Shown here piece after piece: positions 1 to 26,938 of a stretch of 26,938 nt of DNA. The notes under the pieces were generated by a model. The model made no database searches. It saw only the letters and a program-made list of their open reading frames with translations, and was not told the origin of the DNA. The stretch is from NCBI GenBank assembly GCA_048941285.1, contig JBHLNS010000035.1, forward strand, positions 9,992 to 36,929, given 5' to 3'. The translations under genes and the position numbers were made by a program. Source of the DNA: Promethearchaeota archaeon. Lineage in GTDB: Archaea > Asgardarchaeota > Lokiarchaeia > Sigyniarchaeales > SOKP01. The first letter of the stretch is position 1. Each line of letters starts with the position of its first letter.

Positions 1-359
1 TCTACACCAATTGGGTCTCCTATATCATCCAACGCAAAATACACAGCACGTAAATAAGGATCATCTGGATCACAATGCGCAATCAGTTCCATCCGACATG
101 ATACTGGTTCTCCAGGTATTTTTATTGTCTTTATAGCAGGATTTTCTGCGTTAGAATATTCATGATTAAATACAATTATTGTATGGTCTTGATTTTCATA
201 TGTATTGCCAGGGCGTAGATTTTCTATATCTTTTTCATTATTATTTTGATCTTTAACTGATGTGTCTACAGAATCCAATTGAAACGTTGAGAATAATAGA
301 AGAAAAGAAAAAATTGAGAGTAATAGAAGTCCCTTTATTTTAATTCTACAGTTATACAA
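1..359 (-). CDS. Secreted/surface protein, N-terminal part only (runs off the left edge)
   Basis: Not in the ORF track. Manual translation from TTG at 359 is open to the window edge: MYNCRIKIKGLLLLSIFSFLLLFSTFQ...CRMELIAHCDPDDPYLRAVYFALDDIGDPIGV. It has a basic-plus-hydrophobic signal peptide and an AGGTGA SD-like motif just upstream (364-369, minus strand). Confidence 0.8.
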   Translation of the reverse strand, partial: MYNCRIKIKGLLLLSIFSFLLLFSTFQLDSVDTSVKDQNNNEKDIENLRPGNTYENQDHTIIVFNHEYSNAENPAIKTIKIPGEPVSCRMELIAHCDPDDPYLRAVYFALDDIGDPIGV

Positions 360-506
360 ATTCTCACCTTATACAATATTGGATTTGCTTTTAGTAGATT
401 TGATATTTAATTTTAAGTCAAAACATTATTTAAAAATTATATAAACGTTTAACAATTTTGTAAATCGTAAATAACCTTATTGAACGAATGAACAAATCTA
501 AAAGAG

Positions 507-1355
507 CTATAGTTTTCCTATAAACATTGCTGCGACAAATAAAGATCCCAAAATTGCTAAGGATAAGAGATTTGTAATTCGGGCGATTTTTGGAGTAGGA
601 CGAAGAATAAATAATATACTTAATGGAATACCAATAGAAATGATGCCTAACATACATATTAGGTATCCAATTCCTAACAAACCAAGTAAATAAATCATAA
701 TTCCAATTGTATAGGCAATAAATTCATTTATTAAAAGAAAATATCCGCCCCATTTAACTCCATATTTTTTAGGAATTGTTATTGTATCAGTTTTCTGATC
801 GTATGGAAGATCTCGTGTATCTCCTAAAACTCTTGCTCCAGTCATAGCAAAAAACAGAAACAATGCTAAAAGTATTACACTTAATTCAAAATTATAAGCA
901 AAAAGTGCACCAATCAACACATAAAATCCTTGAAGTGCTCCTAAACTGAATGCACGTAAAAGTGCTGTATCAAGCAATCCATGAACAAGTCCGCCGATAA
1001 CTCCTATTAAACATATAAGGGGGATTAGAGCCCAAGGATTGATGATAATGCAAATTAAACTACTTATTATAAAGCATGAAATTACGAATATGAGCCCTCC
1101 ACGAGGAGATAGAGTACCTCTCGCAATAGGGTTTTTTAGATTTCCTGAGGCACGATCTTTCTTATAATCCCCAAGGTAATCAAAAAAAAACCCTCCGGCT
1201 GATAAAATTGCTCCAACAAATCCTGAAAGAACACAATTTATCAAACTTCCTCCAAGTCCATAAGAAACTGAGCTTGTTATCATAATAAACATGATTATCC
1301 TGCCTAAACGCCAATCTCCAAAAATTAGTTGCATTTTAGACGACATAGTTGTCAA
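507..1355 (-). CDS. UbiA-family intramembrane prenyltransferase (DGGGP-synthase-like, divergent)
   Basis: Multi-TM protein with two Asp-rich motifs, DYLGDYKKDRASGNLKNPIARG (cf. NDxxDxxxDxxNxxxRPxxxG) and DTRDLPYDQKTDTITIP. The start may be the ATG at 1346 (MSSK). Confidence 0.85.
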   Translation of the reverse strand: MTTMSSKMQLIFGDWRLGRIIMFIMITSSVSYGLGGSLINCVLSGFVGAILSAGGFFFDYLGDYKKDRASGNLKNPIARGTLSPRGGLIFVISCFIISSLICIIINPWALIPLICLIGVIGGLVHGLLDTALLRAFSLGALQGFYVLIGALFAYNFELSVILLALFLFFAMTGARVLGDTRDLPYDQKTDTITIPKKYGVKWGGYFLLINEFIAYTIGIMIYLLGLLGIGYLICMLGIISIGIPLSILFILRPTPKIARITNLLSLAILGSLFVAAMFIGKL

Positions 1356-1515
1356 TTTACACTAGTTTAATAATTGAAAAGTATTATGCGATAATTATGC
1401 ATCTTTATTAAGATTATTTAACCATCCTAATCTAATTTAAACCACGAAAATACTTAATTTAAAATAAGAGAAGTAGTATAATATTAATAAAAAATATATC
1501 TTAGGCGTTAAAACG

Positions 1516-2469
1516 ATGGGTAATATTATTTTAAAAAGGAGCGTTAAAGTTTATCTACTTATTTTGTTTATTATAATCTTTACAATGTGGCTATGTGTTT
1601 TACCACTTAAAAGTCCGTTGAACCATAACATATCCCAAATTAATTTAAGTGCAAGTCAATTTAGGTATAAAATGACTTTAGATTATCCTTTTGATTGGAT
1701 AGATGCTTCTAGTGGAACTGGATTGTTATTAGGCGATGACGATTCATCTTCAACCACACTTCCATTTAATTTCACATTTTATGATGGTACTTTTGAAGAG
1801 ATTCATATCGTTACGGAGGGTTATCTTACTTTTTCATTTAAATCTGTGCTAACAAGTGGTGTAATACCTTCAAGTCATCCACACAGACAAAACATTATTG
1901 CCCCCTATTGGACGAATTTGGATGGTATATCTGGGAAGATTTATATTAAAAATTTCACTTCATACTGGGTAGTTGCATGGGAAAATTTTCATCATAATAA
2001 TGGTTCATTTGCAGGCTCCTTCGAAGCTGTTTTATATAACGATGGAGATATTGTCTTTAATTATGATAAATTACAAAATATAAGTACCTATACCTGTGGA
2101 CTAAATTATGGAGATGGAATTAATTATAGTTCTTATAATGAACTAGCTTCAAATGTTAATGATTTTTCGATAAAATTTAGCCTTATTATTGGTGATGGTG
2201 GTAATGGTGGTTTTGATAATAATTTTATAAACGCTATTGTCGGTGTGGTTGTAACTTTAGGAATCGTATCTACAGCAGGTGGTATCACTTTCTATTACTA
2301 TAAAAAGAATCCAGAACAGTTTAAGGCGAAATTACGTAGAGGAAAAGCAAAAATTGAAGAAAGTACATCAAAATTGAGAAAAAAAGTTAAAAATGGATTA
2401 GAAAGGTCAAAAGAGCAAGTTAAAAAAGTCAAAACTAGAATTAAACAAAAGACTCCAAAAAATGAATAA
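1516..2469 (+). CDS. Membrane-anchored surface protein with NIDO/nidogen-like extracellular domain and Lys-rich cytoplasmic tail
   Basis: N-terminal hydrophobic signal, DDDS..LPFNFTFYD...EGYLTF...IIAPYWTNL...VVAWEN...FEAVLYNDGDIVFNY pattern typical of NIDO-like domains, Gly-rich linker, C-terminal TM (AIVGVVVTLGIVSTAGGITFYYY), then a K/R-rich tail. Confidence 0.7.
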   Translation: MGNIILKRSVKVYLLILFIIIFTMWLCVLPLKSPLNHNISQINLSASQFRYKMTLDYPFDWIDASSGTGLLLGDDDSSSTTLPFNFTFYDGTFEEIHIVTEGYLTFSFKSVLTSGVIPSSHPHRQNIIAPYWTNLDGISGKIYIKNFTSYWVVAWENFHHNNGSFAGSFEAVLYNDGDIVFNYDKLQNISTYTCGLNYGDGINYSSYNELASNVNDFSIKFSLIIGDGGNGGFDNNFINAIVGVVVTLGIVSTAGGITFYYYKKNPEQFKAKLRRGKAKIEESTSKLRKKVKNGLERSKEQVKKVKTRIKQKTPKNE

Positions 2470-2585
2470 TTAAATTAAAATTAAGGTCTAATTAATCTCT
2501 ATCAATATTGGACAAAAAAGAATTAAATAAGAATACATAATTAATTTAATGTAAAAGTAATCTATTTTTAAGTCAAACTAGTATC

Positions 2586-2936
2586 ATGAGGAAAATTGAA
2601 AGGAGATCAATTTTATTGGGATTAGGTCTAACAATAATTGCTATTTCTGGAGTTTTTATCATTTTAAGTGCATTTCAAATAAATTATCAACAAACTATAA
2701 TAGACGAGCAAAAACAAATCATAGATGATAATAGACAATGGGCAGAGAAAATTACATTCTGGGAAGTTACGGGAGGATTAGGAGAGGATATCATTGAGGG
2801 TGAAAAAATATACTATGAAGCATTAGCAAAATACTCATTAGCAGTACAAACGCAAAATTTAGCAATATTTTTAATCATTATATTTAGTTTAATTATTGTT
2901 ACTACAATAGGAAGCCTAGTTATTAAATTGACTTAG
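2586..2936 (+). CDS. Hypothetical membrane protein (2 TM helices flanking a helical loop)
   Basis: 116-aa ORF with ATG start, hydrophobic segments at both ends and a short QQTIIDE/QKQIIDD repeat. Confidence 0.75.
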   Translation: MRKIERRSILLGLGLTIIAISGVFIILSAFQINYQQTIIDEQKQIIDDNRQWAEKITFWEVTGGLGEDIIEGEKIYYEALAKYSLAVQTQNLAIFLIIIFSLIIVTTIGSLVIKLT

Positions 2937-3152
2937 ATTTTAATGCTGGGAGATGAATAGTTAAAAGATTTTAATTTAAATTGTGGCTCTGTACTATTTT
3001 AAACTAGTCAAATTATTTTGAATAATATCGAAAGATTCAAGAGGTTATTTAAATAAAAGTTGAATTCAATATTTTATTTAAAAAGTGGTTATAATCCTAA
3101 TTTTTTTAAATTGAGATAAACCTAATCATAAAGAATTTTTAATAGCTATTGA

Positions 3153-4034
3153 GTGAAAAATATGGATTTAGCTTTTCTAAAAAATCGTAAAATTATTATA
3201 TTAATCATAGCGGCTATAATCGTCATCCCCTCAACTATTGGTATTATATTCGCAATTAATATCTTATTTACCCCCACCTTCCATCCGTCAATAATAATTG
3301 AATCCAATTCAGATTTTATCCCTTATGATTTTCCAGGAAATGGAACAGAAGAGAATCCATATATCATAAAAGATCTAAAAATTAGTGCGAGTGTTGATTT
3401 GAATGATATGAATGTTGGAATTAGTATACGAAATACAGATCGATTCTTTATTATTAAAAACTGTCTTGTATATTCTGATTTTTTAGGGATTAGTCTTATA
3501 GAAGTGGCTGCTGGAACCTCATGGATTATTAATAATACATGTATCTCAAAATCTGGTGACGGTGGTGGAATTATTTTAAACCAAATGACCAATTCCACAA
3601 TAAAAGGTAATTTATGTATTAATTTTATGCAAGGAATTCATATCAATCATGTTACATACTGCTTGATTAAATCAAATATTGTAGAAAGCAATAATTATCA
3701 AGGTATAAATGTTCGCTATTCAAGTCATAATTTAATCATCAATAATACGGTAAAATTTAGCCCTCAACATGGAATAGCGATTGTAGGGAATGCTAATTTG
3801 AATAAGATATATCATAATAATTTAATCAACAACTCCTTTTCAGAAACCTATGATGTTGATGGTAGATTGACAGGTACGATTAATAGTCAAGGATTTGATG
3901 AAGGAAGTGATAATAATTGGTATAATGATATAACCAAAAAAGGAAATTATTGGTCAGATTACCAAGGAATCGGAAATTATTCAATTGACGGCCCTGCTGG
4001 AACAGAAGATAGATACCCCTTTGAGATTAATTAA
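3153..4034 (+). CDS. Membrane-anchored right-handed beta-helix (NosD/PbH1-repeat) surface protein
   Basis: N-terminal TM anchor, FPGNGTEENPYII motif, repeated GIxL/IxxNxI beta-helix turns, and C-terminal GNYWSDY..Y.IDG...DRYP motif. The start may be the ATG at 3162. Confidence 0.85.
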   Translation: MKNMDLAFLKNRKIIILIIAAIIVIPSTIGIIFAINILFTPTFHPSIIIESNSDFIPYDFPGNGTEENPYIIKDLKISASVDLNDMNVGISIRNTDRFFIIKNCLVYSDFLGISLIEVAAGTSWIINNTCISKSGDGGGIILNQMTNSTIKGNLCINFMQGIHINHVTYCLIKSNIVESNNYQGINVRYSSHNLIINNTVKFSPQHGIAIVGNANLNKIYHNNLINNSFSETYDVDGRLTGTINSQGFDEGSDNNWYNDITKKGNYWSDYQGIGNYSIDGPAGTEDRYPFEIN

Positions 4035-4321
4035 TTTCCTTTATTTTATTCAATAATTCATTTTTTTATTATAATTTCAAGACTAAATATATTTTAAGGA
4101 AGTATACCCTATAAAGAATAAAAACGTTGTACACATTGATTTTAGAGCATGAATTAATGAAAATTATTAATTAAAGACGAGATTTTTAATAAAGAAATTC
4201 ATACTCTTGATAGTTTGTTTATAATGGGTAATTTTTTATTGTTTGCTTTGTTATTTAAACAAAAGTTTATTTAAATAAATGTCAATAATATTCATTTAAG
4301 ATTTTAAGAGTTCTAGAACAC

Positions 4322-5512
4322 ATGATTCTCTCATTTCCAAACATGGGTCCAAATTGGGTAGCATTTAAAACCTTGTTTGAACAGTTAGATCCATCGATAA
4401 GAGTTGTGATTCCAGATCCGACAAACCGAGAAGCGATCAAGATTGGAGTAAAATACAGTCCAGAATTCGTTTGTTTCCCATTTAAAGCAACTTTAGGAGA
4501 TTTTGTAAATGCTATCAAAAAGGGAGCAGATACTTTAGTTATGGCTATCGATTGCGGACCCTGTAGATTTGGGTTTTATCATGCTGTCCAAGAACGCCTT
4601 CTACATGATATGGGTTATAAACATGTGACTGTTATTCCATTAGATCAAGCAGATTTATTAGAATTCCACTGGGTTAAAACTCTACAAGACGTTAGTGGAA
4701 AAAGTGGGCTTTTTGCGTACCCAAGATTTATAAAAGCTGTGATTTTTTTCATGAAAAAAGCCAAGCTTTTACAAGATATTCAAACTGCAGAAGGGTTATT
4801 TCGTGCATATGAACGAAATCAGGGAGATACTACTGAAGTATTAAATAGTATATTAAATAAGCTTGATCAAGCCAATACGATCAAAGAACTCAGAAATTTC
4901 AAAAATGTGATAAAAGAAGATTTTAATAAAATTGATGTTGACAAAACTCGAACTCCTTTAAGGGTTGCAATATTTGGTGAAATTCATATAAGTATGGAAC
5001 CATATGTAAACGTGGATATTAGACGTAAGTTTGGAGAAATGGGTGTTGAGATACATCAAAATTTAAGTTTGTGGGATTGGGTATCACATAAATTTCACCT
5101 TAATTTCAATAGAAAATGGTTAGAACATTTATCCCATCCTTATGTTCCGATGGATATTGGTGGTGAATGCCAATGGGTTTTAGGAGAATATATTGATAGA
5201 GCTCAAACTGGCTTTTCGGGGAGTTGTCACGTGTACCCTTTCACCTGTATGCCCGAGGTTACTGCTAGAACGATTATTACGAATAAACTCAAAAAAATCT
5301 ATGATCTTCCGATAATATTCTTTTCATTCGATGAGCATAGTGGTACAGAGGGTATGCGAACTAGACTCGAAGCCTTTGTTGACCTAATGGAGTCAAGGCG
5401 TAAGCATAAATTGGGAATTGAGAAAATCTCTTACGAAGATGATAGGAATAAATTCTATAAAGAAAATGGAACACATTTTTTTCAGGAATGTCTACAATTA
5501 ATACAAACCTAA
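4322..5512 (+). CDS. Fe-S 2-hydroxyacyl-CoA dehydratase/reductase-like subunit ('CoA protein activase' family; PlsR-like)
   Basis: Motifs SFPNMG, YSPEFVCFPFKATLG, CGPCRFGFY, VAIFGEI, GGE, YPFTCMPE and FSFDEHSGTEGMRTRLEAF, with three spaced conserved Cys as likely cluster ligands. Confidence 0.85.
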   Translation: MILSFPNMGPNWVAFKTLFEQLDPSIRVVIPDPTNREAIKIGVKYSPEFVCFPFKATLGDFVNAIKKGADTLVMAIDCGPCRFGFYHAVQERLLHDMGYKHVTVIPLDQADLLEFHWVKTLQDVSGKSGLFAYPRFIKAVIFFMKKAKLLQDIQTAEGLFRAYERNQGDTTEVLNSILNKLDQANTIKELRNFKNVIKEDFNKIDVDKTRTPLRVAIFGEIHISMEPYVNVDIRRKFGEMGVEIHQNLSLWDWVSHKFHLNFNRKWLEHLSHPYVPMDIGGECQWVLGEYIDRAQTGFSGSCHVYPFTCMPEVTARTIITNKLKKIYDLPIIFFSFDEHSGTEGMRTRLEAFVDLMESRRKHKLGIEKISYEDDRNKFYKENGTHFFQECLQLIQT

Positions 5513-5514
5513 TA

Positions 5515-6549
5515 ATGGTGAATAAAATAGTACAAGTTTCTGATAAAGTGGTTAATGAAGATGGAAAGCTAGACGCTTTTCTTGGAATTGATATTGGGAG
5601 TGTTACATGTAAGTTTGTTTTAATGGACTTAGGTGGAAACGTTTTAACGAGTGTATTTTTACGTAACAGGGGTTCCCCAATCGACTCTGCTAAAGCAGGG
5701 ATGGAAGATTTAAGAGTAAAAATTGAAGAAAATGAAGAATTACAACAGTATAAAATACGGTGTTGTGGAACCACAGGTTCAGCAAGATATCTAACAAAAG
5801 CTATTGTAGGTGGAGATCTCGCTAAAACAGAAATCATTGCTCACGCTGTAGCTACTCAATCACTCTATCCTGATGTAAGAACGATTTTAGAAATTGGTGG
5901 ACAAGATTCAAAAATCATTATTTTACGTGATGGAATTATTGTTGATTTTGCAATGAACTCTGTGTGTGCTGCAGGTACAGGTTCTTTCCTTGATCATCAA
6001 GCATCTAGACTTGGTATTCCAATTGAACAGTTTGGAAACTATGCGGTCAGATCAAAAAATCCTGTTAGCATTGCTGGAAGATGTACAGTATTTGCTGAAT
6101 CTGATATGATACACAAACAAAATGCAGGATATTCAAAAGAAGATATTATTGCAGGATTATGTGATTCATTAGTTAGAAACTATATGAACAATCTATCAAA
6201 GGGTAAGGAATTAGCACAACCAGTTGTTTTTCAAGGAGGAGTGTCATATAATAAAGGAATTATTCAAGCTTTTGAAAGGCATTTAGGATGCGAGGTAATT
6301 GTTCCAAAATATAATGTTTTGATGGGCGCTTTAGGAATGGCAATTCTTGTTAGAGATTATTATTTGGACCACGCACAAGAAACTCTATTCCGGGGTCTCC
6401 ATGTTGGGGATTTAGAGTTCAAGACATCAACATTTCATTGCGGAGACTGTCCTAACAATTGTGAAATTGTCCAAGTTAAAATGCCACAAGACGAGAATAA
6501 AGTTATTGCCCGATGGGGAAGTAGATGTGGAAAGTGGGAGGTTTTCTGA
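5515..6549 (+). CDS. ATP-dependent [4Fe-4S] CoA-substrate-specific enzyme activase (HgdC/BcrAD/BadFG family) with C-terminal Cys motif
   Basis: ASKHA motifs LGIDIGSVTCK, TTGSAR, EIGGQDSK, MNSVCAAGTGSFL, RCTVFAESD and GGVSYN, plus C-terminal CGDCPNNC...GSRC. The ATG at 5515 lies 2 nt after the upstream stop and is preferred over the overlapping ATG at 5488. Confidence 0.92.
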   Translation: MVNKIVQVSDKVVNEDGKLDAFLGIDIGSVTCKFVLMDLGGNVLTSVFLRNRGSPIDSAKAGMEDLRVKIEENEELQQYKIRCCGTTGSARYLTKAIVGGDLAKTEIIAHAVATQSLYPDVRTILEIGGQDSKIIILRDGIIVDFAMNSVCAAGTGSFLDHQASRLGIPIEQFGNYAVRSKNPVSIAGRCTVFAESDMIHKQNAGYSKEDIIAGLCDSLVRNYMNNLSKGKELAQPVVFQGGVSYNKGIIQAFERHLGCEVIVPKYNVLMGALGMAILVRDYYLDHAQETLFRGLHVGDLEFKTSTFHCGDCPNNCEIVQVKMPQDENKVIARWGSRCGKWEVF

Positions 6550-6553
6550 AAGA

Positions 6554-6748
6554 ATGACGGAGTTTTTAAAACAACTAAGGGAATTAGGAGAAGAGTTTTT
6601 TGAAACAATCAAACATAAGACCAAATTAAGTACGATTTTTGATCTCTACACTGAAAAACTTATTCCTACATTTGTTTCAGAAAAAGAATTGAAAGAATAT
6701 TATGAAAAAAGAATGGAAGAAGTTAATGATTTTATTGACAAACTTTAA
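6554..6748 (+). CDS. Small (64 aa) charged helical protein of unknown function
   Basis: ATG at 6554, 4 nt after the activase stop; MTEFLKQLRELGEEFF...NDFIDKL. The ORF track's 6461 start overlaps the activase and is unlikely. Confidence 0.7.
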   Translation: MTEFLKQLRELGEEFFETIKHKTKLSTIFDLYTEKLIPTFVSEKELKEYYEKRMEEVNDFIDKL

Positions 6749-6799
6749 CATAATTAATTTAATTAATTAAAATAAATTAATATAAAAGGTAATGAAAAA

Positions 6800-7501
6800 A
6801 TGAGTGAAAGTGTAAGTGCAGACAATAAAGAAGAAGGAGATAAGTTAAATCCAAAATTAATAGCTTTTGATATGCTTTATGGAGCTGTGAAAGGATTAAG
6901 CGGCTTATTCTTTAAAGCTTTCATGGATTTAAAGATTGAAGGGCAAGAAAACATTCCTTTCAGAGGAAAAGCGATTTTAACCACAATTACACCGAATATA
7001 ATTCGAGATATGTTAATCATCGCTCAGGTATCGGGGCGAAAAATTCATTTCATGCTTGATCCTAAGTTGATGAAACATCAAATAGCTGGCCCTGTTTTGA
7101 AGAGTCTAGGAATGATTCGAGGAACTGAAAGTAAGGAAGATACTGAACCAATCGAGAAAGTTTTTGAGATTTTGAACGAAAAAGGTGACCTTGTTGGTAT
7201 GACTCCAGAATCTAGGCATGATCGTGAAGTACAGATTAAATCTATGGCAGCAATTATAAAATTTGCGATTGCAGGAGATGCTCCAATTATTCCAATTGCA
7301 ATTACAACACATAAAACTAAGATTCTAAATATGTTTACTGGAGATGGAATAAAAGTAAAGGTTGGAAATCCTTTACATATCGAAAAGCGATTAAACCGAG
7401 AAAAAAATCGAGCTGAACGCTATGAGCTTGCAGAAGATATAATAAACATCATCGATTCGCTCAAAGAATCCCCAGATCTCGAAGAAATTAATAATAATTA
7501 A
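6800..7501 (+). CDS. PlsC/lysophospholipid acyltransferase-fold protein with degenerate catalytic motif
   Basis: LKIEGQENIP..GKAIL, IHFML..KLMK..IAGPVLKSLGMI, VGMTPESR (cf. FPEGTR), APIIPIAI and IKVKVGNP. Block I reads TTITPNIIRD instead of NHxSxxD. Confidence 0.8.
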   Translation: MSESVSADNKEEGDKLNPKLIAFDMLYGAVKGLSGLFFKAFMDLKIEGQENIPFRGKAILTTITPNIIRDMLIIAQVSGRKIHFMLDPKLMKHQIAGPVLKSLGMIRGTESKEDTEPIEKVFEILNEKGDLVGMTPESRHDREVQIKSMAAIIKFAIAGDAPIIPIAITTHKTKILNMFTGDGIKVKVGNPLHIEKRLNREKNRAERYELAEDIINIIDSLKESPDLEEINNN

Positions 7502-7574
7502 TAGGATTATTTTAAGCTATTTTTTATCAAATTCTTCTCTTTATGAATATCAAGATATTTTTATAGACTTGTAG

Positions 7575-8546
7575 TTATAAAGTTATTGTAAAGTTTATTA
7601 TTAAAAAGATTATAAGAATTATCGATAAAATTATTCCATCATTCCATTTAATCGCCTTTTTCTTTGAAATCCAATTAAAATAGAAGATTAAAATTAATAA
7701 AATTAGCCAGTTCCAAAAAACGATCCATGAAAGAACAAAATTCACTATAATAATAGCACTTATTCCGAAAGTAAGTGTTAAATTCCAGAACACTTTTCCT
7801 ATCATTCCTCCTAAGCCAATTTCTACACTCTTTTTCTTTATAGCTTTTATAACTAAAGTGAGTTCTTCAACATTTGTCACAAAAGCAATAATAACAAATC
7901 CAAAGAATGTCTCTGGGATATTTGTGAATAAAATGATTTGTTCTGCGGAAAATATTAACAATTCTCCACCTAAAAATATGAAAATAAAGCTAATAATGAT
8001 CAATGTTATTTTTTTAAATTTTGTCTTTTCTTTCAATTTTTGAACTTTGTTATCATTTTGGGCTACATTATCTTTCGAAATTTCTAGGGTAATACTTCCC
8101 TTGTTGATCCTTTTTGTATTTATAAGAAAGTAAATCAAATAGAGAAAAATAGCAACAATCCCAACAATAAATAGTCCAAAGTTAAATAAAGTCCCGAGGA
8201 AAAGTAAAAAAATACTACAATATAATAATAAAAAGTAAAATTGTGCTACAGATTTGAAACTGAGTTTATAGAAAAAAGCGGGGATTGCGAAACTAATAGT
8301 TAATGCTATTATGGAGTTACCTATGACATTTCCTACAGCAATATAGGATAATCCACTTATCGCAGCAAGGATAGAAGCTATTGATTCTTCTGGGTCAATA
8401 CCAATAATTAATGCACCAATAATAAAAGGAGATACTCCATATATAATACAAATATCTTTTAGATTGTCTAAAAATACATCTGCAGCAAAAAAAATTATCA
8501 AATAACCAACAATGAAAAGCGGAACCCAAAGAATAAGTTCTATCAT
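7575..8546 (-). CDS. Ca2+:cation antiporter (CaCA/Na_Ca_ex) family protein, divergent
   Basis: Two inverted 5-TM halves with alpha-repeats GIDPEESIAS...AVGNVIGNS and FVTNVEELT...LGGMIGKVFWN. The ATG overlaps the upstream GNAT stop (ATGA). Confidence 0.85.
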   Translation of the reverse strand: MIELILWVPLFIVGYLIIFFAADVFLDNLKDICIIYGVSPFIIGALIIGIDPEESIASILAAISGLSYIAVGNVIGNSIIALTISFAIPAFFYKLSFKSVAQFYFLLLYCSIFLLFLGTLFNFGLFIVGIVAIFLYLIYFLINTKRINKGSITLEISKDNVAQNDNKVQKLKEKTKFKKITLIIISFIFIFLGGELLIFSAEQIILFTNIPETFFGFVIIAFVTNVEELTLVIKAIKKKSVEIGLGGMIGKVFWNLTLTFGISAIIIVNFVLSWIVFWNWLILLILIFYFNWISKKKAIKWNDGIILSIILIIFLIINFTITL

Positions 8547-9172
8547 GTTATATTAGTGGTTTTTTTATTCCAATGTATGAATATTTGAAATTTAAAGGGT
8601 TTTCCTTTATACTTACCATCACTTATACCAGAAAATTTGAATCCATTCTTCTTATGCCAATAAACTGATGCCTTATTAAATAAGGGTTGTTCTACAATAA
8701 ACGCAACAATTGGAGTGTCAATCGTTTTTAAGGCTTTTTGAAAAAGCGCAGTACCTATGCCTTTACGTTTATACTCAGGAAATATACTGATTTGATCTAA
8801 ATACGTGAATTCAACTTCTTCATTAAGGAGTAAATCTCTTGTTTTTTCATTCTCAAAAGTTAAATCTCCAATAAGATCCCGAACTTTACTAATATTATAT
8901 TTTTTTTTATGAACGGTAGCGAATCCTATTATCGTGCCCTCTGTATTTTTAGCAACATAAATATCAATGTAAGGATCATTGATAAGATTCATATAATATT
9001 CAATCCCAACCTCTTTTCTGAGAAACCCATTATTCTCCAATTCTATCCTTTGCTTTTTAGTGATTTTATCGATATTTCTAATTTCCATAAGATTCTTTTT
9101 TAATGCATTATGAATTCCAGATGAATCTTGTAAACGTGCGATATTAATCTTAATTTTCAATTCTTCTCTCAT
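8543..9172 (-). CDS. GNAT-family N-acetyltransferase
   Basis: IYVAK..EGTIIGF, YLDQISIFPEYKRKGIGTAL (acetyl-CoA binding motif A) and NKASVYWHKKNGF. ATG at 9172 is preferred over TTG at 9181. Confidence 0.9.
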   Translation of the reverse strand: MREELKIKINIARLQDSSGIHNALKKNLMEIRNIDKITKKQRIELENNGFLRKEVGIEYYMNLINDPYIDIYVAKNTEGTIIGFATVHKKKYNISKVRDLIGDLTFENEKTRDLLLNEEVEFTYLDQISIFPEYKRKGIGTALFQKALKTIDTPIVAFIVEQPLFNKASVYWHKKNGFKFSGISDGKYKGKPFKFQIFIHWNKKTTNIT

Positions 9173-9429
9173 TCTTATCAACTATTAATATTAAAATAAA
9201 ATTATTTTTTTTCTTCCTCTAAAATAAATAAAGAGGATAGTTTTTAATAAAATGAGATATTTATGGCATATTTGACATCTGAAAAGTAATATACATTTAA
9301 AGTAACTTTGGTATTTTAAAAATTTTATAATAGCAATTATATTGTTGAGAATTCAAGAGAAGAAATTATAACATAGATTTCCTTTTATTTGTTAATATAT
9401 TGTAAATTAGCAAAACAGAATGACTTATT

Positions 9430-10578
9430 ATGGTTGACTTCATTAAATTAAAAGGAAGTCCTGCTCAGAGAGGTTTTCAGCAGGGGGAGCAATTAAAAGA
9501 TAAAATTCGTAATACATTTGATGTTGTCTTCCATTCAGAAATGTTTTCAGAAGTTACATCCAAATTAATTCCCCTCTCGATTATAAAACTGGCTTTAGGT
9601 ATTATAGGTAGAAGAAACATAAAGAAATCTTTACGGGAATTACTTCCAAATCAATATGAGAAACTAAATGCTCTTAGTAAAGGATCAGAAATGAAGGAAA
9701 GATTGCTCTATGGTGCCCATTTTATAGAAGTAATGTCAGGTGATCCAAAATCTCTCTATAAAAATCCTCCAGTGCAATCATGTTCAATGATATTTGCTCT
9801 CCGAAAAGCTACTTCAGATAATTCGCTTATTTTTGGAAGAAATTATGATTTTCCTAATGTTCTTCAACCATTCCAAGTAGTTCGTGAAGATGTCCCAGAT
9901 AACGGATATAAAAATTTAAATTTCACACAATATCCATTAATAGGTTGCCATATGGGCCTAAATGAAAAAGGGTTGGCAATTGGATATAATTATGGTCGAT
10001 CATGGAAAAAGGAGCCACTTGATTTTAGATTAAAAGGTATTCCAGGTACGTTCATAGTTCAAGAAGTTTTAGAAATATGTTCAACAACCGAACAAGCTAT
10101 TAACTATATAACTACATTCCCTAGTCGGGCTAACGGTTGTCATTATGGACTTATGGATGCATCTGGTGATACGTGCGTAATTGAAACTACGAGCACTCGA
10201 CATGCAATTCGTCGACCAGAGGCGGGAATTTTAGCTCATACAAATCATTATCAGACTAGGGAACTAAAAGATGCTAATTTACCCGACTACGTAAGGTTTA
10301 AAATGGATGATATGGATATAAATCCTATAGAATCCCCGATAAGGCGTTATAAGAGGGAATTTAAGCTTTTAAATACCTATAATGGTCAAATTAATATAGA
10401 TACTTTTAAAAATATTCTAAGCGATCATGATAATAGAGAACCTGATGATTTTACAGTCTGTACACACGGTCCTGCTGCAGGAACTCTTGGATCTATTATA
10501 ATTTTTCCTAATAAAAAGGAATTCTGGGTTACCGATAATCACCCTTGTAGTTCTGAATTTGAGAAATTTACTTTATAA
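9430..10578 (+). CDS. Peptidase C45 / acyl-CoA:6-aminopenicillanate acyltransferase-like Ntn hydrolase
   Basis: LKGSPAQRGFQQG N-terminus, putative autoproteolysis site QS|CSMIF, and motifs GRNYD, GLNEKGLAIG and AHTNHY. Confidence 0.9.
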   Translation: MVDFIKLKGSPAQRGFQQGEQLKDKIRNTFDVVFHSEMFSEVTSKLIPLSIIKLALGIIGRRNIKKSLRELLPNQYEKLNALSKGSEMKERLLYGAHFIEVMSGDPKSLYKNPPVQSCSMIFALRKATSDNSLIFGRNYDFPNVLQPFQVVREDVPDNGYKNLNFTQYPLIGCHMGLNEKGLAIGYNYGRSWKKEPLDFRLKGIPGTFIVQEVLEICSTTEQAINYITTFPSRANGCHYGLMDASGDTCVIETTSTRHAIRRPEAGILAHTNHYQTRELKDANLPDYVRFKMDDMDINPIESPIRRYKREFKLLNTYNGQINIDTFKNILSDHDNREPDDFTVCTHGPAAGTLGSIIIFPNKKEFWVTDNHPCSSEFEKFTL

Positions 10579-10610
10579 TAAAAAATAAAAAAAGATTAAA
10601 AATATAAAAT

Positions 10611-11117
10611 CTAATATCTTGTTCTTGTAGCTTGAATTCGAAGTTTAGCTTTAGTGTTTTCTTTTTTATCTTGTAAAATAACATATTCTGTTTTCATTGG
10701 TAATTTTATTTCAAATTCTTGTTCGCAAACTGTATGATCTTTCTTTAAATGATCTCTTTCTCGTAAGATAACTTTAATTTTCTGTACAGCGGGATCATCT
10801 ACATGAACTGTTTTAAATTGGCTCCAGAGGGACATATCGGCTTTACTGGTGAATTCTTGGTTCCTTTGTAATTTAACGGTGCCTTTGTTTGGCCATCTCG
10901 CCTTAAAAAGCTTAGGTCCATCCACTTTGAAATAGAATTCTCCACGCCATCCCAAAATGTCGTAATCTTTTAAAGTTTTTAAAGACATTAATTCTATGCT
11001 TATTAAGTAGCGTTCTTTTTCTTCTCCAACTTGATCTTGCTCAAAACTTTGATCTTTCGCGTAAGTTTTCTTAGATTTAGCATAATAACGTCTCGGAATT
11101 TTATTTTCACCTAACAA
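10611..11117 (-). CDS. Hypothetical soluble protein with C2-domain-like pattern
   Basis: Beta-rich pattern ISIELMSLKTLKDYDILGWRGEFYFKV ... KIKVILRERDHLKKDHTVCEQEFEI resembles C2 loop1/loop3 motifs. The start codon is uncertain (TTG 11117 or ATT 11099). Confidence 0.6.
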   Translation of the reverse strand: MLGENKIPRRYYAKSKKTYAKDQSFEQDQVGEEKERYLISIELMSLKTLKDYDILGWRGEFYFKVDGPKLFKARWPNKGTVKLQRNQEFTSKADMSLWSQFKTVHVDDPAVQKIKVILRERDHLKKDHTVCEQEFEIKLPMKTEYVILQDKKENTKAKLRIQATRTRY

Positions 11118-11262
11118 TTTTGATTATTAAAAACAATTTTATCTCTAGTATAAATATTTTCTATATATGTTTTTTTGTTAAAAAGATGGTTATCAACTAT
11201 ATTTATTAATAGAAAAACAGATCTAGGTATTAATTAAAAAGGTCAAATTTAACAGCCTCTGA

Positions 11263-12012
11263 GTGAATTTAATGATACTGCAATTAACATTCCAATTGTC
11301 GGGAATTTTTGCGTTTTTAGCAGTTGTGATATGTTGGTTATACGGCGGAATTGTACTCTACAAATATATTAATTCGAAAGAGAAGGTCTTACTATATTTC
11401 TTTTTAGCTATTGTTTTTACTATGAGCCCTTGGTATCCCTCAGGCCTAGGATATATATATTGGTTAATTACAGGGCAAGAAATTATATATCCCGTTTATG
11501 TTTTATTGGGAACAATAGGTGTTCCAATAGCGCTATTATCTTGGATTCAAATTTACATGCCTGCTTTGCATCAAAAATGGAAAAGTCTTGCTACAAGATT
11601 AGCTATATGTTTTTCAGTAGTATTTTATATCTATATATTTTATTTTCTATTCTTTGCTGCGGGTGCGCCAGTAGAACCATTAATTGGAATTAAAGATAGC
11701 GCAATTGATATCTCATATAAAAGTTTTCTGTTAGGGTTTCTTGCGTTCTCTCTGGTTATTAGTACAATAACAGGTAATGATTTTGCCATAGCTTCACTAA
11801 AGGAAAAGAATGACCCTGTATTAATATGGAAGGGCAGATTTTTACTTTTGTCATTCAATTTGTTTGCAATTGGAAGTATTGGAGATGGATTTCTTCCATT
11901 ATCTCCCGCAACGTTAATAATATTCAGAACATTTATGATGCTTTCAAGTACATTTTATTACATTGGATTTATATTACCTGGATGGATAAAAAGACTCCTC
12001 AAAATAGAATGA
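11263..12012 (+). CDS. Stand-alone 7-TM membrane protein (HisKA_7TM-like sensor fold, no output domain)
   Basis: Seven hydrophobic segments by inspection, ending in YYIGFILPGWIKRLL. The start is GTG 11263 or ATG 11272. Confidence 0.75.
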   Translation: MNLMILQLTFQLSGIFAFLAVVICWLYGGIVLYKYINSKEKVLLYFFLAIVFTMSPWYPSGLGYIYWLITGQEIIYPVYVLLGTIGVPIALLSWIQIYMPALHQKWKSLATRLAICFSVVFYIYIFYFLFFAAGAPVEPLIGIKDSAIDISYKSFLLGFLAFSLVISTITGNDFAIASLKEKNDPVLIWKGRFLLLSFNLFAIGSIGDGFLPLSPATLIIFRTFMMLSSTFYYIGFILPGWIKRLLKIE

Positions 12013-12024
12013 TCTAATCCAATT

Positions 12025-12963
12025 TTACTTTTTTTTTATTTTTTTCTCATAATTGATAATCAAAACTGCTATTAATACTATTATTCCACCAATAATATTC
12101 CACAAAACGATTATTTCACTTCTTTGAAGTAATAATGAGAATATAAGTGTAAGAAAAGGCTCAACATACAAAAAGGAGGCTACTTTTGATGATTCTAAAA
12201 CTTTTTGTGAATTTTGCCAAATATAGTAACCTAATACATAACAACCTAATCCTAAATATACAGCACAGAGGAATAGTGAAATATTTAAAAAGTTTGAAAT
12301 AAAACTGGTAAGCTCACCATTGATTAACATGAAAATTATAAGTTCAAATGTTCCAATATAAGCAATATATTTATTCATCCTAATGCTAGAATTAGTTTGC
12401 GAAATTTTTTTTGTCACAGTAGAATAAATTGCCCATAAAATTGGAGTTAATAATGCAAATAAGTATCCCAGATAATTAGGAGAATCTGGAGCAAGATTAT
12501 TAACATCTCCTCCTGTTACTAATAAAAAACCTCCGATTGTGGCAATTATAAAACCTAATATTTTAATTGGATTTAAATTTTCTTTAAAAAAAAATAATGC
12601 AAGTATTGTAATTATTACGGGTGTAATTAAACATACAAACAAAGCAGGAAGCGAAGGACCAATTATTTCGACTGATGAATATTGAAAAAAGAAGAAAAGT
12701 GATATTCCAGTGAAACTTGCAATTATCATTAATATCCAATCATTTTTAGAAAATTTGTTCTTAATCATATTATCTTTTACTATATTTCTTTTCTTTCTGA
12801 GATTATAATAGATATCAATTACTACAAAAGAAATAGAGGCGATTACAAATCGATATAATGCAATGGATAAAGGAGGGATGAATTCCACAGCTATATCCAC
12901 AATAATAAATGAAAAACTCCAGAGAATCACCATAAAGATTAATTGTAAATAAACTCTAAGCAT
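12025..12963 (-). CDS. EamA/DMT-family transporter
   Basis: 10 TM in two repeats with ILWSFSF, IPPLSIALYRFVIA, LFFFKENL and VASFLYVEPF. A GGTG SD-like motif lies upstream. Confidence 0.93.
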   Translation of the reverse strand: MLRVYLQLIFMVILWSFSFIIVDIAVEFIPPLSIALYRFVIASISFVVIDIYYNLRKKRNIVKDNMIKNKFSKNDWILMIIASFTGISLFFFFQYSSVEIIGPSLPALFVCLITPVIITILALFFFKENLNPIKILGFIIATIGGFLLVTGGDVNNLAPDSPNYLGYLFALLTPILWAIYSTVTKKISQTNSSIRMNKYIAYIGTFELIIFMLINGELTSFISNFLNISLFLCAVYLGLGCYVLGYYIWQNSQKVLESSKVASFLYVEPFLTLIFSLLLQRSEIIVLWNIIGGIIVLIAVLIINYEKKIKKK

Positions 12964-13089
12964 TCAACACCAAATCAAACAAAAGTACTATTCATTATCA
13001 AACTAATTTTTTCTACTAAAATGATTTATTAGAATAGTTTAATAATAGAAAATTAAGTATAATAATAATTTTTTCTGCAATGATTTTTT

Positions 13090-13671
13090 GTGAAAAAAAT
13101 TAACTATAGCTTGAAGATTGGGATCATTGGGAATAAAGAGCACATAAAGGATACTTTTTTAGATAACCTAAATAAGATAACTATAGATTCTTATTTTAAT
13201 AATGATTTTTACCAATATTTAATTATTTTCAGGCAAATACCAATTAAGATTAAAGTGTATATAGCAGATAGCTTTGAAACAATTATAGAAAATTATGAAA
13301 ATATACAAAAGCTGGATATAATAATACTTACAATTAATTTATATGATGAAAATTCATTGAATATAAATAAACTATTAGTTGAAACCTTTAACGAGTTATT
13401 TCTATTCCAAGGGTTATCCGTTCTAGTTGGGATGGATATTGAACAGTTATTTAAAAGTCCTCCTTCTAAAAAATTTAAAATAAGTAGATTTAAATTAGAA
13501 AAAGTTACAAAAAACCTAAATTTGTTATATTGTTTTGAAGTATTTAATAAGGGAAGAGATATAAATGAAATTTTTAACACTTTATTAAATGATTTTCTTT
13601 TAAGATTTCAATATTCAAACCCAGAAATGTTTGAATCTGCCAAAGAATATGGAAAATGGCTAATGAGCTAA
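13090..13671 (+). CDS. Ras/Rab-fold small GTPase-like protein with degenerate G motifs (putative pseudo-GTPase)
   Basis: Order and spacing match small GTPases: LKIGIIGNKEHIKDTFL (G1), IKIKVYIAD (G3 region), LDIIILTINLYDENSL, VLVGMDIE (G4) and CFEVFNKGRDINEIF (G5). Confidence 0.75.
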   Translation: MKKINYSLKIGIIGNKEHIKDTFLDNLNKITIDSYFNNDFYQYLIIFRQIPIKIKVYIADSFETIIENYENIQKLDIIILTINLYDENSLNINKLLVETFNELFLFQGLSVLVGMDIEQLFKSPPSKKFKISRFKLEKVTKNLNLLYCFEVFNKGRDINEIFNTLLNDFLLRFQYSNPEMFESAKEYGKWLMS

Positions 13672-13821
13672 ATTAAGCCCTCGCTTTTAAAATTAATCCT
13701 TATTCACGTAAAAAAGATAGAAAATCGAAAAGTTATAAAAATAATAAGATACAAATTAAAGTATAATTATTAAAAATGTTATTGTAGAATACTTTATTAA
13801 GTTGGAGTTGAATTAACAAAA

Positions 13822-14016
13822 ATGGGAGAAGGACCAAATGGATTATTAACAATCGAAAGAGATGAAGGTCGTAGAAAATGTCCTAGTTGTGGAGAAGAAA
13901 ATAAGAATATGATTCATGAATCTACAGATAAGACAAATATAATTAGTGACTATCCACGTGTCTATGGAAAGAAATATCGTTGTGGACGTTGTGGACAAGA
14001 ATGGCGGGAAAAATAG
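13822..14016 (+). CDS. Small zinc-ribbon protein (TFS/RPB9 C-terminal-like)
   Basis: CPSC...YRCGRCGQEWRE, with a GGAG motif upstream and a T-rich tract downstream. Confidence 0.85.
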   Translation: MGEGPNGLLTIERDEGRRKCPSCGEENKNMIHESTDKTNIISDYPRVYGKKYRCGRCGQEWREK

Positions 14017-14152
14017 TAATTCTTAAGCACATAGTATTTTGTATTTTTAACTTTTTATATATTTTGCTAAGATTATTAATATTAAAAGATTTAAAATTGT
14101 ATTAGAACAAAATTAAATTTTCTTATTTTATAACGTTATTAGGTGAATAAGT

Positions 14153-14345
14153 ATGGATTTCGCTAGATTTATTCAAAAATATATAGTTCAACGATTATTT
14201 GCCTTATTTTTTTCTCTATGGCAGAATTTTAATTTTAAATGCATTAAATGACGATTCATTTAGGTTTATCTGGTCTTTAGTATCTTTACCTACGCTTATT
14301 TCATTATATTTGATATATTACGGCGTAGGGCGTCAACTTGAATGA
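14153..14345 (+). pseudogene. Internally deleted, frameshifted remnant of a 7-TM paralogue of 14490..15221
   Basis: AGGTGA-6nt-ATG start. Frame 1 gives MDFARFIQKYIVQRLFALFF (cf. LTRVLTIYLVQGLICAWF). The +1 frame gives ...LNALNDDSFRFIWSLVSLPTLISLYLIYYGVGRQLE* (cf. SNWLNIQIIR...SGYLMYSGVGKQLEK*). The frames join at the T7 run 14207-14213. Confidence 0.8.
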
Positions 14346-14489
14346 CTTTTTGTGTTCTTACTGAATCATCCCAGAGATAAAGATTATTTTAAATAGGAAA
14401 AAAACAACAATAATAAATATCAAATGATAAATTAATACTATAACAAATTTTATTTTCAATTATAAATAACTACGTATATGTGAATCTTT

Positions 14490-15221
14490 ATGGTATTATA
14501 TCAATTAGAAAGCCTAACACGAGTATTAACAATTTACCTTGTACAAGGTCTCATTTGTGCATGGTTTTCCTATTTAGCGTATAGAATTCTAAAGAGAGAC
14601 AGGAAGAGATTAAATATAATCTTCTCAGGGTTTTATCTATTTGCCGCAATAGGTTTAATTTTTAATTTTATTTATGGCCCCATCGCATATGAACCAGTTG
14701 TTCTGATTCTAAATTATTTAACTAATTTCGGTTCCTTTTATGCACCTATCTTCTTCGTAGTATTTAATTTAATTTTACTAAAATCAGAAAAGATTGTCAC
14801 ACCCACAAAACAATACCTTATCTTTATTGGATATGGCATTTACATGTTTTGTATGATCTTTTTCGTAGTAGCAGGCCCGGGATGGGGAGTTGCACTTAAT
14901 GTAACAACAAATTGGACACCGGTTTGGGCACTCCCTTTCTTTCTCTATGTATTCTTAGGAGTAACTACATTTACAATCATTCCGTTGTTGTACTTATCAT
15001 TTCAAATTTATAAGAAATTCGAAGATCAACAATTGAAAAAGAAATGGAAATTCGTTATTTACGGTTCTATCGGGTTAATTGGATTTATGTATGCAATATT
15101 CTTTTCAAATTGGCTAAACATTCAAATAATAAGGAATATTGTCCTCCCAATTGGTATAGTATTAGCTGCGATTAGTGGCTATTTGATGTACAGTGGAGTA
15201 GGGAAGCAATTGGAGAAATAA
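14490..15221 (+). CDS. Stand-alone 7-TM membrane protein (HisKA_7TM-like, no output domain)
   Basis: Seven hydrophobic segments, a basic loop YKKFEDQQLKKKWKF between TM5 and TM6, and a C-terminal YSGVGKQLEK. Confidence 0.8.
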   Translation: MVLYQLESLTRVLTIYLVQGLICAWFSYLAYRILKRDRKRLNIIFSGFYLFAAIGLIFNFIYGPIAYEPVVLILNYLTNFGSFYAPIFFVVFNLILLKSEKIVTPTKQYLIFIGYGIYMFCMIFFVVAGPGWGVALNVTTNWTPVWALPFFLYVFLGVTTFTIIPLLYLSFQIYKKFEDQQLKKKWKFVIYGSIGLIGFMYAIFFSNWLNIQIIRNIVLPIGIVLAAISGYLMYSGVGKQLEK

Positions 15222-15224
15222 ACA

Positions 15225-15245
15225 TCTTTTTTTTTCTTTATTATT
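15225..15245 (+). terminator. Archaeal-type oligo-T terminator candidate
   Basis: TCTTTTTTTTTCTTT directly after the stop codon of 14490..15221. Confidence 0.5.
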
Positions 15246-15336
15246 CTAATTATTTATTTCAACTCAAATTTTATTTTGACTAATTAACATTATAATATAT
15301 AATTAGATTCAAAATTAGTATTACACTTGGATTTTT

Positions 15337-15684
15337 TTGATTGATGAACTGATACGTGTTCGAGGTATTGGACCGACTGCAGCTGAAAAACTAGTAAATG
15401 CAGGTGTTAAGACAATCGAGGAGATTGCCAAATCTAAACCAGAACAATTAGCATGGATTAAAGGTATTGGCATGACCTCCGCCAGTAAAATTATTCAGAA
15501 TGCAAAGGAATTAATAAATTTAGAGAAGGGAATACAAAAAGTATTAAATTCAATCAAAGAGAATTTTGCGAAAAGTTGCCCGAAGTGTGGGGGAGATTTA
15601 ACTGAAAGATTAATCATTTTAGGCCCTGAAAGGAGATTGAGAGCGAGTCAATGTGAATTATGCAAATTCTATATGCCAATATAA
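15337..15684 (+). CDS. Tandem helix-hairpin-helix DNA-binding protein with C-terminal zinc ribbon
   Basis: LIRVRGIGPTAAEKL and LAWIKGIGMTSASKI (two HhH motifs), then CPKC...CELC. TTG start. Confidence 0.85.
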   Translation: MIDELIRVRGIGPTAAEKLVNAGVKTIEEIAKSKPEQLAWIKGIGMTSASKIIQNAKELINLEKGIQKVLNSIKENFAKSCPKCGGDLTERLIILGPERRLRASQCELCKFYMPI

Positions 15685-15706
15685 TGCTAATATTGAGTAA
15701 AGAAGC

Positions 15707-16672
15707 TTATATTCCTATCCAAAAGGAAAATAGAAAGACATAAGATAGGAAATAAAGCGAAATAAATATGATTCCTGCTTTTTTATCAACTTTTCTTCTT
15801 GTTGCGATCAGACTAAAGACTATGAAACTTGAGATTAAGGTGTATATAACTGTAGGAACAGCAAGCGCTGCGGTTACGGTTTGTGGAAAAAATACTTGCC
15901 CAATTCCTATAGATAGAGTAGAATCGACTATACATGAACCTACAATATCTCCAATTGCTATTTGATGGTGTCCCAATCTTAAAGCATTGATATCAACAGC
16001 TAGTTCTGGGAGTGAAGTACCCACCGCAACAATAAAGAAACTTATGATATATTCATGAATATTTAGAACTCTTGAAATAGTTATAACTGATTCAACGATC
16101 ATAAAAGATGCTAATGTTACTCCTCCAAATCCGATTAAAGCTATAAAAAGGTGATAGATCTTCCTTCTAGGAGCCTCAATCTTTTCAATCATTTCTACTC
16201 TTTGCAAAATACTTTCCTTATTGGCATTGTAAATGAGCCATATATAAATTCCTAAACACCCAACCATAATAATTGCGTTTAATCTGGTAAAATATCCTTT
16301 CTCTACAATTGTATAAATTAAAACCAAAGATAATATCTCGCAAGCTCCTAAAATAATTATATCTTTTCTATGAACGTATATAATTCCTGAAACTAATGGT
16401 AATATTCCAAATATTAAGGTGAGTTGTGTCAAATCAGAACCTACAGAATCTCCCACATCAATATCCCCATGACCTAAAGCACAGGATACAATAGAATTAA
16501 AGATTTCTGATATATCTGTTCCAATAGATACCAAACTTACCCCTATTATTAGAGGTGATACTCCTAAAGCCGCCGCTAAGATAGCAGAGTGTTTCACGGC
16601 TTTAATACTTGCATAAATAATAAGTGAAATTCCAGTTATTAACACAAAAACCGCTAAAATAATATCAATCAT
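15707..16672 (-). CDS. Ca2+:cation (Na+/Ca2+) antiporter, CaCA family
   Basis: Alpha-1 VSIGTDISE...VGDSVGSD and alpha-2 VAVGTSLPE...IGDIVGS; about 10 TM. Confidence 0.92.
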   Translation of the reverse strand: MIDIILAVFVLITGISLIIYASIKAVKHSAILAAALGVSPLIIGVSLVSIGTDISEIFNSIVSCALGHGDIDVGDSVGSDLTQLTLIFGILPLVSGIIYVHRKDIIILGACEILSLVLIYTIVEKGYFTRLNAIIMVGCLGIYIWLIYNANKESILQRVEMIEKIEAPRRKIYHLFIALIGFGGVTLASFMIVESVITISRVLNIHEYIISFFIVAVGTSLPELAVDINALRLGHHQIAIGDIVGSCIVDSTLSIGIGQVFFPQTVTAALAVPTVIYTLISSFIVFSLIATRRKVDKKAGIIFISLYFLSYVFLFSFWIGI

Positions 16673-16835
16673 AATTTCTTTCTTTTTTCACATTTGAATT
16701 TTGCAACCATTTCTTTATTCATTGTAAAGATGAATGATTGAAGCCCTCAGTGACTCAGAAATATAAAATTATTGTTAGGTATGTGGTTTCACTGAAATTT
16801 AATGATTTAACTATGCAAATTCTATAATGGTAAAG

Positions 16836-16890
16836 TTATATATATAGTTATCCATTTTTTATCCGCATAAATCCATAAATAATCCAAATA
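16836..16890. promoter_or_regulatory. Divergent promoter region: TATA-like box plus four helically phased ATCC boxes
   Basis: TTATATATATA at 16836-16846; ATCC at 16850, 16861, 16871 and 16882. Confidence 0.4.
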
Positions 16891-16929
16891 ATAGAAAAAT
16901 TATTAAAGAAAACTATTAAAAAATATATC

Positions 16930-17085
16930 ATGGAAAACGAAAAACATGAATTCCATGTTTCTATTGAAAAAGAAATATTTGATAAATTAGAAACTATCAA
17001 AGAATATCATGGAATAAAGAATATAACTGAAATAATTAGATTTTTGATAACTAAAGAGTATAGGGACATCAAAAAGGCTGAATAA
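16930..17085 (+). CDS. Ribbon-helix-helix (CopG/MetJ-like) DNA-binding protein, 51 aa
   Basis: Below the ORF-track cutoff. MENEKHEFHVSIEKEIFDKLETIKEYHGIKNITEIIRFLITKEYRDIKKAE shows an alternating beta strand, helix, G-x-x-N-x-T-E-I-I-R turn and second helix, followed by a T-rich tract. Confidence 0.8.
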   Translation: MENEKHEFHVSIEKEIFDKLETIKEYHGIKNITEIIRFLITKEYRDIKKAE

Positions 17086-17205
17086 TTCCCCAAAATTTTT
17101 TTGTATCTTTTATTTTAAATATTTGGTTTTACGTCAAACCTATTACTTTAATAGGTTAATACTTTCTATAATCTTGTATTATACTCATCTTGGTCATAGA
17201 AAAAA

Positions 17206-18606
17206 ATGGTTGAAATATGTGATATTCTTATAGTTGGTGCTGGAACAGCAGGTACCTTTATAGGGTGGCTCCTAGCTAGAAAAGGGTTTTCAGTAACTAT
17301 TATTGAAAAAGATAAGCGAGAAGAAGTTGGAAAACGACTTGATGTGATTCATTTTGAATCAGATAGAGTCAAAAAGGTAGGCATTCCTCCATTTAAAGTG
17401 GGAGATCCTGATTGTATTGAAATTAGAAATACTTCTACAGTCGTAACACCAGACTTTAAAACAGAGATTAAAATAAAAGCACTTCAAACAATCGTAAGAT
17501 TGACACCTTTCCTAAATAAAATGTATAATTTACTTGAGTTAGAGGGGGTTAAATTAGAATTTTCATGCGAGTTTAAAAAACCTGTTTTTAATCATAATGA
17601 ATTAGTTGGGTTAATAGCTAAAAAAGCAGGTGAGAGTATAGAATACAATGCAAAGCTAATAATTGATGCTTCTGGTAAAATTGCGGTTGTAAGAACTTCC
17701 TTCCCAGAAGACTACGGGATGGAAACTTTCAATTTAAGCCCTAATGATGTTATGTATGTCCTACTACAATATATTCGGTGGAAGAATCCAGAACAACCTC
17801 ATCCCGCTATAGATACCAGCTATCAATGGTGGTTATTATGGTTTGGGCCCTCATATGATCCCGATGGCGCAATTTTAGGAGTTGGACAACCTGGTTCTTT
17901 TGAAAATGCACGATTAGCCCGTGAAGATTTTCTCAATAGAGCAAATATTCCTCCTTATGTTGTAGTAAAAGAAGAACAAGGAACTACTCCTTATAGAAGA
18001 CCACCATATTCTTTAGTAGTAGATAACTTTTTATGTATTGGAGATTCTGCTGCAATCACATATCCCTTCTCTGGTCATGGAGTAACTGCAACATGGGTAT
18101 TATGCATGATTGCATCCGGGGTTATAGAAAAAGCTCTAAAGAATGGAAAGTACTTGAATAGAGATATACTCTGGGAAATAAATGTGAAGTATTTCAGAGA
18201 TCAAGGAGCAAAATTTGCCAGTCTTTTTACTCAATTATCAGGAGTATTAAATTTTAATGAAAAAGAATGGAATTATTTTCTAAAAAAAGGATTAATTTAT
18301 CAAACGAGTAATGAAGAAGATATGCCTGAACCAAATAGAGAGTATGAAGAAGAAATGAGTTTAAAAGAAATGTTAAAGTTTTTAGCTAAAATATTAAGTG
18401 GTTTAATTCATAGAAAATTATCTTTTAAACATATGAAGAGGTTATTACAAGTAAATAGACTTGCTGGAAAAATCAAGAAGCATTATGAAAATTATCCAGA
18501 TAAATTTAACGATTTTGAGAGCTGGGTTATGAGAGCTAATGAACTATGGAATATGAAAAAACTCGCTACTAAAAACCTTCATACAATAACCATTGAATAC
18601 CACTAA
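17206..18606 (+). CDS. FAD-dependent oxidoreductase, geranylgeranyl-reductase/FixC-like family
   Basis: DILIVGAGTAG Rossmann motif, LIIDASG and LCIGDSAAITYPFSGHGV. Confidence 0.85.
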   Translation: MVEICDILIVGAGTAGTFIGWLLARKGFSVTIIEKDKREEVGKRLDVIHFESDRVKKVGIPPFKVGDPDCIEIRNTSTVVTPDFKTEIKIKALQTIVRLTPFLNKMYNLLELEGVKLEFSCEFKKPVFNHNELVGLIAKKAGESIEYNAKLIIDASGKIAVVRTSFPEDYGMETFNLSPNDVMYVLLQYIRWKNPEQPHPAIDTSYQWWLLWFGPSYDPDGAILGVGQPGSFENARLAREDFLNRANIPPYVVVKEEQGTTPYRRPPYSLVVDNFLCIGDSAAITYPFSGHGVTATWVLCMIASGVIEKALKNGKYLNRDILWEINVKYFRDQGAKFASLFTQLSGVLNFNEKEWNYFLKKGLIYQTSNEEDMPEPNREYEEEMSLKEMLKFLAKILSGLIHRKLSFKHMKRLLQVNRLAGKIKKHYENYPDKFNDFESWVMRANELWNMKKLATKNLHTITIEYH

Positions 18607-18706
18607 TAATGTGAAGAAAAACAATTATAAACCTTAACGTTTAAAAATTATTTAAAAAAAATATTTTTCACTTTAAAAGACTTTTATAAAAAATGGAGTT
18701 TATAAG

Positions 18707-20128
18707 ATGTTAGAAGAAAGAAAAGAAGAATATACGTACAAAAAGCGGATAATGGCTTCATATGGTTCAAGAGAGCTTTTTGGGCAATGGATTACTGCTG
18801 CTTTTGGATTTTATGTGTTCTTTTTCTATGAAAATGTAATAGAATTACCAGTGACTTTAGCTGCGTTGGCATTTACCATATATTCAATATGGAATGCCGT
18901 AAATGACCCGTTTATAGGTTGGTTGATGGAAAAAATACACATGCCTTGGGAGAAGAAAGGATTCAAAAGGTTCCCTTGGATGATTATTGGCGCATTTCCT
19001 TGGTTGATATCGTATTTATTAATCTTCTTAGTACCAACAGCATGGCAAGCTGATCCAGTAGGGAATCAATGGTTAATATTTGGATGGTTTTTGGGCTCAA
19101 TTTGTCTTTATGATACATTATTAACACTATATGATGTAAATGTACTTTCATTATTTCCTGATAAATTTAGAGGACTGAGAGACCGGAGAACGGTTCAAGG
19201 ATATGGAACAATTTTAGGAATTTTAGGGCTTGTGCTTGCATTTACACTACCTTCAATATTGTTTATTGACCAAGAAGTTGCTCAAACTTATGTGAACGCT
19301 GGCATTTTTAGTGTAATAATGGGGTTAATTTTCTTCATATTTGTGATTCCTGGAGTGTATGAAGATAGGAAAGTTAAAAATCTATACCAACAAAGAAAAG
19401 AGAGTAGTGAAATTCTAGAAGTAGAGCCCTTCTTTAAATCGTCTTTAGGAGTAATCAAGGATAGAACATTTATGATGAAGACTATTTTTTTCTTTGGGTA
19501 CCAAGTAGGAGGTGTAATGATTCAAACATCTGCCCTATATGTATCATTTAATCTTTTAATGATGGGAGATGAGGCAATTATTTACTTATTAGGGGCAATG
19601 CTTATAGGTGCACTTGTATCTACACCAGTTTGGACCTCGCTCGCTCATGGTGTTAATGATAATAGAAAAATGAGTATAGCTGCAGGTATTGTTTTGTTCG
19701 CTGCCTTCATTCCTTTAATATTTATTGAGGGCCTTGTAGCGTGGATAGTTTGTCTCTATTTTTTTGGAGTAGGTATAGGAGGTCATTGGTATGTTGATCC
19801 TCCCACAATGGGAGACGTTCTTGACGATATAGCGGTTAGAAGAGGAAAAAGTCAACAAGCTATATATTATGGGTTTCAATCGTTCTTTATTAAGTTAGGA
19901 CAATCTTTTATCGCAATAACAATTGCTTTAAGCCATGTATTCACTGGTTATGTAGCAGGTCAAGCGGCACAAGATCCGTTAGCATTATTTGGTGTTCGAA
20001 TTCATACAGCAATAGTACCTGCGATTCTTGTTCTAATCACATTACTTCTCTTCTGGAAATATTATAAGTTAACACCAGACCAGATAGCTGATAATAAGAA
20101 AAAATTAGATGAATTAAGACCTAGATAA
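18707..20128 (+). CDS. MFS transporter, glycoside-pentoside-hexuronide (MelB-like, MFS_2) family
   Basis: IWNAVNDPFIGWL, KRFPWM, MGDVLD and YYGFQSFFIKLG; about 12 TM; GGAG SD upstream. Confidence 0.93.
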   Translation: MLEERKEEYTYKKRIMASYGSRELFGQWITAAFGFYVFFFYENVIELPVTLAALAFTIYSIWNAVNDPFIGWLMEKIHMPWEKKGFKRFPWMIIGAFPWLISYLLIFLVPTAWQADPVGNQWLIFGWFLGSICLYDTLLTLYDVNVLSLFPDKFRGLRDRRTVQGYGTILGILGLVLAFTLPSILFIDQEVAQTYVNAGIFSVIMGLIFFIFVIPGVYEDRKVKNLYQQRKESSEILEVEPFFKSSLGVIKDRTFMMKTIFFFGYQVGGVMIQTSALYVSFNLLMMGDEAIIYLLGAMLIGALVSTPVWTSLAHGVNDNRKMSIAAGIVLFAAFIPLIFIEGLVAWIVCLYFFGVGIGGHWYVDPPTMGDVLDDIAVRRGKSQQAIYYGFQSFFIKLGQSFIAITIALSHVFTGYVAGQAAQDPLALFGVRIHTAIVPAILVLITLLLFWKYYKLTPDQIADNKKKLDELRPR

Positions 20129-20160
20129 AATTTTTTATTTTTCTTTTATTTTTTTATCTT
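20129..20160 (+). terminator. Oligo-T terminator candidate
   Basis: Several T4-T7 runs immediately after the MFS stop codon. Confidence 0.45.
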
Positions 20161-20162
20161 AA

Positions 20163-20804
20163 GTGATTTTCATTATTATACAAAAGATAGGAAAGTTCAA
20201 ATTAATACCAGTTGCTACTATTGAAAATCCAGTTGATGCTCTTCCTCTTGGTCACACACTTATTGAAGCTGGACTTCCTCTTATTGAAATCACATTTCGG
20301 ACACAAGCTGCCGAACAAGCAATATCAATGTTATCGGAAAATTTACCAGATCTCCTAATAGGGGCTGGAACGGTATTAAAAATTGAACAAATAAAAAAAT
20401 CTATAAGAGCTGGAGCACAGTTCATTGTGACACCGGGTTTTAATCCTAAAATTGTTGATTATTGTATTAAACAGAAAATTTTGATTATAGCTGGAGTTAA
20501 TTCCCCAACATTTGTTGAATGGGCACTTGAAAAAAACCTTCGACTTGTTAAATTCTTCCCAGCTAATCTTTCTGGAGGTCCTGAAATGCTTAAAAGTCTA
20601 TCAGGACCATATCCAGAAATGAAATTTTTACCAACTGGTGGAATAAATATCGATAATTTAATTGAATATTTGAAGTTAAGTAATGTTCTTGCGTGTGGGG
20701 GAAGTTGGATCGTAAAAAAAGATTTAATTTCAACCCGACAATTTGAAGAGATTAAAAGATTAACCAAAACGGCAATTTCATTGATTAAATCAGAAATTAA
20801 TTGA
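20163..20804 (+). CDS. eda: Bifunctional KDPG/KHG aldolase (bacterial-type Eda)
   Basis: IEITFRT, IGAGTVL, AGAQFIVTPG, VKFFPA (Schiff-base Lys), PTGGIN and ACGGSW. The start codon is uncertain (GTG). Confidence 0.93.
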   Translation: MIFIIIQKIGKFKLIPVATIENPVDALPLGHTLIEAGLPLIEITFRTQAAEQAISMLSENLPDLLIGAGTVLKIEQIKKSIRAGAQFIVTPGFNPKIVDYCIKQKILIIAGVNSPTFVEWALEKNLRLVKFFPANLSGGPEMLKSLSGPYPEMKFLPTGGINIDNLIEYLKLSNVLACGGSWIVKKDLISTRQFEEIKRLTKTAISLIKSEIN

Positions 20805-20844
20805 GAAATTAAATAAATGATTATATTCTAAATTAATACTAAAT

Positions 20845-21870
20845 TTACCAACGCCAATATATGTCTTCAGCATGTCCTAACATATTTTTAACATGTATTT
20901 TTTCACCATTATCTAAGACAAGTTCTCCAGTGTAAAGGCCATGTAATAATGAAGAATTTAAATAAATTAATCCAAAATTTATCTTTTCGGTATGCGGAAT
21001 GATTGGATCCAAAACCATATTGAATCTATTATCATTACTAGTGAATTTCCATGGCTCTGTTGGGTCTCGATTCTTATGGTGAAAAGTTACTTCATCAATT
21101 TTATGAGCTTTTCCATTGTAAAAAACAATATTTTCTGTATGTGTAGATAAATCTCCAAACCCATAACCGATATTGAACGCAATAGGTATTCCATCAATAA
21201 TTCCACATGCGGAACCCCATAACCAATGTGTATGATAAGGCCAAATTCCACGTCCCCAATCCATGAGCCCAAAAGAGGTTTCCGGCTCAAACTTATATTC
21301 ATTTTCACCAATCTTGAGTGACCCTTTTGCAGGCATATAATTTATTTTATGATTATAATAAAAAAGTCTTGGATCTTCCTTGTACCCGGTCACAACAACA
21401 GTATTATCCATCTTTGGATTATCTTCAAGTTCTATTGTTCCTTTTAACCCCTTGTCTTGAAATTTTGGGTCATTAAATGAAATAATTCGTTTGTTTTTAG
21501 TTTTAGTTATCGTTGCTTTAAATTTTTTTGTTGGAAATTTAATAATACTATTTTCTAATGAGCTGGTTGGTAATAATTTAGATTTTGTGAAAAATTTAAA
21601 CAGACCTTTACCATTTCTTTCTTTATTTTGAAAATCAAGCCATACATAGCTCATTTGGGTAAGATATCCAATATCTCCAATTGTAAGTTGAAAGCCAAAT
21701 CGTTTATTTAAAATAGAATAATGATCCCATTCCTTAATTCGAAGCCATCCTTTGCTAATATATTCTTTATTATAAGTCAATAGTGGTTTTCGTGCCCATC
21801 CTTGCTGTAAAAGATGACCATCTTTATTGAATAAATCAGAAGGCTCAATAATTTCGTTTTGTTTTCCCAT
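20845..21870 (-). CDS. DUF2804-family protein
   Basis: GWARKP, RIKEWDHY, FYYNHKINYMPAKG, MDWGRGIWPY..HWLWG, FNIGYGFG and TEN. ATG at 21870 is preferred over TTG at 21876. Confidence 0.85.
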   Translation of the reverse strand: MGKQNEIIEPSDLFNKDGHLLQQGWARKPLLTYNKEYISKGWLRIKEWDHYSILNKRFGFQLTIGDIGYLTQMSYVWLDFQNKERNGKGLFKFFTKSKLLPTSSLENSIIKFPTKKFKATITKTKNKRIISFNDPKFQDKGLKGTIELEDNPKMDNTVVVTGYKEDPRLFYYNHKINYMPAKGSLKIGENEYKFEPETSFGLMDWGRGIWPYHTHWLWGSACGIIDGIPIAFNIGYGFGDLSTHTENIVFYNGKAHKIDEVTFHHKNRDPTEPWKFTSNDNRFNMVLDPIIPHTEKINFGLIYLNSSLLHGLYTGELVLDNGEKIHVKNMLGHAEDIYWRW

Positions 21871-21938
21871 ATTCAAATCAAACCTATATTCAATTTAAAA
21901 AGATAATTTTAAAAAGATTTGAGATAAAATAAAATTTA

Positions 21939-23201
21939 ATGTCTTCAGAATTTGAAAAAAATCTTGATAATTTTGCTGAAGTAATTGTAAAAATCGGCCT
22001 TAATTTACAACCTGGACAACGTTTACTAATTGGAGGCCCCACTGCTTATACTTATGGAACCCCTATAGAATTAGCTCCTTTAGTAAGGTTGATCACAAAA
22101 AAAGCATATCAAATTGGAGCGAGGTTTGTTGAAGTATTTTGGGATGATGATAAACTCAGGAGAATTCGATTTGAACACGCTTCAAGAGATTCTTTTGAAG
22201 AATACCCAATATGGCGAACAAATTGTCAATATAAATTTGGTATTGAAGGAGATGCTGTTCTCCTTTTTGCTGCATTTAATCCTGATTTACTTGAGGATCA
22301 AGATCAAGATTTAATGGTAACTACTTTTAACACTTATATTAAACATCGTAAAACTTTTGGTGATTTAATTTCTAAAAGTGCTGTTAATTGGACAGCTATC
22401 ACTGCTCCTGTTGACGGATGGGCAGAGAAAGTATTTCCTAATGTTCCCCAAGAAAATCAAAAAGCTAAGTTTTGGGATACTATCTTTGAAATATGTCGAG
22501 TTAAAGGAAAAGACCCAATCGCCACTTGGGAAGATCATATTAAACACCTTTCCGTAAGAAGTAACTATTTAAATACAAAAAAGTATGTGTCCTTGAAATT
22601 TGATGCTCCCGGAACAGATCTTACAATAGGGCTACCTAAAGGACATATTTGGGGAAGTGCACGATTTAAAACTCAAAGTGGTATCGATTTTGTAGGGAAT
22701 ATCCCTACAGAGGAAGTTTTCACAACAACACATAAAGATAAAACAGAAGGATTTGTAACCGTTACTAAACCTCGCCACACGGATGTTATACTAGAGGACT
22801 GTTGTTTTACATTTTCTAAAGGACGAATTATAGAAGCAATTGCTAAAAAAGGCGAAGACGTATTACAAAGAATACTTGAAACTGACGAGGGGATCAGAAA
22901 GTTAGGTGAAGTTGCTTTAGTTCCACATAGTTCGCCGATTTCACAAACAGGGTTACTTTTTTATAACGTTCTAATTGATGAAAATGCATCCTCTCATATT
23001 GCAATTGGTCGAGGATTCAAATTTGCCTTGAAAAATGGTGGAGAGATGTCTGATAAGGAGTTTTATAATGCGGGAGGTAATATAAGTAAGACGCATATTG
23101 ATTTTATGATTGGTTCAGAAAAAATGGATATTGATGGGATAACAAAAGATGGAAAAACTGAGGCTATAATGAGAAAAGGAGAATGGGCTTTTAAAGTTTA
23201 A
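21939..23201 (+). CDS. ampS: Aminopeptidase, peptidase family M29 (AmpS/AmpT-like)
   Basis: GLNLQPGQ, NIPTEEVF, LGEVALV, DENASSHIAIG and HIDFMIG metal-ligand motifs. Confidence 0.95.
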   Translation: MSSEFEKNLDNFAEVIVKIGLNLQPGQRLLIGGPTAYTYGTPIELAPLVRLITKKAYQIGARFVEVFWDDDKLRRIRFEHASRDSFEEYPIWRTNCQYKFGIEGDAVLLFAAFNPDLLEDQDQDLMVTTFNTYIKHRKTFGDLISKSAVNWTAITAPVDGWAEKVFPNVPQENQKAKFWDTIFEICRVKGKDPIATWEDHIKHLSVRSNYLNTKKYVSLKFDAPGTDLTIGLPKGHIWGSARFKTQSGIDFVGNIPTEEVFTTTHKDKTEGFVTVTKPRHTDVILEDCCFTFSKGRIIEAIAKKGEDVLQRILETDEGIRKLGEVALVPHSSPISQTGLLFYNVLIDENASSHIAIGRGFKFALKNGGEMSDKEFYNAGGNISKTHIDFMIGSEKMDIDGITKDGKTEAIMRKGEWAFKV

Positions 23202-23204
23202 AGC

Positions 23205-24611
23205 TCACTCGATTTTTTGACATATATTATCAATTTTTTGAATTGTATTATTAATTATTTCATCAGTATGAAGTATACATGTATAGAATCTGCTACCTGC
23301 AACAGAAATAATCTCTTGGTCTACTAATGCTGCTCCCATTTCATCCATAAAATCTTTTCTTATCGGTATTTGTCCTGCTTGTTTTGGATCATTGAGATTT
23401 ATTCCAAATAGGCAACTGGTATGAAAATGAACGGTCCCTCCATAATTGTATGAAAACCATGGAAGCTTATAACCTTCAAAAACTTTATTCAATCCATCAG
23501 ATAATCTCGTAGCTACCCTTGTAGCTTTTTCGGTTGCGTTTGTTTCTTTAACAAATTTAATAGCATAATAGGCTGCTGCACAAGTTAATGGGTTTGCTGC
23601 TAAAGTCCCACCAGAATAGGCTTTTTTACCTCCACCATGTCCTGCTGCACACACACTCATTACATCAGCTCTTCCGCCAATAGCTGCAGCAGAAGGAAAT
23701 CCGTGTCCAACAATTTTACCAAATACGGATATATCAGGATTATATCCAAAATATGCCTGACCGCCTCCCATGTGTAGCCTGAAAGCACAGACAACTTCAT
23801 CTGATATCATTAAAGCTTTATTCTCATGACATAATTCTTCGACTTCTTTGTTAAAACCTGGCCTTACTGGATTTGCTCCTGATTCTCCACCCATTGGTTC
23901 AACAATTACAGCCGCAACTTTACGCTTCTCATCAAACATTTGTTTTAGAGTATCAATATCATTTGGTGGGCATGAATCAATCCACTTAAAAACCGATTTT
24001 GGAATTCCATGAGATTCTAATAATTTAGTTCCTGGAACGTGCATATCATATACAAGTTGATCCGACCACCCATGATAAGAGCCACCAATTTTTATAACCC
24101 ACTTACGATTTGTAAAAGTTCTGGCGATTCTTATGGCAAGCATATCCGCTTCAGTACCAGATTGTAACCATCTAATAATTTCACATGAAGGAAAATATTT
24201 TTGTAGCTCTTCAGCAGCCAAATATTCATATTCACTAGTTATACCATGACTGGGCCCAGATTCTCGGATCACCTCTATAACTTTATCTATAAGGGGTTTA
24301 TATTGATGTCCCAAAATGATAGGACCACCACTCATTAAATAATCTGTTAAAACGACATCATCAAGAGTCTCCATATAACAATCATAAACTCGTTTACTTG
24401 TTAAAGGAAATGGATGGTTAAATGCAAGATTATGTTCAACACCTCCAGGAATTATTTTCCGTGCTCTTTCATATGCCTGTTTAGATTTTGGGTGATTCTT
24501 ATGGTATCTTTCAATTATTCCTTTTAATTCTTCTGGTTTAAATTTGCGAATTGGCTGATTTACTATATTCTCAATCTCAGCTTTCATTTCTTCATAATTC
24601 ATATTACTCAT
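23205..24611 (-). CDS. Class-III PLP aminotransferase (glutamate-1-semialdehyde aminomutase-like)
   Basis: PGGV, SGTEA, GSYHG, VIVEP, SDEV, FGKIVGHGFP (PLP Lys) and GTLAANP. Confidence 0.9.
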   Translation of the reverse strand: MSNMNYEEMKAEIENIVNQPIRKFKPEELKGIIERYHKNHPKSKQAYERARKIIPGGVEHNLAFNHPFPLTSKRVYDCYMETLDDVVLTDYLMSGGPIILGHQYKPLIDKVIEVIRESGPSHGITSEYEYLAAEELQKYFPSCEIIRWLQSGTEADMLAIRIARTFTNRKWVIKIGGSYHGWSDQLVYDMHVPGTKLLESHGIPKSVFKWIDSCPPNDIDTLKQMFDEKRKVAAVIVEPMGGESGANPVRPGFNKEVEELCHENKALMISDEVVCAFRLHMGGGQAYFGYNPDISVFGKIVGHGFPSAAAIGGRADVMSVCAAGHGGGKKAYSGGTLAANPLTCAAAYYAIKFVKETNATEKATRVATRLSDGLNKVFEGYKLPWFSYNYGGTVHFHTSCLFGINLNDPKQAGQIPIRKDFMDEMGAALVDQEIISVAGSRFYTCILHTDEIINNTIQKIDNICQKIE

Positions 24612-24747
24612 AATACTTCAAAATTTGTATTTTATTATTGTCTAGATTATTTAGAGGAATATTACCTTAAAAATTAAGTTTATTTTTAATTATTTCAATG
24701 AAAACAGCTTTTTTTATTAGGAATAGAAGTAATAAAAATACGATGAA

Positions 24748-26823
24748 TTATATCTGTATCTCAATATTATCTGCGGGAACAAGTATTTCTTTTTTTATAA
24801 GAACTTCGATGGTGTCTATAATTAAATCTACATTTTTACCGCTCGTTTTATCCAATAATGAAATTAACTTAAAAATATGATTTTCTTCTGACATTGCCAG
24901 AATTTCATTAAGAACTTTATAATCAATCTTGGATAACTTGAGTTCTTTCTTAACATTTTCAAGGTCGGATTTTTCTATTTCAACTTTATAGAACAGTTTG
25001 TAATATAAATCAAAGAATTTGTCCAAAATAGGGGGAATTTCTTTCTGAAACATATTGGTTTCATGATTCCAATCCTTTAATATTTCTGAATATTTTGCAT
25101 ATACGCTTAATCCAAAATTTAATAATTTTCTTTTTATTCTCTTAGAAGCCTTACTATTAAGGATTAAAACAGTTCTTAATTCTTCTATATCAGAAATAAG
25201 GCAAAAAAAGTGTTTAAAATCTAATTCGAGAACGCTATGAACTCCATCAATTAAATTTGATTGAATCCCTTTAGATTTAACATAATCTTTACGTATAATT
25301 TCTTCCCCCACTATTGAAATTGCCTGAAGAAATCCTGAAAAAAGTGTCTTATTACCTTCCATTAGGTCTGAATAATTCCTAGCAAAGAGTGGTAGCCCAC
25401 TTGGATTATGTATCAAAAGAATACCTTGTATATTCTCAGCATCCTTAAATTTTTGTGTTCTTGACATTAGGGCTGTCCTCTTTTTAAGTTTTCTTGGTAT
25501 TAAGATATAACTTCTTAAACTTAAGCTTGTTAATATAGCAATAACTCCCAACAAAATAATCAATATTACCAAAATTAAATAATAAGGAAAGGATTCATTG
25601 CTATATTTAATGTATGAAATTGTGAGATAAACATCATCAATAGAAAATGTAATAATTCGATCTAATGCAAATTCATCTGCTAAAAATATCTTAATAGATA
25701 AAGAAAGGTTAACATTTGTCAAAATGTAGGACTTTATTTGATTTGCTGCTAAACTTAAATCTTGAAAAGTAATTTCAATATCGCTTAATTTAATACGTTT
25801 CTCAAGTTCATTATTATTTATAAGAATTCTTAACTCAGAATTAGGAGATAATGTTTCAGACCAGTTGATATTAACCTTATATTTGAAATTAAGAGTAGCA
25901 TCTATAATTTTAACATTATCACCCCTAATCGGGCTTCCTTTCTGGTTCCAAGAAATTGAGGTATATGGATCAATCTTTTTCTCGTAATTGAAGGTAAAAT
26001 TAACAAATTTTATGATTAGTTCATCAAAAGTATCTAAATCCCAGTAATCAGCAAGATTATCTTCAATATGAAGATTAATTCCTAGTGAAAGGGTGAAATT
26101 GAAATTATCAGTGTCTAGAACCGATTCAAGATAAAAAATCAAAACATCTTGGGGCACTGAGACCATATAGGTATCATATAAATAATCTTTGCCAGGCGGG
26201 CTGCCATATCCGATATACCGAGTTTGAAAGTAAGCAATCTCATATATTTTATTTTTATTTAAATCTGAAATTGATACAAAAAATCTGACATAATCACCAA
26301 CACTGTATGTGTCGACATTATCAGAAGGGTTTAATCTAGCAAGATTTCCATAAATATAATCAAAATATCGATCAAGGTTTTCATCTACAGTTGCATTAAC
26401 GATAGCTTGAATAGATGCGGATTTTATTACGTAGTCAGACATATCAACTTCCATCGATATATTTTGATCCCATTGTATACTTGGATTCTGAACGGCAGTT
26501 ACATCATCAAATTCATGAGAAACTCTGCAACCGGCAGAAGTAATTTCATATAAATCAGGACGAGTTGGAAAATAAGGATTATCTCTTTCTAGCCACCTTA
26601 TTGCAAGGGGTGGATCTGCAATTAATGAATATGTTCTTTTATCCCCCAAAATCTCATAATTTGCCTGCCCAGAATGTATAGATGCATTTACGTCGGACTG
26701 ATCACCAGTATAAGAGGGATTCCAAAATTCTACACCCGAGTCAAAATTAGGATTTTTAAGCCATTGTGATGTATTTCTTATATCAGCAGATATTGGATTT
26801 CTATTAAAATCCCTAATTTCCAA
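24748..26823 (-). CDS. Large single-pass membrane protein: extracellular beta-rich region, TM, cytoplasmic longin-like domain, winged-helix-like tail (true N-terminus probably further upstream, across a frameshift)
   Basis: TM YLILVILIILLGVIAIL; longin-like IQGILLIHNPSGLPLF...LFSGFLQAISIVGEEI...; C-terminal helical segment ending IEVLIKKEILVP. The frame stays open to 26901 and encodes half of a signal peptide. Confidence 0.8.
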   Translation of the reverse strand: MEIRDFNRNPISADIRNTSQWLKNPNFDSGVEFWNPSYTGDQSDVNASIHSGQANYEILGDKRTYSLIADPPLAIRWLERDNPYFPTRPDLYEITSAGCRVSHEFDDVTAVQNPSIQWDQNISMEVDMSDYVIKSASIQAIVNATVDENLDRYFDYIYGNLARLNPSDNVDTYSVGDYVRFFVSISDLNKNKIYEIAYFQTRYIGYGSPPGKDYLYDTYMVSVPQDVLIFYLESVLDTDNFNFTLSLGINLHIEDNLADYWDLDTFDELIIKFVNFTFNYEKKIDPYTSISWNQKGSPIRGDNVKIIDATLNFKYKVNINWSETLSPNSELRILINNNELEKRIKLSDIEITFQDLSLAANQIKSYILTNVNLSLSIKIFLADEFALDRIITFSIDDVYLTISYIKYSNESFPYYLILVILIILLGVIAILTSLSLRSYILIPRKLKKRTALMSRTQKFKDAENIQGILLIHNPSGLPLFARNYSDLMEGNKTLFSGFLQAISIVGEEIIRKDYVKSKGIQSNLIDGVHSVLELDFKHFFCLISDIEELRTVLILNSKASKRIKRKLLNFGLSVYAKYSEILKDWNHETNMFQKEIPPILDKFFDLYYKLFYKVEIEKSDLENVKKELKLSKIDYKVLNEILAMSEENHIFKLISLLDKTSGKNVDLIIDTIEVLIKKEILVPADNIEIQI

Positions 26824-26889
26824 TATCTCAACTATATTATTACATTTTGATATAAGAATCCAACTTGATGAAATTGAGATTAAAATAGT

Positions 26890-26901
26890 AAAAAAAAAAA
26901 A
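26890..26901. repeat. A12/T12 homopolymer tract inside a signal-peptide coding region
   Basis: Twelve consecutive A on the + strand; a tract of 11 would restore the minus-strand reading frame. Confidence 0.85.
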
Positions 26902-26938
26902 CTAATTTTTTCCAGTTAAATTGTTGTGAAATTGAAGA

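Follow-up and report, generated by a model that had tools for sequence, protein, structure and literature searches.

The four genes at positions 4322-7501 of the window (the whole 26,938-nt stretch of DNA analysed here, from a Promethearchaeota archaeon) probably encode part of a split system related to plasmalogen synthase (PlsA/PlsR) and glycerol ester reductase (Ger), which would reduce acyl esters supplied by linked acyltransferases; we put the probability of this reading at about 0.55. They form the distal half of a seven-gene operon whose Red1 and catalytic PlsC domains are encoded on another contig (C82) of the same genome. A preliminary description of this DNA had proposed a split reductase operon at 4322-7501. 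The linkage of reductase and PlsC genes is confirmed, but the operon is not complete at this site, as Red1 and two catalytic PlsC domains lie on C82.

Results

Gene calls and conservation of gene order

Four co-oriented genes were read from the sequence as open reading frames, all on the + strand and with spacings of 2, 4 and 51 nt, exactly as first described:

4035..4321, no strand: AT-rich spacer 5' of g1, 287 nt, putative promoter region
4322..5512, + strand: g1, predicted Red2, second catalytic subunit of a DUF2229-type [4Fe-4S] reductase, 396 aa
5515..6549, + strand: g2, predicted ATP-dependent activase with one BcrAD/BadFG domain and a C-terminal four-Cys tail, 344 aa
6554..6748, + strand: g3, conserved putative accessory protein without known family, 64 aa
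6800..7501, + strand: g4, PlsC-fold protein without the HX4D motif, 233 aa

On the + strand, the NosD-like gene ending at 4034 and g1 have no ORF of at least 50 aa between them, and the AT-rich spacer there is a likely candidate for the promoter region of g1. The start of g2 at 5515 was favoured over an alternative ATG at 5488, which would give a 25-nt overlap with g1, because the orthologs measure 340-345 aa. The listed g3 ORF opens at GTG 6461, and 13 of 16 ortholog rows have a methionine at the column of 6554. The order g1-g2-g3-g4 is identical in 8/8 fetched loci of the same genus and is also found in other genera, so the cluster represents more than a chance arrangement.

Family assignment of g1 and g2

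The family identity of g1 and g2, as a DUF2229-type reductase and its activase, can be firmly assigned by sequence comparison. The preliminary description had recognised g1 as an Fe-S reductase/dehydratase-like subunit, and the Pfam, alignment and fold matches all agree with this; more specifically, g1 is predicted to be Red2, the second of the two catalytic halves in an iron-sulfur reductase of DUF2229 type. Its match to PF09989 (DUF2229) is confined to residues 8-72 (40 bits), and in a 706-aa bacterial fusion of Red1 and Red2, residues 357-702 are 35% identical to g1; in P0188, a 1397-aa protein composed of two BcrAD domains, DUF2229 and HGD-D, residues 1032-1387 are 25% identical to it. About 90% of the length of g1 can be aligned with the second reductase half of proteins that contain DUF2229, the ~1400-aa fusions of PlsA/Ger architecture among them, and the cluster cysteines C51, C81 and C309 are kept in 99% of 131 Red2 sequences. 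PF06050 (HGD-D) was not detected in g1 by Pfam at E <= 0.01; PF06050 matches are precomputed for some of its orthologs. The AlphaFold model (pLDDT 89.9) gave 20 Foldseek matches in the PDB at E <= 0.001; those listed all have E <= 1e-5 and are catalytic subunits of DCCP, 2-hydroxyisocaproyl-CoA dehydratase and benzoyl-CoA reductase. The best 120 of 940 database relatives are 72-94% identical to g1, and the named proteins among these 120 are nearly all labelled as Asgard, with one bacterial label (P0120).

The g2 protein contains a single PF01869 stretch (160 bits) and matches TIGR00241 (194 bits, cut-off 125), and its tail reads CxxCxNxC...GxRC, which bears out the ATP-dependent activase with this ending that had been proposed. 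It is 41% identical to the Act2 domain plus linker of P0188 (residues 316-635). The tail motif CxxCxxxC...C is present in all PlsC-linked Asgard activases (18/18), in 5/5 other Asgard activases, in 24/24 activases of bacterial Red1-Red2-activase trios and in 7/7 Act2 domains of fused proteins; it is found in 0/7 Act1 domains of the latter and in 0/3 HgdC-like activases of the same genome. Among the activases compared, the Cys-rich tail is confined to those associated with DUF2229, and we deduce that the Cys-rich linker is a defining mark of the PlsA/Ger-type group.

The missing half and the complete operon

A second locus in the same genome (C82:3-3399) encodes a HAD phosphatase, a 558-aa protein with two PF01553 domains, and Red1. 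The latter gene (PF09989, 140 bits) occupies C82:3-668, where the end of the contig truncates it; in 18 genomes of the genus the ortholog is full-length, at 351-359 aa, and Red1 has three conserved cysteines. The double PlsC protein scores 158 bits against TIGR00530 (cut-off 103) and has NHxSxxD and [FY]PEGT in both domains, with HX4D intact twice.

In sister genera, the genes form one contiguous operon, HAD-2xPlsC-Red1-Red2-Act-g3-g4 (loci L145, L146, L148 and L150), which recurs minus its upstream end or the HAD gene at L050 and L056. Seven more loci, in family f2, have the order PlsC(-PlsC)-Red1-Red2-Act (checked with Pfam at L052 and L053), HX4D being missing from this family's second PlsC gene in 4/5 loci, and at L142 and L143 a protein with three PF01553 stretches is followed by HAD, Red1, Red2 and the activase. 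The PlsC-reductase operon, with gaps of a few bases, spans several families of the class (at least five), and the seven-gene form is itself found in several families, so that the PlsC linkage first seen in the window proves to be conserved among Asgard genomes. No second activase was found inside the operon at any Asgard locus examined. The UbiA gene 3 kb upstream, which had been put forward as context, is not an operon member; in other genera it is HAD and PlsC genes that precede the reductase genes. In this genus, an ancestral seven-gene operon appears to have come apart into two loci.

g3 and g4

Pfam and NCBIfam searches with g3 gave no match. It has 16 orthologs with a mean column identity of 81%, is always encoded immediately 3' of the activase, and its profile retrieved eight matches, each of 42-94 aa, from 1.84 billion representatives; weak matches (E 0.015 and 0.085) occupy the equivalent position in two further families. 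As judged from its profile, g3 is restricted to this lineage.

The acyltransferase fold originally proposed for g4 holds, with a PF01553 match of 33.5 bits in Pfam (cut-off 23) and the Thermotoga maritima PlsC structure 5kym as its top Foldseek match (E 5e-7, TM 0.60), followed by LpxM, PatA and GPAT. The HX4D motif, in contrast, is found in 0/16 g4 orthologs, so that g4 is unlikely to transfer acyl groups by the established mechanism. Motif III, [FY]PEGT, is replaced by TPE[SA][RK] in 14/16 orthologs, and 'APIIP' is kept (11-row ortholog alignment). Despite its PlsC fold, g4 is probably no acyltransferase. Its best 120 relatives, labelled as Asgard or carrying no label, are annotated as lysophospholipid acyltransferase; g4-type proteins that public records annotate as PlsC can now be flagged as probably non-catalytic.

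Relationship to fused and bacterial systems

In both trees (FastTree and IQ-TREE quick), the PlsC-linked Asgard proteins form a well-supported clade of their own, which lies next to that of the ~1400-aa PlsA/Ger-type fusions rather than within it; the fused clade is defined by architecture alone, and neither tree resolves the backbone between clades. The separate clade makes the Asgard system a sister variant, rather than a member, of the fused group. The grouping with amino-acid-fermentation dehydratases that would have spoken against the original proposal is not seen: the Red2 alignment and the match of g2 to Act2 plus linker argue against it, and the genome has canonical HGD-D dehydratase loci elsewhere, equipped with separate activases and with subunits that score 127-305 bits for PF06050.

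The closest relatives are the bacterial Red1-Red2-activase trios (28-35% identity), by which an uncharacterised and widespread three-gene bacterial form of the family is defined. These trios follow a spoVA operon at 9/23 loci and lie beside MMPL transporters at 3. A PF01553 neighbour was found at 0/23 of their loci by Pfam and at 0/79 by phmmer, which leaves a single archaeal class as the basis of the lipid link. Our best reading of the locus is that of a split three-subunit relative of PlsA/PlsR and Ger.

Discussion

Proposed mechanism

By homology, the activase g2, presumably as a homodimer, would use ATP to drive a low-potential electron onto the Fe-S clusters of its partner, which would be a Red1/Red2 heterodimer of g1 and the C82-encoded Red1, each with three conserved cysteines. 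This heterodimer may reduce the acyl-ester carbonyl on a glycerolipid; dehydration afterwards would yield an alk-1-enyl (vinyl) ether and further reduction an alkyl ether. The ester substrate would come from the double PlsC protein next to Red1, both domains of which have HX4D, with acyl-CoA as probable donor, because neither ACP nor PlsX was found in this genome, which is 94% complete (the GpsA C-domain was not found either), and the HAD phosphatase would remove a phosphate. More speculatively, g4, which has a long N-terminal helix and no catalytic histidine, might present or hold the acyl-lipid at the membrane, and g3 could be a small accessory subunit of the reductase/activase. The proposed function is carried over from fused relatives with no more than 22-25% identity to g1 and 41% to g2, and we consider the odds to be slightly in favour of a lipid substrate. 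Metatranscriptome contigs from one study, 95-99% alike, map to g1, the g1/g2 junction and g4, a weak hint that the locus is expressed.

Alternative explanations

It is possible, though unlikely, that the reductase works on a CoA thioester (e.g. a 2-hydroxyacyl- or enoyl-CoA) and tailors acyl-CoA for PlsC-type transfer, rather than acting on a finished lipid ester. The g1 fold fits 2-hydroxyisocaproyl-CoA dehydratase and benzoyl-CoA reductase as well as DCCP, the public family label is 'acyl-CoA dehydratase activase-related', a 3-hydroxyacyl-CoA dehydrogenase gene adjoins 2xPlsC-Red1 in G006, and the bacterial trios are without a PlsC neighbour. However, the DUF2229 members with tested activity are all lipid-ester enzymes in the accessible parts of the two sources that describe them (PMC13159169, PMC8788747), no CoA-transferase, CoA-ligase or acyl-CoA dehydrogenase gene was found in the window, at C82 or at the Pfam-checked Asgard loci, and the full-scoring HGD-D systems are separate in the genome.

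The substrate might also be some ester lipid outside the diacyl-glycerol-3-phosphate type. The acyl group could be attached to a backbone of archaeal type, either glycerol-1-phosphate or a mono-isoprenoid lyso-lipid, with mixed isoprenoid/alkyl ether lipids as the outcome, or the substrate could be a neutral or amino lipid. GpsA was not found and a PlsY-like gene is present, and bacterial PlsY and PlsC take both stereoisomers of glycerol-phosphate according to the accessible part of one report (PMC13400652). A geranylgeranyl-reductase-like gene also lies in the window together with the UbiA gene, and the PlsC proteins have weak NCBIfam matches to lyso-ornithine-lipid acyltransferase; we nevertheless find this reading doubtful, as the UbiA and geranylgeranyl-reductase-like genes are outside the operon of other genera and themselves score far under the NCBIfam cut-offs.

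DCCP:DCCP-R complexes (7yzm, 6eno) head the Foldseek list and the bacterial trios lie in unrelated contexts (spoVA, MMPL), which would suit a general ATP-driven low-potential reductase of the DCCP kind acting on an unrelated small molecule, with PlsC linked merely by co-regulation. We regard this as improbable, since three conserved cysteines per half would fit a single [4Fe-4S] site, and the tight packing of PlsC-Red1-Red2-Act in at least five families is typical of one pathway. The [8Fe-9S] double cubane cluster of DCCP, by comparison, has six Cys ligands.

In 15/15 same-genus genomes in which both were located, Red1 and g1 are on separate contigs, an intact g1 ortholog is missing in four genomes of the genus (G006, G015, G019 and G024), and relatives carry g1 5'-end fragments and copies with stop codons; Red1 is kept in the first three of these four genomes, and in G024 Red1 was not found and a g1-like stretch has three stops. 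That the system is a decaying relic in this genus, its operon broken and its genes no longer cooperating, is nonetheless very improbable, as g1 is 81-92% identical in 13/16 full-length same-genus matches (74-92% in all 16) without stops and with its cluster cysteines kept, g3 and g4 are highly conserved, and RNA-library contigs match g1, g2 and g4.

Significance for archaeal lipids

All three PF01553 matches in this genome fall within the two loci; in five other genomes 11/15 fall within such loci, and other genomes also have one PF01553 gene elsewhere. That every PF01553 domain found in this genome lies within the operon suggests that the acyltransferases feed an ether-making reductase and not a bacterial-style ester membrane. 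Under the preferred reading of a split PlsA/PlsR-Ger relative, we tentatively propose, at somewhat less than even odds, that a Lokiarchaeia-type 'acylate, then reduce' operon (HAD, two catalytic PlsC domains, split reductase plus activase, 64-aa subunit and a PlsC-fold lipid holder that is non-catalytic) makes fatty-alk(en)yl ether glycerolipids, plasmalogen-like or mixed, and that the 'PlsC homologs', which have long been taken to point to ester membranes of bacterial type in these archaea, would be parts of an ether-lipid machine.

Loki-type archaea have been cited for their PlsC and PlsY homologs (PMC6737245, PMC13400652, accessible parts). Until now, these and the 'Ger homologs' have been regarded as isolated genes; here, PlsC-type genes are joined with a split reductase in one conserved operon, of which we found no published description in the literature. 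In one cultured representative of the Lokiarchaeota, only archaeal lipids were found, by a method that may have missed others (PMC13400652, accessible part). It is an open question how archaeal isoprenoid ether lipids gave way to fatty-acid lipids in the eukaryotic ancestor. With a defined set of seven genes to express and assay, it can now be tested whether the archaea most closely related to eukaryotes have ether lipids based on fatty acids.

Comparison with known systems

PlsC (5kym) shares its fold with g4, and public records give g4 that family name; HX4D is a feature of PlsC that all 16 g4 orthologs lack. DCCP/DCCP-R, likewise an ATP-dependent two-component reductase, is the top structural match of g1 (7yzm, 6eno; E ~1e-8, TM 0.5-0.55), but sequence identity is 11-13% and each Asgard half has three conserved cysteines. 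The 2-hydroxyacyl-CoA dehydratases (HgdAB/HadBC with HgdC/HadI) and class I benzoyl-CoA reductases also have the fold of g1 (3o3m, 8s02, 9gai; E 5e-8 to 8e-6), and HgdC/HadI has the activase domain of g2. They differ in that the HgdC-like activases of this genome are without the four-Cys tail of g2, and in that its canonical dehydratase subunits carry the PF06050 match that g1 lacks.

Ger (Tmari_0479 of Thermotoga maritima, SHJ90043 of Desulfatibacillum alkenivorans) consists of two PF01869 domains, PF09989 and PF06050 in a single chain, as given in the accessible part of its description (PMC13159169), and 1393-1482-aa proteins of this architecture align with g1 and g2. Ger is one polypeptide of ~1400 aa, whereas the Asgard system has separate subunits, and no fused Ger/PlsA-type gene of ~1400 aa was found in this genome. 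The same part of that source reports 'Ger homologs' in Lokiarchaeota from a screen that demanded at least 30% query coverage, for which split subunits of 340-440 aa would therefore not qualify; these homologs may be a fused gene distinct from the operon, for example the 1482-aa ORF of G032. The ester-to-ether chemistry of Ger is, by analogy, what we predict for the Asgard operon.

[quoted passage not shown] The Asgard operon differs from PlsA/PlsR in its three separate genes, its one activase domain instead of two and its separate clade, and it also includes the PlsC-type genes, the HAD phosphatase, the 64-aa protein and the degenerate PlsC fold, none of them adjoining the bacterial relatives examined. 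With PlsA/PlsR of Clostridium perfringens and the single-gene form of Enterococcus and Lactococcus, it shares the activase, the DUF2229 half, the second half and the Cys-rich linker, and the likeness extends to an anaerobic host and to dependence on ATP and Fe-S clusters, which on the Asgard side would follow by homology.

The four-gene cluster

The window, with a G+C content of about 30%, forms the final 26.9 kb of contig C59 of a genome (G000; 3.55 Mb, 101 contigs, 94% complete) of the Promethearchaeota, a phylum placed within the kingdom Promethearchaeati, which we take to be the Asgard archaea. Its ORFs at 4322-7501 on the + strand confirm the four co-oriented genes of the preliminary description, with intergenic gaps of 2, 4 and 51 nt:

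g1, 4322..5512, + strand: 396 aa; PF09989 (DUF2229) at residues 8-72 only (Pfam)
g2, 5515..6549, + strand: 344 aa; BcrAD_BadFG, 160 bits (Pfam); TIGR00241, 194 bits, cut-off 125 (NCBIfam)
g3, 6554..6748, + strand: 64 aa; no family match in Pfam or NCBIfam
g4, 6800..7501, + strand: 233 aa; PF01553 Acyltransferase, 33.5 bits, cut-off 23 (Pfam)

An ATG at 5488, further upstream, is a possible alternative start of g2, and the C-terminal tail of this protein reads CxxCxNxC...GxRC, as had been claimed. The neighbours of the four genes are unrelated: an opposite-strand UbiA gene and a NosD-like beta-helix protein on the 5' side, and a convergent Na/Ca exchanger, a GNAT gene, a C45-family protein and others on the 3' side. 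The C45-family protein (9430-10578, + strand) is an autoproteolytic acyltransferase/hydrolase type (NF040521, 159 bits; Pfam AAT and CBAH). A geranylgeranyl-reductase-like FAD protein at 17206-18606 (+ strand; 161 bits for the DGGGPL reductase model, cut-off 580) and the UbiA-family prenyltransferase at 507-1355 (- strand) may be archaeal lipid genes, and both are absent from the operon of other genera. We considered the UbiA gene as a candidate part of the system and rejected it because it lies on the opposite strand, scores 48-52 bits against DGGGPS-like prenyltransferase models (far under their cut-offs) and is missing from the operon in other genera.

The second reductase half and its activase

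The g1 protein is the second half of a DUF2229-type reductase. At E <= 0.001 it has 940 relatives; the top 120 are of the same length and 72-94% identical, and their named sources are Promethearchaeota, Lokiarchaeota, Hermod-, Thor- and Odinarchaeota, marine sediment and, in one case, a bacterium. Longer relatives fall into two classes, in both of which g1 aligns to the C-terminal half: 67 proteins of 694-789 aa with PF09989 and, in most, PF06050 (28-35% identity; residues 357-702 of P0121), and six proteins of 1393-1417 aa with PF01869 and PF09989 and, in two, PF06050 (22-25% identity; residues 1032-1387 of P0188). To the N-terminal DUF2229 half g1 is just 22% alike. The two halves are here labelled Red1 and Red2, after the domains named in PMC12838417. 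The same architecture as that of the ~1400-aa class is found in the glycerol ester reductase Ger, which PMC13159169 describes as two PF01869 domains followed by PF09989 and PF06050.

C51, C81 and C309 of g1 are conserved in 99% of 131 Red2 sequences, and three Cys are conserved across 117 Red1 sequences. The structure model of g1 (pLDDT 89.9) has 20 fold matches with E <= 0.001 (TM 0.43-0.56), all of them catalytic subunits of one radical-enzyme family, namely of DCCP, 2-hydroxyisocaproyl-CoA dehydratase and the benzoyl-CoA reductases BzdNO and MbdON; only this fold search was informative, a sequence search against PDB chains having given no match at E <= 10.

With 41% identity, the g2 activase matches the second activase domain and following linker of the fused protein P0188 (residues 316-635), the four Cys included; its identity to the first activase domain is 39%. 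The CxxCxxxC...C tail occurs in all PlsC-linked Asgard activases (18/18), in those of the other Asgard Red1-Red2-activase trios (5/5) and of the bacterial trios (24/24), and in seven of seven second activase domains of fusions versus none of the seven first domains. It is found in 0/3 HgdC-like activases of the window's genome.

The other half of the system

Besides g1, the genome contains a single further DUF2229 gene, a canonical Red1 at C82:3-668 (140 bits) that is truncated where the contig ends. It is immediately preceded, on the same strand, by genes for a HAD phosphatase and for a 558-aa double-PF01553 protein (192 bits), the whole locus (L008) spanning C82:3-3399. The 558-aa protein passes the NCBIfam 1-acylglycerol-3-phosphate acyltransferase domain model (158 bits against a cut-off of 103) and has NHxSxxD and [FY]PEGT in both PlsC domains. 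The window thus holds one half of the enzyme system, and the other half is at C82. All three PF01553 matches of the genome lie within these two loci, as do 11 of the 15 in five other genomes; G032, G038 and G079 have one PlsC-like gene each outside them, and G181 one match under the cut-off. Each of the five PF01869 genes of the window's genome lies in an ORF of 265-362 aa, and it therefore has no fused PlsA/Ger-type gene. Two further loci carry a canonical activase with two full-scoring HGD-D subunits. At 94% completeness, the genome encodes a PlsY-like protein and showed no PlsX, no GpsA C-domain and no ACP, which makes acyl-CoA the likely acyl donor.

Conservation, splitting and distribution of the operon

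Genes in the DNA around g1 orthologs were mapped with phmmer and Pfam. The order g1-g2-g3-g4 is kept in all eight loci examined in the same genus, with the NosD-like gene upstream in three and the exchanger downstream in four. Beyond the genus, the gene order is as follows:

L145, L146, L148, L150 (other genera, same family): contiguous HAD - 2xPlsC - Red1 - Red2 - activase - g3 - g4
L144 (same family): the same HAD-to-g4 series with inserted DNA; L149 (same family): partly
L147 (same family): cut at g1; L151 (same family): Red2 - activase - g3 only
L050 (G026): HAD - PlsC - PlsC - Red1 - Red2 - activase - g3 - g4
L056 (G034): 2xPlsC (cut) - Red1 - Red2 - activase - g3 - g4
Family f2: PlsC - PlsC - Red1 - Red2 - activase in five loci and PlsC - Red1 - Red2 - activase in two, two one-contig genomes included
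L142 (G264) and L143 (G317), families f5 and f6: 872-876-aa triple-PF01553 protein, HAD, Red1, Red2, activase

The short contigs L057 (f2) and L058 (family f4) have no PlsC. The proposed linkage to PlsC-type proteins is thus conserved in the same genus, in other genera and in f2, f5 and f6. In L142 and L143 the HAD protein is 490 aa long, and L142 also has a LarA-like gene. The HAD protein of L148 (5770-6552) matches the mitochondrial PGP phosphatase model PF09419 (28.5 bits, cut-off 20.4), which hints at a phosphatidylglycerophosphate-type substrate; that of G000 has no PF09419 match at E <= 0.001.

Synteny across genera indicates that the ancestral state was a single operon, which in the window's genus is split between Red1 and Red2: the two genes are on different contigs in 15/15 genomes where both were found. 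We considered whether the split might be an assembly artefact, as contigs of this genus do often break near Red1 or g1, and rejected this explanation: on C59, g1 is preceded by about 14 kb of unrelated genes, the contig has no second PF09989 match, and the NosD-like gene precedes g1 in three other genomes of the genus. Related genomes contain copies of g1 that carry stop codons and isolated 5'-end fragments whose first 60-110 residues are 60-97% identical (sites include G003:C29:78568-78801, G219:C86:4194-4409, G016:C88:11482-11652 and G024:C36:8188-8811); one fragment in G003 lies about 16 kb downstream of Red1. Together with the frequent contig ends, these remnants suggest that the stretch separating Red1 from Red2 is a hot spot of rearrangement.

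Among 301 genomes drawn from the phylum, orthologs with at least 48% identity were found in the window's class, in 54/68 genomes of f1, 7/7 of f2, 1/1 of f5 and 1/1 of f6. Families f9 (25/28) and f31 (11/11) have relatives of just 27-36% identity and no detected PlsC, and the remaining families of the draw gave no match to the query (f11, for example, 0/76).

Several genomes carry further variants. One complete genome of the window's genus (L169, G006:C1:714000-730000) has no g1 ortholog; near its NosD-2xPlsC-Red1 genes are a divergent 3-hydroxyacyl-CoA dehydrogenase gene and what looks like a two-gene fused-type system: an 865-aa protein that combines two BcrAD/BadFG stretches with DUF2229, and a 462-aa ORF whose C-terminus faintly resembles Red2 (hhalign probability 71%). 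Open frames of ~985 aa resembling this type occur in G015, G019 and G024. At L047 (G003:C19, 10307-14515), a second divergent reductase gene copy adjoins the g1-g4 cluster, with a 616-aa Red1-containing ORF, an activase and a Red2 39% identical to g1; ORFs of ~413-444 aa, 39-41% identical to g1, are found in about eleven other f1 genomes and adjoin g1 in five. Some Lokiarchaeia add to the PlsC-linked operon a second, bacterial-like trio without PlsC (L163, G038:C1:4243500-4246700), and G032 additionally has a 1482-aa fused gene (L162), so that up to three DUF2229 systems can share one genome.

Bacterial relatives and phylogeny

When species genomes were scanned with an alignment of the ~700-aa form, 80 loci were found, 79 bacterial and one archaeal. 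A g2-like activase follows Red1 and Red2, separate or fused, in 63 of the 80, and a PlsC-like ORF is found only in the archaeal locus; Pfam detected no PF01553 among 138 neighbours of 23 bacterial loci. Among the loci examined, linkage to acyltransferases is therefore confined to the Asgard class. In nine spore-forming Bacillota (L062, L064, L065, L067, L069, L077, L111, L122, L129) the trio directly follows the spoVA operon (SpoVAC/AD/AE and a GerA-family gene), often preceding a diaminopimelate-decarboxylase-like gene, which hints at a sporulation-linked role for the bacterial trio. Three Desulfobacterota (L072, L074, L088) have it near an MMPL transporter, a radical-SAM/SPASM protein, a methyltransferase and an SRPBCC protein, and one Dehalococcoidales locus (L131) has plsX after the activase; these contexts are lipid-flavoured, without PlsC.

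Red2 trees rooted on Red1 (FastTree, 78 rows; IQ-TREE quick, 39 rows) were built from rows hand-chosen out of 130 Red2 and 116 Red1 sequences. Both contain well-supported clades of PlsC-linked Asgard proteins, other Asgard trios and fused ~1400-aa proteins, the last labelled by architecture alone, without named PlsA, PlsR or Ger sequences; the Asgard 1482-aa fusion from G032 falls inside the fused clade (FastTree). Neither tree resolves the branching order of the three clades and the bacterial trios. The separate clades argue that the PlsC-linked system is a sister variant of the PlsA/Ger-type fusions and lies outside the fused clade.

The small protein g3 and the PlsC-fold protein g4

The best structural match of g4 is Thermotoga maritima PlsC (5kym; E 5e-7, TM 0.60), followed by LpxM, PatA and GPAT. 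Proteins of its type are annotated as lysophospholipid acyltransferases in public records, and the preliminary description had called g4 an acyltransferase-fold protein. The HX4D motif is present in 0/16 g4 orthologs, and judged by its sequence g4 is probably non-catalytic. The second PlsC gene of f2 is without HX4D in 4/5 loci and the triple-PlsC proteins have one strict HX4D; a non-catalytic PlsC fold beside catalytic ones is thus a recurring feature.

The sequence of g3 is very conserved among orthologs, and a profile search found just eight relatives, all short, among 1.84 billion representatives. Since weak g3-like ORFs lie directly 3' of the activase in f2 and f5, families without g4, the partner of g3 may be the reductase or the activase. 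A complex prediction for g3 with g4 (score 0.00) has no bearing on whether the two bind.

Two metatranscriptome runs from a single study contain contigs (95-99% alike) that match g1, the g1/g2 junction and g4. These RNA-library contigs represent small shares of the sampled words, with uncovered parts carrying no meaning and DNA carry-over possible, and give a weak hint that g1, g2 and g4 are expressed.

Proposed reaction and relation to known systems

By homology with the activase/reductase family, g2 would use ATP hydrolysis to drive electrons into the [4Fe-4S] sites that Red1/Red2 carry. The mechanism proposed for PlsA/PlsR in PMC8788747 consists of two one-electron reductions, protonation and dehydration. 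In the Asgard system, the linked PlsC domains would make an acyl-glycerolipid, the ester carbonyl of which would be reduced and dehydrated to a vinyl ether, possibly with further reduction to an alkyl ether. What the analysis establishes is family membership, conserved Cys, folds and operon structure; the substrate, the product and the parts played by HAD, g3 and g4 are predictions.

In the literature searched (PlsA/PlsR, DUF2229, Ger and Asgard acyltransferase topics) we found no paper on this operon. Lokiarchaeota and Heimdallarchaeota are reported to have Ger homologs in PMC13159169, where a DIAMOND screen required at least 30% query coverage, a threshold that split subunits would probably miss, and PlsC and PlsY in Loki/Asgard genomes are treated as scattered genes in PMC6737245 and PMC13400652.

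The original idea of a split PlsA/Ger-like operon survived both computational tests proposed with it and is strengthened by the full operon of other genera; it needs amending in that the window contains half of the enzyme, in that g4 is probably non-catalytic, and in that this enzyme belongs to a separate clade. ATP-dependent DUF2229 ester reductases are already known as a kind; new is the split form that Asgard archaea encode in an operon together with acyltransferase-type proteins.
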